This document shows, in pieces, positions 1-64,000 of a DNA stretch of 64,000 bases. The translations under genes were made by a program, and so were the position numbers. How positions within the stretch are numbered: position 1 is the stretch's first letter; every line of letters begins with the position of its first letter. Location: the NCBI GenBank assembly GCA_964464605.1, contig CAYXJN010000005.1:62001-126000 (forward strand), in the 5' to 3' direction. The notes under the pieces are model-generated. The model did no database searches, was not told where the DNA came from, and was given only the letters and a program-made list of their open reading frames with translations. This DNA comes from an uncultured Ignavibacteriales bacterium. GTDB taxonomy: Bacteria > Zixibacteria > MSB-5A5 > GN15 > FEB-12.

Positions 1-1
1 C

Positions 2-1375
2 AAAGACGAATATATCCGGCAAATGACGATCGACATCGAAGCGGTCGCGCGTCGTGTTCTTTCGCATCTGAGCGGGTTCGGTGAGCGAAGTGAAATGAGT
101 TTTGAGCCGAACACGATTATCGTGAGCAAACTGCTCACGCCGGGTGAAATTCTGATGTTCAGCGGCAGAAAAGCGACAGGATTTGTGGTCGACGAAGGGG
201 GCTACAGTTCGCACATGGGACTTATCGCCCGTGCTTTAGCCCTGCCGGTCGTTGTGGTAAGCGATGCAACAGGAAAAATAGCGGATGGGGTTCGGATCAT
301 TGTCGATGCTGTTGATGCAGAAGTCATTATTAATCCGTCATCCGATGACGCCGCCGAATATGGCCGGAAAAAGCGGAAAATGGGACCGGCGCTTGTCGCC
401 GGGATTCGCAAGCTCACTATTTTGCCGCCAAAAACACGGGACGGGAAAGAAGTGCATATCGCCGCAAATCTTTCGGTGCCGGGAGCAGCGGATGAAATTT
501 TAGCCGAAAAGAAAATTCCGGTCGGGTTGTATCGCACTGAGTTTTTGTATTTGGAGCAGGGAAGTTTTCCGGATGAAGCAACGCAGTTTGAGCGGTACGA
601 TGCGATTGCCGCGCAATTCGCGCCGAGCGTGGTAACGCTGCGCGCGTTCGATTTGGGGTATGACAAAATGTCCCCTTCCGATGAATGGCCGCATGAGGAT
701 AACCCGGCTTTGGGCTGGCGGGGAATACGGGCGCTTTTGGATATGTCGACCGTTTTCCGGGCACAAATCAGGGCGATTTTGCGGGCTTCAACGAGAAAAA
801 ATGTCCGGTTGATGCTGCCGATGGTTTCGGATTTATCGGAAATCGATGAGGCCAAAAAGATTATCGCGCAGGAAAAATTCAAACTTCGCAAAGAAGGGGT
901 AAAATTCGACCCAGACATTAAAATCGGGGTGATGATCGAAGTTCCAGCGGCGGCCCTGGCGGCCGATGCGATCGCCCGGAAAGTCGACTTTTTATCCATA
1001 GGTACCAATGACTTGACCCAGTATACCCTGGCTGCCGACCGGATGAATCAACGCGTGGCCGAGTTATATAGTCCGTACCATCCTGCTGTTCTTCAATTGA
1101 TTAGATTGACTGTTGAGGCCGGAAAACGCTATACTAAGCCTGTATCAGTATGCGGCGAAATGGCCGGCGACGTTCTCGCCCTGCCCGTATTAATTGGTTT
1201 GGGGGTCGATCAATTGTCGATGGGGGCGGTTCGCATTTACGATCTCTGCCGCATGGTTAAACGGATTGACTCCGGCTCCGCTCGTCTGTTGACGACGACC
1301 GTTCTGGCTGCCGGTTCTTTGGAATCGGCCCTGGACAACCTGCAGCGGTTTGCTGCGGCGCTGGAAAAAACATAA
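2..1375 (+). CDS. ptsP: Phosphoenolpyruvate-protein phosphotransferase (PTS enzyme I, PtsI/PtsP family), 5'-truncated by window edge
   Basis: Frame is open from base 2 (KDEYIRQMTIDIE). Motifs: phospho-His GGYSSHMGLIARAL, GLYRTEFLY, EDNPALGWRGIR, GVMIEVPAA, SIGTNDLTQY, CGEMAGD. ptsI vs ptsP cannot be resolved without the N-terminus. Confidence 0.9.
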   Translation, partial: KDEYIRQMTIDIEAVARRVLSHLSGFGERSEMSFEPNTIIVSKLLTPGEILMFSGRKATGFVVDEGGYSSHMGLIARALALPVVVVSDATGKIADGVRIIVDAVDAEVIINPSSDDAAEYGRKKRKMGPALVAGIRKLTILPPKTRDGKEVHIAANLSVPGAADEILAEKKIPVGLYRTEFLYLEQGSFPDEATQFERYDAIAAQFAPSVVTLRAFDLGYDKMSPSDEWPHEDNPALGWRGIRALLDMSTVFRAQIRAILRASTRKNVRLMLPMVSDLSEIDEAKKIIAQEKFKLRKEGVKFDPDIKIGVMIEVPAAALAADAIARKVDFLSIGTNDLTQYTLAADRMNQRVAELYSPYHPAVLQLIRLTVEAGKRYTKPVSVCGEMAGDVLALPVLIGLGVDQLSMGAVRIYDLCRMVKRIDSGSARLLTTTVLAAGSLESALDNLQRFAAALEKT

Positions 1376-1392
1376 CGGAAAGGTAGGCCACA

Positions 1393-2466
1393 GTGACTCC
1401 AGTGCTCGATGACGTGCAGCGCATACGCGCCGTCGACCCGCAGAATATGTATAATCGCATCTTTGATTTTCCGGAGCAGATGGCCGACGCACTCACGATC
1501 GGACAAAACTGGAAAGTCAGTGCGGCAGATTTTTCAGATATTAAAAATATAGTCGTTATCGGTATGGGCGGCTCCGCAATCGGCGGCGATATGGTTCGTT
1601 CATACTTAGCATCCAAATTACAAATCCCGTTCATGATTGTCCGCAATTACGATCTGCCGGAATTTGTGGATGATGAAACGCTGGTTATCGCGTCCTCATA
1701 CAGCGGCAACACGGAAGAAACATTGTCCGCGCTCGATGAAGCGCTTCGCCGCAAGTCACTCATAGCCGCCATAACCACCGGCGGGATGATGCAGGAAGTC
1801 GCAAAATTGAATGATATTCCAACCGCGATTTTACCGGGCGGAATGCAGCCGCGCGCCGCACTCGGTTATTCATTCGTTCCGCTTCTGATGTTCTTTGAAA
1901 AAATTGGCTTGGTAAAAGGGGCCGCCAAAGAAATTCAGAACGTTATTGCCTCCATGAAAATCTGGCGGGAAAAATATATCGAAGATTCTCCGGTCGGTTC
2001 CAATCCGGCGAAAGACTTGGCCGCGAAGCTTCACGGCCGCATGCCGATCATTTATTCCGGTCCGACTCTCACCGACACAATCGGTGTGCGCTGGAAAGGG
2101 CAGATTTGCGAAAACAGCAAAAATCTTTCCTTCGCCAATCAGTTCGCTGAGTTCAACCACAATGAATTAGTCGGATGGGCGCAGACGATTGAACCGTACC
2201 GTGACTATCTGGCGACGGTGATTCTGCATGACTCCGATGACCATCCGCAGGTGAACAAGCGGATGCAGATTGTGAAACGAATCATTTCTGAATTGGGTGT
2301 GCCAGTGCATGATGTTCACCCGCTTGGCACCACCACGCTTGAGCGGATGTTCTCGCTGATTCAGATGGGAGATTTTGTTTCCTATTATCTTGCCGTGCTC
2401 AACGAAGTCGACCCGACTCCGGTCAAAGTGATTGAACGCCTGAAAGGTGAATTATCGGGTAAGTAA
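1393..2466 (+). CDS. Bifunctional phosphoglucose/phosphomannose isomerase (SIS fold)
   Basis: GMGGSAIGGD, SSYSGNTEETL, QPRAA, RWKGQICENSK, EFNHNE and DPTPV motifs of the archaeal-type PGI/PMI family; GTG start with AAGG upstream. Confidence 0.92.
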   Translation: MTPVLDDVQRIRAVDPQNMYNRIFDFPEQMADALTIGQNWKVSAADFSDIKNIVVIGMGGSAIGGDMVRSYLASKLQIPFMIVRNYDLPEFVDDETLVIASSYSGNTEETLSALDEALRRKSLIAAITTGGMMQEVAKLNDIPTAILPGGMQPRAALGYSFVPLLMFFEKIGLVKGAAKEIQNVIASMKIWREKYIEDSPVGSNPAKDLAAKLHGRMPIIYSGPTLTDTIGVRWKGQICENSKNLSFANQFAEFNHNELVGWAQTIEPYRDYLATVILHDSDDHPQVNKRMQIVKRIISELGVPVHDVHPLGTTTLERMFSLIQMGDFVSYYLAVLNEVDPTPVKVIERLKGELSGK

Positions 2467-2484
2467 GCATCTTTTGAAATTGAA

Positions 2485-2517
2485 ATAAAAGCCTCGCGTA
2501 AGCGGGGCTTTTTTATT
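2485..2517 (+). terminator. Intrinsic terminator after PGI/PMI
   Basis: AAAAGCCTCGC-GTAA-GCGGGGCTTTT hairpin followed by a T tract. Confidence 0.85.
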
Positions 2518-2580
2518 CCGGCTTGACGCAATTTGCGAGAATCATATACTACCTTTATAACTTCTTACTTCCGAGCGAAT

Positions 2581-4098
2581 ATGATTCGTTTGCTTTGTCT
2601 TATCGCATGTTTCTTTTTATCAACTTGCACGAGTAATGCCGCCGTGCAATTCATCTGGTCGGGAGCGGCAACATCCAATTCTATTATAGTAAAAGCAAAA
2701 CTAACCAACGACAATTCTGTTGGTCGGTTGGTGTATAGCACGGCACCGGATTTATCCTCACCCAATTATTCTCTACCCAATACTGCAATTGACAGCGTTA
2801 ACAACCGTCTTATCGTTTTCAATGTGAACTCACTCACGCCGAATACGCAGTACTATTATGGATGCGAAGTAGATGGCGTAATTGATACAGCAAAACTTGG
2901 AAGATTCAAAACATTTCCAGCCGATAGCGGGTCATTCAGCTTTGCGTTTGCCTCCTGTGCGTTGACAGCATCCAATCATGCCGTATTTGAAACGATTCGG
3001 TCGCTCAATCCGCTTTTCTTTTTTCATCTTGGAGATTTTCATTATGAAAATATATCAGTCGATGATCCAGCGGTCTTTCGGCAAAAATATGAAATGGTGC
3101 TGGCATCGCCGAATCAATCGCGGCTCTATCGTGATATTGACTTCGCCTATATCTGGGATGATCATGATTTCGGTCCCAACAATTCCGATTCTACCGCTCC
3201 CGGTCGCACTGCTGCCCGTTTAACATATGAGCAGTATGTGCCGCATTATCCACTGGCTGCCGGGGAGTCAGATAATCCGATTTATTTTGCATTCACGGTT
3301 GGTCGGGTGCGGTTTATTGTGACCGATTCCCGCTCCGCTCGATCACCGGCAACAAATCAGGATAATGCCGCAAAAACGGTGCTTGGTGTTGCGCAGAAAC
3401 AGTGGTTCAAACAGGAGCTGGCAACAGCAAAATCATTTCCGCTTGTGGTGTGGGTTAGTTCATTTCCGTGGATCGGCACTACTGGTGATGATGGCTGGTA
3501 TTTGTATACCTACGAGCGCAGAGAGCTAGCAAATTTTATCAAAGATAACGAACTTACCAATCTTTGCATGATTTCCGGCGACGCGCATATGGTTGCAATC
3601 GATGATGGCTCTCACAGTGACTATGCCACCGGCGGTGGAGCATCGTTTCCGGTGTTTCATGCCGCCGCACTCGATCAGGCGGGAAGTGTGAAAGGTGGGC
3701 CGTATAGTGAAGGCGCATTTCCCGGTGGCGGACGGTTCGGCTGGTTCAGTGTTACTGATTTCAATGACAGTTTGAAAGTCGATTGGATCGGGAAAAATTC
3801 ATTGAATCAAACCCTCGTTTCCTATTCGTTCACAAAACCGGTATGTCATGGCATCGATCCGACTTCCGGTTCGCCGTGCGACTGCTGTGTCGGTGTTCGC
3901 GGCAACACAAACAATATTCCCGGAGTTTCCTTGCTCGATTTATTGACGTTGATTGGCTATGTGCTTCAAGGAGGTGCGCCCCCGTCCTGTTTGGAAGAAG
4001 CGAATATCAACGGACAGGGAAGTGTTACTGTGCAGGATATTGTGTATCTAGTGTCGTATCTGTTTAACAATGGTCCGCAGCCGGTGGCATGCCCTTAG
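2581..4098 (+). CDS. Secreted PhoD-like alkaline phosphatase with C-terminal dockerin-like domain
   Basis: Signal peptide MIRLLCLIACFF (ATG 2581 preferred over TTG 2533). Motifs FAFASC, HLGDFHY, WDDHD, TDSRS, SGDAH. Ends in CCVGVRGN...DLLTLIGY...ANING...DIVYLVSYLF...P..CP. Confidence 0.85.
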   Translation: MIRLLCLIACFFLSTCTSNAAVQFIWSGAATSNSIIVKAKLTNDNSVGRLVYSTAPDLSSPNYSLPNTAIDSVNNRLIVFNVNSLTPNTQYYYGCEVDGVIDTAKLGRFKTFPADSGSFSFAFASCALTASNHAVFETIRSLNPLFFFHLGDFHYENISVDDPAVFRQKYEMVLASPNQSRLYRDIDFAYIWDDHDFGPNNSDSTAPGRTAARLTYEQYVPHYPLAAGESDNPIYFAFTVGRVRFIVTDSRSARSPATNQDNAAKTVLGVAQKQWFKQELATAKSFPLVVWVSSFPWIGTTGDDGWYLYTYERRELANFIKDNELTNLCMISGDAHMVAIDDGSHSDYATGGGASFPVFHAAALDQAGSVKGGPYSEGAFPGGGRFGWFSVTDFNDSLKVDWIGKNSLNQTLVSYSFTKPVCHGIDPTSGSPCDCCVGVRGNTNNIPGVSLLDLLTLIGYVLQGGAPPSCLEEANINGQGSVTVQDIVYLVSYLFNNGPQPVACP

Positions 4099-4101
4099 TA
4101 C

Positions 4102-5055
4102 TCAAAAAACCCGCGTTTCCCCTTCATTGAGTGTAATAAACTGATTGTGCGAGATTCCCGTATCAGTAAGCGCTTTTGCTAAATCGATTTTCGGCTGATC
4201 GAACGCTTCTGTTGATAACTGAAACGTTCCGAAATGCATCCCGATACTTAGTTTTGATCCCAAATCTATATGCGCCTGGACTGCTTCGGCAGGGTTCATG
4301 TGCATTGGTTTCATGAACCATCTCGGTTCGTAGGCGCCCATTCCTAAAAGCGCAATATCCGGTGCACCGAGTCGTTTGTTGATATCGGCAAAATGCGTCG
4401 AGTAGCCGGAATCGGCGCCGAAGTAGATGTGTTTGTTGCGGTGCTGAATCATATAGCTTCCCCACAAACTTTTCATTCGGTCACGGATACCTCGCGCGGC
4501 AAAATGTTGGGTAGGGGCGTAGGTAATGGTCAAATCAGCGCTAATCTGAATATTTTCCCACCAATCGAATTCACGCACATTAGTAAAACCAACCGATTCG
4601 GCTAGCTGGTTGTCACCGGAAGCGACGAGTACTTTGGGAGCGAAGCGTTTGTTGATTCTCTTTAGTGTAGCTTTGTCAAAATGATCGTAATGATTATGGC
4701 TAAGAAGTACCAAATCAATTTTCGGCAGATCATCGAATGCAATTCCCGGTTTGCGGACACGTTTTGGACCTAACCAGCCGAATGGCCCGGCGTGCTTTGC
4801 CCACACCGGATCGGTCAGAATAGTGATATCCTGAAACTGAATTAAGAACGTCGCATGGTTGACGAAGGTAATTGCAACTTGTTTCACTCCGAGTTTTTCA
4901 TTGAGGCGTGGGGTAGCTTTATTCTCGATATACGCAGGCCATTTGCTTCTTGGTTCACGAAGCATCCTGAACACTTTAGCAAGTCCGGGAATACCCTGTT
5001 TTAGGGTCGGATTATAAAACCGTTTCCCATCAAAATGGTCGGATTGGGTTGGCAT
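4102..5055 (-). CDS. MBL-fold metallo-hydrolase (NAPE-PLD/RomA-like)
   Basis: SDHFDGKRFYNP, HATFLI, TDPVW, SHNHYDH, ADSGY, HMNPAEA, HFGTF. Confidence 0.9.
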   Translation of the reverse strand: MPTQSDHFDGKRFYNPTLKQGIPGLAKVFRMLREPRSKWPAYIENKATPRLNEKLGVKQVAITFVNHATFLIQFQDITILTDPVWAKHAGPFGWLGPKRVRKPGIAFDDLPKIDLVLLSHNHYDHFDKATLKRINKRFAPKVLVASGDNQLAESVGFTNVREFDWWENIQISADLTITYAPTQHFAARGIRDRMKSLWGSYMIQHRNKHIYFGADSGYSTHFADINKRLGAPDIALLGMGAYEPRWFMKPMHMNPAEAVQAHIDLGSKLSIGMHFGTFQLSTEAFDQPKIDLAKALTDTGISHNQFITLNEGETRVF

Positions 5056-5191
5056 AGAAGATTATACTATTGGTTTATCTCAGCAACGAGTCTTATATCC
5101 CCTAATATTTTATAAATGAAAGCATGTATTAGACTTGCCTGATTTGTTTTCTCTCAATAACTTAAGGGAAATATTCGGGAGGTTGCCTATA

Positions 5192-6088
5192 GTGAAAAAA
5201 AATGTAGGTAAGATTTATAGACAATTTTGCTTTGATAAAGACCATGTATTAGTAAATGGTGACTGCGTACCTTTTCTTTCACGAATTCCATCAAAGAGTA
5301 TTGATCTTGTTGTCACGTCACCTCCATATTTTATGGGAAAGGATTACGATAAATCTGTCAAAGTCGAAGATTTTGTTAATTTTCATAGAAAAATCTTACC
5401 TGAAATCTTCAGAATTACAAAGGATGGGGGAAGCATTTGTTGGCAGGTAGGATATCACGTAAAAATGTCTCAAGTGGTACCATTAGATTACTTAATATAT
5501 GAAATTTTTTCTGATTTCTCTGATCTTTACCTTCGTAATAGAATAATTTGGACATTTGGTCATGGGTTGCATGGGCAAAAAAGGTTTAGTGGTAGGCATG
5601 AAATGATTTTATGGTTTACTAAGGGGAAGAATTATTATTTCGATTTAGATTCAATCAGAATTCCGCAGAAGTATCCGGGCAAAAGATATTATAAAGGTGA
5701 TAAAAAAGGTATGTTTAGCGGAAATCCACTAGGTAAAAATCCATCAGATGTTTGGGATATACCAAATGTAAAAGCAAAACATATTGAAAAAAGTGAACAT
5801 CCATGTCAATATCCAATAGCTCTCGCTCAAAGATTAATTAAGGCATTAGTCCCACCGAAAGGTAAGGTGTTAGATCCTTTTATCGGCTCAGGTACGACAG
5901 CTATTGCTGCAATATTGGAAAGTAAGAAATTCTTAGGATTTGAAATAGAAAAAAAATATCACAACGTAGCTGTGACACGATGCCACGAAGCTTTAGAAAA
6001 TAGAATCAAATTCCGACCACTAGAGAGAGAGGTCTTGAAACCAAATCCAAGCCAATCGGTGGCACGGAAACCAGCCTATTTTAGATAG
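5192..6088 (+). CDS. Site-specific DNA methyltransferase, beta class (probably N4-cytosine)
   Basis: Motif IV TSPPY precedes motif I DPFIGSGTT; GKNPSDVW and HPCQYP present. GGGAGG RBS before GTG 5192. AT-rich. Confidence 0.93.
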   Translation: MKKNVGKIYRQFCFDKDHVLVNGDCVPFLSRIPSKSIDLVVTSPPYFMGKDYDKSVKVEDFVNFHRKILPEIFRITKDGGSICWQVGYHVKMSQVVPLDYLIYEIFSDFSDLYLRNRIIWTFGHGLHGQKRFSGRHEMILWFTKGKNYYFDLDSIRIPQKYPGKRYYKGDKKGMFSGNPLGKNPSDVWDIPNVKAKHIEKSEHPCQYPIALAQRLIKALVPPKGKVLDPFIGSGTTAIAAILESKKFLGFEIEKKYHNVAVTRCHEALENRIKFRPLEREVLKPNPSQSVARKPAYFR

Positions 6089-6098
6089 GGGAGCAATT

Positions 6099-7151
6099 AT
6101 GAAGAAAAAGGGAAATACTAAAAGCAAGGGTGAGCCCAATCCAAATTATATTGATTTTCCGTGTTTAATTGCCAAGCAGGGAAATCGACAGCTCATTTCC
6201 TTTGTAATTAGTGCTAAGAAGCTCTGGAGTATTGTCAAGGTTAACATGAAAGAAGAGGATAAAGATACCGGATATCAAAGGGCACTATCAATAACAAGAG
6301 TAGGCATTATTGCTCGATATATTGAAAGTAGTAAGTCAATACCGAATAGTGTACTCATATCCTTTGACGAGAGGGCGAATCTCAGATCAAACGAAAGTAT
6401 CATTTCCATTCCAGATGTTCCTGATGCTGGTTGGGTGATAGATGGTCAACATAGACTAGCTGGAGCGCATAAAGCTTCAAAAGATATTGAAATTATTGCC
6501 ATATCATACTTAGGATTACCCGAAGAAGATCAAATCAAAGAGTTCGTTACAATTAATAAAGAAGCTAAAGGAGTACCGTCATCGCTATACTATTCGCTGC
6601 TTCCACACATTCCTGGTAATAAATCAGATGCAATGTTGGCAAATGAGCGTGCAACAGATATAGTAAAACTGCTAAGAGATGATGAAGAGTCACCCTTTCA
6701 AGGTAGAATTGTTGTAATGTCTTCCCCGAAAAAAGGCCAATTATCGCTTACGAATTTTGTTCGAAAAATTAGTCCACTAATTAAAAAAGGTGGGAGTTTC
6801 TATTTTTATACACCTAAAGAACAAAAGGGTATATTTGATAATTATTTCCGAGCACTAGAAAATGTTTTCCCACATTGTTTTAGCGAAGAGACTCAAACTT
6901 TCTTTCAAACGCTTGGTTTCGGCGCCGTGATAAATGTGCTTCCCGTGGTTTTTAATCTGACGATTAAAAATCGTCATGCATTTCAAGTATCTGACGTTAG
7001 CGAGACACTAAAAAAAATAGAAGACTATGATTTCACAGAATGGGGAATAAGGGGCACAGGAAGTGCAGCGGAAAACTCGGCTGGACAAGAATTAGCAAAT
7101 GCTATTCTTGCGCGTGCGGAGGGTGAAGAACCCAGCACGCTTAAGCTCTAA
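6099..7151 (+). CDS. DGQHR-domain (DndB-like, ParB superfamily) protein
   Basis: GYQRAL, IPNSVLI, VIDGQHRLAG, FVTINKEAKGV; GGGGAG RBS; AT-rich. Confidence 0.88.
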   Translation: MKKKGNTKSKGEPNPNYIDFPCLIAKQGNRQLISFVISAKKLWSIVKVNMKEEDKDTGYQRALSITRVGIIARYIESSKSIPNSVLISFDERANLRSNESIISIPDVPDAGWVIDGQHRLAGAHKASKDIEIIAISYLGLPEEDQIKEFVTINKEAKGVPSSLYYSLLPHIPGNKSDAMLANERATDIVKLLRDDEESPFQGRIVVMSSPKKGQLSLTNFVRKISPLIKKGGSFYFYTPKEQKGIFDNYFRALENVFPHCFSEETQTFFQTLGFGAVINVLPVVFNLTIKNRHAFQVSDVSETLKKIEDYDFTEWGIRGTGSAAENSAGQELANAILARAEGEEPSTLKL

Positions 7152-7169
7152 GAAAGAAATAAGGGCAGA

Positions 7170-8057
7170 ATGGACTTGAGTGATTCATTAAAACAAATCG
7201 AGAGAAGGTACTGGTCTGTAATTAAGAATGATTGGATGAGGCATATACCGAGTATTCACCCAATTGGTTCTCGACCCAATGAGGGCATTGGAGAATTTCT
7301 TGAAGCTAGGTCGGCATCACTTATTTTTGAAAGTGATGTTATGACAAATTATATTGAAGGATTACGTCAGCTCGTACTCTGGGAAGGTATCTATTTGATG
7401 CATAAAGCATCTCACGTTGTGGGTGTTGCGGAGACCAGTGCAGATTCTGGAACTCAAACTTGGTCACTTTCTAACGGTTATCAAGGTGCTCTCTTCTGTG
7501 CGAAAGCCATACAACATTTCCTTGGTGTTGCATCGGGTTCGTTCGATTCTCATAATTTCATTATAGATTCGTTCAATAGGGGTAACACTGGTTTGAAATT
7601 CGGTAAAAGGCACGAGCGCTTTGATGCTACGATTCAGACAATTCGTGTAAATAGACCTTTACAGAATAAGAATTTCTGGGAGGTGTTTCAACGGACTATT
7701 GCAGTGTCTGAGATTGATGTTTGGCCACGAGAAGCTATCAATAGGCTAAAATCATTACAATTGGCTGACTTTTCTCACCAGCGAAATAGACTTCATTATA
7801 CAAATGTAAATTGGGTATGTCTTGATCTTTTTGAACCTGTCATCACAGAAGATTTTGGTTCACATGGAGCTGACTGGAAAGGTGACTTGGATCCAGATGA
7901 GAAAGATTTCTCGCTGGTATTAGGAATTACCCTTTTAAAACTAGGGTATTTGCTTTTCAAAGATTTAGCTCAAGTATCCAATAAGCTGGCTGATGAATTT
8001 GAATTGTTCAAAAAGAACATTTCAGACGTAACTCGGCACCCCCTTATGACAATTTAG
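7170..8057 (+). CDS. Hypothetical protein, putative HEPN-domain RNase
   Basis: WSLSNGYQGALFCAKAIQHFLG resembles the HEPN N-terminal helix (W..YYA.F.AA.A.L..G); distal QRNRLHY is an R..H/Y motif. AT-rich, same operon. Confidence 0.55.
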   Translation: MDLSDSLKQIERRYWSVIKNDWMRHIPSIHPIGSRPNEGIGEFLEARSASLIFESDVMTNYIEGLRQLVLWEGIYLMHKASHVVGVAETSADSGTQTWSLSNGYQGALFCAKAIQHFLGVASGSFDSHNFIIDSFNRGNTGLKFGKRHERFDATIQTIRVNRPLQNKNFWEVFQRTIAVSEIDVWPREAINRLKSLQLADFSHQRNRLHYTNVNWVCLDLFEPVITEDFGSHGADWKGDLDPDEKDFSLVLGITLLKLGYLLFKDLAQVSNKLADEFELFKKNISDVTRHPLMTI

Positions 8058-8083
8058 CTCAACGTAACTGTTTATGCGTTCCT

Positions 8084-9286
8084 TTACTGCTCCACCTTCG
8101 GCAAATCTCTTTCTAATTGCTTATCTTTGCGCAATCCCAACGCATAGTCGGCTTGCATGAGAGTGTGGATTTCGCGGGTGCCTTCGTAAATAGATGCACC
8201 CTTCGAGTTGCGGTAGAAGCGTTCCACCGGGTATTCATCCGAGAAACCATACGATCCAAACACCTGCACCGCATTGGCAGCGGCAGCTTCCGCCTCACGG
8301 CAGGAAATCCATTTTGCCATCGAGGTTTCACGCGTAGAACGCAGCCCCTGATTTTTCAGCCAACCGGCTTTCATCCAAAGATAGGTTGAGTATTCGTAGC
8401 CAGCTTCCATATTGGCAATCATCTGTTTCACCAACTGATGGTCGGCAATAGGATGATCAAATGTTTTTCTTTCGAGAGAATATTTGACGGAGGCATCCCG
8501 ACAGGCGCGAATTAGACCGCATGAGCCGGCGGCGACGGTGTAACGTCCCTGATCGAGACAGAACATAGCGAGTTTGAAGCCTTGGCCTTCTTTGTACATC
8601 AGGTTTTCCGCAGGAACTTTGACATCCTGAAACGCGATGTATCCGGTATTACCGGCGCGGACGCCGAGCTTGCCGTGGATCGTTCCGGTGCTGACTCCGG
8701 CAAAAGCGCGTTCGACGATAAAGCAGGAGAGTCCGCTGTGGTCACGGTTTTTCTTTTTCTCTAAATCAGTCCAGGCGAAGACCAAAAAGTAGTCGGCGAC
8801 ATCAGCAAGCGAGATCCACATCTTTTCGCCGTTGAGCAAATAGTAACCATCTTTTTTGACAGCGGTAGACTGAATACCGACCGCATCCGACCCGGCAGCC
8901 GGTTCGGTGAGGCCGAACGTCGCGATCTTTTCACCCTTTGCGGCAGGAGTGAGATATTTTTTCTTCTGCTCTTCATTTGCCCACACCAAAACAGACATAC
9001 AGAAAAGACCAACATGGACAGACAAAATCACGCGGGCGGAGGTATCGGCATATTCCATTTCTTCCGAAGCAAGTCCGAGCGAGATATAATCCATTCCCAA
9101 ACCGCCGTATTGTTCCGGAACGCAGAAGCCGAGCAGATTCGCTTTTGCCATCGCAGGCAGGATGTCCGGATTCAGTTTTTGGGCACGGTCATATTCCTGA
9201 ATTTTGGGGAGAACGACATTTTCGGCGACATCGCGCGCCATATCACGGACAGCTTTTTGATTTTCAGTGAGCTCGAAGCTTATCAT
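8084..9286 (-). CDS. Acyl-CoA dehydrogenase
   Basis: FGLTEPAAGSDA, LNGEKMWIS, GKLGVRA, VQVFGSYGF, IYEGTREI. Confidence 0.95.
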   Translation of the reverse strand: MISFELTENQKAVRDMARDVAENVVLPKIQEYDRAQKLNPDILPAMAKANLLGFCVPEQYGGLGMDYISLGLASEEMEYADTSARVILSVHVGLFCMSVLVWANEEQKKKYLTPAAKGEKIATFGLTEPAAGSDAVGIQSTAVKKDGYYLLNGEKMWISLADVADYFLVFAWTDLEKKKNRDHSGLSCFIVERAFAGVSTGTIHGKLGVRAGNTGYIAFQDVKVPAENLMYKEGQGFKLAMFCLDQGRYTVAAGSCGLIRACRDASVKYSLERKTFDHPIADHQLVKQMIANMEAGYEYSTYLWMKAGWLKNQGLRSTRETSMAKWISCREAEAAAANAVQVFGSYGFSDEYPVERFYRNSKGASIYEGTREIHTLMQADYALGLRKDKQLERDLPKVEQ

Positions 9287-9416
9287 GGTCGGTTTTTCCT
9301 TTATGGTGTGATCTTATCTGCCGCTTATATAGGGGAGAAACCCCCGAAAGTCAATGCGACGTTTATCGTTGCATAGCATATAGATACGGGCATATATTGC
9401 CGCCATAGGAGACCAG

Positions 9417-9911
9417 ATGAGCGACGAATCAAAACTAAAAGCAGACATAATTCCCTACACTGCGGAGTTTTCCGGAATCGTGCGGGGGTGGATAGATACC
9501 GCGCGAACGGCGCGAAACCTGGGGATTCTGGATGGCTTTCCGCCCGATGAGTCGATTCCGGAGCGATGGCAAAAGCAGCATGTGCAGGGGTTCATGCTCA
9601 TCACGAGCGGCGCGCCGGTAGCCTATGCGGAAATAGTTGAACGTCCGGCTCTGTTGGCCGTGGAGTTTTTGCACCTGTTGGTGGAACCGTCGGTGCGTAA
9701 TCAGGGATACGGCAGCCTGATGTTGAATCTGCTGTTTGACCGGGTGGTGCATCGCCGGGAAATCGCGAAGGTTATTATCAATTTAGAAGGGGATAACAAA
9801 GCGGCGCTTGGCTGTTATTTCCGCGCCGGGTTTGAATTGGCGGGAGCGAATCAATATGTAACCGGACTGACCTTAGTGCGTCTTCCGGGTAAACAGGTAC
9901 GAACGAGATAA
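9417..9911 (+). CDS. GNAT family N-acetyltransferase
   Basis: LLVEPSVRNQGYG acetyl-CoA motif A and N..A...Y...GF motif; AGGAG RBS. Confidence 0.85.
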   Translation: MSDESKLKADIIPYTAEFSGIVRGWIDTARTARNLGILDGFPPDESIPERWQKQHVQGFMLITSGAPVAYAEIVERPALLAVEFLHLLVEPSVRNQGYGSLMLNLLFDRVVHRREIAKVIINLEGDNKAALGCYFRAGFELAGANQYVTGLTLVRLPGKQVRTR

Positions 9912-9929
9912 GTAAAAGAAAGATATCAG

Positions 9930-10724
9930 ATGTCAGAGTACAAAAACATCATCGTCGAAAAAAAGGGTGCGAAGAACAATATTTTGTTCGTCACTATCAA
10001 CCGCGAAAAAGCGTTAAACGCCTTGAATAAAGAAACAGTTGCAGAGTTGCAGGCTACCTTCGATAGTAATAAGAGCGATACATCGATCGCCTGTGTCATC
10101 ATGACCGGCGCTGGAGAAAAATCATTCGTAGCTGGTGCGGATATAACGGAGATTCATGATCTCAACGCACAGACCGGCGATACCTTTTCGCAGGCCGGTT
10201 TGCATTTGATGCAATCAATTCAGGATTTCCCTCGTCCGGTTATTGCGGCTGTAAACGGTTTCGCGCTTGGCGGTGGATGTGAATTGGCGATGGCCTGCGA
10301 TATTCGGTTAGCCTCGGAAAAGGCAAAACTCGGTCAGCCGGAAGTGAACCTCGGTATCATCCCCGGCTACGGCGGCACACAACGGTTGCCGCGATTGGTT
10401 GGAATGGGAAAAGCAAAACAGCTGACATTTACCGGTGAAATTATCACCGCGCAGGAAGCGCACCGGATTGGTTTGGTCGATGAAGTATACGCACCGGATC
10501 AGTTAATCGCCAAAGCGATGGAAATGGCGGAGACGATAGCCTCCAAGGGACCAATTGCTATCTCCGCTTCGAAAGCGTGTATAAATGAAGGAATGGAAGT
10601 TTCCCAGAAACAGGGCTGCGTAATCGAGCAGAAAAAATTTGGCCAGGTGTGCGGTACTGGTGACATGAAAGAAGGGACCAAAGCCTTCATGGAAAAACGG
10701 AAAGCTGAATTTACCAATAAATAA
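9930..10724 (+). CDS. Enoyl-CoA hydratase (crotonase family)
   Basis: INREKALNALN, FVAGADI, AVNGFALGGGCELAMACD, QPEVNLGIIPGYGGTQRL. Confidence 0.95.
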   Translation: MSEYKNIIVEKKGAKNNILFVTINREKALNALNKETVAELQATFDSNKSDTSIACVIMTGAGEKSFVAGADITEIHDLNAQTGDTFSQAGLHLMQSIQDFPRPVIAAVNGFALGGGCELAMACDIRLASEKAKLGQPEVNLGIIPGYGGTQRLPRLVGMGKAKQLTFTGEIITAQEAHRIGLVDEVYAPDQLIAKAMEMAETIASKGPIAISASKACINEGMEVSQKQGCVIEQKKFGQVCGTGDMKEGTKAFMEKRKAEFTNK

Positions 10725-10732
10725 GATTTGGT

Positions 10733-11440
10733 ATGAAACCAGGTACCGGTACATGCAGCGTCTGTAAAAAAGAGTTTCCGTTTCGCGAACTCTTCCCGGC
10801 GCAGTTGGTGCGGTCTTCGGTCGCTTCCATTATCAAGAAAGAGCATCCGGATTGGAATGGGGATGGGTATATCTGTGCGAATGATCTGAATCATTGCCGC
10901 GTTTCCTATATCACGCAGGAGTTGGATAAAGAAAAAGGGGATTTATCCGAACTTGAGCAGGCGGTTATCAAGAGTATCAAAGATCATGAAACGATGTCGC
11001 ACAATATACACACCGAGTACACGGACAAAGCGACTTTCGGGCAAAAACTGGCTGATCGGATTGCAACGTTCGGCGGGAGCTGGACATTTATTGTTTCGTT
11101 CATGCTGGTACTGTTTGGCTGGATAGCGCTCAATATCAGCGCCCTACTGGTCAAACCGTTTGATCCATTTCCGTTTATATTGCTCAATTTAGTTTTGTCC
11201 TGTCTGGCGGCGCTTCAGGCGCCGGTAATCATGATGAGTCAGAACCGTCAGGAAGCAAAAGACCGTATGCGCGCAGAACATGATTATCAGATCAATCTGA
11301 AGGCTGAGTTGGAAATTCGTCATCTGAATGAACGGATGGATTATCTGATAACGCATCAATGGCAGCGGTTGATTGAAATCCAGCAAATACAGATAGAAAT
11401 GCTCGAACATCTGCGGGGTGGGAAAGAGAAATTAAAATAG
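10733..11440 (+). CDS. DUF1003 domain membrane protein with N-terminal Cys motif
   Basis: ADRIATFGGSWTFI, FDPFPFILLNLVLSCLAALQAPVIMMSQNRQ, INLKAELEI. Confidence 0.9.
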   Translation: MKPGTGTCSVCKKEFPFRELFPAQLVRSSVASIIKKEHPDWNGDGYICANDLNHCRVSYITQELDKEKGDLSELEQAVIKSIKDHETMSHNIHTEYTDKATFGQKLADRIATFGGSWTFIVSFMLVLFGWIALNISALLVKPFDPFPFILLNLVLSCLAALQAPVIMMSQNRQEAKDRMRAEHDYQINLKAELEIRHLNERMDYLITHQWQRLIEIQQIQIEMLEHLRGGKEKLK

Positions 11441-12070
11441 ATGGAAGTAGCGGCGTTGTTTGTTAATGCCTACATAGTCGGATTTTCGGGCGCAGTCATG
11501 CCAGGGCCGCTGCTTGTAGTGAATGTGGCGGAAACGCCAAAAAACGGCTGGAAGACCGGCGCTTTTATTACGACCGGCCATGCATTCGTTGAATTTGTAC
11601 TTGTCATTTTACTTTTGCTGGGAGCATCCACCATCGCGCAGAATCCCGGCGTAGCCAGGATAATCGGTATTGTCGGCGGGATTGCCCTGATAGCGATGGG
11701 GATTATGATGGCTTCTGATATACTGCGTAATAAACTGTCGTACGATCTTCAGGGGAAAGCATCAGGCTCAGGGGGGAAACTTGCCGGCAAAGGGGTGCTG
11801 GCTACGCTGACTAATCCATTCTGGTTTGTTTGGTGGGCAACGGTCGGGTTCGGTTTTCTCGTGCAATCGCAGGAGTTTGGGTATATCGGCCCGGTTGCCT
11901 TTTATTTCGGGCATATCCTTGCGGATTACACTTGGTACATACTGATTTCTGTGCTGGTCTGGAAGGGAAGAGCGCTGTTAGTCGGTCCGGCGTTTAAGGT
12001 AGTGCTTTTGGCCTGTGCCGCATTTTTGATTTATTTAGGAATCAAGTTTATCTCTATCGGTATGGCCTGA
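11441..12070 (+). CDS. LysE-family transporter
   Basis: GAVMPGPL, GHAFVE, TLTNPFWFVWW; about six hydrophobic helices. Confidence 0.85.
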   Translation: MEVAALFVNAYIVGFSGAVMPGPLLVVNVAETPKNGWKTGAFITTGHAFVEFVLVILLLLGASTIAQNPGVARIIGIVGGIALIAMGIMMASDILRNKLSYDLQGKASGSGGKLAGKGVLATLTNPFWFVWWATVGFGFLVQSQEFGYIGPVAFYFGHILADYTWYILISVLVWKGRALLVGPAFKVVLLACAAFLIYLGIKFISIGMA

Positions 12071-12072
12071 TT

Positions 12073-12972
12073 TCAATCCGCTTTAAAGATCAATCCTCGA
12101 AACGCCAGCTTGAACGTGAATTGCCCGCTTTCGATTCCGTCGCCGCTTTTATCTTCATGCTTCATGTTGTAATTCTTGTGTTCAAATTCAAAGATGAAAT
12201 TGCTGATTTCGCCGGTAACCCGAACACCGAAGCCGTCAAAGTCGGTGTCTAAATTCGGTTCGGCGAATATGTCGTGGTAATCATCGACAGTTGCATCGGT
12301 AATCGCTAAGCGGCTGTAATAAATTGAAGTGGTCATGGCAACTTTGGCATTACCCAACACACCGGTGAATGCAAACGGTCGAATGCCAAAGTTAAAGGAA
12401 CTGGCGTTGAAACTTTTGTCAGTGGTGCCGTCGGCGGTGGTATAGGAATGCCAAAAGATTTCTGCGAACAGGGTGCCGATATCCGAGAATGATTTCCCCT
12501 GATCCTGCATCCGGGTAAACGGCGTTAATTCACCGCTTAACAAAAAGGCAGTATTGCTTGCTTCCGGGAAAACCAGGGAGGTTTTATCGAGTGTGTTGAT
12601 TGAATCGGCGTCAGATTCAACACTTCGCAATCCCGTTCCTTTCCCGAAGGCAGCAAGCAGGTTTACTCGCGTCAGTTTTTTCCACTGATTGTTTTTCGGC
12701 AAATTTTCTTTGGTGTACGTGACTGCATGCGGGTTCCATTCGATAGCAAAGCGGGCGGAAGGAAGATCCGGTTTATTCGTTTCACCGCTGGCTACGCCGC
12801 CGATACCGAAGATTGCCCAGCGTGCAATTTTGCCATATACAAAATCCGGATTTGTTACCGTATCCGGATTTGCTTTTGCTTTTCGAATAACAATCGGAGT
12901 TTGCGCTGTCGTTTGCGAAAAGCAACACGCGACTATCGCAAGAATTGCCAAAACACCTTTTTGCATTGTCAT
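12073..12972 (-). CDS. Hypothetical secreted protein (beta-strand rich, possibly outer membrane)
   Basis: Signal peptide MQKGVLAILAIVACCFSQTTA; alternating aromatic/hydrophobic strands; exact start uncertain. Confidence 0.65.
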   Translation of the reverse strand: MTMQKGVLAILAIVACCFSQTTAQTPIVIRKAKANPDTVTNPDFVYGKIARWAIFGIGGVASGETNKPDLPSARFAIEWNPHAVTYTKENLPKNNQWKKLTRVNLLAAFGKGTGLRSVESDADSINTLDKTSLVFPEASNTAFLLSGELTPFTRMQDQGKSFSDIGTLFAEIFWHSYTTADGTTDKSFNASSFNFGIRPFAFTGVLGNAKVAMTTSIYYSRLAITDATVDDYHDIFAEPNLDTDFDGFGVRVTGEISNFIFEFEHKNYNMKHEDKSGDGIESGQFTFKLAFRGLIFKAD

Positions 12973-13060
12973 AAACACTGCCCTTTGAAACTATCTGCCG
13001 TTGGTTTCTATTGATAGTGTAACGGGCAAGATAGACAGTGTCAAGTCAGGCTATGGCGGC

Positions 13061-13089
13061 AATAAAAAAGGCCGCTCAACGCGGCCTTT
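13061..13089 (-). terminator. Intrinsic terminator of the giant secreted protein gene
   Basis: Minus strand AAAGGCCGC-GTTGA-GCGGCCTTT followed by TTTATT. Confidence 0.8.
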
Positions 13090-13112
13090 GTAATTTCAAT
13101 CGGCGTAGCTAA

Positions 13113-16100
13113 TTAATCATGTTTCGGTTTGACGGCAATTTTACCCTGGGTAAGGCTGGCACCGCTTACATACCAAAGATAGACACCGAACGCGACTATA
13201 TTGCCGGATTCGTTTTTACCATCCCATGTCCAGTCACCGGTCAAACCGGTTTCATGGCGAACCGTTTCACCGTTTACATTGCGAATCCAGAGTTCAACCG
13301 GTTCGCTCGGCAGCCTGAATACCACCGTTTCACCTTCATTGAAACAGACCGGATTGGGATAGGCGATAACTTCTTCTTCCGCGCTCACCACGAAACTGGT
13401 GGTCGGCGAATAGGCATAGTTATTGGCCCGTACGCGCCAGAAGTAGGTTTCCCCTGCGCTGAGTTCAACCGGGACAGTCCATTCGGTGAAACCGTTGTTC
13501 TGTTCGGCTATCGGTTCTGAGTTGGCGACAGAGGTAACGAAATTGGAATCGGTTGAAAGATCGAAGTAGTAAAAATTCACACCGGCTGCGGTAATATTCT
13601 GCGCGCGGAGAGTCGGCTGGTCACTCGGGACAGATTGTCCGTCAATCGGCCAGGCGACATCGGCTGTGTATTCATCTCCACCCGTCGAAAGACCGGAGAA
13701 GGTAAATGAAGTCGGGGTGGTATAGGAAGACTGTGCACCGGCAGTATCTTCAGAGCGAACGCGCCACCAGTAGCGCTGACCTTCGGTGGGGCTGAAGCTG
13801 AAAAAGGTTGCTTCGGTTTGACCTGAACCTTCGGTAACATTTTGTCTGGTCGCAACGACTGAACCAAATGCAGAGTCGCTGGCAATCTGGAAATCGTATA
13901 CCAGCGGATCACCATCCGGGTCAATACCGTTGGTAATCGCTAAAATAACCGGGGCGGTCGTGACCACATCGTTGTTAACCGGCGAAAGCGGCGTCGGTTG
14001 TGACGGCGCATTATTGGTTGCGGCAATCTGCACGGTAAAGGTTACCATCGAAGTCCACGCAGAGTAGGCAGTGCCGTCATAGCTGCGCGCTCTCCAGCGA
14101 TACGAAGTGCCGTTATCGAGCGTCATCGAGACATTCCAACTGGTAAAATTAGTGCCCGAAGCAACACCGGATACGGAGCTTTCAAGTGATGAACCGGTGG
14201 AATCATAGAGCTGGAATTCATAGGTCAATACGTCACCGTTGGCGTCGGTACTGTTGCCGACGATCAAAGTCGGGTGATCACTGTTAACCTGACCGCCGTT
14301 GGTCGGTGAGGTAATAGTCGGTGTTGTAGGAGCGCTGTTGGTGACAATGTTCACCGTAAACGACCGAGTGCTGCTCCAGTTCGAGCTTGCGATAGCATCC
14401 TTCGCCCGGGCGCGCCAGTAGTAAATCTGGTTGTTGTTGAGCGACGGGGAAGGAGTCCAGCTGATCTGGGCACTTTGGCCGACGATTGAGGTCGAACGGA
14501 CGATTGTCGAGAAAGTTGAATTGGTAGAAACCTGGAAATCGTAGGTGAGCGTGGTGCCGTCCGGATCGGTGGATGCATTCACGATCAATGTCGGGGTCAA
14601 CGTCGCTACGACAGCGCCGTTGGCCGGTGACTGTGGTGAAGGCGTTGTCGGCACATTGTTCGGCGTCGAGAACTTGTAGGTGCTTGTCCAGTTTGAGGCT
14701 GTTGTGCCGTTGGTGCTGCGCGCTCTCCACCAGTAAAAACGACCCGGCTGCAGTGAATTTACCAATGTCCAGCAGGTAGTACCGCCGGCATTTTCACCAA
14801 CGCTGGTATTCGAGGTAGCAAGCGTGGTTAACGTAGAATCAGAGTAAACTTCAAACGTATAAATCTGTCCTTGTGTACATCCGGTAGCAGGAACGGAATT
14901 GACTACACACAGAGTCGGACGAAGACTGGTCACTGCGCTATTGTTAGCCGGTGACGAAAGTCCCGGTACGCCGGGTGCAGTCAGACATTCATTTCCCGTT
15001 GAAAGGGTGACATACCAGAATGATGTCGCGCTTGAAAAATTCGAATAACTGCTGCCGTCATAGGCGCGCACCCGCCAGTAATACCGTTGACCGTTCACCG
15101 GTACGAAATTGTTGAAGCTCACCTGTGTCTGGTTCGACGATTGTGTAACGTTTTTAGCGGAGTCGACTAATGCCGTAAACCCGGAGTTGGTGCTGATGAA
15201 AAAATCATACGTTAGCGTGTTGCCGTCGACATCAGTTGCATTATTGACGCGCAATGCTATCGGGGTGGTGTTGACGGTATCAGCATTGGTCGGTGTTACG
15301 TTCGTCGGTGCAGTCGGAGCGGTATTGCCGCCGGATTGTCCTGCTGTGTTGTTGAGTACGGGTGACGGGGAAGATGAATTGACGTTTACCGCAAATGAAC
15401 TGACTGAGCTGTCATTCCCCATTTTTGCTTTGACACTGAAATTGTTGAAGTTCATCGAGTCGGGGTTGTCATCGGATGAGTACCAGTACGAAACCGTACC
15501 ACTGATACGTCCGTTGCCGTTTGTCGTTCCGGACAGTACCGTCTGGCCGTAGTTGTTGGTAACGGTTACCGTTGCACCCGGAACCGGCAGTGCGTTGTTG
15601 CCGCGGACCTGAATATCCAGAGTGCGGGCAAGGGTCATTTCGCTGGTACCGCTTGACGCGTACCAGGTGATATTGGTATCAGAAGCGCCGTTTACGAATT
15701 TGCAGTCAACGGCGATGTTATCCAGCGAGCTTGTTCCGCCAAATCCGATACTCCAAGTCTTTTTGTTGAACGTGAAGGTGGAATCGAAGGCAAGCGTATC
15801 TCCCTGAAAACGGAATTTGTTACTCGCCATACCGTTGTATTGGTCACCGAGATAAATAATCGTCGAGCTTCCACTGAAGTAGTTATTGCGAACGATGTGG
15901 TAGAATGTCGATCCGTTGAATTGCGATTCGCACGCTTTTACGTTGGTACCGGTCGTGGTCGATTTGGCGATAAAACGGTTCCGTTCGAAAATACAGGTGT
16001 CTGCAGAATTGGGAAACCCGATGTTCATAACCGCGACATCGTTACCAATGGCGGTCGTTGCGTCGTCATTGTCACCAATCCCGATAAACGTGTTGTCATA

Positions 16101-17120
16101 CACATGCACAAAACTGGTAACGCCGCCGTCGATAGCGCGCATACGGATAACGCGGGTGACACCTTCCAGATTTTCACCTGAAGGTCCGGCGTGAATCGTA
16201 AGGTGATTGTTGTAGACTTCAATCGGATTAGCCGACGTACCGGTGCAGTTTTCAAGCATAATACCGCGGCTGCCGCCATACTGAGTACCCGAGGTCAGGA
16301 TATTGTTGCGAATGATCGTACCCGCTTCCGCGCCACGGCAGAGAATCAAATAGGAGTTATCTGCTGATTGCCCGATTGGCGCCTGCTGATTTTGCCAAAG
16401 ATAAAGACTATCCCAGTAAACGTTGCGGGCGTCGGTGGTGATGTGGCACCCTTCGATGATAAATTCACCCTTAACGATAATGCCCTGACACGGGCCGTTG
16501 GTGATATTGACATTGGCGATACGAACGTCGTACGCGCCGGAAGTACCGGGGAATGAACCGCTGTAGAATACTGCGCCGGAATACGTTTCACGGCTGGTAA
16601 ATGATTCGGAATTATTGCGCCAGTTACCACCGTCGAAGTTGACGTTCACGGTAGAAGAATAGCCGCCGTCGATATTCACGCACTGCGCGTTATGGCCATC
16701 GACGGCAATGTTCGTCCCGAGAAAATTCAGGTTGCCTGCGTTGGAGATACGAATACCGTTGGCGCCCGAGCCATTCTGTCCGGTTTTGATAAGGGTTCCG
16801 CCGATAACAGTCACGTTGCTGGTACCGCTGACCATGATACCGCGCGCGTTGTTTGACGTACCGGTGCCGAACTGGATCGTATCGCTACCGAGATTCAACA
16901 CAACATTGCTGCCGTTGACAGTGATACCGTTGCCGGATGAAGTCAGCTTCGTTCCGGCGATGGTGAAGGTATCGTTATCGCTTGATGCAGTATACGGCAG
17001 TGATGAAATGGTAACTTGTCCGGCAAATAGATGCGAACTGGAAATAACTATCAGACAAACGACCAAAAACGGCAACAGACGCCATCCCTGTCCGCTTGTT
17101 TTGCGGATTTCACCAAACAT
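13113..17120 (-). CDS. Large secreted protein: parallel beta-helix, carboxypeptidase-regulatory-like Ig domain, six FN3-like repeats, YPNP/FlgD-type C-terminal sorting domain
   Basis: ATG 17120 with GAGGA RBS and a signal-like segment; N/G/I-rich beta-helix repeats; PVPGATVTV...TTNGNG; six repeats ending Y.WR.R; C-terminal IAYPNP...WDGKNESG..VA.GVY. Confidence 0.85.
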   Translation of the reverse strand: MFGEIRKTSGQGWRLLPFLVVCLIVISSSHLFAGQVTISSLPYTASSDNDTFTIAGTKLTSSGNGITVNGSNVVLNLGSDTIQFGTGTSNNARGIMVSGTSNVTVIGGTLIKTGQNGSGANGIRISNAGNLNFLGTNIAVDGHNAQCVNIDGGYSSTVNVNFDGGNWRNNSESFTSRETYSGAVFYSGSFPGTSGAYDVRIANVNITNGPCQGIIVKGEFIIEGCHITTDARNVYWDSLYLWQNQQAPIGQSADNSYLILCRGAEAGTIIRNNILTSGTQYGGSRGIMLENCTGTSANPIEVYNNHLTIHAGPSGENLEGVTRVIRMRAIDGGVTSFVHVYDNTFIGIGDNDDATTAIGNDVAVMNIGFPNSADTCIFERNRFIAKSTTTGTNVKACESQFNGSTFYHIVRNNYFSGSSTIIYLGDQYNGMASNKFRFQGDTLAFDSTFTFNKKTWSIGFGGTSSLDNIAVDCKFVNGASDTNITWYASSGTSEMTLARTLDIQVRGNNALPVPGATVTVTNNYGQTVLSGTTNGNGRISGTVSYWYSSDDNPDSMNFNNFSVKAKMGNDSSVSSFAVNVNSSSPSPVLNNTAGQSGGNTAPTAPTNVTPTNADTVNTTPIALRVNNATDVDGNTLTYDFFISTNSGFTALVDSAKNVTQSSNQTQVSFNNFVPVNGQRYYWRVRAYDGSSYSNFSSATSFWYVTLSTGNECLTAPGVPGLSSPANNSAVTSLRPTLCVVNSVPATGCTQGQIYTFEVYSDSTLTTLATSNTSVGENAGGTTCWTLVNSLQPGRFYWWRARSTNGTTASNWTSTYKFSTPNNVPTTPSPQSPANGAVVATLTPTLIVNASTDPDGTTLTYDFQVSTNSTFSTIVRSTSIVGQSAQISWTPSPSLNNNQIYYWRARAKDAIASSNWSSTRSFTVNIVTNSAPTTPTITSPTNGGQVNSDHPTLIVGNSTDANGDVLTYEFQLYDSTGSSLESSVSGVASGTNFTSWNVSMTLDNGTSYRWRARSYDGTAYSAWTSMVTFTVQIAATNNAPSQPTPLSPVNNDVVTTAPVILAITNGIDPDGDPLVYDFQIASDSAFGSVVATRQNVTEGSGQTEATFFSFSPTEGQRYWWRVRSEDTAGAQSSYTTPTSFTFSGLSTGGDEYTADVAWPIDGQSVPSDQPTLRAQNITAAGVNFYYFDLSTDSNFVTSVANSEPIAEQNNGFTEWTVPVELSAGETYFWRVRANNYAYSPTTSFVVSAEEEVIAYPNPVCFNEGETVVFRLPSEPVELWIRNVNGETVRHETGLTGDWTWDGKNESGNIVAFGVYLWYVSGASLTQGKIAVKPKHD
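13385..15330 (-). repeat. Six tandem ~100-aa FN3/Ig-like protein repeats
   Basis: Units start N.AP..P...SP.N, four of six contain D.[DN]G..L.Y.F, and end RYYWRVRA, FYWWRARS, IYYWRARA, SYRWRARS, RYWWRVRS, TYFWRVRA. Confidence 0.85.
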
Positions 17121-17545
17121 CTTTTCCTCACATTCCCTATAAAAAACTTGTGGTATATACGGGCTGAAAGGAGCAAATCCAAGGAAAAATCTGCCAGCCC
17201 CGCCTTTGTTTTTGATTTTCAGAATCGGTCCCATCCGTTCACTCCTTTTATACATCCGATTAACTCGAAAAACGGAGCGAAGAAGCATCTTTTGTCAACA
17301 CCTTCGCACCCTTTCTTGTTGTCGGTCATTCGGCCCGGAAGCATAAGTGCCCAAAGCCGTTAGTAGACAGATAAGCGGGAGTACAAGCGTTGTGCCGTCT
17401 CGGCAGAAATCTATAATATATTGATTTTCAGTTAGTTACGGGATCGTCAACAGGCGCTGTCCCAATTGCCCTGTTGAGTGGTTGAACAAATGCGCGAAAC
17501 GCTTGCGCAGCGGTAGCACAGCAATAAGCGCAATTTCTGCGGAAA

Positions 17546-19246
17546 TTAGAAAAGGCGCCGGCCAAAGGCGTAAAGTGAAAATGAGCTCTGTTTAGAAACC
17601 GTTACGCCTCGACTGGAAAGCTCTGCTTTCAAGTCAGCCGGTAGCATGCTTTTAGTCAGGCGGATCGATTTTGAAGAAGCGGTTATTGCTGCAAGCGCAA
17701 ATTGAATCAGCGAAGCAATCGGATGCGGAGAATCGGAAATCGGGGAAATACGCAGATCGGTCAGATTCGTATCTGATACCCAAATTACTCCGGACATAAC
17801 CTCGTATTCGAAAACGGCGATACAGCACTCTTTGTTTTGCAAACGAGCCTCAAGCGCCTTTGCTTCCGGTGAATCGAGTAAATAGCCGTAGAATGTTGCC
17901 AACGATGCTGTATCAGAAACCGTCAATTCCCGAATAACGGTATTCGCTTCACGGTTCGGTTTTGTCGGGTTAGCGGAAAGCGAGTAAGAAGGTACTTTTG
18001 AAATCCAGATTAGGTTTTTTAGTACCGAACCGATGCCGTACAGCGCAGCGCCGAAAACACCCCGCTCATGAATCGTGCGCAGGGTTCGGGTTTTCATTTC
18101 CTGCGCTTTCCGATTCTTGATCAAAGATTGGCCGAATGAGGTTTGCTTAATCCATTCATAGGCATCCCGCAGCTGTTTTTCCCATGTGCGGCCGTAGACG
18201 GTTATCCGGTAGTTGCGGTATTCTTCATCAGCGACCAGTTTTTTGTATGGCCCGGCTCCCCGCGCAAAATCGAGATTGAAACCATCTTTGATAAATGTCT
18301 CTGTCTGCACCAGTACATGCAGCGTCCCGGGAGATTTTTTTGCATAGTATTGATTGTAGGCAAGGGTGTAATGATAGATAATCCGGTTGTATTCGAAATT
18401 GAACGAGAGGGCTATCGGCTGGTCGTCGCAATACGACCCCATCAGACAGATTTCATTGCCTGATTGCAGGCGATGAACCAATTCCCGGTAGAATAAACGG
18501 AATTTTTCTTCGTGAAATTTGCTCGGCGTGGAAGTCGATTCCCAGCGAATACAATGCAAAAGGAACATTCGCCGTAATTCACGCTCAATCTCGCTCGGGT
18601 TGCTGATCCGGCGGACATCGAACCCACCCGCACCCTTGAAATAATTATAGCAGCGTTTCAAGTCATGGCTGCGACGTATACTAAAGGCCTGACGTTCCGC
18701 TTCGGTACCGGTGAAGAAAAATTGCAGACAGATATCCGATTCGACAATCTCAAAAAGTTCATCCGTCGGCGGAAGCAATTCCCGCAGAATTCTCAGTGAA
18801 GCAGAACTTTGATTTACCTGCTCGAATGAAATTTTATTCCAATGGTTTTTATTGGCCATGAGGTAATCGATAACGAGCGACCAGAGCAGTTGTTTGTCGG
18901 CACCGATAATATCGCCGTAGTCGGCATCGGGCGTGCCGATAAACTGCACTGTGCGCAGACGAAGCCAGGGAAGGCTGCTCGTGCGGATCATGAGCGGCGC
19001 CACTCCGATTATTTCATCTCCTCGCTTAACTGCTAAAATACATAGCTCATGCCCCTGTCCGAATGCACTCCACCAGCTGCGCAGCCAGGCATGAGTCAGA
19101 AAAATCGTGTTGATATCGCTTTGGGCAACCAGTGAATCCCAGACCGGTTTGAGGGCATCAAAACCGGCATCGCTGATAATACGCGTGACAACAGGATGTT
19201 GTCCGGTTGTTTGCGTTTGCTCTGGTTGCACGATTGTTTCGCTCAT
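17546..19246 (-). CDS. CelD/BcsL-like GNAT (Acetyltransf_6) protein with extra C-terminal domain
   Basis: WDSLV...IFLTHAWLRSWW, GVAPLM, ADYGDII, KSPGTL, DFARGAGPYK. Confidence 0.85.
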   Translation of the reverse strand: MSETIVQPEQTQTTGQHPVVTRIISDAGFDALKPVWDSLVAQSDINTIFLTHAWLRSWWSAFGQGHELCILAVKRGDEIIGVAPLMIRTSSLPWLRLRTVQFIGTPDADYGDIIGADKQLLWSLVIDYLMANKNHWNKISFEQVNQSSASLRILRELLPPTDELFEIVESDICLQFFFTGTEAERQAFSIRRSHDLKRCYNYFKGAGGFDVRRISNPSEIERELRRMFLLHCIRWESTSTPSKFHEEKFRLFYRELVHRLQSGNEICLMGSYCDDQPIALSFNFEYNRIIYHYTLAYNQYYAKKSPGTLHVLVQTETFIKDGFNLDFARGAGPYKKLVADEEYRNYRITVYGRTWEKQLRDAYEWIKQTSFGQSLIKNRKAQEMKTRTLRTIHERGVFGAALYGIGSVLKNLIWISKVPSYSLSANPTKPNREANTVIRELTVSDTASLATFYGYLLDSPEAKALEARLQNKECCIAVFEYEVMSGVIWVSDTNLTDLRISPISDSPHPIASLIQFALAAITASSKSIRLTKSMLPADLKAELSSRGVTVSKQSSFSLYAFGRRLF

Positions 19247-20238
19247 TTGCCAATCAGTTGGATGATGAAGTAATACAGTCCGGAACAGCGGGCACGGAAC
19301 TCGCTATCGGAAACATCGCCGCCGATATTGACCCGTTTCATTTGGTATACGTCATCGCCGGGAGTATAGAGTCCGTCGATAGTGCTCACTGCCGCTTTAC
19401 ACCCAGCTTCTTTGACAATTGTAACAGTTTCGGTGTTAAAATCCTCTTTGCGGCCGTTCGGATAGGCAAAAAGCGGCGCGGTCGGAATGTTCCATTGTTG
19501 AAGGGCAGCAATACTGCCTGCTATTTCTTTTTTTTGTTCATCCCGGCTTTGGGTTGAGAGAATCGGATGCGTATTCGTATGCGCGCAGACTGTAAACTCA
19601 GCAGAATTAGCGAGTTCTTTAATCTGTTCAGGCGTCATCAACCCGAATGGATTTTGGCGCGGTTGCAATTGCTCAGTCGCTTTTACAATAGCGCCAAAGG
19701 TACTTTCTCTTTGGGCGTGGGGCATCGTTTTCATAGCTGTCAGTATAGTATCGACCCTTTTTACCCGGTCGTCAATGCTACCGGCCGGAATCTCGCCGAA
19801 TCCTGTGGCGGTAAGATTTACCGGTTTTGACGGGTCAGCAGTAAGCCGGGAAAACAGTTGATCCGCCCAAATTAGTTTACCCTGTTCGGAAAGTTGTGGT
19901 ACGACAAAGAGAGTAGCCGTTAATCCATTTTCTCGCAAGACCGGCCATGCCTGTTCATAGGTATTCAATAGTCCGTCATCGAAGGTTATAACTGCACAGC
20001 GGGTATCACCCGTTTTTTTTTGCACGACATCCGACAAACTTACCACACGGTATTTTGATTTCAGATACGCCATCTGACGAACAAATGCGTCTCGTGAAAT
20101 AATGGTCCAACAGGAAAATGGGAGCTGCAATTCGACAACGCCATGATACATCAGGATCGGTATTTTGTTTTTATTCAACACTCGAAACAGCCAGTTGAGG
20201 CCAATCAAATCTGCGCATGACCAAAAGAGTTTCCGCAT
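19243..20238 (-). CDS. Polysaccharide deacetylase (CE4/NodB)
   Basis: ILMYHGV, VITFDDG, HTNTHPIL, FAYPNG. Confidence 0.92.
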   Translation of the reverse strand: MRKLFWSCADLIGLNWLFRVLNKNKIPILMYHGVVELQLPFSCWTIISRDAFVRQMAYLKSKYRVVSLSDVVQKKTGDTRCAVITFDDGLLNTYEQAWPVLRENGLTATLFVVPQLSEQGKLIWADQLFSRLTADPSKPVNLTATGFGEIPAGSIDDRVKRVDTILTAMKTMPHAQRESTFGAIVKATEQLQPRQNPFGLMTPEQIKELANSAEFTVCAHTNTHPILSTQSRDEQKKEIAGSIAALQQWNIPTAPLFAYPNGRKEDFNTETVTIVKEAGCKAAVSTIDGLYTPGDDVYQMKRVNIGGDVSDSEFRARCSGLYYFIIQLIGK

Positions 20239-20243
20239 TGGAA

Positions 20244-21527
20244 CTAACTCACTGATACCGGATGGTTTCCGGTTCGCCTGTATTGGTCAAAGGGGAAGGG
20301 GGAAAGCGCTTCGTTTGTGTTGTAATAATTCGGCATCCAGCCGCGATTGAACTTTGCCACTAATCCTTTTGTCCAGGGTTCACCATTCGCTTGAGCAATA
20401 GTTCGAATTGTCTGCTCCAGTTTGCGCGTTGATTCCTGACAGGAGATATGCTGCATCGCCCATGCTCGCGGGGTAAACTGGTTCGGATTGTTTTTGAACC
20501 AGAGCAGCGTTTCTGCAAATTTGCCGGCATCGACAATTTTGCCGGTCTGTTCGTTTATCCAGGCGTAATCGAGCCCAACATGGTCGCTCATAATAATCGC
20601 CGGAGTGTCGGCGAACATCCCTTCGATAATTGCTTTGTTGCCGCTTTCTTTGAGGGAGAGCATCAGATTCACGCGGGATTTACCAAAGAGGATATTGATA
20701 TCCTTCTGGTCGACATCTTCCATAACCACTACCTTGTCCCGAACACCGTAATAGTCGATTTGATCTTCGATTGTCCGGCGGGTTCCGGCATAAGCCCCGC
20801 CGATAATCAGCGCGCGGTAGGTAGGATCGTCGATTTGTGTGAGCGCTTCAAATAACAGGTAATGCCGTTTTACTGGATTCCAGGTTGCGACCATTATACA
20901 ATCATACTCTTTTTCAGCCGGAACAGGGAAAAAGGTGCGGTCATCGATCCAGGTACAGGGATTAAAATCAGCCGTTTTCAAGTTGCTGTCGAGCCGTTTC
21001 AGAAAACCGTATTCGGGTGGAACGGCGGCTCCGACAATTACCGATGCATTCGGGTACGCCGTAAACTGCAATACTTCCGGACGGCATGCGCCGTAATAGC
21101 TGAGTTCAAGGGCTAAATAATAATCATGTAGCACTCTCTCTAAATCGTAAGTTCTGCGGAACCATGAGTAGGTGTCGAGAAATTTGAGCAGGATAACACC
21201 TTTTTCATTCCCATTTTGCTCTTTCAATTTAATTAACCGGCGCTGATAAATTGATTCTTCGAGCGGTTCATGCGGTGGAACGAGGGCATCGATAATATCA
21301 GTTCGCAGCAGGTTCAGGTTTTTCAACAGCTTTTCACGAAGTATCTGTTCGTTTTCGGTAAAACTGTTGCGATGGGAGAGCATCAACAGTTTCGAACTCT
21401 GTTTGCGGCTGAGTGGATACACCAGCAACCCAAAAACGAGTAGCACGAAACTCACTAACCTGCCGAACCAGCGGGAATAGCGAATCTTCAATAGTTTTAG
21501 CGAAAAAAAGGTGCGTAGTTTTTTCAT
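20244..21527 (-). CDS. Glycosyltransferase (GT-B, GT4-like)
   Basis: VKRHYLL, SLKESGNKAIIEGMFADTP (EX7E), INEQTG. Confidence 0.8.
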   Translation of the reverse strand: MKKLRTFFSLKLLKIRYSRWFGRLVSFVLLVFGLLVYPLSRKQSSKLLMLSHRNSFTENEQILREKLLKNLNLLRTDIIDALVPPHEPLEESIYQRRLIKLKEQNGNEKGVILLKFLDTYSWFRRTYDLERVLHDYYLALELSYYGACRPEVLQFTAYPNASVIVGAAVPPEYGFLKRLDSNLKTADFNPCTWIDDRTFFPVPAEKEYDCIMVATWNPVKRHYLLFEALTQIDDPTYRALIIGGAYAGTRRTIEDQIDYYGVRDKVVVMEDVDQKDINILFGKSRVNLMLSLKESGNKAIIEGMFADTPAIIMSDHVGLDYAWINEQTGKIVDAGKFAETLLWFKNNPNQFTPRAWAMQHISCQESTRKLEQTIRTIAQANGEPWTKGLVAKFNRGWMPNYYNTNEALSPFPFDQYRRTGNHPVSVS

Positions 21528-22642
21528 GACAGTATTCGCCGGTAAAAGTCCTGCGTGTCCTGAACCATCCGTTTGACGGAGAACCGTTCTTCGGCGCGCT
21601 GTTTTGCGGTTTCGCCGATACGTTTTGCATTTGGTAAATCAGCGAGTAATGCATCGACTTGTTTGGCCATCGCCGGTTCATCGTAGGAAGGAATGAGAAA
21701 CCCGGTTTTTCCTTGCTCGATAACTTCGTTATTACCGCCGGTATCAAACGCAACTGAGGGTAATCCGGAAAATGCATATTCAACCAGTACGTTCGATAAG
21801 CCTTCCGACTCCGAAGTCAGAACACCCACTGAGAAAAGTCTCATAACATCATAGATATGATCCGCTGTGTAGTAAAAATGCACCCGGTCGCTAATACCGA
21901 GTGACTGAGCTAAGTTGGCCAACTGCTGCTTGTCCTGGCCGTAGCCAACTATCAAAAAGTGTGCGGTTGTGTGGGACATGAGCGATGCCATCCGCACGAA
22001 GCGGTCGACCCGTTTAATCGCTTTCAAGTTGGCAACGATGCCGACAATCGGGACTGATTCTGGAATGCCGAGCATCTGCCGGGTAACGGACGACGTCTGA
22101 TTTGTTTGAGCGGGTGTTACGCCGTTGTAAATGACTTCGATATTTTGTGCCGGAATCGTTTCATATTTCGTAACTATGTTTTTGATCGCCTGCGCGTTGG
22201 CTATGCAGTAATGTGAAAAACGATTGAGAAAATTGGTCACGTGACGGCGGGGCTGCGAATACCACCAGCCCATATCTCGTCGGGAAACAACGATTTGCGG
22301 AACCCCCGCCCATTTACCGGCAATAACACCGAGGATGTTCGAATCGATAAAAAAGATTTGCAGAATATCGATCTGGTTTTTTAGGAGTTCCTGTTTCAAC
22401 CGATTGATCCCTTTTATCGCGCCGATGGAACCGAGACTGGTAACATTCAACTGCTCGATAGGGCAGTTCACATGCAATTTATTGTCAAGCGGAACTGTCC
22501 GCATCGTGTAGAGAAACGGCGTAAACTGTGTCCGGTCGAGATTATTGATTAAGACAGCAAGTTGGTTTTCTGTGCCGCCGCCGCCGCCGAAAAAATCGAT
22601 AAGATAGGCGATCCGTATCGGCTTAGATGATGATACAACCAT
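21524..22642 (-). CDS. Glycosyltransferase family 4
   Basis: GGGTENQ, IYNGV, SESEGLSNVLVEYA, GGNNEVIEQGKTG. Confidence 0.92.
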   Translation of the reverse strand: MVVSSSKPIRIAYLIDFFGGGGGTENQLAVLINNLDRTQFTPFLYTMRTVPLDNKLHVNCPIEQLNVTSLGSIGAIKGINRLKQELLKNQIDILQIFFIDSNILGVIAGKWAGVPQIVVSRRDMGWWYSQPRRHVTNFLNRFSHYCIANAQAIKNIVTKYETIPAQNIEVIYNGVTPAQTNQTSSVTRQMLGIPESVPIVGIVANLKAIKRVDRFVRMASLMSHTTAHFLIVGYGQDKQQLANLAQSLGISDRVHFYYTADHIYDVMRLFSVGVLTSESEGLSNVLVEYAFSGLPSVAFDTGGNNEVIEQGKTGFLIPSYDEPAMAKQVDALLADLPNAKRIGETAKQRAEERFSVKRMVQDTQDFYRRILS

Positions 22643-22657
22643 ATCCGGAATATATCG

Positions 22658-23743
22658 TCATTTTCGCGATGTTGATATATAGATATCGTTGAGCAATATC
22701 GCCTGACGGGTAAGGCTGTACCGCTCACGAAGAATCCGGTTTCCTTCTTCTCCGAATCGCCACATCAGTTTCCGATTGTCGATTGTATGCCGTAAAGCAG
22801 TCGAAAGCGCGGTAATATCATAGGGGGGAACGACGATTCCTGATTGACCGTCAATTATCATTTCCGGTATCCCACCGACTGTCGTGGCCAGTACGCCCAG
22901 CCGCTCGGCCCATGCTTCAAGGATGATGAGTGGCATTCCTTCCGAACGGGATGACATAACCAGCGCGTCCATCGTTTTGAAAACTGAGCGAATATCAGCA
23001 ACAAACCCCATAAACTGGATTCGATCTTCCTGTTTTAGTGTTTTGACCAGCTCACGCAAACGATCTTCTTCAGGTCCTTGTCCGTAGAGATACACAACAA
23101 ACGGCGGTGCATCGGCAGGAATACAGGCGATTGCTTCAACGAGAATATCGAATCCTTTTTCGTAGCTGAAACGCCCTGCGCCGATAAGTTTGACCGGACC
23201 CGATTCCGAACGATTCGGCGGTGTAGTCGGCAGTGTGGCAGTATCGACCGCGTTCGGCACTACAGAAATTTTATCAGTCGCAATTCCGCGATGAATCAAT
23301 AATCGTTTGGTATGCTCCGAGACCGCAATAACGCGCGGTGTCCGCTTGAGCATAAAGGTATCGATAGCGTTGTAGACTTTGACTTTGAAATCTTCACTGG
23401 TAACACCGTGATAGTAAGCGATACGATTGGTTGGCAATCCGTTTGTCGCCCAATAACTGTAAAAGGTCGATTTGTAATCGTGAGAGACAATTAGATCGAC
23501 TTTTTTGCTTTTGATAATATCCCGCAGCTGTGGAATAACCCGCAAATCACCCGGGAAAGACTCATGCAGCGCGACGGTCGGAATGCCACTGTTGGCACAC
23601 TCTGTCAGAAATTTCGGTTGGACATTGTTTCGCGCATATGATCCGCAGATAAACTGAAACTGCGGCAGATGGCGGCATTGCCCGATAATTAATCGTTCCG
23701 GACTGCCGAATAAATCGGAACTGCGCAGGTGTAAAATCGTCAT
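22658..23743 (-). CDS. Glycosyltransferase family 4
   Basis: GSPER, GRFSYEKGFD, SRSEGMPLIILEAW, VGGIPEMI. Confidence 0.92.
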   Translation of the reverse strand: MTILHLRSSDLFGSPERLIIGQCRHLPQFQFICGSYARNNVQPKFLTECANSGIPTVALHESFPGDLRVIPQLRDIIKSKKVDLIVSHDYKSTFYSYWATNGLPTNRIAYYHGVTSEDFKVKVYNAIDTFMLKRTPRVIAVSEHTKRLLIHRGIATDKISVVPNAVDTATLPTTPPNRSESGPVKLIGAGRFSYEKGFDILVEAIACIPADAPPFVVYLYGQGPEEDRLRELVKTLKQEDRIQFMGFVADIRSVFKTMDALVMSSRSEGMPLIILEAWAERLGVLATTVGGIPEMIIDGQSGIVVPPYDITALSTALRHTIDNRKLMWRFGEEGNRILRERYSLTRQAILLNDIYISTSRK

Positions 23744-24936
23744 CTGCCGGCAATCCCTTGTAAAAACTGCTCAAGTGTTTTCGACAAACTATCCCAGCCA
23801 TACCGGTCGATAACTAACTGCCGTCCCGCTTTTCCTAACTGTATTGCTGTTTGCCGATCGGCGATTAGCTGATTCACCGCCTGTGCGAATGTTTCCGGTG
23901 TGTCGGCCAGTCGCAAATGCGTGTTGTTTTCGATTTCCAATCCTTCCGCGCCGACCGTGGTTGAAACCACCGCTTTTTCCATACTCATCGCTTCCAAGAT
24001 TTTCAATCGTGAGCCGCCGCCAATACGAAGCGGGACAATATAGACTGCCGCTTTGGAAATGTAGGGACGGACATCGTCGACTGTTCCGGTAATCTGCATT
24101 CCGGAAATTTTGCCCAGCGCCTGAATATATTCCGGTGGATTGCGGCCGACAAAGACCGCTTGTAAATCCGGGTGTGTTCGTTTCAAAATCGGCAAAATTT
24201 CCTGCGCAAAGAATTCGGCTGCGTCCTGATTCGGACGCCAGTCCATCGAACCGGTGAACACAAGCGTAGGGGAAGCGGCAGTTTCGATTTTAGGCGCGAA
24301 ATAATCAAAATCGACGCCATTATCGACGACTTGTACTTTAAGGCGCGGATTCATAGCTTGGAGTTCATCCGCTTCTTTTTTCGATACGGCGGTTGCGCCA
24401 TCGGCAGCGAGAAATGCATCCTGCTCGAACTTCGCTACTTTTGCATGCTGTTTTTGAATATACCACCGTTTAGCCGGATTCGTTTCGTTTTCGGCGTAAC
24501 GGCGCCAAATATGGCTTTCGACATTATGTGCGACGATAACTTGCTTGATCGCACTATGCGGCCGGCCGAAAATCGCATATGGGCTCCACTCCGATAACAA
24601 GATATCCGGTTTTGATTGGTTCAGCAGCGATGCAAGCGCTTCGGCATATAATCGTGAATAATGACTGTCGACTATGTAGGGAAGCGGAGAGAGAAGATTT
24701 TTGGCCAAACGAAAATAAAAATAAAGTCCGGACTTTTCCGGAATCTGCGAAGGGACTGCGTATGGCTGAATCCCAGCCTGATGAAGCGCTTCATAGCTTT
24801 CGGAGTTACCTTCACCGTAGGCGAGATACCGGATTTCATGCCGCTTGGCTAACCGGGAAATAAGATTGTACGTACGGATCCGTTTGCCGGTATTAAGCGG
24901 CAAGGGGAATTCTTCATCCAGAACGATTATTCGCAT
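23740..24936 (-). CDS. Glycosyltransferase family 4 (EPS-locus type)
   Basis: PLPLNTGKRIRTY, HNVES, FTGSMDWRPNQDA, GGGSRLKILEAM, GAEGL. Confidence 0.92.
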   Translation of the reverse strand: MRIIVLDEEFPLPLNTGKRIRTYNLISRLAKRHEIRYLAYGEGNSESYEALHQAGIQPYAVPSQIPEKSGLYFYFRLAKNLLSPLPYIVDSHYSRLYAEALASLLNQSKPDILLSEWSPYAIFGRPHSAIKQVIVAHNVESHIWRRYAENETNPAKRWYIQKQHAKVAKFEQDAFLAADGATAVSKKEADELQAMNPRLKVQVVDNGVDFDYFAPKIETAASPTLVFTGSMDWRPNQDAAEFFAQEILPILKRTHPDLQAVFVGRNPPEYIQALGKISGMQITGTVDDVRPYISKAAVYIVPLRIGGGSRLKILEAMSMEKAVVSTTVGAEGLEIENNTHLRLADTPETFAQAVNQLIADRQTAIQLGKAGRQLVIDRYGWDSLSKTLEQFLQGIAGR

Positions 24937-24939
24937 CGG

Positions 24940-26748
24940 TTACTTATGGGTTACCAGTTTTTTGCGGCGGTCTAAAATTTCACCGGCGAGATCATCGACC
25001 GAACGTTTCGCTCTAAACAGTTGATCCCACAAATAGAGGTTCAGTAGCGTCCAATACAACATCGCCTGTGATGTTTGCCCGGTTTGCAGCGTGCGAAGGT
25101 TTTCCGCACCATAGGTCGATTGCGCCATATCGGCAATTGGCTGGAACAATGCACCGGGACGTGCCCAGTAATCGATTGAAAAGCCAAAGCTCTGTTTCGG
25201 GCGGGTAATCAACTGTTCCGGAAATCCGTATTGACGCATTAAGGTTCGGAAGGCATGCTTCGGTTCCGGTTTGTTCCAGTCCATTTTATGCTGCCAGGGT
25301 AGTTTAAACTGATACTCGATCAATTCCGGAATCAAAAACGGGTAAAAGAAAATGATTTTGCATTCCTCGGCTAACCGGCACCATTGTCCAAGCGGGTGCG
25401 CCGCTTGTCCGATAAAGGTAAGCGCAGTCAGACGGTCGTACATGCCGAGTTTCATGTACGGCTTCATAAATTCAACGCGCCCATCGTACGGCTTGCTTCC
25501 ACCTTTGGCGAAAATAGTCTCGATCATATGGTGGTCAGCATAACGATACAAGGTCCAGAAGATATGCTGCGGATTGTTTTCGATTTTGTCACTGAAATCA
25601 TGCGTCATAATTTCCAAGCGGCCATGTTTCAATCCTAATCCGTTGTAAGCCCAGCGCAGCGGAAGGTTGAGATGCGTAGAATTCAGGATTTTGAGAACGG
25701 TCTGGTATTTTGAAAACATGGTCATCATCGAATCGCCCGATAACGTGTCTGCCATCTGACCGCAGACTACTATATCACAGCCATCTGCACCGATTCGTTT
25801 GTACAGCAAATGCAAAAGCACCGTTTGCAGGTGATCAAGCGGTTCACCTGTTTTGGAAATTGTTTCGACTAAGCCGTACAAATATTCTTCTGCCGTAGGC
25901 GTAGTAGAAAGAGAAGGAATGCCTAAATGATCGGCCACTGTTTTTGCATATGGAATTTCCCGATCGTTCGGATCGATAGCGGAAAAGCTGGTTGTGTAGG
26001 ATGGAATGGCCGGATGCGTTTTGACACACATTGCAGTCAGCAATGAAGAATCAACTCCGCCGCTCAGTAAGATAGCCGGTTTTTTGTATTCACCGAGCAT
26101 ACGGCTGATTTGTCGCTGCAGGATTTCACCGGTCTCCTGAATTCCTTCGTTGGCATGCTTCGGTTGTATCATGCTGTCGCGGAAACACCAGAGCTGTTCA
26201 TCGAATTCGGCGCCGGTCGCAACGGTAACGGTAAAATTCCGTCCCGCAATCAATCGCTGAATATCGGTAAAAAGTGATCGGCGGGGTACAACGACCCGGT
26301 ACGTCATATACTCCGGTTTCGCCTGTTCGGACACTTCAAGCGGAAGGCCGTGGGTTTGAAACTCAAGCGGAGAGGTAGCAATACACAATACATCCGGTTT
26401 CGAATGCAGATAATACGAACGGGCGTTGGTATAACTGTTGTATATACGGCAAATGCCCCGTGTGCAGTCGATCGTGATAAATACAAAGAGGTCATCATCC
26501 GGAATCCCGCCTTGCGGCGGCTTCGCTTCCAGTGATTCATACATCTGACGTGCGCGGGCGGCATCGATCGGAACGAGTGATTCTCCAACAACGATTGTGT
26601 TCCCCAGTTCATGCAGGAAAGCGTAATGCTGATTGAATGTAAATCCGACGGCGAGCGAGTCGCGAATGATACTATGGGAAGTAACCCCGGCTTTGGGTGC
26701 GCTTTGCGCGATAGCATGGGCAGCCGGTCTTACATCAAGATAGAACAT
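24940..26748 (-). CDS. Asparagine synthase-related amide ligase (lacks N-terminal Cys)
   Basis: PP-loop LLSGGVDSSLL, GQMADTLSG, YPFL, RPKQSF; N-terminal Ntn domain degenerate. Confidence 0.8.
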   Translation of the reverse strand: MFYLDVRPAAHAIAQSAPKAGVTSHSIIRDSLAVGFTFNQHYAFLHELGNTIVVGESLVPIDAARARQMYESLEAKPPQGGIPDDDLFVFITIDCTRGICRIYNSYTNARSYYLHSKPDVLCIATSPLEFQTHGLPLEVSEQAKPEYMTYRVVVPRRSLFTDIQRLIAGRNFTVTVATGAEFDEQLWCFRDSMIQPKHANEGIQETGEILQRQISRMLGEYKKPAILLSGGVDSSLLTAMCVKTHPAIPSYTTSFSAIDPNDREIPYAKTVADHLGIPSLSTTPTAEEYLYGLVETISKTGEPLDHLQTVLLHLLYKRIGADGCDIVVCGQMADTLSGDSMMTMFSKYQTVLKILNSTHLNLPLRWAYNGLGLKHGRLEIMTHDFSDKIENNPQHIFWTLYRYADHHMIETIFAKGGSKPYDGRVEFMKPYMKLGMYDRLTALTFIGQAAHPLGQWCRLAEECKIIFFYPFLIPELIEYQFKLPWQHKMDWNKPEPKHAFRTLMRQYGFPEQLITRPKQSFGFSIDYWARPGALFQPIADMAQSTYGAENLRTLQTGQTSQAMLYWTLLNLYLWDQLFRAKRSVDDLAGEILDRRKKLVTHK

Positions 26749-26776
26749 GACATTTCCTTGTCGTTACTTTAGGCGA

Positions 26777-28093
26777 TTATCGCGTATTGTTCACGGTAAA
26801 CCGATATTTACCTGATTTCAGCGCCGGAATACTATCCACAAATTCAAAATCGATTTGCGCCTGCGTGCCAACCTGCGTGCGCATCATCGTTTCAAGTGGC
26901 GCCGTGTCGATTCGATCCAGCTCGGTAACAATTCGCACCACTAATCTGTCGCCCGGTTCCTGCACGACCTGAAACTGTTTTACTTCCGGACGGCCATAGA
27001 ACAGATGGGTGAAAAACTCACCATGGATGAACTTGCCGTTAATCGTGATAATATCGGTCGAGCGTCCGGTTATCTTCGCAAGCCGCGGCCATGTTCTGCC
27101 GCAGGCGCAGGTACCGGTGCGGAGCTCCGCCATATCACCGATTCGATAGCGAATAAACGGAAACGCGAAATTAGTGAGATCGGTAACCACGATATATCCG
27201 GTTTCACCGGGCTGGACGCTTTGTCCCTGTTCGTTGACGACTTCAACGATTCTTCCGGAAGCAAAGGTGTGCATGCCATCATGCGCAGGACATTCGGCTG
27301 CTAAATGACTCACTTCCCGCGAGCCATAAAAATTGTAGACTTTGGTTGCAAACGCCTGCTCGATTGCCTGTCGCTGATGGTCATAGAGCATTTCGGCCGA
27401 TGCCCGCACCGCAACCGGATGAATGTTAACTCTGCCACTCCGTAAAATTGCCTCTGCCGCTAAATGCAGTGATGAAGCATAGCCGATGATATAGGTCGGC
27501 TGCCAGTTATGCAGCATCGTAAGATATGCCGTCATTCGCTCGTTCGTAACGTTGAATGAATTGAGCGGGCGGACTCGCTTCAGTTTTATTTTCATCCGCT
27601 CACGGAACGATTGCTCGGCGAAATCCTGGTCTGCACCCCAGAAAGCGGCGGTTTTGTCACCAACGCCGACGTTCAACCAACTGAGATATAAGAACTCGAG
27701 CGCATCCGACCAGGCTTTGTAGTGACTATCCTGATAGAAATTGACCGGATTTCCGGTCGAGCCGCCGGTTGCATTACTAAATGTCGTGCGACCGGTTTCA
27801 CAGCGAATATTTTCACTCTGCGTTTGAATATCTTCCCGGGTAAGGAGCGGTAACGATGTGATTTGCGAAAATGATGTCAGCTTATTTGGCAAACGGTCAC
27901 GATAAAACGAAGATTTTGCTTTGGCTTGTTCCAACAGCGCATTCAAACGCTGCAATTGTACCTGCTGCAATTGTTCGATTGGTAAACGTTCCTCCTGCTC
28001 GACCATTTTAAGAATATCAAACGCCGGATCGTTGGAGAGCCGCGCCCGCAGACGAAGCCATGAAGTATACACCTGTGAGTAAAAACTGCTCAT
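26777..28093 (-). CDS. Phenylacetate-CoA ligase family / CapK-like adenylate-forming protein
   Basis: TGGSTGNP, GYASSL, YGSRE, PFIRYRIGD, CACGR, GRSTD, SGKYRF. Confidence 0.9.
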   Translation of the reverse strand: MSSFYSQVYTSWLRLRARLSNDPAFDILKMVEQEERLPIEQLQQVQLQRLNALLEQAKAKSSFYRDRLPNKLTSFSQITSLPLLTREDIQTQSENIRCETGRTTFSNATGGSTGNPVNFYQDSHYKAWSDALEFLYLSWLNVGVGDKTAAFWGADQDFAEQSFRERMKIKLKRVRPLNSFNVTNERMTAYLTMLHNWQPTYIIGYASSLHLAAEAILRSGRVNIHPVAVRASAEMLYDHQRQAIEQAFATKVYNFYGSREVSHLAAECPAHDGMHTFASGRIVEVVNEQGQSVQPGETGYIVVTDLTNFAFPFIRYRIGDMAELRTGTCACGRTWPRLAKITGRSTDIITINGKFIHGEFFTHLFYGRPEVKQFQVVQEPGDRLVVRIVTELDRIDTAPLETMMRTQVGTQAQIDFEFVDSIPALKSGKYRFTVNNTR

Positions 28094-28096
28094 CGG

Positions 28097-29521
28097 TTAT
28101 GCATGCGCCGTACTGGGTGTGGTTTCATTGGTGCTCGGTTTTTCATCCGATGCCGCTATTTGGTCATGCGCATGTAACATTGCGCTTAGGGCTGTGGTCA
28201 ATCCGGCCATCATATACCAGGTATATCGGAAAAATGTGTGCCCAAACATACCCGATACAAACAGAGCGATCATCGAAATAAAAATACCGTTGGCGAAAGT
28301 ACCGATCCAGCCTGTTTCTTCGTTTCCTTTCGTTTCGCGGATAATTCGCCTGAGCGTTCGGATATAATAATATAAAAACGTAATCCACATGGCAGTTCCC
28401 AGCGCTCCGGTAGAAGCAATAACCTGAATATACAGATTATGCGGGTCCATCCATTGGGGGGAACCGAACTCACCGGAGTTATACGCCCATGCGAACGCAC
28501 CGGCGCCGACACCAAGAACGGGACGGTGAATCATCATTTGTATGCCCGCCTGCCAAATTTCCCAGCGACCTGATGAACCTTTGTTGATATCGGTCGCGAC
28601 TTCGCCGAATCGTTCGTAACGGGCTTTGTATTGTTCCGGTAACATAAACCAACCGATGAACAAAAACCCGACTGTGGCCAGTGTATAGAGATATTTTTGT
28701 TTAGAATAGGAAATTGCGGCGAAGACGGTTCCTAAAAATGACACTAATCCACCGCGTGATGCCGTCAGCGTAATAAAGGCTATCATAATGATTGTTAATA
28801 GCGCGGTTGCCCATTTAGCAAAGAATTGGCGGTAGTAAAAGAACATAGCGACAATGAGCGGTACTGTTGCGGCCATTGTCGAAGCGAGGGTGTTCGGGTC
28901 ACCGCCTGCGGAGGTACTTCCACTCAGCCGGTCGACATCCATGGTATGAACAAACGCACCGCCGAGATAATTTTTGAAAGCATCGAACGCGATATAGCTG
29001 ATAAGCAGCACGAAAATCGACATGAAGGTAACGAATCGTTTTCGCGTGACCAGATTACAGACAATCAGATAATAGAAAATGATAAGCTTCAGAAAGTCCA
29101 TCGTCGCTTCTATTGTTTGGCTTACTTCATATGATGTAAAAATAGAGAGGGCGATAACGATCATCAGCCCCAGCATACAGAGCGTGATTTTATCCATCGG
29201 CCAGATGACCCGCCCGATCGTGAATTTCTGATTAATGATCGTCGCCAACAGCGCAAATCCGCCTACCAAGAGTTCCAATCGCAAGGCGGCAAGAGAAGGA
29301 AACAGTTCGGCGGGTCGTAAAAGAAAGATTGCAAGATAGGCGACAAGGCCGTACATCGGGTATTTGAGAATCAAAAAGGCATTGAGTAAAACGATAATGG
29401 CAGCGATTACGATAAGCGGATTGACAAAAATAACGGTAATCGAAGCCGCAATGCAGATAAGCAGAAGCAGACTCCACCAGAGCAACGGAGCGGTAATATA
29501 TTCATGCTGTTGGCGTGCCAT
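28097..29521 (-). CDS. O-antigen ligase/Wzy-like polymerase family protein
   Basis: Multi-pass membrane protein; DPNTLA, TASRGG, GRWEIWQAG, PVLGVGAGAF, PHNLYIQV. Confidence 0.9.
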   Translation of the reverse strand: MARQQHEYITAPLLWWSLLLLICIAASITVIFVNPLIVIAAIIVLLNAFLILKYPMYGLVAYLAIFLLRPAELFPSLAALRLELLVGGFALLATIINQKFTIGRVIWPMDKITLCMLGLMIVIALSIFTSYEVSQTIEATMDFLKLIIFYYLIVCNLVTRKRFVTFMSIFVLLISYIAFDAFKNYLGGAFVHTMDVDRLSGSTSAGGDPNTLASTMAATVPLIVAMFFYYRQFFAKWATALLTIIMIAFITLTASRGGLVSFLGTVFAAISYSKQKYLYTLATVGFLFIGWFMLPEQYKARYERFGEVATDINKGSSGRWEIWQAGIQMMIHRPVLGVGAGAFAWAYNSGEFGSPQWMDPHNLYIQVIASTGALGTAMWITFLYYYIRTLRRIIRETKGNEETGWIGTFANGIFISMIALFVSGMFGHTFFRYTWYMMAGLTTALSAMLHAHDQIAASDEKPSTNETTPSTAHA

Positions 29522-29557
29522 TATGATATCATGTTTCCGGCATTCGGCGTGAGCCGA

Positions 29558-31093
29558 TTATGCATTTGCGCCGCCCAGCTTGCGGCGTATGAAGCCGGGC
29601 AGGCGGCGAATAATACTGATTTTGTCATCCGGCTGTAATATAACCATCCAAAGGCCAACAAGCATGCAGAGAGTCATCGCGCCGGCATCGAGAAATAAAT
29701 GGACCCAGGTGTCCGGAGGGTCCATATAGGCGACCAGATAGCCGATCGGCAGGGTAAACAAGGCTGCGAAAAACATCGAGCGGAACATTTCTTTATAGAA
29801 AATTCTTACCGGGGCGTTGATAGCTTTATAAAACATGATCGGATAAATCGCAGTGTAGATAATCAACTGGGAAATGACCGTTCCAATCGCCACGCCGATA
29901 ATTCCCATCGTTTGCGCAAGAATGACTGAGAGCACAATTTTGATAACTGCCTCAGCTCCCAAAATATAGACCGCGAGTTTGTGGCGGGAAATGCCATACA
30001 ACACTGATGTGGCAATCGTTTGCGGAATAGAAATAGCCGTCGGAATAGCCAGGAGGTAGAGAATGGTAACGGACTCTTCGAATCCCTTTTTTACCCACAG
30101 GTGAATGAAGGGGCTGCCTAAAATGAACATTCCGACTGCAAAGAACCCGGATAGATAATACAGGTAACGGGTCGATTTGCTGTATAAGCTGACAATCCGC
30201 TCGAATTTATTTTCAGCTTCGAAGTGGCTGATCGTCGGCACAATCGGGGTGGCAATGGCATACACCGAGGTTCGCAGCTGCATGAGCAATTGCGAGGCGA
30301 TGGAATAGACGGCAACCGCTTCGACCGAAATGAACCGCCCGATAATAATATTATCGCTTTGATTGCTGATAACCCAGGTTGCCGCGACTAAAAACGAGAA
30401 GAAGGCATATGAAAACATTTCTTTGGTGGTATCTTTGTCAATAGCGGCGAAAGAAAAACGAACTTCCGGAAACAACCGTTTACGAACGGAACTCATCACG
30501 ATTCGGCTCAGTAACTGAAGTACCAAAACCAGAACGGCCATTTCGATCAGGCCATATCCCATTTCCAGCAGGACAACCATCCCGACGGTCTGGAGGACTT
30601 TGGTACTGAAATTTATATAGAAGCTGATATCGAACCGATGGAACGGTCCGAGACTGGAGGAAGGCATCTGCACGAAATTAAGCGCCGTACTTAATCCTAA
30701 AATTAAAAGCGCCCACTGGGCAACATGGTCATATTCGGTCGGAATCTGAAACGAATGTAAAAATCCGAATACGACAATAACCGTTACGGCGAAAAACACA
30801 ATCCCGACGATGGTGTAGATGCGAATCGAGGAGCTGAATACTTTGTTTAAGCCGACCCAATCTTTGACGGCGTAATATCTCGAAATAAAGCGGACAATCG
30901 ACTGACGCATCCCCATATCCACCATTTCCATATAGGTGATAATGGAGAATAAGAGCGTCCAGATACCGTACTGCTCTTTACCGAGCTTATTGATAAAATA
31001 GGGAGTGAAAAAGAAGGTCAATAACAGCCCAAGCACCATCCCGGCGTAGGAGGTAACGAGGTTTTTGAATAATTGACCGACAACCGATTTCAT
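29558..31093 (-). CDS. Wzx-like polysaccharide flippase (MOP superfamily)
   Basis: About 14 TM helices; TPYFINKLGKEQYGIW, DMGMRQSIVRF, SDNIIIG, VAVYSIA. Confidence 0.9.
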   Translation of the reverse strand: MKSVVGQLFKNLVTSYAGMVLGLLLTFFFTPYFINKLGKEQYGIWTLLFSIITYMEMVDMGMRQSIVRFISRYYAVKDWVGLNKVFSSSIRIYTIVGIVFFAVTVIVVFGFLHSFQIPTEYDHVAQWALLILGLSTALNFVQMPSSSLGPFHRFDISFYINFSTKVLQTVGMVVLLEMGYGLIEMAVLVLVLQLLSRIVMSSVRKRLFPEVRFSFAAIDKDTTKEMFSYAFFSFLVAATWVISNQSDNIIIGRFISVEAVAVYSIASQLLMQLRTSVYAIATPIVPTISHFEAENKFERIVSLYSKSTRYLYYLSGFFAVGMFILGSPFIHLWVKKGFEESVTILYLLAIPTAISIPQTIATSVLYGISRHKLAVYILGAEAVIKIVLSVILAQTMGIIGVAIGTVISQLIIYTAIYPIMFYKAINAPVRIFYKEMFRSMFFAALFTLPIGYLVAYMDPPDTWVHLFLDAGAMTLCMLVGLWMVILQPDDKISIIRRLPGFIRRKLGGANA

Positions 31094-31104
31094 GTGTTGC
31101 TTGT

Positions 31105-32199
31105 TTATACGGTAAAGGGTCGTTTGAGTGCGGGCAAAATTTGGTATTTACCCAGCATAATTGCTTTCGCCAACAGCGTGTTGTTTGCCGTCGTTGTGCT
31201 TGTGTGACTGCGGACACCACTTGCCCATTTTTGCTTGTATAGGCTCGAATCTCCTCCCATATCGAGCTGGGCAGGCTGATCTTTTGAAAATAGCTCCTGC
31301 AACAGGTCTAGTTTTAGATTTTCACCGGGATGATAGTACTTCAGGCTGGTGTCAAAATCTGTCCGAATGAGCGAATAGTTGTTCTGATAGGTCAAATAGT
31401 AATCGAATCCGACCGGTTTGCCGCCGATATGCAGAATGCGGATATCGACCCAGCCATGTGCCAATGCTTTCTGAGTGTATTGCTCGTAAAACCGTTTTTG
31501 TCCCGGCACCTGGCCGATAGCCGATCCGGAATCCTGTTTCCAGCTTCGTGATGATACGTCAAGCATAGTTGACACGATATATTCAGGATTCGTTGCAGGA
31601 TTGCAACGTTCAATTCGTGGATTTTCCGCTCTTTGCAGGCGATTTAAACACTCGGATTTGATAAATGTTCTTCTGTCACGGTGTAAGCTTTTCAAATAGT
31701 TCTCCCATGTACCGGAAATGTCTAAATACGGCGATTGACGGCCGTTCTGAGCGAAATAGCGAAGACTGCTTTGCGTGCCAAGAAAATCGGTATACCAATC
31801 GGTCATTAGCTGTGCGGATTCCATATTCTCCGTTACCAGCAGATCCCAATCAGGAATTGATGGGAACGAATCGAACAACCGCGCGGCATCGTTCTGCTCT
31901 TTCGCAATAAAATTGCAGCGCGGGGAGATCGGTGATTGCAGGAATTTGAGCAGTTTTGCCGAAACGAATTTGAACTTCTGCGTCGTGCGCATGAGGGGAG
32001 CAATAGAAACCAATTGCCCGTCCCGCCAGCCGGTTTGAATAGCGAGTTGCGGCCGCGTGTCCCTCGTTGTTATCCAGGTATCGAACCATTCATGGCGCAT
32101 GAATACATGCGCCAGCGGGGTGCTGAGTACCAATTCGTTCCAAGCGTCAGCAAGGCTCTGGAACTCATCATATGAATCAATGAATCGAAACTGCTTCAC
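31105..32199 (-). CDS. CelD/BcsL-like GNAT (Acetyltransf_6) protein
   Basis: WNELV...FMRHEWFDTW, SIAPLM, SPYLDISGTWENY, SSRSWK, HPG, DMGGDSSLYKQKWA. Confidence 0.85.
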   Translation of the reverse strand: MKQFRFIDSYDEFQSLADAWNELVLSTPLAHVFMRHEWFDTWITTRDTRPQLAIQTGWRDGQLVSIAPLMRTTQKFKFVSAKLLKFLQSPISPRCNFIAKEQNDAARLFDSFPSIPDWDLLVTENMESAQLMTDWYTDFLGTQSSLRYFAQNGRQSPYLDISGTWENYLKSLHRDRRTFIKSECLNRLQRAENPRIERCNPATNPEYIVSTMLDVSSRSWKQDSGSAIGQVPGQKRFYEQYTQKALAHGWVDIRILHIGGKPVGFDYYLTYQNNYSLIRTDFDTSLKYYHPGENLKLDLLQELFSKDQPAQLDMGGDSSLYKQKWASGVRSHTSTTTANNTLLAKAIMLGKYQILPALKRPFTV

Positions 32200-32331
32200 G
32201 TAATCCCATAGTTGGCCGGTTTTTCGGAAATCGCTTAGTATATAAATCGGTTGAGAGTATAACAGTATTCACTCAGTATCAACGTTTTACACGCTAAAAC
32301 TGGTTCCCACAAGGGACTGAGAAACTTTTGC

Positions 32332-33483
32332 CTAACAAAGAAAAGTGAGGGAGAAGATTTCGTTGACTGAATCGACAGGCAGAGAAGGGATAACGATAAT
32401 TGCGGCTAAATGAAAACGCTTTAAGAGTCGTTTGAGCACCATCCGCCCAATCGGGCAGAAAATGGAATGATCGGCGCCAAGACCGGCTCCGATTCTACCG
32501 ATCTTCATGAGATCATTCCCTGAAAGCGGGTAATCAACTAATTCCGGTTTTGTGCCAAATCCAAGCTTATACCCGGCCTTTCTGGCAAGGGTCAGGGTTT
32601 CCTGGGTAAATGAGCCTTCTGGATAGCAGATTGTTTCTATCGGCTGGTTCAGCTTTGCTTCGAGTACCTGTTTTGACTCAACCAGTTCTTTTTCCGACTG
32701 TTTGGCGCCGAGCAGTTCGAAGCGATTATGGCTGACCGTGTGTGAACCGATGGCAATGCCGGTTTGCGGGAGTTCCTGAATCTGCTGCCAGCTCATCGGA
32801 TGAATGTTCAGCGTATACTTATTATCGATAATCGTTTCCCATTTTTCTAAAATAGCATCCCGTTCTTCCGGACATAAATCCGCAAGCGGCGCAATTAACT
32901 GGCGTCGAATTTCATATTTGTACTGGGCGAAATTGGGGCGATACCGTTCGAAGACTGCTTTTACTTTTTCCGGTAATTTGGTTTCTTCGATTGCCTGTTT
33001 CCACACGTCTCCGTCACCGTTCAGGTTGTTTAGCACGTTAGTAACCCGCAGATGGTAAAACCGCTGGTCGGTATCAACCATGCCGGTTGGTATATACGCA
33101 ACCGCAGGGAGTTTGCGTTCCCAGAGAATCGGGAATGCATATGTCCAGTTTTCACTGTCGCCGTCATCGTACGTCAACAGCGCGAGCGGCTTACTCTGCG
33201 TTACCGTTTCTTTGCCCGTAACGATATCCTGAAAGCGAGAGAGCGGGATAATCTCAAAATAGCGAGAGATAATTTCAATTTGACGGTTGTATTCTTGAAG
33301 CTGTAACCCTCGTTCGTAACCCTGCAAAAATTCCGGACGGTTTGGATCAGGCACAACCCGGTGATAGGCAAAAACAGCAACAACCGGCTTTCCTTCGATA
33401 CGGGAAACAAGCCAAAGCAAAAACCGCCAAAAACCAGAATGGTAGGCTAGCCACGAACAGAGTTTAACACCGACGTTTTTCAT
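32332..33483 (-). CDS. Polysaccharide deacetylase (CE4/NodB)
   Basis: FAYHRV, LTYDDG, GSHTVSH, CYPEG. Confidence 0.9.
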   Translation of the reverse strand: MKNVGVKLCSWLAYHSGFWRFLLWLVSRIEGKPVVAVFAYHRVVPDPNRPEFLQGYERGLQLQEYNRQIEIISRYFEIIPLSRFQDIVTGKETVTQSKPLALLTYDDGDSENWTYAFPILWERKLPAVAYIPTGMVDTDQRFYHLRVTNVLNNLNGDGDVWKQAIEETKLPEKVKAVFERYRPNFAQYKYEIRRQLIAPLADLCPEERDAILEKWETIIDNKYTLNIHPMSWQQIQELPQTGIAIGSHTVSHNRFELLGAKQSEKELVESKQVLEAKLNQPIETICYPEGSFTQETLTLARKAGYKLGFGTKPELVDYPLSGNDLMKIGRIGAGLGADHSIFCPIGRMVLKRLLKRFHLAAIIVIPSLPVDSVNEIFSLTFLC

Positions 33484-33513
33484 AGGTATGTGTCTGCGTG
33501 TAGTACAGTATCT

Positions 33514-33542
33514 AATATATGACTAATAGGTGCATCATTCAA
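33514..33542 (-). promoter_or_regulatory. Sigma70-type promoter of the EPS cluster
   Basis: Minus strand TTGAAT-N17-TATATT, 30 nt upstream of ATG 33483. Confidence 0.6.
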
Positions 33543-33713
33543 CAAAGATGCGTCTTCTAACGCAAAAAAAGATGCGTCAAATATTGTACATACCTCGGGG
33601 TACATAAAATCCGGCATAAAAACAGCCAGTTGATGCTCTGCTTGGACATAATTGGACATATGCCCAGTATATCGGCAGTTTTTTGGCGATTCCGAAGGGG
33701 AAGAAAACCAGGG

Positions 33714-36050
33714 TCAGTTGGCGGAATCAGGTGTCAAAATGAGCGTTTGAACACTGTGGGCAATGACTTGCTCATGCGTAAATGGCAGATTCCACCGGCG
33801 ACCGGACTCCCACAGCGGGAAAAAGTCAAAGAAATGGTCGCTCATGGGGTTACCGGATTCTCCGGCCGGCAAAACGAGGGTTGCCTCGTCGATTTTTGCG
33901 AAATCGACAATAAACCGCATACTCGGGGCGACAATGGTTCGAAATGAACCATCCTTTGTCGGGACGGCGAAAGCGGCGTTAAGTGTTCCGGACGAACCCG
34001 CCCACGGCCACGGTCCTTTTCGTAATTCCAAAATCGAACTGACCACCGGCACTTCGGCGAAAGGATGCTGCATCGCCAAGCTGTTTATATCCCCCCAGCG
34101 GTTATTGCCGAGATCACCGACTGCGTTTTTCATAGCGGAAAGCAGAGTTGAATCATCGGGTGCGGCGTTTTCGCCGAAAATTTCATCCTCAAGCCAGATT
34201 GTCCGGACACCCCGGGCGAGTGAATCGCCGACCAGGGATGCATGCGACGCCAGCTTCAAATGGCGGATAAACAGCTGGATGACCGCCGTCGGACGCGATT
34301 CCAGATCGGTAGCGCCATCCCATTGAGCGACCGTATCGGCGAGTGCCGCATTCCCCATCTTTCGTAGCTGATCCGCCGCCAGATTTTTCCAGCGCACGAG
34401 ACTGAAATCATGGCAGTCCATCTGGAACTTCTCGCAATCCCGCACCGAAACAAGAACTGCCGAGTCAAGCAGATGATTGATCCGCAGAATCCGGTCGGCG
34501 GCAAACGAGCCGGGAAGTTCATAGGGGAGATTTGTCGCCGGGATATTATTACAGGATGCCAGCCAACCGCGGGGCGGGTTATAAGCATGCGGAGTCATTT
34601 CGAGTGGCCAATACCCGCGCCATTCACACGTACTGTCACTTCCGTTGAGTGGTGCATTACTGTTTGGCAACGGTCGAATCGGGATTGGCGTACCTAACTG
34701 GTAACCGATATTGCCTTGTTTATCTGCGTACATCCAATTGGCATCAAGCGCGCCAAGCGTGGTAACAGCGCGTCGGAAATCTTCAAACTTGCTGACCGTT
34801 CGCAGGGCAAAACCGGAACTGACCGCCTGATTTAAATCGGCATCATACCCTGCCCAACGCTGCGATATAATTTCTTTGGTGGTGGAATCTTTCCAGATAA
34901 CCGGACCATGATGGGTCAGCCAGACCTGCTCGACATGCGGGGAATCAATGCCGTGAATGAACAGCGTTTCGGGAATAACAGAAAAGCTGCGCCACGTTTC
35001 ACCGCTCCAGTAAACGAGTGAATCCTCCGCCTGAGTCGTTTCCCGATAATATTCGGTGACATCGATTCCGGCGGCGGTAAAGGCAAAGGCCGCTTTGCCG
35101 TTGTGTCCCATCACCACGAACGGTAATCCGGGCAAAGAAATTCCCACAGTGCCGCTTGAATCTGCTGCTATGTGTAAACCCACCGCATACCAGAATTGCG
35201 GGAGCCGGCCGATTTCAAGATGCGGATCGGATGATAAAATCGCATTTCCGGAACTGCTTTTACCGGGGCTAATCACCCAGGCATTCGAACCGCCGCTTGG
35301 GGTAGTTAGTCCCGGTAAAATAGCCTGCGCAGTCGCATGACGGAATTGATCGTCGATATCAAAAAAGCTGATTGAAGAATCAGTCGGTACGGTCGGCGGC
35401 GCCCACGATGGATATTTTGTGCTAATCGTGTTGACACTTCCGGCTCCCTTGGTTTTGTACAATTCCAAAAACCAGCTATCACGGTTCTGCAATGAATTGG
35501 AAAACCAGGTTTGAAAGCTCAGGGCGGCAAGACAGTCTTTGACTGTCCATTCAGTGAAGGGGATGCCTAAGATTTGAAATTCGAAGGGAAGCGCTTTACA
35601 GTTTTTGACATAGAAATTAACCCCATCTGCGTAAATCTGTAGACGCTTTTTGTTTTCTTCCGTTAGCGTTGCCATCGCGCTGTCGGCAAGGCGATGGTGA
35701 CCAATTCGGCGCGCTTCCAAATCATATGATAAAGAAATTGGTCCCAGTAACTCAGAAAGTTTCCCCTGCGAAATACGGCGGATAAGCTCCATTTGAAACA
35801 GGCGGTCGGATGCATGCAGCCACCCCATCGAAAAAAGCGCGTCCTGTTCATTCTGTGCCCATACCTGCGGAATACCGAGACTGTCGAAGGTTATTTCAAC
35901 CGGATGCGAGAGTGCTTCGACGGTTATTGATCCTTCCCGCTGTGGAACGGAGTTGTGGAGCGTGACATACACATACAGCACCGCTCCGGCAAGCATGCTT
36001 GCCAAAAGAAGCAGGACAGAACGAAGGATGGTTTTCGTACGGGGTTTCAC
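33714..36050 (-). CDS. Penicillin acylase family Ntn-hydrolase, membrane-anchored or exported
   Basis: N-terminal TM; GWLHASDRLFQME, autoproteolysis site GG|SNAW, SDPHL, PGLP.V.MGHN, PSMRFIVD, GESGNP. GTG start overlaps the upstream TAG. Confidence 0.92.
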   Translation of the reverse strand: MKPRTKTILRSVLLLLASMLAGAVLYVYVTLHNSVPQREGSITVEALSHPVEITFDSLGIPQVWAQNEQDALFSMGWLHASDRLFQMELIRRISQGKLSELLGPISLSYDLEARRIGHHRLADSAMATLTEENKKRLQIYADGVNFYVKNCKALPFEFQILGIPFTEWTVKDCLAALSFQTWFSNSLQNRDSWFLELYKTKGAGSVNTISTKYPSWAPPTVPTDSSISFFDIDDQFRHATAQAILPGLTTPSGGSNAWVISPGKSSSGNAILSSDPHLEIGRLPQFWYAVGLHIAADSSGTVGISLPGLPFVVMGHNGKAAFAFTAAGIDVTEYYRETTQAEDSLVYWSGETWRSFSVIPETLFIHGIDSPHVEQVWLTHHGPVIWKDSTTKEIISQRWAGYDADLNQAVSSGFALRTVSKFEDFRRAVTTLGALDANWMYADKQGNIGYQLGTPIPIRPLPNSNAPLNGSDSTCEWRGYWPLEMTPHAYNPPRGWLASCNNIPATNLPYELPGSFAADRILRINHLLDSAVLVSVRDCEKFQMDCHDFSLVRWKNLAADQLRKMGNAALADTVAQWDGATDLESRPTAVIQLFIRHLKLASHASLVGDSLARGVRTIWLEDEIFGENAAPDDSTLLSAMKNAVGDLGNNRWGDINSLAMQHPFAEVPVVSSILELRKGPWPWAGSSGTLNAAFAVPTKDGSFRTIVAPSMRFIVDFAKIDEATLVLPAGESGNPMSDHFFDFFPLWESGRRWNLPFTHEQVIAHSVQTLILTPDSAN

Positions 36051-37405
36051 TAATTATTAATACCGCAGGCGGGGGCGGGAATACGGCCGCCGCGACGGAT
36101 AAAATCGGCAGAGGAAAACCGGGAGACCGGCATAATCGGGGCGGTTCCTAAAAGGCCGCCATACTCGACTGATTGACCGACTGTTTTGCCGGGAACCGGA
36201 ATAATACGGACGGCAGTGGTTTTGTTGTTCACCACACCGATAGCGGCTTCATCGGCAATAATCGCCGCGATAGTTTCAACTGGTGTATCACCGGGAACAG
36301 CGACCATATCAAGTCCGACTGAGCAGACAGCCGTCATCGCTTCCAATTTTTCAAGTGATATTGCACCTGCTTCGACTGCGCGAATCATACCGGCATCTTC
36401 AGAAACCGGAATGAACGCGCCGGATAACCCACCGACAAACGAGGAAGCCATCAACCCTCCTTTTTTCACCGCGTCATTCAGCAGCATGAGCGCTGCCGTA
36501 GTGCCGGGTGCGCCGCAGCGTTCGATTCCCATCGCTTCCAGAATATCCGCAACCGAATCTCCTTCGGCGGGAGTGGGGGCTAACGAGAGATCGACAATCC
36601 CAAACGGAACGCCGAGCCGTTCGGATACTTTTCGTCCTGCCAGTTCTCCCATACGGGTTACTTTAAAGGCAGTGCGTTTGATAACTTCAGCCAGCGTTCC
36701 GATATCACAGCTGCCTGCTTTGCGCACGGCGTTGAGTACGACGCCGGGGCCGGAGATACCGACATTGATAACCACTTCCGGTTCGGAAACGCCATGAAAG
36801 GCACCGGCAATGAACGGATTGTCTTCTACCGCATTGGCGAAGACGACCAATTTGCAGCAACCGAGCGCATTTTCCGTTTTGGCGGCGGTGTCTTTGATGA
36901 TATGACCCATCAGCGCGATCGCATCCATGTTGATTCCCGCTTTGGTCGAGGCGACATTTACCGATGAGCAGATTCGTTTAGTGGTAGCAAGGGCATCCGG
37001 AATCGATTCGATTAGGTTGCGATCACCGGTGGTCATCCCTTTTTGTACTAATGCGCCGTAGCCACCTAAATAATCGATACCGAGTTCTGCTGCGCAGTTG
37101 TCGAGTGTTTCGGCGATTTCGATGAGGGTCCCTTTATCATGTCCGCTTCCGACGATACCGATCGGGGTTACAGCGATTCTTTTGTTCGCGATCGGAATAC
37201 CGTAATCGGCGGAAACTTTCTCGACGGTTTTGACATGATGCTCTGCTTTGGCAAGCAGTTTGGCGCGGATATTGGCGATTAATCGCTTCGGGTCGGAAGT
37301 CGCACAATCCAACAGCGAAATGCCCATGGTGACGGTACGGATGTCGAGATGCTCGACTTCCGTCATATGAATCGTTTCGACTATTTCCTGCGGATGGTAT
37401 GACAT
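36050..37405 (-). CDS. UPF0210/DUF711 PFL-like family protein
   Basis: [81 protein letters not shown]. Confidence 0.93.
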
Positions 37406-37429
37406 AAAATTATGTACGAACGAAAAACG

Positions 37430-37957
37430 TTAAATACGGTGCATGTAGCGGAAGATGTCTTCATGCATGATGAACACCTTCATGCCCAGCTGCGTTTCGG
37501 TATCTTTGATCCGGTCACGTACCAGCGCAAAGTCCATTTTGCAGTCCTGAATATCGACAATCATGATCATCGAGAAAAAATCCTGCATGATTGTCTGCGA
37601 AATATCTTCGATATTGCAGTGCAGTTCCGCCAGCACTTTGGTAATGGCCGCGACAACGCCCGGGCGGTTTTTGCCGAAGGCCGCCACGATCACGCGGTTG
37701 CTTTGTCCCTGTGATATCTTGTTGTAAAGCCCGGAAACATCGCTCCCCGGTTCAGTGAAATTTGCCAGTGAAGATTTGGAATCCCGTGATGAGGCCGCGC
37801 AGGTGACAGCAGGAATCGACGGATTCCCCTGATCCTGTTTCATCGAATCGACGACTGAGTCGATTACCCGGCGGAGCGCTTTGGCATCAAGCGATGCGCC
37901 CATCCGCCCGACAACAATTTCCGTAATCCGGCTGATTTCCTGTTCAGAAAAATTCAT
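37430..37957 (-). CDS. UPF0237 ACT-domain protein with ~85-aa N-terminal extension
   Basis: GKNRPGVVA, NIEDISQTIMQDFFSMIMIVD and C-terminal EDIFRYMHRI; lies directly upstream of UPF0210 as in the known pair. Confidence 0.9.
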   Translation of the reverse strand: MNFSEQEISRITEIVVGRMGASLDAKALRRVIDSVVDSMKQDQGNPSIPAVTCAASSRDSKSSLANFTEPGSDVSGLYNKISQGQSNRVIVAAFGKNRPGVVAAITKVLAELHCNIEDISQTIMQDFFSMIMIVDIQDCKMDFALVRDRIKDTETQLGMKVFIMHEDIFRYMHRI

Positions 37958-37960
37958 GTG

Positions 37961-38098
37961 TTACGCGCGTGATGAGAATTGCGAACGTTCGGTGTATCGT
38001 TCGATCAGTTTTGCGGCGACGAACCCGATGATGATACCGGCAACGAATGAAGCCAGCCATTCCAGACGGCGTTTGGTTTGTTCGCTTAACGGTTTCAT
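37961..38098 (-). CDS. Small single-pass membrane protein, 45 aa (absent from ORF track)
   Basis: MKPLSEQTKRRLEWLASFVAGIIIGFVAAKLIERYTERSQFSSRA*; ATG overlaps the BMC-P stop (ATGA); TAA ends 3 nt before the ACT gene ATG, filling the gap exactly. Confidence 0.75.
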   Translation of the reverse strand: MKPLSEQTKRRLEWLASFVAGIIIGFVAAKLIERYTERSQFSSRA

Positions 38099-38421
38099 CC
38101 GGCTTTTTTCTTGTAATGAATTTTTTCGGGGTCCAAATCGCCGGTATAGAAGCTCGACTGTACTTCGTATTCGTCGATGATTCCGGTAACGGCTGCTTCG
38201 ATGGATGCGTTCTCATTCCCAATCGCCAAACGAGCGGCGCGGCCATAGGCGACAATCACCACTTCACCTTCGCCTGCACCGAGTACATCGGCTGCGACAA
38301 CGGTATCGGTATTCGGTGCTTTTTTCAGGTTAATGGGCTGGATAATGAGAAATTTGAGGCCATCGGTATTCGATGTTTTTCTCGTTGCCCAGAGTGTGCC
38401 GACGACGCGCCCGATAAACAT
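38095..38421 (-). CDS. BMC vertex pentamer (BMC-P, EutN/CcmL family)
   Basis: MFIGRVVGTLWATRK...GLKFLII...VAADVLGAGEGEVVIVAYGRAAR...IEAAVTGIID. Confidence 0.95.
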   Translation of the reverse strand: MFIGRVVGTLWATRKTSNTDGLKFLIIQPINLKKAPNTDTVVAADVLGAGEGEVVIVAYGRAARLAIGNENASIEAAVTGIIDEYEVQSSFYTGDLDPEKIHYKKKAG

Positions 38422-38423
38422 GG

Positions 38424-38942
38424 CTAACCCAGTTTCAGCGCGCTCTTGAGGGCATCCACCAACTGCGCTTTGCCGGCCATCGAAATTTCCCGTCCCTTAA
38501 TGCTGAGGTTAGAAACGGTGCGGGCTAACTGACGAAGTTCAGTAACAGTCATGTTTTCAAGTTCATGCGCGGAGGTTGGCTGCTTGATACTATCGCCGCC
38601 ATATTGCGAGTCACTGTGAATCGAGCTTAAGGCAGGGCGATTATCGGGATTGTATTTCGATACATAACGCGCATCCGGCAGTATCGTTACCAGTTCATTG
38701 TCCGGGCGGGGGATAACAGTGGTAGCGACCACTTCACCTGCTTGTTCTGCTGCGCGAGCGCCGGCTTCAACGGCTGATTGCACTGCGCTGAGTTCACCTT
38801 CAATGCGAAGGGTAAGATAGGCGGCATCGGTAACTTCAGCGGAAGATACCACCACACCGGCCGCTTTTGCTGCTGCATCGGCGGCGACAATCGCGCCGAT
38901 AAGGCCGTTTGTTTCGATAAGTCCAAGTGCGAACATTGTCAT
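38424..38942 (-). CDS. BMC shell hexamer (BMC-H) with C-terminal helical extension
   Basis: ALGLIETNGLIGAIVAADAAAKAA, GELSAVQSAVEAG, VIPRP; tail ELENMTVTELRQLAR...GREISMAGKAQLV. Confidence 0.95.
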   Translation of the reverse strand: MTMFALGLIETNGLIGAIVAADAAAKAAGVVVSSAEVTDAAYLTLRIEGELSAVQSAVEAGARAAEQAGEVVATTVIPRPDNELVTILPDARYVSKYNPDNRPALSSIHSDSQYGGDSIKQPTSAHELENMTVTELRQLARTVSNLSIKGREISMAGKAQLVDALKSALKLG

Positions 38943-38948
38943 TGGCCG

Positions 38949-38977
38949 AAGATACCCGCATTCAAACTTTCTGTAAA
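38949..38977 (-). promoter_or_regulatory. Sigma70-type promoter of the BMC operon, probably leaderless
   Basis: Minus strand TTTACA-N17-TATCTT, then 6 nt, then ATG; no SD sequence. Confidence 0.55.
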
Positions 38978-39030
38978 TGAATACTTAGTGACGTTGTCAC
39001 CTTTCTCTTTTTGATCGCATGATTTACCCC

Positions 39031-39069
39031 AAAAAGAAACCACCCGTATCCCCCTCGGACACGAGTGGC
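39031..39069 (-). terminator. Intrinsic terminator in the activator-BMC intergenic region
   Basis: Minus strand CCACTCGTGTCC-GAGGG-GGATACGGGTGG then TTTCTTTTT; two G-U pairs form only on the minus strand. Confidence 0.75.
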
Positions 39070-39124
39070 ACCCACCAAAGAGAAAAGAACAGACCGACTG
39101 CTTTACAGCGTCGGATTCAGGACA
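39031..39124 (-). ncRNA. Candidate ~95-nt small RNA
   Basis: Lies between a sigma54-type promoter and a terminator; GNRA-capped hairpin CCGACGCT-GTAA-AGCAGTCGG, pyrimidine-rich linker, terminator stem. Confidence 0.45.
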
Positions 39125-39134
39125 CAAAATGTGT

Positions 39135-39150
39135 CGCAAATTTTTTGCCG
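39135..39150 (-). promoter_or_regulatory. Candidate sigma54 -24/-12 promoter
   Basis: Minus strand CGGCAAAAAATTTGCG has exact GG-N10-GC spacing with GGCA and TTGC cores; downstream of a sigma54 activator gene. Confidence 0.5.
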
Positions 39151-39277
39151 TACCGATGTGGATAACGTGACCGGTTGTCGTATCGCATTGCAAGTCATTG
39201 CGTTACAGGGAGTGCGGCGCATCGAATGTGATGGAAATGAAAGAAAAAGTCGTATGATTTTACGAGCAGGTTGATCT

Positions 39278-39326
39278 AAATGAAAACGGTAAGCGATTGT
39301 TTTGTAATCACTTACCGTTTCATTTT
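39278..39326. repeat. Long imperfect inverted repeat (~21-bp arms)
   Basis: AAATGAAAACGGTAAGCGATT-GTTTTGT-AATCACTTACCGTTTCATTTT. Confidence 0.85.
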
Positions 39327-39389
39327 GACTCTATTTGAGAACGGTACGAATTTCAGTAAAATTCGTGAAACCGTACGTTCTTTTGTCGT

Positions 39390-41636
39390 CTAATGGAGCG
39401 CAACTCCTTCAACATGAATCTGGTACCGCTTGATCTTCGAACGGACCGTTGCTTCATGAATTCCGAGCAGGCGGGCAGCTTCGGATTTGTTTCCTTTTGC
39501 CGCCAAGAGTGCATCGGTAAGCAGCTGACGTTCAAATTGCTCAATGCGATCGAAGAAGGTGGTCGATTGGACCGCCGTCGTGTTGGTAAACATCGGCCGG
39601 GCGAGTTCAACCAGATCACCGTTACCCAGTTCTTCTGCCTGAGCTTCCAAGCGTTTCACTTTGTTATAGAGTTCGCGCACATTACCCGGCCAATGATAGG
39701 CAAGGAATGTTTGTAACAGTTCTGCGCTGACTTTAAATCCGCGCTGTCCGAGTGTTCCATTCGTAATGAACAGATCAAGCAGCAGCGGGATATCTTCTTT
39801 CCGTTCACGCAGCGCTGGGATATAGTGAATATCTCCGTCACAGATGCGGAAATACAGATCACGGCGGAACAGACCGCCTTCAACAAGCGAGGTCAAATCC
39901 CGATTTGTGGCGCAGATTAGGTTGATATCCAGTTTGACGGGTACCGTGCCGCCGAGCGGAGTAACTTCCCGACGTTCGAGCACACCGAGCAGTTTGGCCT
40001 GTAAATGAAGCGGCATGTCGCCGATTTCATCCAGAAACAATACACCGCCGTTGGCCGCGACGAACAATCCGGCTTTGTCCTCACGTGCGTCGGTAAATGC
40101 ACCGCGGCGATAGCCGAACAATTCCGATTCCAAAAGGGAGTCAGGTACACCGGCACAGTTGATCGACACAAACGGCGTTCCCGGGCGAACCTTGGAATGG
40201 AAAAAACGCGCCATCTGATCTTTACCGACACCTGTTTCTCCCGTTAACAAAACGGGAAGATTGGAGCGTGAGCCGATCAGCACGATCTGCTGTTTTACCC
40301 GTTCGACCGCAGCACAGCGAGTGATGAAATCAGCACTCTGCTGTTTGCTCTGATCGCTGCCGGCGATTTTGCGCTGATTGGTTTGTTCGAGCGCTTCGCC
40401 GATTTTATCGATCATCGTCGTGTGTCCGGATTGCGCGTAATATTCTTCAGCGCGAATCAGGTGCAGTACCCGTTTGTTGACCGGTATAGCAGTTGCGCAG
40501 CCGGCAAAGTATAGGATTTCCGCTTCTTCGAATCGCACACCGGATTGACGGGCTGATTCGATTGCACGGGCCCAGAATTCCTTTGCGGTTTCCTGCTGTG
40601 TTTCCGCTTCGGCAATCATGGCTAAAATGCGGTGCAGTCCGGCAAGATCACCGGTATTCGGCGTTTCCTGCATGACCACGATCGCTTTCTGCGCCAGCTG
40701 ACGGGCAGTGCGATAGTCACGAAGCGAGAGATTAGTTTCGGCTAATTGGCGCATCACGCGCGCGGTTAAACCGGAATCAGGCAGTACCTGTTCGGATAAA
40801 CGCAACGCATGAGCCAATACCTGTTTGCTTTCTTCAAGCAAACCCATACGGCGGCGCAGTTCGCCGATGTAGCTGTAGTACATCACTTCATCTCGCTTGT
40901 CGCCTGATAAACGGAGCGGTGTTACCGCTTCGCTCAAGGTTGCATCCGCTTCGGCATAATGACCGGATTGGATACAGGCGTAGGCGTAGGACATAAGGGC
41001 ACGGGCTGTTTCGGCATGGTCACGCAACGCGCGGGAGAGTTCGATATTGGTGCGCAAATGCGCTTTTGCGGATTGCAAGTTTCCGGAGAACAGATGGATA
41101 CGGCCGATATTACCGGTCATCAGGGCAATTTTTGCCGTATCGTTAAGTTTGTGCGCGATTTCCAGTGCATCGGCCAGAACATTCAACGCATTTTTCAAAT
41201 CATGCTGCTTGAAATAAATTCCGGCGAGACTGTTCAGCGCCCGCGCCTGACCTTCCAACAGGTCAAGGCGACGGAAGAGTGATTCGGCATCACGGAATGC
41301 CTGTTCCGCTTCTTTCGGTTTATCACTCTTTTTGAAAATATTGCCCAGCACGAAGAAAACTTCTGCGAGTTCCGCGGTTTCTCCGTTTTGGGTAAGGAAA
41401 TGCTGCGCCATGCGGGCAGCTTTTAGTGCGGCTGTGAGGTCAGCCAGCGCGCTGTATGCAGAAGCGGCCATTCTCATGAGAATGCCGGATTCTGCATCGG
41501 CTCGCTGTTCAATAACGGGACGATGAATATCCACGTACCGGACCACACCCGCAAAATCCCGCTTTTCAAGTAATGTCGCGGCTATGCGAACATCAAATGA
41601 TGTGGGATTCGACGATTCTGTGAAGGTACGGTTCAT
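39390..41636 (-). CDS. TPR-repeat sigma54-dependent activator (bEBP) with Fis-type HTH
   Basis: About 400 aa of TPR-like repeats; Walker A GETGVGKD, ESELFG, GAFTDA, FLDEIGD, FRRDLYFR, WPGNVREL; HTH GNKSEAARLLGI. Confidence 0.93.
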   Translation of the reverse strand: MNRTFTESSNPTSFDVRIAATLLEKRDFAGVVRYVDIHRPVIEQRADAESGILMRMAASAYSALADLTAALKAARMAQHFLTQNGETAELAEVFFVLGNIFKKSDKPKEAEQAFRDAESLFRRLDLLEGQARALNSLAGIYFKQHDLKNALNVLADALEIAHKLNDTAKIALMTGNIGRIHLFSGNLQSAKAHLRTNIELSRALRDHAETARALMSYAYACIQSGHYAEADATLSEAVTPLRLSGDKRDEVMYYSYIGELRRRMGLLEESKQVLAHALRLSEQVLPDSGLTARVMRQLAETNLSLRDYRTARQLAQKAIVVMQETPNTGDLAGLHRILAMIAEAETQQETAKEFWARAIESARQSGVRFEEAEILYFAGCATAIPVNKRVLHLIRAEEYYAQSGHTTMIDKIGEALEQTNQRKIAGSDQSKQQSADFITRCAAVERVKQQIVLIGSRSNLPVLLTGETGVGKDQMARFFHSKVRPGTPFVSINCAGVPDSLLESELFGYRRGAFTDAREDKAGLFVAANGGVLFLDEIGDMPLHLQAKLLGVLERREVTPLGGTVPVKLDINLICATNRDLTSLVEGGLFRRDLYFRICDGDIHYIPALRERKEDIPLLLDLFITNGTLGQRGFKVSAELLQTFLAYHWPGNVRELYNKVKRLEAQAEELGNGDLVELARPMFTNTTAVQSTTFFDRIEQFERQLLTDALLAAKGNKSEAARLLGIHEATVRSKIKRYQIHVEGVALH

Positions 41637-41983
41637 CAGTTAGCTCCTCCATTTTTAACGGAGCTGTTGTCTGACGGAGCGGGTTGCGGAGCAACGCGCG
41701 GCTGTTTTGGTGCGATCAGGAGATTGAGTAAGGTGTTCGAAAGCCAGATTTCAAACCGCGGTGAAAGCGTAGCGCTTCGCATTGCCTGACGGCCTGCTTT
41801 ACCGCCGCCGTTACCATTCGTGCCGGAGCCATCGCCACCCCACGGGTGATCTTCATTTTCCACGCCATTTTCGGTATTAGCCGGACGGTGGTAATACGGA
41901 CTTTCCCGTCCGTCTATATCCCCCACAAAAGCAAGGGTGGCAGTGAAGAGCATACTCAAAGTGAGTACAAATGAGCGTTTCAT
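41636..41983 (-). CDS. Small secreted low-complexity protein (115 aa) with EDHPWGG motif
   Basis: AAGGAG RBS; signal peptide MKRSFVLTLSMLFTATLAF; TGA overlaps the activator ATG (TGATG). Confidence 0.8.
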   Translation of the reverse strand: MKRSFVLTLSMLFTATLAFVGDIDGRESPYYHRPANTENGVENEDHPWGGDGSGTNGNGGGKAGRQAMRSATLSPRFEIWLSNTLLNLLIAPKQPRVAPQPAPSDNSSVKNGGAN

Positions 41984-42108
41984 GGACTAAGGCTCCTTTC
42001 CGAGGTTTTATAAAATTACCGGTTAGGTATTTATGTATTCGAATACATGGCGGGTGAGGCAATTCGTGAGGGGAATGCTATGTACATCCTTGTCAGCATC
42101 CATACTGT

Positions 42109-42136
42109 ATGATAGCACTTGGTCTACAAGTGTCAA
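42109..42136 (-). promoter_or_regulatory. Sigma70-type promoter of the small protein-bEBP operon
   Basis: Minus strand TTGACA-N16-TATCAT with extended -10 TG. Confidence 0.65.
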
Positions 42137-42287
42137 TGCCGAAATGCGGGTGATATGTTTGGCGTTGTTATCGAGGGGATTCCTGTTGCTACGGGTTGTA
42201 TCTTTAGCTTGCACTGGTGAGTAAATAATTCCTATCTTGCAGGCTCTGTTTGACTTTTAAACGTGTAACCTAAGGAGCGGATTCCGC

Positions 42288-44717
42288 ATGTCGCTGGAAC
42301 GCCAGAAAATAGAGACCATTTTCCTCGAAGAGGAGATGAAGTCTTCGTATCTCGATTACTCAATGTCCGTCATTACCAACCGGGCGCTGCCCGATGCCCG
42401 TGACGGCTTGAAACCTTCCAACCGCCGCATTTTGGTCGCTATGAATGACCTCAATTTGCAGCCGGGCCGCCCCCACAGAAAATGCGCTAAAATTTGCGGT
42501 GATACCTCCGGTAACTACCACCCGCACGGTGAGCAAGTAGTCTACCCGACCCTCGTTCGTATGGCGCAGGATTTCAACATGCGCTATCCGCTGGTGGACG
42601 GGCAGGGGAATTTCGGGTCAATCGATGGTGACGGTGCTGCGGCAATGCGTTACACTGAAGCCCGCCTTACCCCGATCGCAGTCGAAATGCTGGCTGACAT
42701 GGAAAAAGAGACCGTCGATTTCATGCCGAATTACGACGGCACTCTGCAGGAACCGAAAGTACTTCCCGGTAAATTCCCGAATCTGCTTTGTAACGGAACA
42801 TCCGGTATCGCCGTCGGTATGGCGACTAACGTCGCGCCGCATAATCTTCGCGAAATCGCTCAGGCGATTATCAAAGTTATCGATGACAGTGAAGTCACGG
42901 TTCAGGATCTCCGTCGTATTGTCCCGGGGCCGGATTTTCCGACCGGCGGTATTATTAACGGTCGTGAAGGAATCCGTCAGGCGCAGGAAACCGGCAAAGG
43001 GCATATAATGGTTCGCGCCCGGATTTCGTCTGAAAAAATGAAGTCCGGCAAAGAGGCGCTAATCGTCACAGAAATTCCGTATCAGGTCAATAAATCGAAC
43101 CTGCTTGAAAAAATAGCGGAACTGGTTCGTGATAAACGGCTCGAAGGTATCTCTGATCTGCGGGATGAGTCCGATCGTGACGGTATGCGTATCGTTATCG
43201 AACTCAAGCGTGATTCACAGGCTGAGATCGTTATCAACCAGTTGTACAAACATACGCAGCTGCAGACGACATTCTCGGTTATCTCATTGGCGCTCGATAA
43301 AGGGGTGCCGCGTCTGTTGAATCTGAAAGAGCAGATTCAGCTGTTTATTAACCATCGCCATGAAGTCGTTATCCGCCGTACCAAGTACGATCTGCGTAAG
43401 GCGGAAGAGCGGGCGCATATCCTTGAAGGGTATCGTATCGCGTTGGATAATATCGATGCCGTTATCGAGCTCATCAAAAAATCGAAAGATACCCCGGCGG
43501 CTCGCGATGGGTTGATGACCAAATTCAAACTCTCTGAAATTCAGGCCAACGCCATTCTCGACATGCGGCTTGCCCGACTGACCGGGTTGGAGCGGCAAAA
43601 AATTCAGGATGAGTACGAAGAGATTATCAAGAAAATTCAGGAGTACAAAGCGATCCTCGCCTCAGAATCCCTTCGCATGAAGATCATCAAAGATGAAACG
43701 AAGGATTTGGCGGAACGGTTCGGCGATGAACGTCGTACCGAAATCCAGGATGCAGCCGAAGAATTGACGGTTGAAGACCTGATTGCAGAAGAAGAAATGG
43801 TAATCACCATTTCGCATATGGGCTATGTCAAACGACTCTCCGTTTCCCAGTATCGCAAACAACAGCGTGGCGGAAAAGGTGTGATCGGCATTGAAACGAA
43901 AGAAGATGATTTCGCTGAACATCTCTTTATCGCCTCAACTCATGATTATATTTTGTTCTTTTCGACTAAAGGCCGCTGCTATTGGGTGAAGGTGCATGAA
44001 ATTCCGGCTGCCGGCAAACTGGCAAAAGGAAAACCGATCGTCAATATGTGCCGGATGGAACCCGGAGAAACTGTTACCGCTTTCTGCCGCACCCGTACAT
44101 TCACGCCGGATAAGTTTATCATGATGGCGACCAAGAACGGTCAGATCAAAAAGACCTCGCTCGATGCCTTCTCTAATCCGCGTATCACCGGTATCAATGC
44201 GATTGACCTGCCGGATGATGATGAACTGATTGAAGCAGCGCTCACCGACGGCAGCAATGAAGTCGTGTTGGCTACCCGTATGGGCATGGCGATTCGGTTC
44301 CATGAAGAGCATGTCCGCGCGATGGGACGTACTTCGTATGGCGTCCGCGGTATATCGCTTGATAAGGGTGATTATGTTATCGGAATGGTCGTCGTCAAGC
44401 GGGACAGCACGCTGTTAGTCGTAACCGAAAACGGCTATGGCAAACGTACTTCGATTGAGGACTATCGTATAACTAACCGTGGCGGTAAAGGGGTTATTAA
44501 CGTGAAAACCTCTGACCGGAACGGGGAAGTGGTTGCGATTATGGAAGTGCTCGATAATGATGAACTGATATTGATTACCAAAAACGGTATCGCCAATCGT
44601 CAGGCTGTCAGTCAGATAAAAGTCATCGGTCGCAATACCCAGGGCGTGAGATTGATCTCGCTTAAAGGGGATGATTTAGTGACCGATGTCGCACGAGTTG
44701 TCAATGAGGATGCGTAA
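42288..44717 (+). CDS. gyrA: DNA gyrase subunit A
   Basis: RALPDARDGLKP, YHPHG, AAMRYTEAR, GyrA-box QQRGGKG and pinwheel CTD repeats; AAGGAG RBS. Confidence 0.97.
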   Translation: MSLERQKIETIFLEEEMKSSYLDYSMSVITNRALPDARDGLKPSNRRILVAMNDLNLQPGRPHRKCAKICGDTSGNYHPHGEQVVYPTLVRMAQDFNMRYPLVDGQGNFGSIDGDGAAAMRYTEARLTPIAVEMLADMEKETVDFMPNYDGTLQEPKVLPGKFPNLLCNGTSGIAVGMATNVAPHNLREIAQAIIKVIDDSEVTVQDLRRIVPGPDFPTGGIINGREGIRQAQETGKGHIMVRARISSEKMKSGKEALIVTEIPYQVNKSNLLEKIAELVRDKRLEGISDLRDESDRDGMRIVIELKRDSQAEIVINQLYKHTQLQTTFSVISLALDKGVPRLLNLKEQIQLFINHRHEVVIRRTKYDLRKAEERAHILEGYRIALDNIDAVIELIKKSKDTPAARDGLMTKFKLSEIQANAILDMRLARLTGLERQKIQDEYEEIIKKIQEYKAILASESLRMKIIKDETKDLAERFGDERRTEIQDAAEELTVEDLIAEEEMVITISHMGYVKRLSVSQYRKQQRGGKGVIGIETKEDDFAEHLFIASTHDYILFFSTKGRCYWVKVHEIPAAGKLAKGKPIVNMCRMEPGETVTAFCRTRTFTPDKFIMMATKNGQIKKTSLDAFSNPRITGINAIDLPDDDELIEAALTDGSNEVVLATRMGMAIRFHEEHVRAMGRTSYGVRGISLDKGDYVIGMVVVKRDSTLLVVTENGYGKRTSIEDYRITNRGGKGVINVKTSDRNGEVVAIMEVLDNDELILITKNGIANRQAVSQIKVIGRNTQGVRLISLKGDDLVTDVARVVNEDA

Positions 44718-44857
44718 GCATCCTCATTGATCGGTATATTGCAAGGTGTAAACGCAAATTTTCAATCGCAGAAAACTCACTCACGGTCCCCCTACAACAA
44801 GGTGGGCGATCTAGCCTGTCTACCTTATTCCAGTACCCTAAAAGAAGGAAGACAGCA

Positions 44858-45373
44858 ATGAAAATACTGACCAAAGAAAATGCGAGCGAGATGCTGGGCG
44901 GAAAGCCGCTGGATAGTTTTCTGGATGAGCTTTCGACTCGCCTGCGCCTCGTCCGGGATACGTACTCGATTCCGCCTTCTGCTTTCGCAATGGCGGATCT
45001 GTCAAACCTCTTCGCGTACCTGCTTCTCAGGGGCACTAACGTCTGCATCTATATTTCAGACTGGGGCATGTGGGGAGAAGAGAACCTTGACCTGCTTTAC
45101 GCCTACCGGCGTTCTTTCGGTGATAATCGGTTTCTGATAGAAGCGCCGGTCCATCTGTTTGAACAAAGAGAAAAAGCTGCCTTTGTCAGCATTCTCGCCG
45201 TGTCGTTTTATTCCGTTTGGGACGCATGGGTCTTCGATTTAGAAGGAAAGGCGCTCGTAAGGATCCACCATCATGGATGGCTTGAGGTTCGGACCAATGA
45301 TGAGGAATCCCGCGAAGAGTTTGCTAGTGAGTTGGACAAATTCAAGATTAGCTTCTTGCGCAGCGGCGGTTAG
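44858..45373 (+). CDS. Hypothetical protein
   Basis: 171-aa ORF with AAGGA upstream, Trp-rich; no family recognised. Confidence 0.65.
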   Translation: MKILTKENASEMLGGKPLDSFLDELSTRLRLVRDTYSIPPSAFAMADLSNLFAYLLLRGTNVCIYISDWGMWGEENLDLLYAYRRSFGDNRFLIEAPVHLFEQREKAAFVSILAVSFYSVWDAWVFDLEGKALVRIHHHGWLEVRTNDEESREEFASELDKFKISFLRSGG

Positions 45374-45396
45374 ATGGCAGTGTATACAAGATGATA

Positions 45397-47706
45397 TCAA
45401 AACTCGGTGCTGAAGCCGATACTCGGGAAAATTCCTAAGTCATAAATATATTTGCGACCGGTGAATATTACCGGATTGGCACGGTTGGTCACGTTGCTAA
45501 CCGACGCATACAGGGCAGAATTTCCAAAATCAACTGAACAGTGCACGTTAAGCGCCGCGTTAATCGGAAACTCGCGGGTGTTTTCACTGCGCAGATAATT
45601 CTGGTAATAGGATTCCGTATAGCGGTCTTCGGTGTTTGATGGCAGAAGAATGTAATTGGAATGATCCGGAGAGTACGGGTACCCGGAACGGATTTGCAAA
45701 CTGCTGCCGACCGTAAACCGGTTGGAGAAACGCCATTTGGCATCGAGCATAAACCGGTGCGGCGAACTTAAATCATACGGCGCTTCGATCCCGTGCGTCT
45801 GTTTGATCGCGTGAGTGAATCCGTAATAGGTGTAGATATCCAGTTTATTATGAATGATATTTTTCAAATCAAAACTGATATCGGCGCCGGTAAAAGCCAT
45901 CGTTCCGTTGGAGCGCATAGTAAGAAAACCGGGTTCAGGTACCGGGACCGGGTCGTCGTGATTGATCTTGTTAAAATCGGGCGTAAGCGTCGGGTAACGG
46001 TCAATTTCTTTTACGAAGATCGTTCCGCGAACGAACCGATGGGACAAATGAAACGATGCCAAATACGTATTCACCGGTTCAAGATATTCCGCGCTGGCGC
46101 GAGTAAGTACCTGATACGGTTCAAGTACCCGTGTAATCGGGTTTTCGGCGAACGTTCCTAAAAAGAGTTCGGCAGTCGTCTGTTTAGTAACGGCAACGGC
46201 AAAACGCTGGCGAAGGGCTACGGCAGATGGATCCCCCAATTCACTGAAGGTATGCACCCGAACGCCGCTTTCAAGAGTCAACTTGCCGAACTGCTGCGAA
46301 AGTGAAAAATATCCGGCATAGTTTTGGGCGTCAGCGGTGTGGTGGTATGTCCCGTACAGCATATTCAGTTCGGGCGTGTAGATAAACGGGTTGTCGGTGT
46401 TAGCATCCGGCGGCAAGAAATTCCAGTTCTGCTGTTTCAAATCGGTCATGCGGTCGAAAATCATTTCCGCTTCAAAGCCGATTTGGAATTTCCGGTCAGC
46501 ATACACCAACTCAGCGGCGGAGTTGGCATTTATCGTTTTGCTTTTTTCTTTTAAGTCACCGATAACTTTCGAGGGTTCATTCTGCCAACCGTTGACGGAG
46601 TAACGCTCATCGGATTGCGTGTATGACACCGCGGATTTAACCGAAAGTGAACCGTTTAGCATCATTTCATCCCGCACGCCGATATACTGCCGGGAAGTCG
46701 CAACATAGGTTTCAATGCCGGGGTCGCCATCGTTGGGGGCACGTTCATATTTTAGATTGTCAGTGACATCGTACCCATCGACAAACAATGAGCGGGTGCT
46801 GTTTACTTTGTAACCACCGGAAACGAAAATATCGCGGAATTTGGTTGGGGGGATTTTGTCTCCTTCTTTCGTCGAGTTGAATGTTTCGGCGAATTGATCG
46901 ACTATCGACTGGCGAATTGAACCGAGCGCAAAAAAACGGTCGCTGCCGTACCGGTAGGAACCGGTCGCTTCAAGCAAGGAAAGATAGAGGTCTCCACCGA
47001 TTCCTTGATCGAATGGTGTCGGGGTTTTCAGCTCGACGACGGAGGGGAGGCCATATTTGGCGGAAGTTCCCTGTGGATAAAACTGTACGTTGTCGACAAC
47101 CGATAACGGCAAAATCGAAAACAAGCCGTAGTGGTTCGGATCAGCGCCCATACTGCTACCGTTGATAAAATACTGCGGCGAGGTTCCATTGATTCGCAGA
47201 GTGGAAGAATGAGCAGAGCCGCGACGGCTTATCTGCGGTTCCTTGAGCGAAGTGAGCGGGTTGGTGGAAACCAGAGACTCTCGCGCATCTTGACGCAGCC
47301 GGTGATGAGTGATCGATTGGGTAAGCGCATCCCGTGATTCTTGCGGTACCACCGTAATACTTTTCAGTTCGACTTCTTTTTCCTGAAGCGTAATGATGTA
47401 GCCGTCGGTATTTGGTATTGGGGTAATCGGGATTATCGCGGAATCATAGCCGATAGCAGTTATGCGCAGATAAGTATGGATATCTGAGGCAAGCTGTACC
47501 GGAATTTGGAAGAGCCCGTTTGCATCGGTGCTTTTTCCGGTTACCACGCTGCCGTCGATTACCACGGCTACTGAAGCGCCAAAAACCGGCTGGCCGGATT
47601 GGTCGGTTACTGTTCCGTGAAACAGAGGAAGCGCGCTTATGCTTGCTGACAAAACCGCCACCAACAGGGCGGGTACAATGATTTTTGCAAAGAGAGTTTT
47701 CACCAC
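45397..47706 (-). CDS. TonB-dependent receptor-like outer membrane protein
   Basis: Signal peptide; GTVTDQSGQPVFGASV (CarboxypepD_reg-like); plug-like segment LRING...SAKYG; barrel strands SGVR, SGYPY, NVTNR; C-terminal Phe. Confidence 0.8.
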   Translation of the reverse strand: MVKTLFAKIIVPALLVAVLSASISALPLFHGTVTDQSGQPVFGASVAVVIDGSVVTGKSTDANGLFQIPVQLASDIHTYLRITAIGYDSAIIPITPIPNTDGYIITLQEKEVELKSITVVPQESRDALTQSITHHRLRQDARESLVSTNPLTSLKEPQISRRGSAHSSTLRINGTSPQYFINGSSMGADPNHYGLFSILPLSVVDNVQFYPQGTSAKYGLPSVVELKTPTPFDQGIGGDLYLSLLEATGSYRYGSDRFFALGSIRQSIVDQFAETFNSTKEGDKIPPTKFRDIFVSGGYKVNSTRSLFVDGYDVTDNLKYERAPNDGDPGIETYVATSRQYIGVRDEMMLNGSLSVKSAVSYTQSDERYSVNGWQNEPSKVIGDLKEKSKTINANSAAELVYADRKFQIGFEAEMIFDRMTDLKQQNWNFLPPDANTDNPFIYTPELNMLYGTYHHTADAQNYAGYFSLSQQFGKLTLESGVRVHTFSELGDPSAVALRQRFAVAVTKQTTAELFLGTFAENPITRVLEPYQVLTRASAEYLEPVNTYLASFHLSHRFVRGTIFVKEIDRYPTLTPDFNKINHDDPVPVPEPGFLTMRSNGTMAFTGADISFDLKNIIHNKLDIYTYYGFTHAIKQTHGIEAPYDLSSPHRFMLDAKWRFSNRFTVGSSLQIRSGYPYSPDHSNYILLPSNTEDRYTESYYQNYLRSENTREFPINAALNVHCSVDFGNSALYASVSNVTNRANPVIFTGRKYIYDLGIFPSIGFSTEF

Positions 47707-47899
47707 AGGTATCTGCTCAAACAGTATGCCGGATTATGAAATCTTTGCAGTTGCTGTCAGATGGTGTCAGGACAAGAGGTTAGTGTTTTGCGCTGTCCGG
47801 CAAGTAACCGCCGCTATTGAAAATCAGTGCTACTCTTTACCCACTGATTGCCTGTGCAGCAGTTGAACATTGGCCGAATACGTATATATTCAGCGGCTT

Positions 47900-48826
47900 A
47901 TGGAACGATTAGGTGAACTGGCAGCCTTAGGAACGGCGCTCTTGTGGGCGTTCACGGCTATTTTTTTTGCTGAGTCGGGCAAGCGAATCGGCTCGTACCG
48001 GGTTAACAAGCTTAGGTTGATTGTCGCGCTTCTACTCTATGCCGCGTCATTGTGGGTAGTATCAGGATCCCCGTTTCCGCACGGTATTAACGGCCAGCAA
48101 CTCGCGTGGCTGGCCCTTTCCGGATTTGTCGGATTGGTGATTGGTGATTCCGCTGGGTTTAAGGCGCTGGTGATGATCGGTCCCCGGTTAATGTCCCTTG
48201 TTTATGCGACGGGGCCGATTATAACGACGATTGTCGGCTGGATCTTTTTAGGGGAGCGGCTCACCCGGCTTGATCTGCTCGGCATCGGTCTAACGGTTAG
48301 CGGCGTAGTCTGGGTAGTATTGGAGCGCAGACCGGCTAACAACGGAAAAGCGCTCGATAGCTCCCATCCGGATGCCGGTTCTTTGCGACGCGGACTCGTA
48401 CTGGCATTTATTGCTGCCTGCGGTCAGTCGATCGGTCTGATTTTAGCCAAGCAGGGGATGTTTCATGCCGGAGGAGAAGTGGCTGCGCTGCCGGCGGGGC
48501 TAATTCGGATAGCATCCGGTATCGTGGTGCTCTGGGGATTAGGTGCAATACAAGGAGAAATTCCGCAGACACTCGAAGCGGCAAAAAATAAGGCCGCGCT
48601 CGGCTTTGCGGCAGCAGGTGCGCTCTTTGGTCCCTTTTTAGGCATTGTCCTTTCGTTGATTGCGATTAAGTATATTCCGGTTGGAATTGCATCGACGTTA
48701 AACTCTACTTCACCACTTTTGATCATTCCGCTCGTTATGCTGTTTTATAAAGAGAAAGTCAGTCTTCGTGCCTTAGCCGGAGCCCTATTGGTAGTCGGTG
48801 GTGTCGCAGTTTTGTTCGCGCAATGA
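47900..48826 (+). CDS. DMT/EamA family transporter
   Basis: GELAALGTALLWA, SGFVGLVIGD, FLGERL, KEKVS; ten TM helices in two repeats. Confidence 0.92.
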   Translation: MERLGELAALGTALLWAFTAIFFAESGKRIGSYRVNKLRLIVALLLYAASLWVVSGSPFPHGINGQQLAWLALSGFVGLVIGDSAGFKALVMIGPRLMSLVYATGPIITTIVGWIFLGERLTRLDLLGIGLTVSGVVWVVLERRPANNGKALDSSHPDAGSLRRGLVLAFIAACGQSIGLILAKQGMFHAGGEVAALPAGLIRIASGIVVLWGLGAIQGEIPQTLEAAKNKAALGFAAAGALFGPFLGIVLSLIAIKYIPVGIASTLNSTSPLLIIPLVMLFYKEKVSLRALAGALLVVGGVAVLFAQ

Positions 48827-49794
48827 AAACGTATCTCAATTATGCAATTATGCCGGAATTTCTGCAGCGGTACTTTCCGGATTTATCAGCACGGCTTGTC
48901 GGGCTGGATCGGAATATCGATTCCGGTTATTTTGATATTGTTTCTTTTTTCGGAAAAGATGCAATCGATCCGGAAGATGTTCCGGTGTTTCATCAGGCGC
49001 AGCCGTATCAGTTTGTTAATAGCCGTATCGCCGCTTTTGCCGGAGAGCGTGAAGAGGAAATGAAACAGGCGGGGAGGTTGTACGAAGGACCTTTTGTGAC
49101 GCGCGTTGTGTCGGCACATATACGCAGCAAGCTTGCCTCAGTCACCGTGCAGCCGTGTCGTTATGGCGATCAGGCGGGAAGTTGTTTTTCACTCGATTGG
49201 CAGGATGAACGATTTGCCGAACACGGCGGCACGCTTCGTGAGTATTATAAACGGACGGTAAAGTCATCCGTAATTTCTGACATTCCCTTTCCGCTCTGTT
49301 TTGGCGTGTGCGGCTTTTTGCTTATCCGCAACGAAACTGAACCGGATACTATTCTCTTAATGCACCGTTCGGGGAGATTAGCTTCGTTAGAAAATTCCGT
49401 TGGGCCATCGATGGCCGGAGCAGTTGATTATGACAAAGCGGATGTAACTCTCGGCGCTATGCTTTTTCGAAGCGCGCATCAGGAAATTGCCGAAGAACTA
49501 TTCCTTACGCAAGATGAATACACGCTCGTGCCGTTAGCGTATGCGCGGGAAATTTTTCGCGGAGAACGGCCGCAGTTGTTTTGTTTGGTGGTCACCGATT
49601 TGTCCAGTCAGGAAATTGCGGAGCGTTTACATGCGGCAAAGACGCAAAAGAGTGAGTTTAGCCGTTTTGAATGGGTGCGGTTAGTTGACGGGAAACTGCC
49701 CGATAGCGCGCTTAGTACATTGAATCATGAAGCGCGGATGAGTTATTGGCTGATGCGTGAATATCTGAATTACGAAGCGAAAAAACCGCGTTAG
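48823..49794 (+). CDS. Hypothetical protein with NUDIX-like C-terminal fold
   Basis: LLMHRS...SMAGAVD...AHQEIAEEL resembles a Nudix box; ATGA-coupled to the EamA gene. Confidence 0.55.
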   Translation: MKTYLNYAIMPEFLQRYFPDLSARLVGLDRNIDSGYFDIVSFFGKDAIDPEDVPVFHQAQPYQFVNSRIAAFAGEREEEMKQAGRLYEGPFVTRVVSAHIRSKLASVTVQPCRYGDQAGSCFSLDWQDERFAEHGGTLREYYKRTVKSSVISDIPFPLCFGVCGFLLIRNETEPDTILLMHRSGRLASLENSVGPSMAGAVDYDKADVTLGAMLFRSAHQEIAEELFLTQDEYTLVPLAYAREIFRGERPQLFCLVVTDLSSQEIAERLHAAKTQKSEFSRFEWVRLVDGKLPDSALSTLNHEARMSYWLMREYLNYEAKKPR

Positions 49795-50267
49795 AACGCG
49801 GTTTCAAGCTGCACGGCAAAGAAAAAGAATGCCCAGGTAGCCACCAGAATACCGCGGATATCAAGCGCCCATTCTTTTCCAATCAGAAAAATCAGACAAG
49901 CAAGGGTAAGACCGAAGAACAGGGAGAAAAACCCGGCTTTGGAGCGGGCCATAATCCAATTGATAAGCGTGTACAAAAGAAAGAGTGCTACCAGCGCAGG
50001 AGCGAATAACAGCACCAGCCAGCTCCAGAGATTTAAAACCGGTATGACAAACGCCGCCTGGCTGTCGGGCGGAATGTTCAGCAGATAATAGACATGCGCT
50101 GCTGCAAAAAAAAGCCCGACTGCGCCGTACAACGATCCTTCCATATGATCTTCTCGCAACGAGCGAAGCGCTGTAATGATAAAAAAGATCGAGCCGACCA
50201 ATAAGCCGACCAAAAGCATAAAGGAACTGTCGGCGAAAATTTTTACGAGTTCTATTTCTGCATTCAT
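49791..50267 (-). CDS. Hypothetical integral membrane protein
   Basis: 158 aa with about five hydrophobic helices; GAGG RBS. Confidence 0.75.
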   Translation of the reverse strand: MNAEIELVKIFADSSFMLLVGLLVGSIFFIITALRSLREDHMEGSLYGAVGLFFAAAHVYYLLNIPPDSQAAFVIPVLNLWSWLVLLFAPALVALFLLYTLINWIMARSKAGFFSLFFGLTLACLIFLIGKEWALDIRGILVATWAFFFFAVQLETAF

Positions 50268-50356
50268 GGGGGCACCTCTTCTTCTTGCCCGTTATCCTGT
50301 AACCGGCATGCCAAACAGAGACAAAAGTGCACGTGCCGGATAACTGCTTATTGGAC

Positions 50357-50389
50357 AATAAAAAACAGCCTCGATACGCGAGGCTGTTT
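50357..50389 (-). terminator. Intrinsic terminator of the serine operon
   Basis: Minus strand AAACAGCCTCG-CGTAT-CGAGGCTGTTT followed by TTTATT. Confidence 0.85.
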
Positions 50390-50431
50390 GCGTTGACTAC
50401 TTTGAAATGAGTTGCAGAGTATGCAACGGGA

Positions 50432-51517
50432 TCAGGAGTTTTTCTTGCGGAACTCTTCCATAAATCCGGCTAACTGCTGGGTTCCCTCAAGCGTCATGGC
50501 GTTATACAACGACACGCGAACGCCGCCGACCGAGCGGTGTCCTTTAAGGCCGATAAATCCGGCCGCTTTGGCTTCGGAAAGGAATTTGGTTTCCAATTCC
50601 TCGGACGGCAACCGTAAGGTGATATTCATCCAGCTGCGAGAATTTTTTTGAACGGTTCCTTTGAAATAATCAGGGTAACTGTCCATCAGTTGATAAATCG
50701 CATCTTTCTTCGCCCGGTTTACTTTTTCGACCGCTTCCAGACCTCCCTGCTTTTTTATCCAGAGCATTACCAGACGCATCATGTAAATCGAAAAGACCGG
50801 CGGTGTATTAAACAGTGATTTCTCAGCCGCATGCGTGTTGTAGTTAAACATGGTGCCGAGTGATGCCGGCGAGCGGGGGAGCAGGTCTTCCCGAATAATC
50901 ACCAGCGTTACTCCGGCCGGGCCGAGGTTTTTTTGTGCACCGGCATAGATCAACGCGAATTTTGTGAAATCGCGGCGGCGGGATGCTATATCGGATGACA
51001 TGTCGCACACCATCGGTACTGATCCGGAATCGGGGAACTGGTCATACTGCGTACCGAAGATGGTGTTGTTTGATGTAACATGCAGATACGCGGCATCCTG
51101 CGGGGTTTTGATTTCGGCGATGTTCGGGATATAGGCATATTTATCCGCCTTGCTGGATGCGATAACATTAACGTTCCCGACCTTCTTTGCCTCTTTGATT
51201 GCTTTCTCTGCCCAGACACCAGTGTCGATATAGGCGGCGGCTTGTCCGGGCGTCAATAGATTCATCGGCACTAACGAAAACTGGGAAAACGCGCCTCCCT
51301 GCATGAACAGCACTTTGTAATTGTCACCAAGCCCGAACAATTCATGCACCAGCGCCATCGCGCCGTCGTTGATTTCATCATATTCTTTCGTGCGATGGGA
51401 AATTTCCATCACCGACATTCCGGTTCCTTTGTAGTCGAGCAGTTCCTGCTGCGCAGTTTGGAGGACTTCCAGCGGAAGTGTCGACGGTCCGGCATTAAAG
51501 TTTTGTACGCGTTTCAT
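50432..51517 (-). CDS. serC: Phosphoserine aminotransferase
   Basis: NFNAGPS, SVMEISHR, QGGA, NNTIFG, DMSSD, YAGAQKNLGPAG, NTPP, GHRSVGG. Confidence 0.97.
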   Translation of the reverse strand: MKRVQNFNAGPSTLPLEVLQTAQQELLDYKGTGMSVMEISHRTKEYDEINDGAMALVHELFGLGDNYKVLFMQGGAFSQFSLVPMNLLTPGQAAAYIDTGVWAEKAIKEAKKVGNVNVIASSKADKYAYIPNIAEIKTPQDAAYLHVTSNNTIFGTQYDQFPDSGSVPMVCDMSSDIASRRRDFTKFALIYAGAQKNLGPAGVTLVIIREDLLPRSPASLGTMFNYNTHAAEKSLFNTPPVFSIYMMRLVMLWIKKQGGLEAVEKVNRAKKDAIYQLMDSYPDYFKGTVQKNSRSWMNITLRLPSEELETKFLSEAKAAGFIGLKGHRSVGGVRVSLYNAMTLEGTQQLAGFMEEFRKKNS

Positions 51518-51546
51518 AGTTTATTATTCATCTTCATCGGTTTGAA

Positions 51547-52431
51547 TCAACGAAGATGTCCTTTCGTATAATCAGCGATAGTCCGTTCGATCATCGATCC
51601 GATACGCAGCATGTTCTCTTTCGAGGATGCGCCGATATGCGGGGTACAGATAACATTCGGTGCGGTGAAAAGCGGTGAAGTGCCGGGTGGTTCAGGATCG
51701 AATACATCAGTCGCATAGCCACCCAATTTTCCGCTTTTGAGGGCATCGGCTATATCTTGCTCCACCACGATCGCGCCGCGGCTGGTGTTGATGATATAGG
51801 CGCCATCTTTGAACAGTTTTAATGTTTCTTTATTTATCATGCCGCGGGTTGCCTCTTTCAGCGGCATATGGAGCGATACAAAGTGCGCGTCCGCGACCGC
51901 TTCTTTCAGCGTGTTGCGGATTTCAGCGAAATCGGTGAAGTGGACATCGGGGTGGTATCCGATAACATGCATATGAAACCCGCGTGCCCGCACGGCCAGC
52001 GCCAAGCCGATTCGTCCCAATCCTAAAATGGCGAGGGTTTTGCCGGTCAGCTCCATCCGTTCGAAATCATTCTTCAGCCATTTTCCTTCTTTGGTAGTGT
52101 TGTTGGCCGGAATCAGATGGTTTGGCATGGCAATCATCAAGGCGAAAGCAAGTTCCGCTACCGCCGTCGTGGATGCTTCTGCCGTATTTTTGCAGATAAT
52201 CCCTTTTTCAGCGGCGTACTCGGTATCGATCGTATCCATCCCGACGCCTCCGCGAATGACTAATTTGAGCTTGGGAGCGGAGTCGATGTAGTCACGATTG
52301 ACTTTCGTTTTGCTGCGCACGAGCACGATGTCGGCATCTTTCAGGCGTGATTTATCTTCGGTTATCTCGCCGTACTGAGCAAGCAAATTGGGAAGTGTCT
52401 CATCGAAAGCATCTGATATGAGAATAAGCAT
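51547..52431 (-). CDS. serA: D-3-phosphoglycerate dehydrogenase-like 2-hydroxyacid dehydrogenase (short form, no ACT)
   Basis: RGGVGMDTID, AVAEL, GLGRIG, LHMP, NTSRG, DVFDPEP, TPHIGASS; adjacent to serC. Confidence 0.8.
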   Translation of the reverse strand: MLILISDAFDETLPNLLAQYGEITEDKSRLKDADIVLVRSKTKVNRDYIDSAPKLKLVIRGGVGMDTIDTEYAAEKGIICKNTAEASTTAVAELAFALMIAMPNHLIPANNTTKEGKWLKNDFERMELTGKTLAILGLGRIGLALAVRARGFHMHVIGYHPDVHFTDFAEIRNTLKEAVADAHFVSLHMPLKEATRGMINKETLKLFKDGAYIINTSRGAIVVEQDIADALKSGKLGGYATDVFDPEPPGTSPLFTAPNVICTPHIGASSKENMLRIGSMIERTIADYTKGHLR

Positions 52432-52436
52432 CTATT

Positions 52437-53675
52437 TCATCCTTTTCTATCGATCATATAGGTAACTAATCCATCTTTGAGTTTTGGCTCAAACCAGGTG
52501 GATTTAGGAGGCATAACTTCACCGGCATCCGCGATTGCAAACAACTGCTGAATGCTTACCGGATACATCGAAATCGCCAGTTTGAATTCTCCGGAATCGA
52601 CTAAGCGAACCAGCTCGCCGATTCCGCGGATACCGCCGACAAAATCGATTCGTTTATCCGTCCGTATTTCCCGAATACCAAGCACCGGATCAAGAAAATT
52701 TCGGGTTAGGATTTCGGAATCTAACGAGAGCGACGGGTGCTTGGCGTCATAACTGCCGATTCGCGCTTCAAGCAGATACCATTTGCGGTCCATATACAGC
52801 CCGAACATATGGACATGCTTTGGCTCGACGGGCAATGATGATGGGGCGATCGCGAAGTTCTGCCGGATTTTTTGCAGCACTGATTCCGGGGTAAATCCGT
52901 TCAAATCTTTGACGACCCGGTTGTAGGGAAGAATAGTCATCTCTTTATCCGAAAACAGCACATTCAAAAACCAGCCGTAGGAATTGTTGCCATTAGCTCC
53001 GGACATTTGCTCGGCGACCATCGAGGCTGCTTCCGAGCGATGATGTCCGTCGGCAATATACAATGCTTCCAGCCGCGCGAACAGATCGACTAAGTTATGA
53101 ATGATTTCGGTATCGGTAATTACCCAGAGTTCATGGCGAACGTCGTAATCGGACACAAAGTCATATTCCGGTTCTTCGTTTTGTATCCGGACAAAGATTG
53201 TTTCGATTTCCGGTTGGGCGTGAAACGCAGACATTACCGGTCCTACTTGTGCATTTAACGTTGTTATATGCTTTGCCCTGTCATGTACTTTTTCCGGCCG
53301 GGTATGCTCATGTTTTTTTATCAGCCCGCGATGGTAATCATCAACCGCCGTCAGGGTAACCAAGCCGGTCTGACTGTGTTCATCCATTGTCATGCGATAG
53401 AGATAAAAACAGGGGGCGGAATCGGTGAAGAGGGTGCCATCGGAGACAAACTTAGTCAGGTTTTCTTTTCCTTTGGCGTAGACTTCATCGCTGTAGGGAG
53501 AAACGGAGGTTGGCAGATCTATTTCCGGTTTATTGACATGCAAAAAGGAAAGCGGGTTGCCGCTCGCCTGCTGACGGGCTTCCTCGGAAGAAAGCACATC
53601 GTAAGGTGGCGCAACAACACGGGAGACCAAATCCTGTTTTGGCCTGAGTCCTTTAAATGGTCGAATAAGCGGCAT
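52437..53675 (-). CDS. DUF1015 family protein
   Basis: IRPFKG, PPYDV, IKKHEHT, YIADGHHR, MPPKSTWFEPKL. Confidence 0.92.
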   Translation of the reverse strand: MPLIRPFKGLRPKQDLVSRVVAPPYDVLSSEEARQQASGNPLSFLHVNKPEIDLPTSVSPYSDEVYAKGKENLTKFVSDGTLFTDSAPCFYLYRMTMDEHSQTGLVTLTAVDDYHRGLIKKHEHTRPEKVHDRAKHITTLNAQVGPVMSAFHAQPEIETIFVRIQNEEPEYDFVSDYDVRHELWVITDTEIIHNLVDLFARLEALYIADGHHRSEAASMVAEQMSGANGNNSYGWFLNVLFSDKEMTILPYNRVVKDLNGFTPESVLQKIRQNFAIAPSSLPVEPKHVHMFGLYMDRKWYLLEARIGSYDAKHPSLSLDSEILTRNFLDPVLGIREIRTDKRIDFVGGIRGIGELVRLVDSGEFKLAISMYPVSIQQLFAIADAGEVMPPKSTWFEPKLKDGLVTYMIDRKG

Positions 53676-53753
53676 ATTTCCTCATCCGGCGTTCACACTA
53701 CTCGGTGAGGCAGAAATATATGTTCGGCTACGCTCAATTCAAGCCATTTGTCC

Positions 53754-55841
53754 TCACTGGACGTTCAAAGTCCAGAAAAGGAAACTGAGTGTTCTGGCCT
53801 GATTGTCGATTGATTTGGTAAGCGCTTCCCCACCGGCATGACCCGCTTCGACATCGTAATCGAGCATAATCGGCCGTTTCCCGGCAGATGCAGCCTGTAA
53901 CAGCGCGGTCATTTTGCGGGCATGGGCCGGAGCAACCCGGGTATCGGCATCACCGGTGACAAACAGAGTAGCCGGATAATCGACCCCTTGCTGCACGTTA
54001 TGATAGGGCGAATACGCTTTCAAATACGGGAACTGATTGACGCTGTCCGCGGAGCCGTATTCTGATACCCAGAATGAGCCGACGAGAAGTTTGTGAAAGC
54101 GAATCATATCCAAAAGAGGGTACGTGCAAATCACTGCCGCGAAGAGATCCGGACGCTGGACTTCGCAGGCGCCGACTAACAAACCGCCGTTACTGCCGCC
54201 GTTGATAGCCAGTTTCGATGAGTTAGTGTACTTATTGGCAATCAGCCATTCACCGGCTGCGATAAAGTCATCGAAGGTATTCTGCTTCTTTTCGAACTTG
54301 GCGGCTTCATGCCACGTTTCGCCGAATTCTCCACCACCACGCAGACTGGGGATCGCATAGACGCCCCCTTTGGAAAGCCAGACTGCTGTTGTGGTTGAGT
54401 AAAATGGGGTAACACTGCTTGAAAATCCGCCGTAGCCGTACATCAAAGTTGGACGCGCGCCATCGAGCATGAGCCCTTTTTTGTGAACAACGAACATCGG
54501 AATTTTGGTGCCATCTTTCGAGGGATACCAGACCTGCTTGACTTCGACTGAATCAGCGGCGATAGCCGTTGGTCCCTGATACCAGATCGATTTTTCATTG
54601 TTTTTCAAATCGACCAGATAGGCAGTTGAAGGCTGATTGAAAGAGGCAAAAGTATAACCGATTCTTGAATTGTCCCATCGTCCGGTTATATCGCTCAATG
54701 TTCCGATATTCGCGCTTGAAAGCAGCTCACTTACTTTTTGTCCGGCTGTGTCATACACGACCGCTAACGAAGCTACATTGTGCAGATAGTGGGCGACTAC
54801 TTTTCCGCCAACCAGTGCAATTTCCTCTAATGCGTCATTCTGTTCCGGAATAATCTCTTTCCAGTTTTCCTGGGCAGGGTTGCGTAGGTCGATCCGGATT
54901 ACCCGTTCGTTGGGTGCCTGCCAATCGGTCTTTAGGAAAATCCAATTGTCAACCACGCCGCCGTTAAACTGTGCTTCGATGTTATTCGTCACCAACGTAA
55001 CTGGGCCATTGTTCGCGAGATCTTTGGCATAGATTTCAATTTTCTTTGAGGCCGAACCTTCATACACAAAAATAAGCAAGTATTTCCCGTCCTCGGACAA
55101 TGACGATGCGGCCTGTTTTCCCTCGGCTAAGTGCTCGCCAAACAGTCTGATATCGGACGCCCATGGGGTTCCGATGCGATGGCTCATAACGTGACTGGTA
55201 TGGTTGGTATCATAGCGGGTGTAGTACATCATCTGTTTGTCCGGAGTTATCTCGACACTGAAATACCGGGCACGGGGAAGGGTGTCGGCTAAATAGGCGC
55301 CGGTGGTCAAGTTAAGAATACGCCATTGTTCTTCATCTTCACCGCCGTGACGGACGCCATACCACAGCATCGTACCGTCAGGGGAAACTTGATAGGTACT
55401 GATAGTTACTGAATTATCCGAGCTTAACATGGCCGGTGAAATCAGAATACTATCTTTCCCGTTTCTGCCATTACGAACGCAGAGAGAAAACTGTTCTTCC
55501 GTAGTCAGGCGGCGTGAGAAGAAGTATTTATCTCCTACAATTTTTGGAAGTTTGTACCAGTCGACTCGGCGCAAACGGGCAAGTTCCGCCTTTAAATCTT
55601 TCATGTCGCCGACTTGTTCGGCGAACATTCTCTTGGTGTAGCTGTTTTGTGAATCGATCCAGGCACGAGTTTCAACGCTTTGTTGATCCTCAAGCCAGCG
55701 ATAGGGATCAGCAATAGCGACACCGTGCAGCGTATCAACGATGTTATCAGTGCGGGTTGTCGGCGGTGTCGTTTGTGCGTGAATACCGGAAGTAAGGGAA
55801 ATCAAAAAGAGGCTTACAAACAGCAAATGGCGGGAGGTCAT
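53754..55841 (-). CDS. Prolyl oligopeptidase (S9A), secreted
   Basis: Signal peptide; DPYRWLED, SKDGTKIPM, YGYGGF, RGGGEFG, GGSNGGLL, DTRV, AGH. Confidence 0.95.
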   Translation of the reverse strand: MTSRHLLFVSLFLISLTSGIHAQTTPPTTRTDNIVDTLHGVAIADPYRWLEDQQSVETRAWIDSQNSYTKRMFAEQVGDMKDLKAELARLRRVDWYKLPKIVGDKYFFSRRLTTEEQFSLCVRNGRNGKDSILISPAMLSSDNSVTISTYQVSPDGTMLWYGVRHGGEDEEQWRILNLTTGAYLADTLPRARYFSVEITPDKQMMYYTRYDTNHTSHVMSHRIGTPWASDIRLFGEHLAEGKQAASSLSEDGKYLLIFVYEGSASKKIEIYAKDLANNGPVTLVTNNIEAQFNGGVVDNWIFLKTDWQAPNERVIRIDLRNPAQENWKEIIPEQNDALEEIALVGGKVVAHYLHNVASLAVVYDTAGQKVSELLSSANIGTLSDITGRWDNSRIGYTFASFNQPSTAYLVDLKNNEKSIWYQGPTAIAADSVEVKQVWYPSKDGTKIPMFVVHKKGLMLDGARPTLMYGYGGFSSSVTPFYSTTTAVWLSKGGVYAIPSLRGGGEFGETWHEAAKFEKKQNTFDDFIAAGEWLIANKYTNSSKLAINGGSNGGLLVGACEVQRPDLFAAVICTYPLLDMIRFHKLLVGSFWVSEYGSADSVNQFPYLKAYSPYHNVQQGVDYPATLFVTGDADTRVAPAHARKMTALLQAASAGKRPIMLDYDVEAGHAGGEALTKSIDNQARTLSFLFWTLNVQ

Positions 55842-55922
55842 AGTGATTCCTTTGTTTTGTTCGCATTATCGAATGCGTACAGGATATACTGCTTTCTCTC
55901 GTATGACAAGCTGGTCGATGCC

Positions 55923-55954
55923 AAATAAAAAAGGCCGGAGGGTATCCGGCCTTT
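55923..55954 (-). terminator. Intrinsic terminator of the SWIB gene
   Basis: Minus strand AAAGGCCGGA-TACCC-TCCGGCCTTT followed by TTTATTT. Confidence 0.85.
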
Positions 55955-55973
55955 GTGAACGTAAATCGTCGAT

Positions 55974-56378
55974 TTACTTCATGTGCTTGGAAACGAGCTT
56001 GGTCATCTCGAACATAGAGACCTTGCTCTTGCCGCCGAAAATGCGTTTCAGCTTTTCGTCAGCATTGATTAAGCGGCGGTTGACTGCATCCTGCAGACCA
56101 TTGCGCTTGATATACGCCCAAAGCTTTTTGGTAACTTCGGTGCGCGGCTGCGGCGCGTTGCCGACAACAGCACCCAAGTCTTCAGACAGCGTAAGCGGCT
56201 TCATGAACGCCGGGTTCGGTTTGCGCTTGCTGGCTGCTTTTTTGGTAGCCTTCTTCGCAGTTTTTTTCTTGGCTGCTTTTTTAGTGGCCTTCTTGGTGCC
56301 TTTTTTCTTGGTAGCCTTTTTGGTGGCTTTCTTCTTGGTAGCCTTTTTGGTTTTCTTCTTGGCTTTCTTCGCTGGCAT
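55974..56378 (-). CDS. SWIB/MDM2-domain protein with histone H1-like Lys/Ala/Thr-rich N-terminus
   Basis: ATG 56378 with AAGGAG RBS; KKATKK repeats then FMKPL.LS..L..VVG...PRTEVTKKLWAYIKRNGLQD...INADEKL...SMFEMTKLVSKH. Confidence 0.92.
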   Translation of the reverse strand: MPAKKAKKKTKKATKKKATKKATKKKGTKKATKKAAKKKTAKKATKKAASKRKPNPAFMKPLTLSEDLGAVVGNAPQPRTEVTKKLWAYIKRNGLQDAVNRRLINADEKLKRIFGGKSKVSMFEMTKLVSKHMK

Positions 56379-56593
56379 CTGTTGCTCCTTTGCGTTAAGG
56401 TTTGCTGCCTGTTGCGTTTTGTTTTCTGTTTTGTTTCGAGAATGTCGTTGTCTCAGTGTCAACAACCTCTCATTTCCGGTGCCAATTAAGATGTGACGTT
56501 AGTGTATTGCAAGGAAAATTATCAATTTCAGAGGAGTTTTTTCACTTTTTTCAGAGGGAAAACAGCGTGATGCGATCTGTTTTCAGAGGAGAG

Positions 56594-57781
56594 TTACGCC
56601 CTCGCGAGTTCGATTATCGGTACTTCACGAGGACATCCGAGCCGGAACGGGAACCAGTGACCGGCGCCTGATGTGGTGTAGAGTGTCGTGTTTTTCTTCC
56701 GGTATTCTCCCCAGAGATATGCTTCGGGGAAGAACGGTTCGAAGGCGGAACGGCCAAAAAGTCCGACCTGTCCGCCATGGGTATGCCCGGCTAAAACGAG
56801 GTTTATGCCTCTGTCGGAAGCGACATCGAGCGCATTCGGACGATGACTCATCAGAATGGTAAAACTATTCTTTTGAGCCTGTTGCAGGGAGGAATCAATG
56901 CATTTCTCGAAGAAATTCGGATACTCACCACCCATAGAACGGGGATCATCGATAGCGGCGACAAAAAGTTCTGCACCGCCGTCGGTGATAGGTATGCCTG
57001 TGTTTACTAACAAGGGAACCGGTGAGGCGTCGAACAGACGTCTGACCTCGCGTATCCCCCGGAAATACTCATGATTTCCCAGGCTGGCGAAGGTTCCGAG
57101 CCTCGGTTTGATACTATCGATCATCACTAACGCCTCCCCCAACTGGGTAAGGTCATCGGCAACATCACCGGTTACCAGTACTAAATCCGGTTTGTGCGCA
57201 GCGGCCTCGGCGACAATATCCTCAAGGCTTGAAAGGGTGATGTAATGGTTCAGATGCAGGTCTGAAAGCTGCAAAATGCGTAATCCGGCGAATTGCGGGG
57301 GAAGATTCGGAAATTTCAGCGTACGCGTTTCCATGCAGACATCGGTGAAAGACCAGCCGACCCCTTTGACAGCTGCACCGACGGTGATAATCGGTACGGC
57401 AGCAGCAGCAGTTTTTAAGAATATGCGGCGATTCGGGTCGACAACTTCCTGCGGTGTTTTTTTTCGCTTGGTTCGTTCGGATATCCAGTGAATGAGATTA
57501 AGCAGGCCGGAAATCGGCAAGGACAGCATAAGTGCAGCAAGCGCGACGAATGAAAGCGCGGCTAAAAGCGCCGCAGGTGGAGCGACATAGGTCCATTTCT
57601 GGTATTCGGCAACTCCCCAAAGAGTGATTGATACTATACCGATGAGCGGTAGAAACCAGGCGGTAAGTCGTATCCAGCGTTTTTGCCACCAGTCACGATG
57701 CAGAATGCGAAGCAGCAAAAGCGTGATAATTCCCGAACCGGAAATGACTACGACGGAGAATATGACCGGAAAAAATCTCAT
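56594..57781 (-). CDS. Membrane-anchored metallophosphoesterase (YkuE-like)
   Basis: Three TM helices, NRRIFLK, SDLH, TGD, GNHE, SHRP, GHTHGGQ, PFRLG; ATG 57781 preferred. Confidence 0.92.
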   Translation of the reverse strand: MRFFPVIFSVVVISGSGIITLLLLRILHRDWWQKRWIRLTAWFLPLIGIVSITLWGVAEYQKWTYVAPPAALLAALSFVALAALMLSLPISGLLNLIHWISERTKRKKTPQEVVDPNRRIFLKTAAAAVPIITVGAAVKGVGWSFTDVCMETRTLKFPNLPPQFAGLRILQLSDLHLNHYITLSSLEDIVAEAAAHKPDLVLVTGDVADDLTQLGEALVMIDSIKPRLGTFASLGNHEYFRGIREVRRLFDASPVPLLVNTGIPITDGGAELFVAAIDDPRSMGGEYPNFFEKCIDSSLQQAQKNSFTILMSHRPNALDVASDRGINLVLAGHTHGGQVGLFGRSAFEPFFPEAYLWGEYRKKNTTLYTTSGAGHWFPFRLGCPREVPIIELARA

Positions 57782-57936
57782 CGGGTTGTTCCCCGGGCTC
57801 TTGTACCAAGCGGCATTGGGCAATTCATTTGTTGTTTTGTACGCCGAAAATAATCAACTGTTCGCCAAGAGTGATAAAATTAGCAGGGAATTTGAGGGAA
57901 TTCACTCGTATAATACCAAAGGAGAAATTACGACAG

Positions 57937-58176
57937 ATGACCGAACCAGCTTCCGATAACGGCCGCTTGCCGATTCCCGAACCGACCACAACAGAACCGG
58001 TGGATGCGCCGCCGAAAAAACGGCGGGGATTTCTTCGGTTTCCCCGGTCTTGGGCGGAGGTTAAGAAACTCGGATGGAAATTCATCGTTGGGTTTATACT
58101 TTTCTATCTGGTTCGGGATGTTATTCTGTACATCATCATCCCGTACCTGATTTACAAAGGGGTTATTGGGAAATAA
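57937..58176 (+). CDS. Small membrane protein (79 aa)
   Basis: AAGGAG RBS before ATG 57937; KKLGWKFIVGFILFYLVRDVILYIIIPY hydrophobic tail. Confidence 0.75.
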   Translation: MTEPASDNGRLPIPEPTTTEPVDAPPKKRRGFLRFPRSWAEVKKLGWKFIVGFILFYLVRDVILYIIIPYLIYKGVIGK

Positions 58177-58181
58177 CCCGC

Positions 58182-58985
58182 TTACTTACCGCTTTTCTCT
58201 TTTGTCGCCGTGCCGCTAAACTTGAGTAATTGGGATTCATTCCCTCTGCCGCGATTCCATTCTATTTTCGCATCGATACTATCTCCGAATACCCATCCAC
58301 GCCAGCGGCGTTCGGTGTTGTCCGGACCGGGAATGATAGACATAAAGTAAAGGGTGTCATACCGCGGGTTGACATGGTAGGTGTAGTCGGTAAACCCGAA
58401 TGCATCGCCGCTTTTCGAATGAAAACGGCCTGTAAAGAAACTGACTTCCTCTGTTTGTGTCGCCGTATCCCCCTCGACGCCGATTGTGCCGGAAAACTCC
58501 CGTCCGTCGAGCGGTTTGTTAAGTGGATCGAACGGTTTTTGTATCCAGCAGGATGACCAAACGATTACCGAATCCATGTTCGGCCGATACCAGACAGCGG
58601 TCGCCTGCAGGCTGTCATCGGTTACCGTTCCGACCCATTTCATCAAACCGGATTTTTGATTGACCGCTTCGGCAACAAATGCATACCCGGTTTCGACTTT
58701 GTTGGTAAAGTATTCGGCCTCCGTAAAACCGGCTGCACCTTCAAATGCGAATGATTTGAAACGGCCGCGTTGGAAGACAATTTTTTCCTCTTCACGCGTT
58801 TTGGGGTCTCCTACGATGCCGGTTGTACCAATGTATATCCGGCCGTCCAATGCGCCGGTGCCAATCGGCGGGAGGGTATCCGGTTCTTCGGTTTGGGCAT
58901 GCGTGGGAATAGCGAGCAATATGGTGCAGGCGGTCGTAACGAGAACCGCGATGGTGGCAGAGCTCAAGAGCGATTTTGCAGTCAT
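58182..58985 (-). CDS. Secreted hypothetical protein with two tandem homologous beta domains
   Basis: Signal peptide ending PTHA; LDGR..F..GRF.S...GFT...Y...W.G.V..DS....W.R occurs twice. Confidence 0.75.
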   Translation of the reverse strand: MTAKSLLSSATIAVLVTTACTILLAIPTHAQTEEPDTLPPIGTGALDGRIYIGTTGIVGDPKTREEEKIVFQRGRFKSFAFEGAAGFTEAEYFTNKVETGYAFVAEAVNQKSGLMKWVGTVTDDSLQATAVWYRPNMDSVIVWSSCWIQKPFDPLNKPLDGREFSGTIGVEGDTATQTEEVSFFTGRFHSKSGDAFGFTDYTYHVNPRYDTLYFMSIIPGPDNTERRWRGWVFGDSIDAKIEWNRGRGNESQLLKFSGTATKEKSGK

Positions 58986-59243
58986 TTTTTTCCTGTTTTG
59001 GTTTATTGCGGCAGCTTTTGTATGCAATTATACGGCAAACAAGCCAAGCTGAACTAAGCGATTTTCCGTTTTCCACAGGCAAAATCAGGATTTCTTACTT
59101 TTTTCTTGCCCCTCTCGGCCCGGAAGGATAAACTTCCTGCGGCTCTTTACGATAATTGACTGTACGTAAATGACTTGGCATTATGCCGTCAGAGCAGTCA
59201 CCAGCACTGATCAGGGAATGGTCGGAAGGTAAAAGGAATTACA

Positions 59244-60272
59244 TTGGGTCCCTTTGATTTTCTCTCAAGCGATATCGGTATAGACCTCGGCACCGCCAAC
59301 ACGCTTGTGTATGTACGTGGTCAGGGAATCGTGTTAAATGAACCGTCAGTCGTCGCAGTCGAAAAATCGACCGGCAAAGTGTTAGCGGTTGGTTCAGCCG
59401 CTAAAGAGATGACCGGCCGTACGCCGGGAGGAATCGCTGCGATTCGTCCGCTCAAAGACGGCGTTATTGCTGACTTTGAAATTTCCGAAAAGCTTATAGC
59501 GAATTTTATCCGACGCGTAATTAAGCATCGTTTTCTCATGAAACCGCGGGTGGTTATCTGCGTCCCATCCGGTATTACCGAAGTGGAAAAACGCGCGGTG
59601 CGCGACTCTGCCGAAAATGCCGGCGCGCGTGAAGTGTACCTCATTCAGGAGCCGATGGCTGCTGCAATCGGCGTCGGGCTTCCGGTCGATCAGCCTTCCG
59701 GCAGTATGATTATCGATATCGGCGGCGGTACCTCTGAAATCGCGGTTATCGCGCTGAGCGGCATCGTGAATGATACCTCTATCCGTGTCGCGGGGGACGA
59801 ACTGAACGAAGCGATTATCATGTATCTCAAAAAGAATTACAACCTGCTCATCGGTGAACTGACGGCAGAAGAAATCAAAATCAAAATCGGTTCCGCTTTC
59901 CCGCTTGAAAAGGAGTTAACGCTCGAAATCAAAGGGCGTGACCTGGTAGCAGGTGTACCGAAGAATCTGAAATTGTCATCCGTGCAGGTGCGGGAAGCGC
60001 TTTCGGAAACGCTCGATGTTATCATCGAAGCGGTTCGTCAGGCTTTGGAACGTACGCCGCCGGAACTGGCTGCTGATATTCTCGAACGTGGTATTATTCT
60101 CACCGGTGGCGGTGCGCTGTTGCGCGGACTCGACAAACGGCTGCGTCAGGAAACCAATCTTCCGGTGAATGTCGCCGAAGACCCGCTTACCTGCGTGGTG
60201 CGCGGTACCGGCCGGGTGTTAGATGACATACCGGCATATATGAAAGTTCTCGAAAAAAGCCGTCGCGATTAA
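59244..60272 (+). CDS. mreB: Rod shape-determining protein MreB
   Basis: [45 protein letters not shown] start with AAGGA. Confidence 0.97.
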
Positions 60273-60284
60273 CGACGGCTTTTT
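60253..60284 (+). terminator. Intrinsic terminator overlapping the mreB stop codon
   Basis: AAAAAGCCGTCG-CGATTAA-CGACGGCTTTTT; the stop TAA lies in the loop. Confidence 0.8.
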
Positions 60285-60319
60285 CGTTTCCCCCTTTATT
60301 TATCAGCACGACCGTTTCA

Positions 60320-60348
60320 TTGACAATCTTCGGCTCTGCGGGTACCAT
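60320..60348 (+). promoter_or_regulatory. Sigma70 promoter of rnr, probably leaderless
   Basis: TTGACA-N17-TACCAT, then 6 nt, then ATG 60355; no SD. Confidence 0.7.
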
Positions 60349-60354
60349 AGCCTG

Positions 60355-62601
60355 ATGAAACTATCTGCCGCAGAACTCTACGCTGTCATTCGCGAAAAAT
60401 CGACTCACCCGATGAAAATGAAGGAGCTCGCCAAGCTTCTGGCGGTAAAAAGCGCCGAGTATCCCCGTTTTCGCAATGCAGTAAAAGAGCTCATCAATCA
60501 TGGTAAATTAGTGAAGCTCAATCGCGGGCAGATCGGGGTGGCGGAAGAGTTGTCGGTGGTGGTTGGAAAAATTTCCATTACCCGTTCCGGTGTCGGCTTT
60601 TTGATTCGAGAGGGAGGGGAAGATATTCTCATTCCCGAACATGCCTTGAGCACCGCGCTCGATAGTGACACGGTTATGGTGCGGATGGAAGGACATCGCA
60701 ACGGACGGATAACCGGATCGATTATCAGAATCATGGAGCGGGCGGCGCGATCGATTGTCGGTATTTATCATATCGGACGTAATTTTTCATTCGTCAAACC
60801 GGATAATCCTCGCATTCACCGGGATATTTATATACCCGAAATGGCATCGCTGAACGCTAAAGAAGGGGAAAAAGTTGTCGCTCGACTGACGGCATGGGAA
60901 GATCAGTACCAGCATCCGGAAGGGGAAATTGTCGAGCGGCTCGGCTTTCCCGGGGATCACACCGTCGATATGCTGTCGGTTTTGCGCGGCTATGGCCTGC
61001 CGGATGCATTCCCGTTAGCGGTATTACAGCAGGCGGATCAGGCGGCATCGACACTGCTTGATGAGGAGATCGCCCGACGGGTCGATTTGACCAACGAAGC
61101 TATTTATGCAATCGATCCGGAGGATGCCAAAGATCATGATGATGCTATTTCCGTTGTCCGCATCGATGGCGGCTACCGGCTTGGGGTGCATATTGCGGAT
61201 GTTTCTTTCTACGTACGAGAGGGAACGCTTTTGGATACCGAAGCATTTCAGCGCGCGACCTCGGTCTATTTACCCGGGATGGTAATTCCGATGCTCCCCG
61301 AGGTGCTTTCCAATGATGTCTGTTCCTTGCGCGCTGACACTGTCCGGCTGGCGCATTCGGCTATTATCGATTTTGATAAGCACGGAAAAATGCTGCGGTG
61401 GGAACGGCAGGATAGCGTTATCAAGTCGAAAGCGAAACTTACCTATGAAGAGGTTCAGCGATTTTTTGATACCGGTGAAATGTCGCATGGCGTCAAACGG
61501 GTGCATGAAAACCTGACGGTCGCACGAGAACTGGCACAAGTATTAACCGCGCGGCGGTTGCATGAGGGGTCTATTGACTTTGATTTGCCGGAAGTGAAAA
61601 TTGTACTCGACGAGCACGGTAAAACGATTGACCTGAAAAACCGGGAGCGGTTGGAGTCGCATCGGTTAGTCGAGGAATGTATGCTTGCGGCCAATAAGGC
61701 GATGGCGCTTGAAGTTTCAAAAAGAGGGCTTCCCATGTTGAATCGGGTGCATGACCGCCCGGATGCGGAAAAGCTTGAAGAGTTTTCAAAATTGGTCACA
61801 CGGCTCGGTTATACCTTTCCCGTTTCACCGGCAATGAAGCCGAGCCAGTTTACCCAGTTCTTAGAGCGAATCAAAACCGCTCCGGAAAAAGAGTTCATCA
61901 ACGAGCTGTTGCTGCGCTCAATGAAAAAAGCGGTCTATCAGCGGGAAAATATCGGGCATTTTGGATTAGCGTTTACCCATTATACGCATTTTACTTCGCC
62001 GATTCGCCGTTATCCCGATCTGTTTGTGCATCGTTTGCTTCGCAATATCAAACCGGGCGGCTATTCACCGACTCTTTCCAAAAATATTATCTCTGTCATC
62101 GATAAAGTCGGTGAGCATTGTTCTGAAATGGAGCGGATGGCCGAACAAGCCGAACGGGACGCTGTCAAGATCAAGCAGGTTGCGTATATGGAGCAGCATG
62201 TCGGCAATGAGTACGGCGGCCGTGTTTCCGGTGTTATGGCGTATGGTTTCTTTGTCCGGTTGGATAATTTGGGTGCTGAAGGGATGGTCAGGCTTTCGAC
62301 AATCGACGATGACTATTATCAATATGATGAGAAGGGGTATCGGATAGTTGGTGTGCATACCGGAAGAATTTTCCGGCTTGGGGATACGGTACGTGTGCAG
62401 GTTTTGCGCGTCGACAGAATGCGAAACGAAATCGACCTCCAGTTGGTACAAGATAAAGAGACCTCAAAGTCGCAGCGCACACGGACAACGGGGTCACGCA
62501 CAAAGGTACCGGCAAAAAAGCATGGAAAACCGATACCGGCACCGCGAGGGAGAAGAAACCGTCTAAAAGGGAAGCGCAAAGGAATGCCGAAGCGCAGATA
62601 A
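60355..62601 (+). CDS. rnr: Ribonuclease R
   Basis: IDPEDAKDHDDA, VHIADVS, TSVYLP, IPMLP, GHFGLA, YTHFTSPIRRYPDL, S1 domain, basic tail. Confidence 0.96.
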   Translation: MKLSAAELYAVIREKSTHPMKMKELAKLLAVKSAEYPRFRNAVKELINHGKLVKLNRGQIGVAEELSVVVGKISITRSGVGFLIREGGEDILIPEHALSTALDSDTVMVRMEGHRNGRITGSIIRIMERAARSIVGIYHIGRNFSFVKPDNPRIHRDIYIPEMASLNAKEGEKVVARLTAWEDQYQHPEGEIVERLGFPGDHTVDMLSVLRGYGLPDAFPLAVLQQADQAASTLLDEEIARRVDLTNEAIYAIDPEDAKDHDDAISVVRIDGGYRLGVHIADVSFYVREGTLLDTEAFQRATSVYLPGMVIPMLPEVLSNDVCSLRADTVRLAHSAIIDFDKHGKMLRWERQDSVIKSKAKLTYEEVQRFFDTGEMSHGVKRVHENLTVARELAQVLTARRLHEGSIDFDLPEVKIVLDEHGKTIDLKNRERLESHRLVEECMLAANKAMALEVSKRGLPMLNRVHDRPDAEKLEEFSKLVTRLGYTFPVSPAMKPSQFTQFLERIKTAPEKEFINELLLRSMKKAVYQRENIGHFGLAFTHYTHFTSPIRRYPDLFVHRLLRNIKPGGYSPTLSKNIISVIDKVGEHCSEMERMAEQAERDAVKIKQVAYMEQHVGNEYGGRVSGVMAYGFFVRLDNLGAEGMVRLSTIDDDYYQYDEKGYRIVGVHTGRIFRLGDTVRVQVLRVDRMRNEIDLQLVQDKETSKSQRTRTTGSRTKVPAKKHGKPIPAPRGRRNRLKGKRKGMPKRR

Positions 62602-62605
62602 TTGT

Positions 62606-64000
62606 ATGGTACAACGAATAATCATACTGCTGGCCGAAACTGCCACCGCATCCGAAAAGGATATCTGGAAATCGATCGGTTCCGTTACCACATCGCTGCC
62701 TGATGTATTGGGTATGGTCAAGGATCGTGTACTCGATTTACTGATTGTCGATGGGCGCCGAACCGATATCAACCGGACCACGGCAGGCAAAATTCGCCGA
62801 ACGAACGGACTCACCGAAATCTGGTTATACGCAAGTCATGAATTCACCGGCACGCATCCGGAGTTTTTCGACGGTGTTGTCGACAGTGATTTGCCGCAAT
62901 CGGAACTGGTGAAAAAGATAAAACAGATTTTAGCCGGAAAAGACCTGCTCAAGCAGTATGCGCTTGTAAGCCGATCCGCGAAAATGAAAGGGATCGCCGA
63001 AACAATCGAGCGTATCGCCCCGACCGATGTTCCGGTGTTAATCGTCGGACCATCCGGTTCAGGCAAAGAGCTCATTGCCCGGGCACTGCATAATGATTCA
63101 CCGCGCAAAGACCGGCCGTTTGTCGCTATCAATGTCGGCGCATTGGCTGAAGGGATTCTCGAATCGGAACTATTCGGTCATGAAAGAGGCGCCTTCACCG
63201 GTTCAGTCGGTAAACGGGAAGGTCTGTTTCATAAAGCGGAAGGGGGCAGCCTGTTTTTGGATGAAATAGGTGAGATGAAACCGGACATGCAGGTCAAACT
63301 GCTACGGGTGTTAGAAGATGGCACGTATTACCCGGTCGGGTCATCGACTCCGCAGCGATCCAATGTGCGGGTCATTTCCGCTACTAATCGTGATTTAACA
63401 GAAGCAATAGAGGAGCGTCAGTTTCGAGAAGACTTATATTTCCGTATCGGCGTGGTAAAAATTATTCTGCCGCCGCTGATGGAACGAAAAGAGGATATCC
63501 AGCCGTTGCTGAAATTTTTCTGGCGTTCACACCCAAAACTCGGTTATACCGATTCGGCATTAGAACGGCTCACCCAATACAGCTGGCCGGGGAATATCCG
63601 CCAGTTACGCAACTTTGCCGAACGGATGATTGCCTTTAAACCGGAAGGGTTGGTAGACAGCGAGGATGTGGAAGCATTTTTGGTGGAAGGGAGCCGACAG
63701 TCGCGGAATCTTCCGGTCTATACCGGAAAAAGCTCGGAAGAAGCAGGGCAGGAACTTATTTATCGGGCGATACTCTCGCTCGGCAACGAAGTTCGCCTGT
63801 TGCGCGATCTGATTACCGCGCATATTCCGGCTGATGCCGAAGCTGCCGGAACAGGTCCGGCGGGTGGTTCGGGTGGAAGTATGGAGCTTATGGAGCGGGA
63901 ACTGATTGAGCGCACCTTAAGCAGCGTACGCGGCAATCGCAAGGAAGCAGCCCGTCGCTTAGGGATTGGCGAAAGAACACTCTATCGAAAGATCAAAAAG
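62606..64000 (+). CDS. Sigma54-dependent Fis-family activator with degenerate receiver-like N-terminus, 3'-truncated (absent from ORF track)
   Basis: Manual translation: MVQRIIILLAE...DLLIVD...GPSGSGKELIARALH...ESELFGHERGAFTGS...FLDEIGEM...FREDLYFR...WPGNIRQL...GNRKEAARRLGIGERTLYRKIKK, running off the window. Confidence 0.92.
   Translation, partial: MVQRIIILLAETATASEKDIWKSIGSVTTSLPDVLGMVKDRVLDLLIVDGRRTDINRTTAGKIRRTNGLTEIWLYASHEFTGTHPEFFDGVVDSDLPQSELVKKIKQILAGKDLLKQYALVSRSAKMKGIAETIERIAPTDVPVLIVGPSGSGKELIARALHNDSPRKDRPFVAINVGALAEGILESELFGHERGAFTGSVGKREGLFHKAEGGSLFLDEIGEMKPDMQVKLLRVLEDGTYYPVGSSTPQRSNVRVISATNRDLTEAIEERQFREDLYFRIGVVKIILPPLMERKEDIQPLLKFFWRSHPKLGYTDSALERLTQYSWPGNIRQLRNFAERMIAFKPEGLVDSEDVEAFLVEGSRQSRNLPVYTGKSSEEAGQELIYRAILSLGNEVRLLRDLITAHIPADAEAAGTGPAGGSGGSMELMERELIERTLSSVRGNRKEAARRLGIGERTLYRKIKK

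Follow-up and report, generated by a model that had tools for sequence, protein, structure and literature searches.

Gene content of the locus

The window, by which we mean the whole stretch of 64,000 nucleotides analysed, carries six minus-strand open reading frames in series, encoding a BMC-H and a BMC-P shell protein of microcompartments (BMC), a 45-aa membrane protein, an ACT protein, DUF711 and a penicillin-amidase-family protein. These and the features upstream of them were assigned as follows:

41636..41983, minus strand: small protein of 115 aa with a signal-peptide-like N-terminus (open reading frame; without Pfam match)
39390..41636, minus strand: sigma-54-dependent activator (Pfam PF00158, E 3e-56; TPR_12; HTH_8)
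39135..39150, minus strand: sigma-54-type -24/-12 promoter element, GG-N10-GC (pattern search and alignment)
39039..39089, minus strand: conserved 5' leader with pyrimidine tract and terminator-like hairpin (covariation, 19 sequences)
38424..38942, minus strand: BMC-H 'H-long', 172 aa (PF00936, E 1e-20, residues 5-80)
38095..38421, minus strand: BMC-P (PF03319, E 1e-26)
37961..38098, minus strand: 45-aa single-span membrane protein (open reading frame with one hydrophobic span)
37430..37957, minus strand: ACT protein of the UPF0237/PRK00194 type, 175 aa (ACT_6, E 3e-13; NCBIfam PRK00194)
37835-37945, minus strand: helices 5-19 and 25-41 of the ACT protein, proposed encapsulation peptide (AlphaFold model)
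36050..37405, minus strand: DUF711/UPF0210 enzyme (PF05167, E 1e-186; NCBIfam PRK05313, 717 bits)
33714..36050, minus strand: penicillin-amidase-family (Ntn) hydrolase (Penicil_amidase PF01804, E 5e-156)

An earlier note on this DNA had described a tight six-gene unit, with which the open reading frames and Pfam assignments agree, and the gaps recomputed from the coordinates (2, -4, 3, 24 and -1 nt) matched exactly. Positions 33600-39300 were recovered undivided in one contig with 0 differences from runs of three studies, any of which may be the window's own source; an assembly error is therefore an unlikely origin of the compact arrangement. As the gene neighbourhood recurs in many genomes, the arrangement exceeds chance.

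H-long extends about 90 aa beyond PF00936 at its C-terminus, with a weak SAP-like match (E 0.004, below the cut-off), and this SAP/HeH-like motif is kept in 17/17 relatives listed. The 45-aa membrane protein gave no Pfam match and resembles its equivalents in other loci only weakly in sequence, an open reading frame of 46-97 aa with one hydrophobic span following BMC-P in nine other loci of 21. Regarding the Ntn acylase, its adjacency to the unit at -1 nt was confirmed but not its role as a core part or likely cargo: the gene is a variable neighbour, present downstream in 5/21 loci, and its product has an N-terminal hydrophobic span and an export-type N-terminus, is probably exported and shows a PvdQ-type match far below cut-off. 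The SDR and Iso_dh genes downstream were rejected as system genes because they also occur in genomes without the BMC block.

Regulatory region upstream of BMC-H

The activator combines an N-terminal TPR region, an AAA+ Sigma54_activat domain and a Fis-type HTH according to Pfam, and rpoN was found in the window genome. Orthologues of the activator precede BMC-H in 18/21 loci and in most loci of the species-wide collection. Directly upstream of the activator, with a 1-nt overlap, is the 115-aa open reading frame; small open reading frames at this position in 11/21 loci share a similar N-terminus and a Gly/Asp-rich stretch ('F6'), and that of the window falls outside the F6 cluster at a 50% coverage cut. 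The pattern [CT]GG[CT]A-N6-[ACT]TGC was detected between activator and BMC-H in 15/21 loci, its GG and TGC columns being invariant in the 19-sequence alignment A3. A promoter of its own had been proposed for the unit; the sigma-70-like match at its edge (38977-38949, 9/12) turned out to be at shuffle level (8 sites compared with 6.2 +/- 3.1 expected) and was discarded, the conserved sigma-54-type element at 39135-39150 being the better candidate.

The leader consists of an invariant pyrimidine tract (39075-39089), a hairpin of 12-13 bp (39039-39069) with an invariant GAGGGG loop, and a T-run, with a terminator-like match over the hairpin. Across the 19 sequences 94.7% of cells are paired and 10/12 pairs show compensatory changes; none of 500 shuffles reached the observed covariation, and slid controls paired to 37-50%. 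The hairpin is present as a single copy in the window genome and matched no Rfam family at E<=1. The TPR-containing activator would turn on the -24/-12 promoter, and the transcript would run through the leader hairpin, a probable attenuator.

Conservation of the locus and co-occurrence of its genes

Relatives were analysed in an order sample (151 genomes of the window genome's order) and a class sample (208 genomes, each at least 90% complete). BMC-P and DUF711 are each single-copy in the window genome, and BMC-P orthologues with 69-83% identity were found in 29 further order-sample genomes, with a partial match of 57% in G137. In 16 of 20 enlarged loci around BMC-P, ACT and DUF711 follow downstream on the same strand, the common order being sigma-54 activator, H-long, BMC-P, small membrane open reading frame, PduS-like protein, PduT-like BMC-T, ACT and DUF711; a second family of the class has the identical gene order, and shell or PduS genes share the stretch with the pair in 22/24 closest loci of the species-wide collection. 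The adjacency is hence not unique to the window genome, and the check for shell genes together with DUF711 and ACT in relatives, as had been suggested, led to both conserved synteny and co-occurrence. Within the order sample BMC-P and DUF711 occur together in 28 genomes, BMC-P only in four, DUF711 only in two and neither in 117, the six genomes with a single partner being 72-92% complete; in the family, DUF711 turned up in none of the genomes without BMC-P whose completeness is 93% or more. BMC domains were present in 34/42 DUF711 holders of the class sample, and the remaining eight all belong to one family (f13), whose DUF711 is divergent (26-30% identity) and has no ACT neighbour.

ACT lies directly upstream of DUF711 in 46 other loci, and in other phyla the pair is located among housekeeping genes such as those for IleRS, LspA and RluD. 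That it normally lacks shell genes, as previously stated, was supported: 0/56 non-family ACT/DUF711 loci have a shell gene within 10 kb, and BMC domains occur in only 5/46 genomes with a plain ACT protein (about 90-120 aa). A single-copy DUF711 among housekeeping genes of non-BMC organisms is odd for a specialised catabolic cargo, and a housekeeping pair might have come to stand beside shell genes by happenstance and been inherited in this order; SDR and Iso_dh are such mere flanking genes. However, this reading is disfavoured by the co-occurrence counts, and the near-complete family genomes without BMC-P, all devoid of DUF711, as well as a partner-specific ACT extension seen only in BMC lineages, even those in which pair and shell genes are not linked, make it very improbable.

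The N-terminal extension of the ACT protein

Both proteins are clear members of their families, UPF0210 (PRK05313; PDB 2HA9, E 6e-167) and UPF0237 (PRK00194), and keep the usual order with ACT directly upstream; in the window, however, the pair stands within a shell-gene operon and the ACT protein is about 85 aa longer at its N-terminus, ACT_6 spanning only residues 88-162 and PRK00194 residues 87-175. In the AlphaFold model, two helices (5-19 and 25-41) and a disordered segment (45-76) precede the ACT fold. Helix 2 has a hydrophobic moment of 0.72, reached by 0.1% of shuffles, the amphipathicity of helix 1 is not significant, and the extension holds a conserved Asn-Pro...Thr-Cys motif (alignment A1).

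The extension is present at full query length in 21/24 closest loci and also where ACT/DUF711 lie far from shell genes (L080-L085, L088, L095, L097, L110); in all nine such genomes searched (5/5 and 4/4) BMC domains were found elsewhere. Among the loci examined it is confined to BMC-bearing lineages, including Ignavibacteria-type genomes, which is why it fits the encapsulation via the ACT partner suggested in the earlier note. These lineages are interrelated, so that only a small number of independent events underlies the correlation between extension and BMCs. In a quick tree, the 24 DUF711 sequences with an extended partner form one group against 29 with a plain one (SH-aLRT 97), and DUF711 itself, 449-456 aa in 52/52 relatives, has no extension of its own. 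Some relatives (L053/L078 and L077) have lost the ACT helices through deletions, which in L053/L078 created a PduS-ACT fusion.

ACT folds usually bind small ligands, and the window protein shows a weak GcvR-like match. The real cargo could be the aldehyde dehydrogenase described below and another enzyme, with ACT/DUF711 outside the shell, supplying or sensing a metabolite, for example, and an extension that serves oligomerisation or regulation instead of targeting. Two helices and the Asn-Pro...Thr-Cys motif are indeed more elaborate than a single-helix encapsulation peptide, helix 1 is not significantly amphipathic, and the extension occurs on no other protein of the window genome. We nevertheless regard this as unlikely: the extension follows BMC presence even with the genes unlinked, lineages acquire and lose BMC-P and DUF711 together, and helices, a variable disordered linker and a domain correspond to the definition of an encapsulation peptide in the BMC catalog (Sutter et al., 2021; PMC8217296).

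Targeting via the ACT protein would resemble a known arrangement. The diol dehydratase PduCDE is packaged via the N-terminus of one subunit, a piggy-back targeting, and here, too, the helices are on one partner only and absent from the catalytic one; the carrier would differ in being a small ACT-type, normally regulatory, subunit, whose binding to DUF711 is suggested by the gene pairing.

Shell set, aldehyde dehydrogenase and reduction of the locus

A second locus on another contig encodes a further BMC-H and an acylating aldehyde dehydrogenase (AldDH) of the PRK15398 type (592 bits; cut-off 403) with an encapsulation-peptide-like N-terminus, an amphipathic helix followed by a linker; among PDB entries, 5JFL, 6GVS and 4C3S match it best. 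The AldDH adjoins a BMC-H in 8/8 loci examined, and orthologues of at least 60% identity occur in 23/28 genomes with both BMC-P and DUF711. The earlier statement that aldehyde dehydrogenases are missing is thereby corrected for the genome. Because this second BMC-H and AldDH locus co-occurs with the first, the system is not a BMC devoid of AldDH but a metabolosome whose core is incomplete; no PduL-type PTAC and no obvious aldehyde-generating signature enzyme were detected. No close AldDH was found in 5/28 BMC-P and DUF711 genomes or in 4/5 Ignavibacteria-type genomes, and therefore the aldehyde link is not universal.

The window genome has one BMC-P, two BMC-H and two shell loci, and it lacks the PduS-like protein and BMC-T, which are both present in 18/21 loci; the conserved locus is therefore larger, and the window has it in reduced form. 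It might even be a decaying remnant in which ACT/DUF711 merely persist without a working compartment after the loss of PduS and BMC-T, considering that relatives include clear decay forms (the PduS-ACT fusion, for instance), that many family genomes retain only activator and H-long, and that H-long persists adjoining the activator in 3/3 examined genomes without BMC-P and DUF711. Yet all six open reading frames and the ACT extension are intact, the proteins are 70-83% identical to their orthologues, an unrelated family (L166) shows H, P, ACT and DUF711 in an equally reduced set, and a catalogued type, ARO, has just one BMC-P and two BMC-H as well (PMC8217296), so that we consider decay improbable.

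Comparison with catalogued types

As the catalog describes a main locus as H and P together (PMC8217296), the alternative put forward earlier, that of a satellite locus, does not hold. With types MIC2-7 and ACI, as far as the catalog text covers them, the window genome shares a BMC-H and BMC-P main locus, a distal pfam00171 AldDH beside a shell gene, and the lack of a PduL-type PTAC and of an obvious aldehyde-generating signature enzyme. In the HMM table of the catalog, ACI/MIC3 have an entry for an ACT domain, and a PduS HMM is included as well (PMC8217296). ACI, of which reports come from Acidobacteria only, combines a class II aldolase and a hydroxyacid dehydrogenase with a BMC-P triplet, and MIC3 has a CcmP-like BMC-Tdp and an amidohydrolase HMM (PMC8217296); these listed extra genes were not seen here, in a comparison with the catalog's main text and HMM table. 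DUF711 (PF05167) is not named in the main text or in the part of the supplements consulted (PMC8217296).

FRAG comprises dispersed shell genes and a BMC-P triplet in Ignavibacteriae and allies, with no known enzyme (PMC8217296). By this description only, it resembles the five Ignavibacteria-type genomes, in which the same shell families are scattered over at least four places (the second BMC-H, or H2, with H-long; PduS together with BMC-T; and three BMC-P, two of them together and one apart), with extended-ACT/DUF711 at yet another. The window genome differs by its single BMC-P, two shell loci, consolidated main locus and AldDH satellite.

The DUF711 model (pLDDT 89) has the ten-stranded barrel of glycyl radical enzymes (GREs) and RNRs, with VIA-align Z-scores of 15.7 to a class III (anaerobic) RNR (364 residues) and 14.0 to the GRE 2F3O (365 residues). 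This fold, the PduS-like and PduT-like proteins in relatives and the closest solved AldDH relatives, which are BMC aldehyde dehydrogenases, are reminiscent of glycyl-radical-enzyme microcompartments (GRM) that have redox partners of the PduS/PduT type. However, a GRE is about twice as large as DUF711, which gave no Gly_radical match in Pfam; no Gly_radical domain was found in the window genome and no linked activating enzyme. Any radical chemistry would be speculation.

Proposed function

From gene order, co-occurrence and the ACT extension, we consider it probable, at roughly 0.6, that the window locus is a BMC main locus in reduced form with DUF711/UPF0210 and its ACT partner as signature cargo. 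The shell would be built from H-long and BMC-P, the satellite locus supplying a second, basal BMC-H. As the gene pairing is conserved across bacteria and archaea, the ACT protein is proposed to bind DUF711, and its lineage-specific amphipathic N-terminal helices would act as encapsulation peptide carrying the complex into the shell. The acylating AldDH may be co-packaged via its own N-terminus, in which case the compartment most likely handles an aldehyde made by DUF711 from a possibly amino-acid-related substrate; a reactive or volatile intermediate, as suggested earlier, is likewise inferred. In most relatives the PduS-like flavo-iron-sulfur protein and the PduT-like BMC-T may form an electron conduit; both are missing, through independent losses, from the window genome and from one genome of another family. 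The BMC locus would give the widespread orphan enzyme DUF711 its first functional context.

Composition of the locus

The shell genes of the window form one unit with the genes of an ACT protein and of DUF711 (UPF0210), downstream of a sigma-54 activator gene:

39390-41636, minus strand: sigma-54 activator with an N-terminal TPR region, upstream of BMC-H
38424-38942, minus strand: BMC-H (H-long), 172 aa; PF00936 (E 1e-20) at residues 5-80, then a C-terminal extension of about 90 aa
38095-38421, minus strand: BMC-P; PF03319 (E 1e-26)
37961-38098, minus strand: 45-aa ORF with a single hydrophobic span; no match in Pfam
37430-37957, minus strand: ACT protein, 175 aa; ACT domain limited to residues 87-175 (PRK00194)
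36050-37405, minus strand: DUF711; PF05167 (621 bits), PRK05313 (717 bits), PDB 2HA9 (E 6e-167)
33714-36050, minus strand: penicillin-amidase-family protein, 778 aa; PF01804, hydrophobic span at the N-terminus

The six ORFs from BMC-H to the amidase follow each other head to tail on the minus strand, and recomputation returned exactly the gaps given in the earlier note (2, -4, 3, 24 and -1 nt). With BMC-H and BMC-P (Pfam assignments) only 2 nt apart, the locus is a BMC main locus as defined in the excerpted text of the BMC survey by Sutter et al. (2021; PMC8217296), here called the catalog. Its compact gene order is no one-off assembly artefact; the 5.7-kb stretch is intact in single contigs, with 0 differences, in runs from three studies, any of which may be the source of the window assembly itself. 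Metagenomes from seven studies, on bioreactors, sludge, aquaculture and the rhizosphere, contain the exact locus, so the system is present in engineered water systems; no RNA data set was listed among the holders.

A membrane protein within a shell operon is unusual. A single-span ORF of 45-97 aa directly follows BMC-P in 10 of 21 loci (37961-38098 in the window; L036, L041, L042, L046-L048 and L053-L055), and a Lys-Trp-Tyr motif often precedes the span. At its C-terminal end the extension of BMC-H (38424-38700) has a SAP/HeH-like motif that is strongly conserved. The penicillin amidase, an Ntn acylase, was rejected as cargo, its gene being found downstream in only 5 of the 21 loci and its product carrying the N-terminal hydrophobic span. 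The genes downstream of the amidase (29558-33483, minus strand), for a polysaccharide deacetylase, an Acetyltransf_6 (GNAT-type) protein and a Polysacc_synt/MatE-type flippase, are an unrelated surface-polysaccharide cluster.

Conservation of the neighbourhood

Matches to the window BMC-P were obtained in 32 of 151 genomes sampled from its order, comprising 30 of the 98 genomes of the window's family (window genome excluded), distributed among 16 of 77 genera. Twenty of these loci were enlarged and analysed by tblastn. ACT and DUF711 genes lie downstream of BMC-P on the same strand in 16 of them, with DUF711 78-84% identical and ACT aligning over its full length. One further locus has ACT at the contig end, two are broken by a contig end just after the PduS-like or BMC-T genes, and genome G030 carries the ACT/DUF711 pair on a separate contig, where the 7.8 kb upstream hold no shell gene. 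The adjacency of shell genes and this pair, which the earlier note had proposed to look for in relatives, recurs and is not unique to the window genome.

ORF clustering and Pfam gave a common order of small secreted protein, sigma-54 activator, BMC-H with C-terminal extension, BMC-P, small membrane ORF, PduS-like protein, tandem BMC-T, ACT and DUF711. The PduS-like protein (440 aa; Complex1_51K, SLBB, Fer4 and RnfC_N) is encoded in 18 of 21 loci; the BMC-T protein (183 aa) is nearest to the NCBIfam model PduT, below its cut-off, with a Cys kept in at least 80% of 21 sequences. Both are absent from the entire window genome, and the window locus is a reduced form of this larger conserved neighbourhood. 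Elsewhere in the class, one family (f19) has the order BMC-H, BMC-P, PduS, BMC-T, ACT, DUF711, and one of its loci (L166) retains only BMC-H, BMC-P, ACT and DUF711, a reduction identical to that of the window. Another family (f10) has the parts in three separate loci: H-long with BMC-P, PduS and BMC-T; short BMC-H with an aldehyde dehydrogenase (AldDH); and ACT with DUF711.

Several variants were seen alongside. The activator and H-long pair is kept in family members devoid of BMC-P, ACT and DUF711 (L175, L176, L177), and 18 genomes of the window's family in the class sample have a single BMC-domain match, which is H-long in 3 of 3 examined. Epimerase, class I/II aminotransferase, SDR and Iso_dh genes stand downstream of such an H-long, together with AMP-binding and ACPS genes in L175, one of two loci whose downstream genes were examined. 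Since the same SDR and Iso_dh genes trail the activator and H-long in genomes without BMC-P, ACT and DUF711, those downstream of DUF711 in some relatives were rejected as BMC parts and taken as flanking genes. Two deletion variants concern the ACT gene: in G126 (L053/L078) the N-terminus of the PduS-like protein is fused in frame to the ACT linker, with BMC-T and the ACT helices gone, and in L077 the ACT gene has the linker and lacks the helices.

Co-occurrence of BMC-P and DUF711

DUF711 matches were obtained in 30 of the 151 order genomes and were distributed as follows.

BMC-P and DUF711 in the order sample (n = 151)
BMC-P yes, DUF711 yes: 28 genomes
BMC-P yes, DUF711 no: 4 genomes (G126, G137, G146, G150; 82-92% complete)
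BMC-P no, DUF711 yes: 2 genomes (G128, G148; 72-78% complete)
BMC-P no, DUF711 no: 117 genomes

An AldDH orthologue (at least 60% identity) is present in 27 order genomes: 23 belong to the 28 that have both genes, 3 to the six one-sided genomes, and 1 (71% complete) has neither gene. The AldDH gene adjoins the short BMC-H at all eight loci examined. Among 208 genomes of the class, each at least 90% complete, DUF711 was found in 42 and BMC domains in 68; the two coincide in 34 genomes, and the eight DUF711 holders without BMC domains all belong to family f13, these co-occurrence counts overstating the number of evolutionary events because related genomes are not independent. The f13 proteins (L170-L173) are a divergent DUF711 subfamily of 385-412 aa with 26-30% identity, encoded next to no ACT gene in genomes without BMC domains.

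The ACT partner carries an N-terminal extension

Compared to the plain ACT protein, the partner of DUF711 in the window has about 85 additional N-terminal residues. In an alignment of 15 such proteins (A1) the first ~45 residues are highly conserved and are followed by a Pro/Ser-rich linker of very variable length and the ACT domain. An AlphaFold model places helices at residues 5-19 and 25-41 and the ACT fold from residue 88, with no confident structure at residues 45-76 (pLDDT <50). Helix 2 is strongly amphipathic (hydrophobic moment 0.72, matched by 0.1% of shuffles); the amphipathicity of helix 1 was not significant in the shuffle test. An encapsulation peptide is described in the excerpted catalog text as an amphipathic helix of ~15-20 aa with a flexible linker to the cargo (Sutter et al., PMC8217296), and the extension has this layout of a terminal amphipathic helix and a poorly conserved linker. 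The extension is predicted to bind the shell and to be needed for packaging. When a profile of the extension was run against all six-frame ORFs of the window genome for further cargo, only the ACT gene was returned (next best E 0.69).

A scan with A1 at one genome per species returned 80 loci, which were analysed by tblastn. The 24 closest (L056-L079) come from MAGs labelled Zixibacteria, Calditrichaeota, GN15 or 'uncultured Ignavibacteriales', and in 22 of them the stretch also encodes shell or PduS proteins; L069, an extended-ACT locus remote from shell genes, has none within 10 kb, and L077 has just 241 nt upstream. Shell genes were seen in none of the remaining 56 loci within the stretch examined. 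A related extension, starting with a helix of the Leu-Ser-Glu-x-Glu-Ile type, is encoded by upstream ORFs in ten of these (L080-L085, L088, L095, L097, L110), which stem from Ignavibacteria- and Melioribacteraceae-type genomes, and BMC domains were found elsewhere in all nine searched genomes with this shell-remote extension (5/5 and 4/4). Plain ACT proteins (~90-120 aa; Bacillota, Actinomycetota, methanogens) are accompanied by a BMC domain in 5 of 46 genomes. Three Syntrophomonadaceae/Clostridia MAGs (L090, L091, L093) encode an ACT protein with a different N-terminal extension of ~65 aa, unrelated to that of the window, and no BMC domain was seen in their genomes.

DUF711 itself has 449-456 aa in all 52 relatives compared and carries no extension. 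A quick maximum-likelihood tree of DUF711 separated the 24 sequences paired with an extended ACT from the 29 paired with a plain one (SH-aLRT 97); as the 24 form one group, a single recruitment event is possible, and the grouping may also simply follow organismal relatedness.

Fold of DUF711

DUF711/UPF0210 proteins are widespread in bacteria and archaea, and a crystal structure has existed since 2006. The literature search found no paper giving the family a function and none linking DUF711, UPF0210 or UPF0237 to microcompartments. The window protein is a family member throughout, with a PF05167 match over profile positions 2-412 of 413 and a PRK05313 score well over the cut-off of 440. A model built from 30 sequences (pLDDT 89) superimposes on 2HA9 with Z 54.6. 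Beyond 2HA9, Foldseek returned class III, II and I ribonucleotide reductases (RNRs; E about 2e-4), and in VIA-align comparisons the anaerobic RNR 4U3E scored Z 15.7 (364 residues, rmsd 3.8), RNRs of classes I and II scored about 15, and the glycyl radical enzyme (GRE) 2F3O scored 14.0 (365 residues). The label 'PFL-like' in the earlier note is right as a statement on the fold, in agreement with the ECOD grouping of DUF711 in the available part of PMC4390871, which there covers the family for fold classification only. The ESM Atlas offered no usable match outside the family.

Cys183, Cys361, His204 and several Lys, Arg, Asp and Glu residues are invariant across the 30 sequences (alignment A2). 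Neither a Gly_radical motif nor an activase was found for DUF711, the locus genes include no radical-SAM activating enzyme, and PF01228 (Gly_radical) has no match in the window genome. Radical chemistry by the enzyme is possible, and we consider it rather unlikely. Neighbours of the plain ACT/DUF711 pairs gave no hint of function either, as the 56 loci show only housekeeping or unrelated genes (IleRS, LspA, RluD, a glycosyltransferase, a kinase and others).

A second shell locus with an aldehyde dehydrogenase

The window genome (2.8 Mb, 18 contigs, 100% complete) contains two BMC-domain genes, one BMC-P and one DUF711. The second BMC-H, of 94 aa, is encoded on contig C11 between an HTH regulator and a 511-aa AldDH. 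The statement of the earlier note that AldDH is missing is therefore valid for the window locus and does not apply to the system as a whole. On PRK15398 (cut-off 403) the AldDH reaches 592 bits; its best PDB matches, 5JFL, 6GVS and 4C3S, are each deposited simply as 'aldehyde dehydrogenase', and weaker ones are acetylating acetaldehyde dehydrogenases and AdhE. The Pfam match begins at residue 75 and is preceded by a helix whose amphipathicity (hydrophobic moment 0.72) was equalled by 0.6% of shuffles, and by a low-complexity linker. The genome accordingly holds a shell-associated acylating AldDH (pfam00171) as found in metabolosomes. The survey for further shell, AldDH and phosphotransacylase genes suggested earlier yielded this BMC-H and AldDH and no PduL-type enzyme (PF06130), another metabolosome component, in the complete genome; one housekeeping PTA_PTB is located elsewhere, on C4. 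Among the alcohol dehydrogenases, which serve cofactor recycling in metabolosomes, the Fe-ADH family gave no score above its cut-off in the genome. DUF711 is a candidate for the aldehyde-producing signature enzyme.

Promoter and leader upstream of BMC-H

In 15 of 21 loci the stretch separating the activator from BMC-H contains a sigma-54-type -24/-12 element (39135-39150 in the window). By our own estimate the pattern carries ~14 bits, corresponding to ~0.04 chance matches per locus, and the genome has an rpoN gene. Downstream of the element comes a conserved leader with an invariant pyrimidine tract and a 12-bp hairpin with an invariant GAGGGG loop (39039-39069). The hairpin shows strong covariation: 94.7% of cells pair and 10 of 12 pairs have changed on both sides, while 0 of 500 shuffles equalled this pairing and slid controls pair at 37-50%. 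A T-run stands behind the hairpin in the window and, by eye, in ~8 of 19 aligned sequences; several other leaders have a second hairpin with a T-run downstream. The leader reads as a terminator-like element of the attenuator type. A search of 33300-39600 against Rfam gave no match at E<=1, and the genome holds a single copy of the motif; promoter and structured leader (39039-39150, minus strand) possibly include a new cis-regulatory RNA of the BMC operon.

Comparison with known BMC types

In the excerpted catalog text, FRAG organelles have shell genes at up to six places and a BMC-P triplet, occur in Ignavibacteriae and allies and have no enzymes nearby (PMC8217296). The window genome differs on two counts, having a single PF03319 match instead of the triplet and two shell loci which both adjoin enzymes, whereas FRAG shell genes are dispersed and remote from them. 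Five Ignavibacteria-type genomes (G152, G154, G294, G295, G297) are closer, with at least three BMC-P each, typically two together and one apart, a short BMC-H and H-long pair, a PduS-like and BMC-T pair, and the extended-ACT/DUF711 pair at yet another place; on the complete chromosome of G297 these parts map to ~0.23, 1.39, 1.52, 1.94 and 3.05 Mb. A close AldDH was not found in four of the five. Calling them FRAG-like expresses a resemblance to the catalog's description, as far as excerpted, and no classification. Another Ignavibacteria-type genome has a separate, compact BMC locus (L155; G153:C1:101000-120000) with four BMC-P (three adjacent), three short BMC-H, an AldDH 38% identical to that of the window organism, a PduS-like gene and BMC-T.

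The GRM types differ in their glycyl radical enzyme (PF01228/PF02901), which is missing here, DUF711 matching PF05167 only; the related fold (Z 14.0 to 2F3O) is a resemblance and no membership. ARO is a catalog type with the same shell set as here, one BMC-P and two BMC-H, according to the part of the text available (PMC8217296).

A catalogued MIC or FRAG subtype may already contain a locus of the window type with its cargo unrecognised. The catalog's HMM table has an ACT HMM for types ACI and MIC3 (PMC8217296); PF05167 is mentioned neither in that table nor in the main text as far as available (PMC8217296).

Proposed role of the ACT/DUF711 pair

From the gene content, synteny and co-occurrence observed, together with the ACT extension and the DUF711 fold, we infer that ACT binds DUF711, that the pair is packaged and that it contributes chemistry to the organelle. 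The activator and sigma-54 would initiate transcription, gated by the leader hairpin, and a small shell would be built from H-long, short BMC-H and BMC-P. The ACT protein would bind DUF711 and import it via its N-terminal helices, and AldDH would enter by its own helix and convert an aldehyde to acyl-CoA. Where present, the PduS-like protein and BMC-T would transfer electrons across the shell. That ACT and DUF711 are packaged cargo is the part we regard as probable; that DUF711 makes the aldehyde is a more tentative proposal. To the full reading we assign a probability of about 0.35: DUF711 with ACT would be the missing signature enzyme of a cryptic BMC group, consolidated in some genomes and FRAG-like in others, would enter the shell on an ACT-borne encapsulation peptide and, as a minimal member of the RNR/GRE barrel, would perform a redox or radical reaction leading to an aldehyde.

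FRAG organelles are called enigmatic in the catalog text as excerpted, with shell genes far from any enzyme (PMC8217296). The extended ACT protein provides a sequence tag for candidate cargo even where it is unlinked from shell genes. As DUF711 would share a BMC with an acylating AldDH and, in most cases, an electron module of the PduS/PduT kind, the range of its possible reactions would be narrowed to those whose intermediate is toxic, volatile or redox-sensitive. If the full reading is true, this would be the first functional handle on an orphan family spread over bacteria and archaea.

Follow-up and report, generated by a model that had tools for sequence, protein, structure and literature searches.

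A conserved two-helix extension on the ACT-domain partner of a DUF711 enzyme and its proposed role in loading a bacterial microcompartment

In a 64,000-nucleotide stretch of bacterial DNA, hereafter called the window, the gene of a small ACT-domain protein of the UPF0237 type stands between genes for microcompartment shell proteins and the gene of a DUF711/UPF0210 enzyme. The ACT protein begins with an extension built around two conserved helices. In the surveys presented here this module is restricted to genomes carrying shell genes, and the pairing of the ACT and DUF711 genes is itself conserved. From sequence comparison we propose that the module would be a microcompartment-targeting extension of the encapsulation type, borne by the small partner of the DUF711 enzyme, so that the pair would be loaded together. 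We put the probability of this reading at about 55%. The anatomy, conservation and distribution of the module are described below, followed by its resemblance to encapsulation peptides, the nature of the compartment and the competing explanations.

The locus and its neighbours

The ACT protein comprises 175 aa and is encoded by an ORF on the minus strand (37430-37957), as are all the neighbouring genes considered here. A reading made beforehand from the DNA letters, without database searches (the sequence-only reading), had surrounded it with a BMC-H gene, a BMC-P gene and an untagged DUF711/UPF0210 gene, and Pfam recognizes all three. The DUF711/UPF0210 protein (36050..37405, 451 aa), the proposed piggy-back cargo, matches PF05167 (E 1e-186), NF003700 (717 bits) and PDB 2HA9 (E 6e-167). 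It has no terminal extension, its Pfam domain covering residues 14-421 of 451, and its start lies 24 nt past the ACT stop codon. A penicillin-amidase-family gene (33714-36050) belongs to the same tight gene string.

Upstream of the ACT gene, a 45-aa ORF with one hydrophobic helix, as read from the sequence (37960..38098), overlaps the stop codon of the BMC-P gene by its start as ATGA and ends 2 nt before the ACT start. It has no match in Pfam or NCBIfam. A deletion scar was considered as its origin and was ruled out by a similar small ORF with a hydrophobic stretch, at the matching position, in 15 of 20 related loci. The BMC-P (pentamer) shell protein (38095..38421, 108 aa) matches PF03319 with an E value of 1.3e-26, and the BMC-H shell protein (38424..38942, 172 aa) matches PF00936 over residues 5-80 (E 1.1e-20) and continues in a C-terminal extension of about 80 aa. 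This C-terminal extension has a weak SAP-like match at residues 128-170 (E 0.004). The upstream neighbour of the shell genes encodes a TPR-containing sigma-54 activator (39390..41636; PF00158, E 2.7e-56), and a homologue occupies the same position in relatives' loci L034 and L036-L040. A GG-N10-GC element at 39135-39150 on the minus strand, with two mismatches to the sigma-54 consensus, lacks statistical support; no sigma-54 promoter with at most one mismatch was found in the upstream spacer.

Anatomy of the ACT protein

The C-terminal half of the protein is a complete UPF0237-type ACT domain (residues 87-175, 37433..37699, followed by the stop codon at 37430-37432). Residues 87-175 correspond to positions 2-90 of the 90-position NCBIfam model NF001220, with 104 bits for a curated cut-off of 74. 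Pfam ACT_6 (PF13740) covers residues 88-162 (E 3.4e-13), and PDB 1ZPV, a 91-aa ACT protein, aligns to residues 88-175. Since NF001220 spans only residues 87-175 and 1ZPV residues 88-175, 86 residues of the protein are extra. Membership in UPF0237 is accordingly that of a full-length domain match above the cut-off, in a protein of 175 aa instead of the stand-alone length of about 90 aa, and the sequence-only reading was correct in contrasting these two lengths: residues 1-86 are an addition to an entire domain.

An AlphaFold2 model based on 73 homologues predicts two helices in the N-terminal module, at residues 5-18 (helix 1, 37904..37945) and 25-42 (helix 2, 37832..37885), with pLDDT values of 62-70, and a further helix at residues 74-83, the ACT domain being modelled above 90. 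The segment 37835-37957, in which the two helices had been noticed, codes for residues 1-41 and contains both of them as then read (residues 4-19 and 24-40). Helix 2 is the one that resembles an encapsulation peptide by its amphipathic character. Next comes a conserved G-N-P...T-C motif (residues 44-53, 37799..37828), defined by the alignment consensus and predicted to be disordered, then a variable linker (residues 54-73, 37739..37798) of low pLDDT, and finally the conserved pre-ACT helix (residues 74-83, 37709..37738). The whole of residues 44-74 falls below a pLDDT of 50 and is predicted to be disordered. The pre-ACT helix belongs to the extension: it is absent from the 90-aa UPF0237 proteins, whose start coincides with the first strand. 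The extension had been described as two helices and a linker of about 45 aa. The helices and a variable, disordered tether are indeed present, but the truly variable part amounts to about 30 aa within residues 44-73, and the description omitted the G-N-P...T-C motif and the pre-ACT helix.

Modelled alone, the module again forms two helices (residues 5-19 and 25-44, pLDDT 74-80), with a pTM of 0.33 and no residue reaching a pLDDT of 90. Because of this pTM, no confident compact fold can be assigned to the isolated module.

Conservation of the module

Among 5.8 billion proteins searched, 143 homologues with lengths of 96-307 aa came up, most of them at 100% query coverage; the nearest is 91% identical overall to the ACT protein of the window, in which the module is intact. 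Mean pairwise identities were calculated by region over the 58 long-linker rows of the alignment of 73 homologues. Helix 1 (0.75) is level with the ACT domain (0.73), and helix 2 (0.62), the G-N-P...T-C motif (0.64) and the pre-ACT helix (0.62) are conserved as well, as opposed to 0.19 for the variable linker. In the 73 homologues, helix 2 and the pre-ACT helix are separated by 5 to 80 aa, with a median of 41. Families f10 and f20 lack the G-N-P...T-C motif, as do the Ignavibacteria-type versions. For an encapsulation peptide, conservation at this level would be unusually high, and together with the two extra conserved elements it points to a more specific partner or to a folded unit.

Close homologues of 99-106 aa were considered as natural short forms and discarded: in all five that could be placed on DNA, the module lies in frame upstream. 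Three of them (P0098, P0099 and P0101) have mis-called starts, with a plain ATG at the upstream module; in P0095 the ATG-started module is interrupted by an in-frame TAA, and in P0094 no ATG, GTG or TTG start precedes the module.

Distribution of the module and of shell genes

We compared 80 related loci from species-representative genomes, sorted with HMMs built from the sequences of this analysis. The two-helix module is present at 32 of the 80 loci, and every one of these 32 lies in a genome with BMC shell genes. The BMC genes are found within 10 kb at 23 loci, 20 of which have EutN there too, and elsewhere in the same genome for the remaining nine. Of the 23 loci that have shell genes close by, 20 keep the gene order BMC-H, BMC-P, PduS-like, BMC-T, ACT; the module is retained where the ACT, DUF711 and shell genes are dispersed, in family f10 and in the Ignavibacteria type. 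Two more loci carry deletion variants, one of them (L106, a truncated locus keeping BMC-H and BMC-P) with BMC genes within 10 kb.

The other 46 loci are devoid of the module, and matches to BMC, EutN or PduS within 10 kb number 0/46. Judged by their first start codon, 41 of them encode proteins of 90-111 aa, three have a different extension and two have doubtful upstream starts. DUF711 lies directly downstream of the ACT gene at 43 of these 46 loci, which span several bacterial phyla and include a few archaea; the bacteria with the conserved gene pair include Bacillota, Actinomycetota and Anaerolineae. When five module-less genomes were checked in full, four had no BMC domain and the fifth had 18 BMC matches together with a short ACT protein; the latter indicates that the extension is tied to one compartment type and not to compartments in general. 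Two expectations of the sequence-only reading are sustained by these comparisons: the extension is confined to UPF0237 homologues whose genomes have BMC genes (32/32 module loci in shell-gene genomes, 0/46 module-less loci near shell genes), and the partner enzyme is untagged, its Pfam match leaving no extension and its gene following the ACT gene even where the module is absent (43/46).

A second survey covered 285 species genomes of the phylum to which the window belongs. BMC domains were detected in 98 of them, DUF711 in 53, AldDH (E 1e-60 or better) in 57 and a strong ACT match in 41; a 42nd genome gave a weak match to a different, 404-aa frame. BMC genes occur in 40 of the 41 ACT genomes, against 98/285 overall, and the single exception is a genome that is 72% complete. 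Within family f4, the one genome out of 33 that encodes the ACT protein is the sole one with a solid BMC match. In 34 of the 41 ACT genomes the alignment begins at query residue 1-3, either for the match itself or for a second one within that open frame. The other seven consist of the deletion variants G106 and G109, the contig-end cuts G055, G200 and G272, G201, where reading the ORF confirmed a diverged module, and one further genome, G203. The deletion variants belong to genus g33, the lineage that lost the module; since its entire locus has decayed, this loss says little. Family f14 was tried as an in-phylum control and set aside as uninformative on the extension, because its DUF711 is divergent (382 aa) and its single annotated locus, L048, has no ACT gene beside it.

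The module-bearing proteins all come from related lineages and the locus counts are therefore not independent events. The association with shell genes may thus reflect one or a few events of shared descent.

Likeness to an encapsulation peptide

According to published work, an encapsulation peptide is an amphipathic helix of 15-20 aa joined to its cargo by a flexible linker, and is defined by this architecture, not by sequence (PMC8217296, PMC11157265); one of these sources places its binding site in a lumen-side hydrophobic groove between tessellating hexamers (PMC11157265). A direct standard is available in the same genome, in which an acylating aldehyde dehydrogenase (AldDH) carries a classical N-terminal peptide. 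The hydrophobic moment of helix 2 (0.75) is practically that of the AldDH peptide (0.76) and exceeds the 99th percentile (0.58) of a background formed by the cores of the two proteins. Helix 1 reaches 0.47 at best. The two amphipathic helices that had been announced are therefore one strongly amphipathic helix and one of only moderate character, below that background percentile.

A single hydrophobic register accommodates gap-free alignments of helix 1, helix 2 and the AldDH peptide, the scores being reached by 199, 219 and 137 of 5000 column shuffles; the last figure is that of helix 2 against the AldDH peptide. This shared register is a weak signal, as any amphipathic helices would show such a pattern. 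A filter for architecture (an N-terminal amphipathic 14-mer, then a linker-like stretch), with thresholds set once the values of the ACT protein had been seen, retained 11 of the 4148 ORFs of at least 100 aa, including AldDH and the ACT protein. A bare hydrophobic-pattern search matched 345 of the 4148, mostly signal peptides, and was discarded as uninformative.

Profile comparisons tell against a peptide of the ordinary kind. An HMM of the AldDH peptide, built from 14 sequences, recovered AldDH with 29 bits, and the ACT protein was absent among the 805 weak domains that it reported in the 4148 ORFs of the genome; the check by encapsulation-peptide HMMs that the sequence-only reading had put forward was negative with this one model. 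Conversely, a profile of the module, run against 1.84 billion representatives, had 10 matches, namely eight ACT proteins or fragments and two spurious repeats, which indicates that the module occurs on no other cargo. A search of the ESM Atlas with residues 1-60 gave no usable match.

The extension therefore has an amphipathic helix of about 15-20 aa (helix 2), placed terminally and followed by a flexible, poorly conserved linker, and it is absent from homologues without compartment association, in groups related by descent. It does not resemble the peptide model of its own system, the AldDH HMM, beyond the weak register. On balance, the targeting role first suggested from the sequence is supported in part. 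It draws on the restriction to shell-gene genomes and on the succession of helix, variable disordered linker and cargo; it finds no sequence-level match in the AldDH-peptide model, and the module is more elaborate than a pair of simple peptides.

Type of compartment

Two BMC-domain (PF00936) genes are encoded by the genome of the window, and one PF03319 gene, at the locus of the window. The second BMC-H gene is canonical (94 aa) and is located on another contig (C11), where it is followed by the gene of AldDH, forming a satellite locus. AldDH (G000 contig C11, 46162-47697; 511 aa) matches NF011927 with 592 bits and begins with the classical amphipathic helix, followed by an S/P/G-rich linker.

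The main locus of the relatives is larger and consists of the sigma-54 activator, the extended BMC-H, BMC-P, the small hydrophobic ORF, a PduS-like flavo-iron-sulfur protein (440 aa), a tandem-domain BMC-T (183 aa), the extended ACT protein, zero to two unrelated genes and DUF711. The genome of the window lacks the PduS-like and BMC-T genes that adjoin the ACT gene in these relatives, and its ACT module is still intact; its sole PF01512 match has 25% identity to the PduS-like protein. No match to a PduL-type phosphotransacylase (PF06130) was found in this genome, which is 100% complete. Set against the features of an AldDh-type metabolosome, BMC-H, BMC-P and a peptide-bearing acylating AldDH are present and PduL is missing, and the locus therefore fits the 'incomplete core' kind. 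As predicted from its genes, the compartment is a metabolosome of the aldehyde-dehydrogenase kind, with an incomplete core and without an assigned substrate. Shell and AldDH occur without ACT and DUF711 in families f16-f18, and the ACT-DUF711 pair is for this reason regarded as an accessory module of the compartment.

Proposed mechanism and competing explanations

The scheme that we favour starts from a UPF0237 ACT protein acting as the small partner of the DUF711/UPF0210 enzyme. Since the PDB contains no ACT-DUF711 co-structure, we infer their physical binding rather than observe it. In a single group of related lineages (by record titles, Zixiibacteriota, GN15, Calditrichaeota, Ignavibacteria and Melioribacteraceae), this small protein would have gained the N-terminal module. 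Helix 2, and perhaps helix 1 as well, would use its hydrophobic face to dock either on the inside of the shell or in the cargo core of an AldDH-type metabolosome, and the two helices may serve two contacts, one with the shell and one with the cargo core. The ACT domain would meanwhile hold the untagged DUF711 enzyme and the pair would be co-encapsulated, much as one tagged subunit loads the diol dehydratase of the Pdu system.

The unusual conservation of the module invites other interpretations. It could be a small helical unit serving self-association or the regulation of the ACT-DUF711 pair, by hairpin bundling or by folding back on the enzyme, instead of shell targeting, and would then be peculiar to the enzyme version of this lineage. 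The strong conservation of helices 1 and 2 and of the further elements would suit such a unit, as would the occurrence of the module on ACT proteins only, unmatched by the AldDH-peptide HMM, and the short linker of the Ignavibacteria type (minimum 5 aa), which keeps the helices near the ACT domain. We nevertheless hold it to be unlikely: the isolated module is modelled with a pTM of 0.33 and nothing at a pLDDT of 90 or above, in the other homologues the linker is long and disordered and varies, which suits a tether better than a domain junction, and the association with shells (32/32 module loci, against 0/46 nearby for module-less loci) would be left unexplained. A defined interface, as the sequence conservation suggests, could also be directed at one specific partner encoded at the locus, the module then not being a general signal for the lumen. 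The partner would be BMC-T, the PduS-like protein, or the extended BMC-H, contacted at its outer face or its C-terminal tail. The constant order of BMC-H, BMC-P, PduS-like, BMC-T and ACT in 20/23 shell-adjacent loci speaks for this; yet the genome of the window has no BMC-T or PduS-like gene and keeps its module intact, and the ACT gene stands away from those two genes in family f10 and in Ignavibacteria, so that such docking appears more doubtful still.

The association with shells could, at the limit, be a coincidence of descent, the extension having arisen once in a compartment-bearing ancestor without any functional relation to the compartment. The module-bearing sequences all belong to related lineages and are kin rather than independent cases, the ACT-DUF711 pair of the Ignavibacteria type does not adjoin shell genes, and AldDH compartments without ACT or DUF711 exist in f16, f17 and f18. 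Against such a coincidence, shell genes are patchy in the phylum (98/285) and yet accompany the ACT protein in 40/41 genomes, the ACT gene is inside the shell operon at 23/32 loci, and the extension is built in the specific manner of an encapsulation signal. We find this the least credible of the explanations, with a very low probability.

Should the pair be packaged as proposed in the targeting scheme, its chemistry would probably involve a reactive, toxic or volatile intermediate linked to the acylating AldDH, which would narrow the range of substrates to look for. If the scheme is true, the known ways of loading cargo would gain a regulatory-type ACT subunit bearing a double helix, and the module would constitute a compact natural tag for engineering.

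A more speculative extension concerns the enzyme. Glycyl-radical enzymes are signature enzymes of other microcompartments. According to a review of how ribonucleotide reductases evolved, ECOD classifies the DUF711 structure 2HA9 in a ten-stranded barrel superfamily that also contains these reductases and the glycyl-radical enzymes, no radical glycine having been found (PMC4390871). DUF711 and ACT might then form the signature enzyme of an uncharacterised AldDH metabolosome, making or handling a confined reactive intermediate, one helix holding the shell and the other bundling the cargo. This idea is tentative and we would not expect it to hold; if true, it would offer the first functional handle on two function-unknown families that are widespread in bacteria and archaea.

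Comparison with known systems

A literature search by the names UPF0210/DUF711 and UPF0237, judged from listings, returned no assigned function for either family; solved structures exist (2HA9 and 1ZPV). We found no paper joining DUF711/UPF0210 with microcompartments, ACT domains with encapsulation peptides, or Zixibacteria with microcompartments, and the Pfam number of DUF711 was not found in three supplementary files of the 2021 microcompartment catalogue (PMC8217296). This type of locus may, however, already be drawn in the diagrams of that catalogue (Supplementary Data 2 and 3), perhaps even with a peptide on the ACT protein.

A recurrent ACT-domain gene is on record in other uncharacterised AldDh-type compartments. 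Supplementary Data 6 of the catalogue lists an ACT-domain HMM, HMM01842act_1_acimic3, for the ACI and MIC3 compartment types, and the text states that the AldDh of ACI lies on a satellite locus and resembles only that of MIC3 (PMC8217296). The system described here shares with both types a recurrent ACT-domain gene, which may belong to a different family, and with ACI the satellite AldDh.

With the UPF0237 proteins (NF001220, 1ZPV) paired with UPF0210/DUF711 (2HA9), the ACT protein of the window has in common the full ACT domain and the position of its gene directly upstream of DUF711. The module-less UPF0237 proteins differ in their size (90-111 aa at 41/46 loci), in having no two-helix module and in having no shell genes nearby.

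The AldDH peptide of the same genome and shell, of the type II AldDh class (Sutter et al. 2021), shows the same succession of a helix, an S/P/G-rich linker and an enzyme, with the same register and, for helix 2, an equal moment. Unlike the ACT module, the AldDH peptide consists of a single helix, and its HMM misses the module.

The closest functional precedent is the diol dehydratase of the Pdu compartment. There, PduD brings in the entire PduCDE enzyme through its residues 1-18, and the Pdu signal sequences were discovered by comparison with homologues outside compartments (PMC12108088). The ACT module differs from the PduD signal by its two helices and two more conserved elements and by its ACT-domain carrier. 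As with PduD 1-18, it is an N-terminal amphipathic-helix extension on one subunit, missing from non-compartment homologues. The PduD signal carries the untagged partner subunits along and, by analogy, the ACT protein would do the same for its DUF711 partner.

Organization of the compartment locus

The window carries a 45-aa ORF containing a single hydrophobic helix (37960-38098, minus strand), which is translationally coupled and placed between the BMC-P gene on one side and the ACT gene on the other. It has no family match in Pfam or NCBIfam. An ORF with a hydrophobic stretch was found at the equivalent position after BMC-P in 15 of 20 related loci, where the ORFs at that position encode 39-141 aa, mostly 46-62 aa, and comparison of these small ORFs with that of the window revealed no sequence conservation. 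The product may be a small protein belonging to this type of compartment and associated with the membrane or the shell.

In relatives, the small ORF is separated from the ACT gene by two further genes, encoding a PduS-like flavo-iron-sulfur protein (440 aa) and a tandem BMC-T protein (183 aa). Both are absent from the window's genome, as established by comparing positions 37958-38094 of the window with loci L033, L038 and L084-L104; the sole PF01512 match elsewhere in this genome shares 25% identity with the PduS-like protein. A decayed form of the compartment locus was observed in L105 and L106, two ACT neighbourhoods belonging to genomes G106 and G109, respectively. There, the N-terminal ~50 residues of the PduS-like protein continue in frame into the ACT linker, a fusion that removes both BMC-T and the two-helix module. 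A fragment is all that remains of DUF711 in G106, and neither genome yielded an AldDH match at an E-value of 1e-60 or better.

The BMC-H encoded in the window (38424-38942, minus strand) possesses a C-terminal extension of ~80 aa, in which a weak SAP-like hit was scored (PF02037, E 0.004), and in relatives the extended BMC-H proteins are 185-299 aa long. A GG-N10-GC element (39135-39150, minus strand) lies downstream of a sigma-54 activator gene and ~190 nt before the start of BMC-H; it departs from the sigma-54 consensus by two mismatches and has no statistical support; no match to this consensus with at most one mismatch was detected in the spacer upstream of BMC-H. At the other end of the locus, a gene of the penicillin-amidase family (33714-36050, minus strand; 778 aa) directly adjoins the stop codon of DUF711 in the window's genome. 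A homologue sharing 42% identity is found in the related locus L040, ~0.85 kb downstream of DUF711 and separated from it by a 237-aa ORF; other relatives carry different genes at this position.

A different extension of the ACT partner

Three loci from records titled Syntrophomonadaceae and Clostridia (L119, L120 and L123) encode a 156-aa ACT partner of DUF711, whose N-terminal extension of ~65 aa is different from the two-helix module and in which Pfam identified the ACT domain at residues 70-143 and nothing else. No shell genes were found within 10 kb of these loci, and a whole-genome search in one genome of this group found no BMC domain.

Satellite locus and distribution across the phylum

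The canonical BMC-H (94 aa) of the window's genome is encoded outside the window, in a satellite locus on contig C11 (45026-47697) that also comprises an HTH_11 regulator and, beside BMC-H, an acylating AldDH bearing an encapsulation peptide at its N-terminus. This AldDH is conserved in 57 of the phylum's 285 genomes, among them members of families that lack both ACT and DUF711. Many genomes of family f1 (e.g. G034, G038, G039, G045, G059 and G061) display one BMC-domain match, with E-values of about 1e-17 to 1e-22 and open frames of up to 252 aa, and the phylum scan returned no AldDH, ACT or DUF711 match in them. These single genes may represent lone extended BMC-H genes or remnants.

Follow-up and report, generated by a model that had tools for sequence, protein, structure and literature searches.

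A putative sigma-54-driven small RNA beside a TPR activator gene belongs to a new RNA family of Zixibacteria whose 5' end covaries with an anti-sigma factor mRNA start in relatives

The window, by which we mean the whole 64,000-nt stretch of contig CAYXJN010000005.1 that was analysed, carries on its minus strand a cassette that begins with a gene for an exported-looking protein of 115 aa (41636..41983). An alignment of eight orthologues of this protein shows an invariant motif, (E/D)DHPWGG(D/E), and no family of Pfam or NCBIfam matches it. The next gene (39390..41636, minus) encodes a sigma-54 activator (bEBP) in which Pfam recognizes TPR repeats, the AAA+ domain Sigma54_activat, an AAA lid and HTH_8; its Walker A motif GETGVGK is intact and its loop reads GAFTDA, the usual loop of sigma-54 activators being GAFTGA. 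RpoN is encoded in the same genome as well (RpoN DNA-binding domain, 206.6 bits), which thus holds both the sigma factor and a competent activator for a sigma-54 unit. From the activator stop codon to the GG of the promoter described below the spacer measures 240 nt, and it includes the terminator hairpin of the activator gene itself (AACGGTAAGYG...CGCTTACCGTT with a T run; 39278..39320, minus), which sits between two upstream palindromes; the GGTAAGY...RCTTACC hairpin is present in 41 of 60 copies of the locus. On the far side lies a gene for a BMC-domain shell protein (38424..38942, minus; Pfam), a neighbour that stands outside the RNA unit and is preceded by a sigma-70-like promoter candidate for the BMC genes, TTTACA-17-TATCTT, with 9 of 12 matches (38949..38977, minus).

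Between the activator and the BMC gene, at 39124-39031 on the minus strand, we predict a small RNA of 94 nt. Upstream of it lies a sigma-54-type promoter, CGGCAAAAAATTTGCG (39150-39135, minus), with GG at 39149-48 and GC at 39137-36, that is, the GG-N10-GC arrangement of a -24/-12 element. The window promoter reads cGGCAa-N5-TTGCg, to be compared with the sigma-54 consensus TGGCAC-N5-TTGCW, and its GG and GC stand ten bases apart. Transcription from sigma-54 promoters usually starts about 12 nt 3' of the -12 element; the predicted start was placed 12 nt past the -12 C, and the end at the U tract. The RNA would then consist of stem-loop 1 (39114-39094, minus; 8 pairs, one bulged A and a GUAA loop), a single-stranded pyrimidine tract (GUUCUUUUCUCUUUGG, 39090-39075, minus) within a pyrimidine seed containing UUUUCUCUUUGG (39090-39073, minus), and stem-loop 2, an intrinsic terminator (stem 39069-39039, minus; loop of 5) directly followed by the U tract TTCTTTTT (minus strand), which ends at 39031 and in the window copy is broken by one C. 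The features noticed in the preliminary description, namely the GG-N10-GC promoter, a GNRA hairpin, the pyrimidine tract, a stem and the U tract, are all present on the minus strand at the coordinates given here; the terminator stem with its several G-U pairs is there too, only its length comes to 13 pairs, 7 of them G-C, instead of the 12 counted before.

Stem-loop 2 is the top terminator-like site in a 4.5-kb scan (18 sites versus 5.6 expected), and the fold of the 201-nt region has z = -3.28 versus shuffles. With its own promoter, an intrinsic terminator and no coding potential, the element has the sequence hallmarks of an sRNA gene: an overlapping 84-aa ORF has no family match in Pfam, and substitutions in the element follow the helix pattern. 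Comparison of 38000-42000 with one metatranscriptome run (6% of sampled words), the only RNA run with any of this stretch, returned an identical contig of 263 nt, 40146-40408, which lies inside the activator gene. The same run also contained a 43-nt piece of another organism; no part of it covers the RNA, and it is uninformative on expression of the latter.

All genomes that we compared are metagenome bins. In a DNA search of 61 related genomes, 8 other genera yielded matches to 39088-39029 (76-100% identity), with an identical order of parts at all 8 loci. At each of them the RNA lies about 400 nt past an ORF of ~750 aa, and in 7 of the 8 that ORF is itself preceded by one of ~116-133 aa, the eighth locus (L019) being cut by a contig end. 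The piece UUUUCUCUUUGG is identical across all 9 first-aligned sequences. A covariance model built from 9 sequences, with the promoter and stem-loop 1 excluded, matches 60 of 80 related loci that had been collected by the TPR region of the activator, always on the activator strand and ~400 nt past its stop; among the 20 activator loci without a match, 13 are cut by contig ends, 2 end just past GGCA-N7-TGC and 5 are fully flanked and lack the RNA. Of 151 Zixibacteria genomes sampled, the same model finds the RNA in 71, which all belong to a single order with four positive families (51 of 54, 3 of 3, 10 of 10 and 6 of 15 genomes), and in 0 of 68 genomes of 15 other Zixibacteria families. One copy is found in 68 of the 71 positive genomes; the RNA is likewise single-copy in the window genome, where it scores 86.1 bits (E 2.4e-19), mid-range for the family. 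An Rfam scan, proposed in the preliminary description, was run on 39031-39150 and gave no match to any Rfam 15 family, Qrr included, at E up to 10. By sequence and covariance model the RNA is a previously uncatalogued family, absent from Rfam 15.

The conserved single strands of this family are the 5' end, UGUCAUUUUUACUCC, the tract before stem-loop 2 and the loop GAGGGG(A) of the latter, which is near-invariant as GAGGGG(A/G) and kept irrespective of the bases that close it. The helices, by comparison of relatives as earlier proposed, both covary. In a 61-row alignment, in which the 5' end of one row (L060) is out of register, both partners have changed at 19 of 21 pairs, the paired cells amount to 90.8% versus 35-49% with the partner slid, and 0 of 500 shuffles match the observed pairing values. 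Stem-loop 1, a helix absent from the model and added to the alignment by hand, has compensatory changes at 8 of 8 pairs in 60 distinct sequences; in stem-loop 2, whose columns were fitted to the model, 11 of 13 pairs are compensatory and 96% of cells are paired.

The promoter was no part of the search model, and GGCA-N7-TGC nevertheless stands just upstream in 59 of 61 copies; the two copies without the motif are one that reads GGTA and the misaligned row. By itself the motif is no rarity: the 2.8-Mb window genome has 383 such sites, both strands counted. Further upstream lie two palindromes that could serve as activator sites (UAS), a distal ACGTA-N6-CACGA (39378-39363, minus), 228 nt upstream of the GG, and a proximal TCGTA-N6-TACGA (39265-39250, minus). 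When loose and strict forms were counted in 60 copies, the loose palindrome CGTN-N6-NACG occurred in 60 (7 of 60 in the shuffled control), two palindromes in 53 (0 of 60 in the control) and the strict TCGTA-N6-TACGA in 58. The palindromes cluster at -210..-201 and -120..-111 relative to the GG, within the range of about -100 to -250 expected of upstream activator sites, and this activator would presumably bind them. An IHF-like site, searched for by regular expression, is seen in just 10 of 60 copies and not in the window. Among the 383 promoter-like sites of the window genome the RNA promoter alone has the palindrome pair, and five other strict palindromes have no such promoter nearby. Since the pair is unique to this promoter, the RNA may, judged by motif search, be the only direct target of the activator in the window genome. 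The motifs suggest that the RNA would be transcribed, and that its transcription would depend both on RpoN and on the activator.

The complement of the conserved RNA 5' end is GGAGUAAAAAUGACA, in which a spacer separates a Shine-Dalgarno sequence from an AUG. When 108 family genomes were searched for this pattern, five of them, each of a different genus, had their best match apart from the RNA itself at the start of one orthologous gene of ~190 aa, which has a zf-HC2 domain and follows an ECF sigma gene. This anti-sigma orthologue is present in 99 of the 108 family genomes, and its start region is nearly invariant while the proteins are just 29-58% identical. We tested the pairing of the RNA with the anti-sigma start region from 47 genomes. 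Cognate seed/start pairs have a mean of -21.56 kcal/mol versus -18.28 (sd 0.34) for permuted pairs, and 0 of 20,000 permutations reach the cognate pairing, with the same outcome for 41 unique classes. This permutation count overstates significance, since kinship among the genomes makes them dependent samples. With the register fixed, all 14 positions are paired in 26 of the 47 genomes and 13 of them in 4; the fixed-register counts for two genomes, G012 (9/14) and G027 (10/14), are too low through mis-anchoring and by eye come to 14 and 13.

Double changes that keep Watson-Crick pairing are seen as well. A U to C change in the mRNA goes with A to G in the RNA in 8 genomes of 3 genera, an A to G change in the mRNA goes with U to C in the RNA in 4 genomes of 3 genera, and one genus (g12) has double changes at two positions. 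Read across the genomes, seed and start thus change in complementary fashion at several positions, beyond mere association. Pairing with the anti-sigma start is weak in a few other genera, for example g17 (-9.6 and -12.1). In single-contig genomes (G012, G089) the RNA and its anti-sigma target lie 1-2 Mb apart, and across the family (47 genomes) the seed covaries with this distant mRNA. With a 5' end complementary to both Shine-Dalgarno sequence and start codon, the RNA should block synthesis of the anti-sigma factor in relatives; the likely outcome, in this predicted direction of regulation, is blocked anti-sigma translation with release of the ECF sigma. The idea of the preliminary description, that the RNA targets purine-rich ribosome-binding sites, thus holds for the family, where the RNA is antisense to Shine-Dalgarno and AUG with compensatory changes, but the seed is a different one from the pyrimidine tract that it had named, and the pairing is lost in the window genome.

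Both partners have changed in the window genome. Within the extracted stretch the promoter offset is 31 in the window versus 19-22 in 57 of 59 motif-bearing copies, so the window promoter is 11 nt nearer to the conserved 5' block, while the distance between the proximal UAS and the promoter is normal. Because of this shift the remnant of the family 5' seed block, CACATTTTGTGTCC (39133-39120, minus), lies mostly 5' of the predicted start, and the usual sigma-54 spacing places the start of the window RNA at 39124, within the old seed. In the window genome the anti-sigma orthologue (G000:C4:271547-272086, minus) has a start region that differs (auaggagcucuAUGACC), and its duplex with the window RNA reaches -7.3 to -9.8 kcal/mol versus a family mean of -21.6. 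As the transcript would start inside the seed and the anti-sigma start has diverged, pairing through this first seed is absent from the window genome.

The second single strand is better preserved. UUUUCUCUUUGG is intact in the window and has its exact complement thrice elsewhere in the window genome. One of these complements stands at +4..+15 of a 60-aa ORF (MPKRK...KDCWHxYSLQ; G000:C11:16106-16285), which matches no Pfam or NCBIfam family, turns up in 107 of 108 family genomes and carries the exact 12-mer at +4 in at least 19 genomes. Window RNA 39086-39073 could pair with G000:C11:16107-16120 over 14 contiguous positions (12 Watson-Crick, 2 G-U), a duplex that spans the U and G of AUG through codon 5, and runs of at least 10 pairs with the start of this ORF occur in 14 of 15 genomes tested. 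The observed mean energy is reached by 0.5% of shuffled seeds. The permutation test is not significant (1565 of 10,000 permutations reach the observed pairing), because both partners are nearly invariant; on the mRNA side, moreover, the need to encode MPKRK limits variation. For these reasons we put forward the start of the 60-aa ORF as a candidate target of the pyrimidine seed only, and it is from this match that we infer a target in the window genome.

Other searches were less informative. Matches of 10 nt between the RNA and the window genome showed no pattern, and the 10-mer listing for its 5' part was uninformative. A ranking of 2375 start regions of the window genome gave duplex energies no better than those of reversed or shuffled seeds; ORFs below 90 aa were excluded from this ranking, which the 60-aa ORF thus escaped. 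When the first locus listed with a complement of the pyrimidine seed was taken from each of the 108 genomes, no recurrent context was seen, and the recurrent 60-aa ORF emerged by matching coordinates of seed complements with those of an ORF search. The third gene of the sigma/anti-sigma operon was considered as a target of the pyrimidine seed, being the best site within +/-900 nt in 8 of 17 genomes, and was rejected as indistinguishable from a general attraction to purine-rich ribosome-binding sites.

It may be asked whether the window copy is a decaying relic, in which the promoter shift removed the working seed and the RNA regulates nothing. A promoter 11 nt closer than in 57 of 59 motif-bearing copies and the lost anti-sigma pairing fit such decay, as does the loss from the activator 3' UTR of the window of an anti-SD-like sequence, ACUCCUUGG, that 32 of 60 copies have. 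Yet nothing is damaged in the promoter, in the two UAS, whose spacing is the conserved one, in either helix, in the loop or in the invariant 12-nt tract, and a model score of 86 bits leaves this copy in the middle of the family. The tract moreover still matches the start of the 60-aa ORF over 14 bases, and we regard decay as improbable.

The genes downstream bear on a further reading, in which the RNA would act in cis, as leader or attenuator of a BMC/DUF711 operon transcribed from the sigma-54 promoter, and stem-loop 2 would switch between open and closed through an alternative pairing or the binding of some factor. A BMC-domain gene on the same strand, no more than about 140 nt away, does come next in the window and in 20 of 56 relatives. 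In the remaining 36 relatives the next gene is another one, on the same strand a short-chain dehydrogenase in 6, a sodium:solute symporter in 5, a phospholipase D-like gene in 2 and an ORF of no family in 6, and in 17 the downstream ORF is on the opposite strand, yet the RNA is equally conserved in them. As the downstream gene varies in this way and linkage to BMC genes is not fixed, the RNA is most probably not a BMC leader. Between the terminator and the BMC gene the window has a promoter-like box, TTTAC(A/T)-N17-TAT..T, as do, judged by eye, at least 11 of the 20 BMC-linked relatives, which fits the separate BMC promoter noted earlier. The view that the transcript is independent likewise finds comparative support, the unit being tied to the activator in 60 of 60 copies and followed by a BMC gene in 20 of 56.

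An attenuator leader had been kept as an alternative in the preliminary description on account of a purine match, AAAGAGAAA at 39010-39002; the match exists in the window, but it has no counterpart in relatives. The alternative finds no support from complementarity in general either, since the BMC start region as an RNA target gives a mean z of -0.08 over 20 loci and no exact complement of at least 10 nt recurs at a common place within the locus (60 loci). Some details would fit alternative pairing all the same: the 5' block GUGUCC of the window repeats the apical 5' arm of the terminator and could compete for its 3' arm, and the U tract is broken by a C. The 5' CUCC could also pair with the GGAG of the terminator, but neither side varies among copies, and such an invariant pairing offers no covariation to weigh. 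Taken together, a leader function seems quite improbable. The recurrent BMC neighbourhood is real, with 21 of 57 loci counting the window, and given this same-strand BMC gene in 21 of 57 loci there may be some read-through control of the BMC genes.

Highly improbable is a protein-binding or decoy RNA whose invariant GAGGGGA loop would, for instance, soak up CsrA or imitate a Shine-Dalgarno sequence, for although the loop is conserved whatever bases close it and the window genome (rated 100% complete) encodes CsrA and has no match to Hfq (PF17209) or to ProQ, the RNA has a single conserved GGA hairpin only, csrA lies in a flagellar cluster between FlgK-like and flagellin-domain genes with fliW ~2 kb away, an arrangement in which the protein FliW is the CsrA antagonist, and the compensatory changes with an mRNA start region favour base pairing.

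We are thus left with a free-standing gene at 39124-39031 (minus) which most probably specifies a trans-acting, Hfq-independent sRNA of ~94 nt driven by sigma-54 and the adjacent activator. The motifs, the conservation, the RNA structure and the covariation of seed and anti-sigma start in relatives come directly from sequence comparison, and the mechanism they suggest is as follows. The TPR sigma-54 activator would bind the two palindromes at about -116 and -229 and open the -24/-12 promoter of the sRNA, and transcription would stop at the strong terminator of stem-loop 2. From 5' to 3' the product would comprise a single strand, stem-loop 1 with its covarying pairs, a second single strand of invariant pyrimidines, and the terminator. 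The 5' strand UGUCAUUUUUACUCC would, in most relatives, pair with the Shine-Dalgarno sequence and AUG of the zf-HC2 anti-sigma mRNA, whose gene follows the ECF sigma gene elsewhere in the genome, and this silencing would free the ECF sigma. In the window genome ~11 nt have been lost between the -12 box and the old start, and the anti-sigma start has diverged as well; what its copy still has is the promoter with its UAS sites, the two helices and the pyrimidine seed, for which the start of the 60-aa ORF is the best candidate target.

A wider reading, possible though doubtful, is that of a relay: the exported protein with the HPW motif would be sensed by the TPR activator, whose single direct output would be an Hfq-independent sRNA with two seeds, one freeing the ECF sigma by silencing the zf-HC2 anti-sigma factor, the other silencing the 60-aa protein. 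If so, the cassette would be a complete and undescribed signalling relay of a diderm phylum, and the window would hold a version rewired in nature, in which one seed and its target were lost together and the second arm was kept. Any role of the upstream exported protein is putative, as is the parallel with arbitrium and aimX.

A literature search on small RNAs or sigma factors of Zixibacteria returned nothing relevant. Here a phylum with neither a cultured member nor a described regulatory RNA gains a well-supported RNA family, and the RNA a concrete, testable target purely from covariation. Two transcription systems would thereby be linked, an RNA placing an ECF sigma under the control of a sigma-54 activator. 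The window copy is a natural 'seed deletion' variant that can show which functions need which seed.

Among known systems the closest in layout is Pxr of Myxococcus xanthus, described in one report as a 108-nt gene with its own sigma-54 promoter that follows nla19 after a 262-nt spacer (PMC5568312). In both cases the gene of a sigma-54 activator is closely followed by one for a multi-stem-loop RNA of ~100 nt that has a sigma-54 promoter to itself, here a predicted one, and the dimensions are close (240 nt from stop to GG and 94 nt of RNA here, an intergenic region of ~260 nt and 108 nt in Pxr). Unlike in Pxr, the sequence and model are different, with no Rfam match at E up to 10, and the activator here senses through TPR repeats, in contrast to the receiver domain of the nla19 product. 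A paper of 2025 called the binding targets of Pxr unknown (PMC11928866). For the present family, covariation points to one.

The Qrr RNAs of Vibrio require Hfq. They are reported to be driven by LuxO together with sigma-54 (PMC10162802), and as there, the output of the sigma-54 activator here would be a small RNA and no protein. In contrast to Qrr, Hfq was not found in the window genome, there is one copy versus up to five, the sensor is different and Rfam gives no match. Repression of an anti-sigma factor, FlgM, is reported for the RpoN-dependent sRNA CJnc230/FlmE of Campylobacter jejuni (PMC11187230) and for OmrA/B of E. coli (PMC7549644). Like them, the family described here would switch a sigma factor on by blocking synthesis of its anti-sigma factor. 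Unlike in the FlgM systems, the target is the zf-HC2 partner of an ECF sigma, the RNA is a predicted primary transcript with its own enhancer and not processed from an mRNA, and in the window genome the anti-sigma pairing is lost. RNAs of the RsaE/RoxS type are C/U-rich, Hfq-independent sRNAs that mask Shine-Dalgarno sequences. The present RNA resembles them in that exposed pyrimidine-rich single strands would pair with purine-rich start regions in an organism without Hfq, but its sequence and phylum are unrelated and its seeds lie in strands that flank stem-loop 1, not in hairpin loops. The logic of a sigma-54 sRNA beside its activator, and of an sRNA that counters an anti-sigma factor, has precedents in Pxr, Qrr and FlmE; what is new is the order-level distribution, the covarying anti-sigma target, the variant copy of the window and the second candidate target.

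The hexamer GUGUCC occurs twice in the sRNA of the window, on the minus strand, once in the 5' block (39120-39125) and once in the terminator, as its apical 5' arm (39058-39063), and in relatives ACUC(C) is repeated likewise at these two places. Judging from sequence, the 5' end of the sRNA could act as a rival partner for the 3' arm of the terminator (GGAUAC in the window, GGAGUG in relatives). Stem-loop 2 is not followed by a U tail in three relatives (L079, L054 and L099), where an additional G+C-rich hairpin with a T run lies ~20 nt beyond it, so that the predicted RNA would there be ~150 nt long with three stem-loops. The 5' block is duplicated in one further relative, L053 (TTACTCCCAAAATTACTCCCAAA), and the promoter is shifted upstream to match. 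A second, weak covariance-model match (29-31 bits) was found in three genomes (G011:C30:32455-32560, G126:C3:11835-11935 and G106:C5:156871-156970); these are possibly diverged extra copies of the sRNA.

The TPR sigma-54 activator gene preceding the sRNA has a terminator on the minus strand, in the region 39278-39345, placed between the two UAS palindromes. Its stem sequence, GCGGUAAGCG...CGCUUACCGC, is kept in 41 of 60 copies, and in 32 of the 60 the string ACUCCUUGG, a perfect anti-Shine-Dalgarno sequence, comes before it; the window retains the hairpin and lacks ACUCCUUGG. The stretch could be a second small RNA, derived from the activator 3' UTR. Five other TPR sigma-54 activator loci (L036, L078, L100, L101 and L103; 34-44% identity to the TPR region of the window) have neither the sRNA nor a promoter of its type nor the palindromes within the ~1.9 kb of downstream flank present. 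They may be paralogues, or lineages in which the sRNA was lost or moved.

After the sRNA, an unusual gene set occupies 33714-38942 on the minus strand and encodes a BMC-H-like shell protein of 172 aa that carries an extension, a 108-aa EutN/CcmL protein, a protein with an ACT domain, a 451-aa DUF711 protein and a penicillin amidase of 778 aa. In 20 of 56 relatives the next gene after the sRNA is a BMC gene. Where this is the case, a TTTACA-N17-TAT..T box is often present, and since this putative box ends ~9 nt before the ATG, the BMC mRNA would be nearly leaderless.

Just upstream of the 60-aa ORF, the candidate target of the pyrimidine tract, lies a gene (G000:C11:15568-15897; L279:963-1292) for a 109-aa protein that is hardly more than a sigma-70 region-4/GerE-type helix-turn-helix. 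The operon of the ECF sigma gene and its anti-sigma gene, the inferred target of the 5' seed, has a third gene (seen in loci L168-L197), which begins just after the anti-sigma stop codon, has a signal-peptide-like N-terminus (M-K-R/K-L-T-A) and is preceded by an RBS very rich in purines, GAGAGGAGA. The start region of this gene in genus g24 includes CACCAAAGAG, which is complementary to the sRNA tract together with the bases that come next.

Follow-up and report, generated by a model that had tools for sequence, protein, structure and literature searches.

The locus described here poses the question of how a cytoplasmic AAA+ activator might read a protein that is made for export. Within the window (the whole 64,000-nt stretch of DNA that was analysed), the reading that we favor, with a probability of roughly 0.55, is that of a self-contained regulatory cassette, kept as a unit and consisting of an exported TPR partner, a sigma-54 activator, a palindrome with its promoter and a small RNA. 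The exported small protein and the cytoplasmic sensor are predicted to lie on opposite sides of the membrane, which speaks against this reading.

The gene pair and its products

The two genes and their control region occupy the following positions of the window:

42109..42136, (-): sigma-70-type promoter TTGACA-16-TATCAT with an upstream TG, matching at 11 of 12 positions, driving the bicistron
41984..42102, (-): leader of the bicistron, about 120 nt, its transcription start placed from the promoter
41636..41983, (-): small exported protein, 115 aa, with signal peptide, RxxP[YW] block, EDHPWGGD, G/N-rich linker, helix and polar tail
41831..41854, (-): EDHPWGGD codons, E44-D51, from the sequence
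41717..41761, (-): codons of residues 75-89, the sole predicted helix of the mature protein, amphipathic (AlphaFold2 and alignment)
39390..41636, (-): sigma-54 activator (bEBP), 748 aa, without a receiver domain
40377..41636, (-): TPR sensor domain, residues 1-420, an all-helical superhelix of 22 helices (AlphaFold2, mean pLDDT 92.3)
39837..40322, (-): AAA+ sigma-54 interaction domain, residues 439-600 (PF00158, 2.7e-56, 190 bits)
40086..40103, (-): GAFTDA loop, residues 512-517
39423..39545, (-): HTH_8 (Fis-type) DNA-binding domain, residues 698-738 (Pfam, 8.2e-13)

Seven promoter-like sites were detected in 38900-42300 (mean in shuffles, 3.1), and the best of them was TTGACA-16-TATCAT at 42136..42109(-), the sigma-70 promoter that an earlier note on this DNA had picked out by reading. 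Sixteen of 21 loci have a comparable TTGACA...TAnnnT 136-160 nt 5' of the start codon of the small ORF. With a sigma-70 promoter in front of the pair, the small protein does not appear to be an output of the activator. The sequence AAGGAG lies 8 nt 5' of the small-ORF ATG and GGAGGAG precedes that of the activator, the stop of the first ORF and the start of the second sharing one base in TGATG, as the same note had reported; in all 14 loci in which both ORFs were called, the distance between stop and start ranged from a 16-nt overlap to a 13-nt gap. The leader had no Rfam match, and RNAalifold returned no consensus fold for 18 leaders, on which ground feedback through the leader was dropped.

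The signal peptide of the small protein was recognized by eye from its MKR n-region, hydrophobic core and small residues, after which the conserved RxxP[YW] block follows. AlphaFold2 predicted a helix at residues 2-27, a low-confidence, non-helical stretch at 28-74 that includes EDHPWGGD, and a helix at 75-89 (block-mean pLDDT of 73-79 for residues 71-90), around which the alignment retains a TG..xD..hydrophobic pattern. The 115-aa ORF with its signal peptide and EDHPWGGD was thus present where it had been claimed. The second hydrophobic segment might be read as a membrane-spanning helix followed by a tail in the cytoplasm, a possibility that we rejected since most homologues have D, E, K or R within it.

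Residues H46, W48, G49 and G50 were unchanged across 18 small-protein sequences. At the codon level, H, P/T, W and G of the motif were constant while third positions varied among 40 distinct 21-nt strings (His as CAC in 16 and CAT in 24, Pro with four codons, and Gly as GGT, GGC or GGA), in a set that was gathered partly with a pattern fixing the amino acids and leaving third positions free. Constant residues combined with varying third positions indicate that the motif is more than chance. Homologues were 115-143 aa long. The family comprised 313 database clusters, and among the 120 listed all source-given names were 'hypothetical protein'; the protein had no match in Pfam or NCBIfam, the ESM Atlas gave a best score of 0.80 to unnamed clusters, and nothing related was found in the literature under 'HPWGG'.

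A signal-peptide ORF 5' of a coupled gene, carrying a conserved motif rich in Pro, Trp and Gly, is also what a cis-acting secretion monitor of the SecM, MifM or VemP kind would look like, its nascent chain stalling the ribosome unless Sec pulls and thereby setting activator translation from the overlapping start. We judge this very improbable here: the HPW motif lies about 65 codons ahead of the stop, whereas known arrest peptides stall beside the downstream start, and the spacing of the two conserved blocks (P29 to H46) varies from 17 residues in the window to about 9 in the shortest homologue and at least 25 in the longest, a variation that fits badly with a chain measured by the exit tunnel. 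The absence of a conserved mRNA fold from the 18 leaders, a result that concerns the leader only, points the same way.

The activator matched TPR_12 (1.3e-26) and TPR_MalT within residues ~54-325, followed by Sigma54_activat, AAA_lid_14 and HTH_8, and Pfam detected no receiver domain in it; the architecture of a 748-aa TPR, AAA+ (GAFTDA) and HTH protein lacking a receiver domain, as read earlier, was borne out. Of the features of a bEBP, the PF00158 domain and the Fis-type HTH were present, as were rpoN in the genome (once, as one Sigma54_DBD match at 3.1e-61) and, at the apparent target, a palindrome with a -24/-12 promoter (below); the genome encodes 14 sigma-54 activators. Orthologues from 16 loci were 36-50% identical. 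Across 17 aligned orthologues G, A, F, T and the last A of the loop were unchanged, and the fifth residue (position 516) was G in at least 90%; the window has D there, giving GAFTDA instead of the usual GAFTGA, and its activity could be altered as a consequence.

By its modelled fold, the TPR domain of the activator belongs to the class of peptide-binding superhelices. Its best PDB folds were the peptide-binding TPRs of LGN/Pins (TM 0.74-0.79 by target), structures that according to the PDB entry titles were solved with the partners Inscuteable, NuMA and Frmpd4, and an HMM search of PDB returned LGN at 1e-22, RapJ at 8.8e-9 and NprR at 1e-4. No RRNPP protein was among the best 50 fold matches.

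Conservation of the pair and the relation between its two products

Members of the small-protein family were detected in 142 of the 159 genomes of the order to which the window belongs, and wherever the small ORF was identified the activator followed immediately 3' of it. The earlier note had proposed checking whether small ORFs upstream of homologous activators keep a signal peptide and an HPW motif, and they do: such an ORF lay directly 5' of the activator in 18 of 19 loci from relatives and in 20 of 20 20-kb contexts. A DNA pattern search of the whole genome collection matched at least 120 stretches, and among the 120 listed 15 match the small-protein profile at E<=1e-6. A diverged version, E[HN]PWD, with a TPR activator of its own, occurs elsewhere in the window's genome and in relatives; its ORF precedes a TPR activator of the 984-aa type in 10/10 loci, and its motif comes immediately after the predicted cleavage site. 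In another family an EHPWQ ORF precedes a TPR activator of the 820-848-aa type in 12/12 loci. Genus g62 (4 genomes, 88-95% complete) and genus g18 (95% complete) both lack the small ORF, the RNA described below and the TPR orthologue together. Comparison of these loci shows the pair, with its predicted translational coupling, to be a conserved module of the lineage, and the occurrence of more than one diverged pair in a lineage hints at a whole family of sensors of this kind.

If the two products made no direct contact, the small protein would act only in the envelope, for example as a periplasmic or membrane-surface factor, while the TPR domain would sense a metabolite or another protein. Co-expression would then be explained by both products serving one response, and the signal peptide does put the mature protein outside the cytoplasm; furthermore, MalT-like TPR regions match activator residues 70-237, the sensor domain of MalT being one that binds a sugar, and no importer or relay gene is kept beside the pair, its neighbors differing between families. 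We nevertheless consider this account unlikely, because coupling is tight in 14/14 loci, the promoter of the pair is of the sigma-70 type, so that the small protein is not made as activator output, and each of three diverged TPR-activator types has its own HPW-type ORF immediately 5'. Such an arrangement leads one to expect specific partners, and shared timing alone explains it poorly. A model of the complex between the TPR domain (1-420) and the mature small protein (24-115) reached scores of 0.02 and 0.01, the mark being 0.32, in runs without controls, and it counts neither way.

The earlier note had gone further, to a possible RRNPP-like system in which a processed HPWGG peptide is the ligand of the TPR domain and gives quorum-like control of sigma-54 transcription. 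Spelled out, the exported protein would be cut to a short HPWGG-containing peptide that accumulates outside, is re-imported and binds the TPR domain, so that cell density would control the sigma-54 promoter and with it the RNA described below. The pairing, the conservation of the motif and the peptide-binding class of the TPR domain all stood; export, processing and re-import of HPWGG fared less well, given that the oligopeptide-binding domain is mostly missing, the motif is invariant and there is an extra helix. In known RRNPP systems the mature peptide is imported by an oligopeptide permease, yet the window's genome (completeness estimate 100%) gave no match to the Opp/Dpp binding-protein family PF00496, and only 8/41 genomes of the order that were searched have it (f1 2/24, f2 0/5, f4 0/5, f3 6/6), although the pair is near-universal in that order. 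The motif was identical in all genera searched, which leaves no pherotypes by which species could be told apart, and a short pheromone does not account for the conserved amphipathic helix and the length of 115-143 aa.

Several observations do speak for peptide signalling, including the small residues of the signal peptide ahead of a conserved mature N-terminus, the adjacency and conservation of the pair, the different motif variants of diverged pairs, the placement of E[HN]PWD directly after the predicted cleavage site, and a TPR domain whose sequence is detectably related to Rap and NprR, although no RRNPP protein appeared in its best 50 fold matches. A small Sec-type propeptide, its signal read from the sequence, is encoded next to a TPR protein. 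By the criteria of RRNPP_detector (PMC10075063), however, receptors are 250-500 aa long with TPRs C-terminal to the effector domain, and the activator departs from this in both size and order, its 748 aa beginning with the TPRs (residues 1-420), which are followed by AAA+ and HTH. Our searches of the literature found no RRNPP-type TPR receptor with sigma-54 in diderms. On balance we think it improbable that the exported protein acts through a re-imported peptide; equally doubtful is the broader version, in which HPW proteins would be extracellular signals in a diderm phylum, each TPR activator reading its own HPWGG, HPWD or HPWQ peptide and a dedicated RNA answering in this order. If true, it would join one-component RRNPP-like logic to a LuxO/Qrr-like output.

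A palindrome, a predicted sigma-54 promoter and a predicted small RNA downstream

Past the activator gene, the following features were identified:

39283..39320, (-): terminator hairpin and T-run closing the bicistron, read from the sequence; missed by a simple terminator scan
39250..39265, (-): enhancer-like palindrome TCGTAaaatcaTACGA (TCGTA-N6-TACGA), about 115 nt 5' of the sigma-54 promoter
39136..39149, (-): sigma-54 (-24/-12) promoter GGCAaaaaaatTTGC
39031..39126, (-): small RNA, about 95 nt, with 5' single strand, hairpin 1, CU-rich stretch, terminator hairpin and U-run
39075..39089, (-): CU-rich stretch of the small RNA
39039..39069, (-): terminator hairpin of the small RNA, GAGGGG loop at 39051..39056
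38424..38942, (-): next gene 3', BMC-H shell protein with a C-terminal extension (Pfam BMC, 1.1e-20)

The whole set, from the sigma-70 promoter through the two genes to the enhancer-like palindrome, the sigma-54 promoter and the RNA, fits into 3.1 kb. In most of 16 aligned upstream regions the bicistron terminator was recognizable as CGGTAAGCG...CGCTTACCG plus a T-run. The palindrome (TCG[TC]A-N6-T[AG]CGA) was present in 59/62 RNA loci, GGCA-N6-TTGC in 60/62 and both together in 57/62, with a median spacing of 115 nt; the sigma-54 promoter lay 184-366 nt 3' of the activator stop in 16/21 loci. The covariance model of the small RNA scored 63.8 bits at the window locus, its only match in the genome, and matched in 125/151 genomes of the order. 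RNA starts fell 2.8-3.2 kb past the small-ORF start on the same strand in 88 of the 113 genomes with both features, and in the one family whose RNA is unlinked to the pair, palindrome and promoter were kept in 6/6 loci. The terminator of the RNA was the best in the region by terminator scan; 98.5% of the cells of its stem were paired, compensatory change was seen in 11/11 pairs (none of 500 shuffles was as high), and the GAGGGG loop was present in all 62 rows. Comparative analysis thus shows palindrome, predicted sigma-54 promoter and RNA to form a unit linked to the pair.

The downstream small RNA, which the earlier note had not picked up, is the activator's apparent sigma-54 target, judging from sequence. 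Six copies of the palindrome occur in the genome, only one with a sigma-54 promoter nearby, and linkage and co-occurrence suggest that this activator, one of 14, would be the protein that binds it. The RNA model matched in 0/20 genomes of another family with an HPW pair, so that not every pair of this kind has the RNA as its output. It is doubtful that the BMC-H gene is part of the module: a homologue follows the RNA in 9/12 loci of the window's family and in 0/8 of the other three families.

A search of 38800-42400 against Rfam 15 gave the RNA no match at E<=1, Pxr, Qrr and GlmY included, and Hfq was not found in the genome. A target scan of 2706 crudely called starts did not exceed shuffled controls save at one site, a 78-aa Cys-rich ORF (G000:C4:201181) with the best predicted duplex (-34 kcal/mol, against best values of -28.4 to -30.0 for five shuffled seeds); when the core was shortened, the ribosome-binding site of the small ORF itself ranked 238 of 2702. 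On these values we propose no target. A role as CsrA sponge was rejected: the genome has one CsrA gene, yet the RNA has a single GGA-containing loop. For transcript data, three of six runs found were compared, two of them RNA libraries and the third a run whose type is not recorded. Library 1 gave a single identical 263-nt contig inside the activator gene, and library 2 gave contigs ~93% alike, one spanning 41163-42072 (small ORF and activator start); contigs cannot show transcription, and libraries of either kind may hold DNA. The RNA-library contigs comprised parts of the two protein genes only, leaving the small RNA and promoter uncovered.

The proposed circuit and comparison with known systems

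In the cassette as we picture it, the sigma-70 promoter would yield a transcript of two translationally coupled genes, the first encoding a small, largely disordered protein that is exported through Sec and carries, besides its one amphipathic helix, an acidic HPWG(G) motif that does not vary, and the second a cytoplasmic sigma-54 activator in which a 420-residue TPR superhelix of peptide-binding type replaces the receiver domain. The activator would bind TCGTA-N6-TACGA past its own terminator and use ATP to open the adjoining -24/-12 promoter, giving the ~95-nt small RNA, whose CU-rich single strands resemble an anti-Shine-Dalgarno sequence and probably base-pair, without Hfq, with ribosome-binding sites rich in purines; from these sequences we infer its mode of action. 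As for the input, the small protein may be the cognate partner of the TPR domain, bound as an extended chain, a contact that we infer from the pairing. Between re-import of a processed peptide and a secretion-coupled partner switch, in which the small protein would be bound before it is exported or in place of export, we lean slightly toward the latter. Pre-export binding, if true, would constitute a Sec-coupled partner switch for which we know of no precedent, and peptide uptake, if true, would carry RRNPP-like signalling into diderm bacteria and to sigma-54. What is new is a protein family without a Pfam or NCBIfam model, an RNA family without an Rfam match and a class of sigma-54 activator with a TPR sensor, all of them kept across a lineage that is uncultured. 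No publication treating Zixibacteria together with sigma-54 was found, and among the listed matches on sigma-54 activators, small RNAs and TPRs, titles and abstracts contained no such pair.

The closest sequence (1e-22) and fold (TM 0.74-0.79) matches of the TPR domain, LGN/Pins (GPSM2), form superhelices solved with partner proteins; being eukaryotic cell-polarity proteins, they offer a likeness of fold class that is silent on bacterial function. As in the RRNPP systems (Rap-Phr, NprR-NprX, PlcR-PapR, AimR-AimP), the gene of a small product with Sec-type export lies next to that of a cytoplasmic TPR protein, motifs have diverged together with their pairs, and the TPR domain is weakly related in sequence to Rap and NprR. 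The locus differs from them in having a sigma-54 ATPase as output rather than an HTH repressor or activator or a phosphatase, N-terminal TPRs in a protein of 748 aa, and a small gene that lies 5' of the activator gene with translational coupling to it. In addition, its motif is internal and does not change from genus to genus, Opp-type binding proteins were not found in most of the genomes searched, and the lineage is not one of the Firmicutes.

LuxO, GlrR and CbrB are response regulators fed by kinases, and their main targets are small RNAs. Vibrio LuxO-Qrr, E. coli GlrR-GlmY and Pseudomonas CbrB-CrcZ resemble the present locus in having a sigma-54 activator dedicated to small-RNA genes, whereas here there is no kinase or receiver domain, no Hfq was found and the RNA is unrelated by Rfam.

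The closest known layout is nla19-pxr of Myxococcus xanthus. As described in PMC5568312, pxr lies 3' of nla19, which encodes a sigma-54 regulator, and pxr has a sigma-54 promoter to itself, Pxr being a 108-nt RNA with stem-loops after a 262-nt spacer, and Nla19 is called a response regulator. The present locus differs in its lineage, in the TPR sensor without a receiver domain, in the exported small-protein gene coupled 5' and in an RNA without an Rfam match. On the side of likeness, an own sigma-54 promoter, a size of ~100 nt, stem-loops and an intrinsic terminator are all present here, and both loci share the order of activator gene, intergenic sigma-54 promoter and a stem-loop RNA of ~100 nt (~95 nt here), with synteny kept across the lineage.

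Architecture and products of the bicistron

The gene layout proposed in the earlier note, a small exported-protein ORF followed by the ORF of a sigma-54 activator, was borne out, and the features of the region are listed here in their 5' to 3' order on the minus strand.

42136..42109, minus strand: sigma-70-type promoter TTGACA-16-TATCAT with an upstream TG, the best scoring of the region
41636..41983, minus strand: small-protein ORF, 115 aa
39390..41636, minus strand: sigma-54 activator ORF, 748 aa
39031..39126, minus strand: small RNA, from a covariance model, one copy in this genome
36050-38942, minus strand: genes for a BMC-H shell protein with a C-terminal SAP-like extension, an EutN/CcmL vertex protein, a 45-aa membrane-type ORF, an ACT-domain protein and DUF711

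With high confidence, we regard both the cassette and its RNA output as real. The small-ORF stop and the activator start have one base in common (TGATG), each start is preceded by a Shine-Dalgarno sequence, and in the 14 loci for which both ORFs were called the distance from stop to start was at most 13 nt, with frequent overlap. The activator lay directly 3' of the small ORF at 18 of 19 loci and in 20 of 20 larger contexts covering all four families of the order (f1 to f4), and a TTGACA-type promoter was found 136-160 nt 5' of the small ORF in 16/21 loci. The leader of ~120 nt carries C-rich blocks in common among loci, such as CCCUCAC and CCGCCAUAC. The small ORF has a ribosome-binding region (41984-42000, minus strand; loci L142-L159) that is conserved well past the Shine-Dalgarno core and reads AACCAAGGAGT in most relatives and GGAAAGGAGCC in the window. 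Divergent from the cassette lies gyrA (42288-44717, plus strand), which is not retained as a neighbour at any of the 20 further loci that were compared.

No Pfam or NCBIfam model matched the 115-aa small protein. Searching 60 relatives in six frames produced weak matches, and inspection revealed open frames of 116-143 aa in 18 of 19 fetched loci, so that the signal peptide and HPW-type motif predicted for ORFs upstream of homologous activators were indeed kept. All 18 frames begin with an MKR-type signal peptide and run through an RxxP[YW] block to an acidic stretch that ends in H[PT]WGG; beyond it come a G/N/D-rich linker, an amphipathic segment resembling a helix, and a polar tail. A profile built from these 18 sequences placed the family in 142/159 genomes of the order (f1, 95/107; f2, 4/5; f3, 14/14; f4, 29/33), with only 7 weak matches among 125 genomes of the rest of the phylum. 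The protein database held 313 clusters; among the matches listed (120 of the 313), source-given names were all 'hypothetical protein', and most place the family in Zixibacteria. HPWGG was invariant in a 101-sequence alignment, an invariance that is partly built in because candidates were chosen by shared 5-residue words. The third codon positions of the motif are free to vary, and therefore selection acts on the protein. These comparisons show the small protein to belong to a genuine family under conservation. AlphaFold2 predicted a signal helix, the motif within a low-confidence stretch without secondary structure, one helix (75-89) and a tail likewise without secondary structure. One f4 genome carries a second small-ORF copy followed by a shortened, 299-aa activator frame (L156, G179:C1:762000-781900).

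Pfam assigned the activator TPR repeats over approximately the first 325 residues, a sigma-54 interaction domain (439-600; 2.7e-56), an AAA lid and HTH_8 (698-738), and detected no receiver domain. It belongs to the sigma-54 activators and carries a variant GAFTDA loop in this genome, which encodes one rpoN and 14 sigma-54 activators. The contact loop at 40086-40103 (minus strand) reads GAFTDA, and GAFTGA occurs in at least 90% of 17 aligned orthologues. The TPR domain was modelled with high confidence as a 22-helix superhelix (pLDDT 92.3) whose nearest solved relatives, by both sequence (1e-22) and fold (TM 0.74-0.79, depending on target), are the TPRs of LGN/Pins, structures determined with partner proteins bound. 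The sequence relationship to Rap and NprR is weaker, and neither is among the top 50 folds.

Sigma-54 promoter, palindrome and small RNA

The earlier note left out the apparent output, a sigma-54 promoter and a small RNA 3' of the activator. A -24/-12 element (GGCAY-N5-TTGCW) was present 184-366 nt past the activator stop at 16 of 21 loci, the four f4 loci and one f1 locus being without a match. Right after the promoter follow, in conserved order, GUCAUUUUUACUCC, a hairpin, UCCUCUUUUCUUUGG, a GC-rich hairpin with a GAGGGG loop and a U-run. RNAalifold supported the last stem, with compensatory change in 9/11 pairs; across 62 sequences, in an alignment fitted to the covariance model, 98.5% of cells pair and compensatory change occurs at 11/11 pairs. 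None of 500 shuffles reached the observed value on four of five measures, and 2/500 did so on the fifth, pairs changed on both sides.

The RNA model matched in 125/151 genomes of the order (f1, 87/98; f2, 5/5; f3, 14/14; f4, 18/33, with weak scores), and no Rfam family matched the RNA. Of 113 genomes that have both the small ORF and the RNA, 88 carry the RNA start 2.8-3.2 kb 3' of, and on the same strand as, the start of the small ORF; in the other 25, the two were on different contigs (22) or far apart on one (3). Approximately 115 nt 5' of the sigma-54 promoter, just past a conserved terminator hairpin closing the bicistron, is a palindrome, TCGTA-N6-TACGA. Among 62 RNA loci, 60 had the promoter, 59 the palindrome and 57 both. 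The RNA homologue in f4 is located elsewhere in the genome, and palindrome and promoter were kept there at 6/6 fetched loci, a count that leaves out a seventh (masked) and an eighth (chance terminator match). This genome contains six such palindromes, and only the cassette's has a sigma-54 promoter close by. In genera g62 (4 genomes) and g18 the small ORF is missing together with the RNA and any close TPR orthologue. We read the activator and the downstream RNA as a dedicated activator-to-RNA unit, with putative binding of the activator to the palindrome.

Two single-stranded stretches of the RNA are CU-rich and resemble the anti-Shine-Dalgarno sequence. A search of this genome turned up one CsrA gene and no Hfq gene. 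A crude target scan yielded one site slightly past shuffled controls and no sign of RNA feedback on the small ORF. The best site was a 78-aa Cys-rich ORF outside the window (G000:C4:201181-201417), the ribosome-binding site of which (GAGAAAGGAACAGACC) shows near-complete complementarity to the core of the window RNA. Directly 3' of the RNA come the genes of 36050-38942, which may constitute a small microcompartment locus in which no signature enzyme is obvious; in some relatives a 440-aa ORF intervenes.

Diverged pairs and the route to the TPR sensor

The strongest argument for the small protein as the TPR's partner is that diverged copies each keep their own pair. This genome has a second pair outside the window (G000:C9:34106-37497; L210/L226), consisting of a 124-aa ORF, in which GEHPWDGD comes directly after the signal peptide and precedes a G/S-rich linker and a helix, and a 984-aa TPR sigma-54 activator starting 62 nt 3' of that ORF; neither a sigma-54 promoter nor a matching palindrome was seen in the vicinity. 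This type, E[HN]PWD with its own activator, recurred in 10/10 loci, one sequence having ADPWD. In a possible third pair of this genome, also outside the window (G000:C5:198730-201183; L211), a 122-aa ORF encoding a signal peptide, GDEDPFPVG and a helix lies 15 nt 5' of a 690-aa open frame for a TPR-like sigma-54 activator. At C5:197182, 1.5 kb upstream, there is a good sigma-54 promoter (CGGCATGCCGGTTGCA). In another family of the phylum, EHPWQ ORFs (15/20 genomes) precede an 820-848-aa TPR activator at 12/12 loci, and the RNA model matched in 0/20 genomes.

Confidence in any one input mechanism, by which an exported protein would reach a cytoplasmic sensor, is moderate to low. We lean slightly toward binding before export, in which the small protein would bind the TPR domain and Sec transport would then remove the partner, because this route requires no importer and is consistent with both the coupling and the disorder. 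The earlier note's RRNPP-like route, by which an HPW peptide is exported, processed and re-imported to the TPR domain, appears unlikely: PF00496 was not found in this genome and occurs in 8/41 genomes of the order, which counts against Opp-dependent re-import. Two further points count against re-import: the genera share one unvarying motif, and the helix too is conserved. It is very improbable that the small ORF is a ribosome-arrest monitor, since the motif is far from its stop and the spacing between conserved blocks is variable. A second hydrophobic segment, considered as a membrane anchor, was rejected, as it has charged residues inside in most homologues.

Comparison with known systems

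The RRNPP-type reading held in part: by the length and domain order set out in PMC10075063, the activator falls outside that family, and a related mode of action may hold. Nothing on the pair, the HPW motif or the RNA was found in the literature, supplements aside. Although the small RNA has no detectable homology to Pxr or other described RNAs, its layout has a counterpart in Myxococcus: as described in PMC5568312, pxr lies 3' of the regulator gene nla19 behind its own sigma-54 promoter, the same arrangement as the RNA behind the activator gene here.
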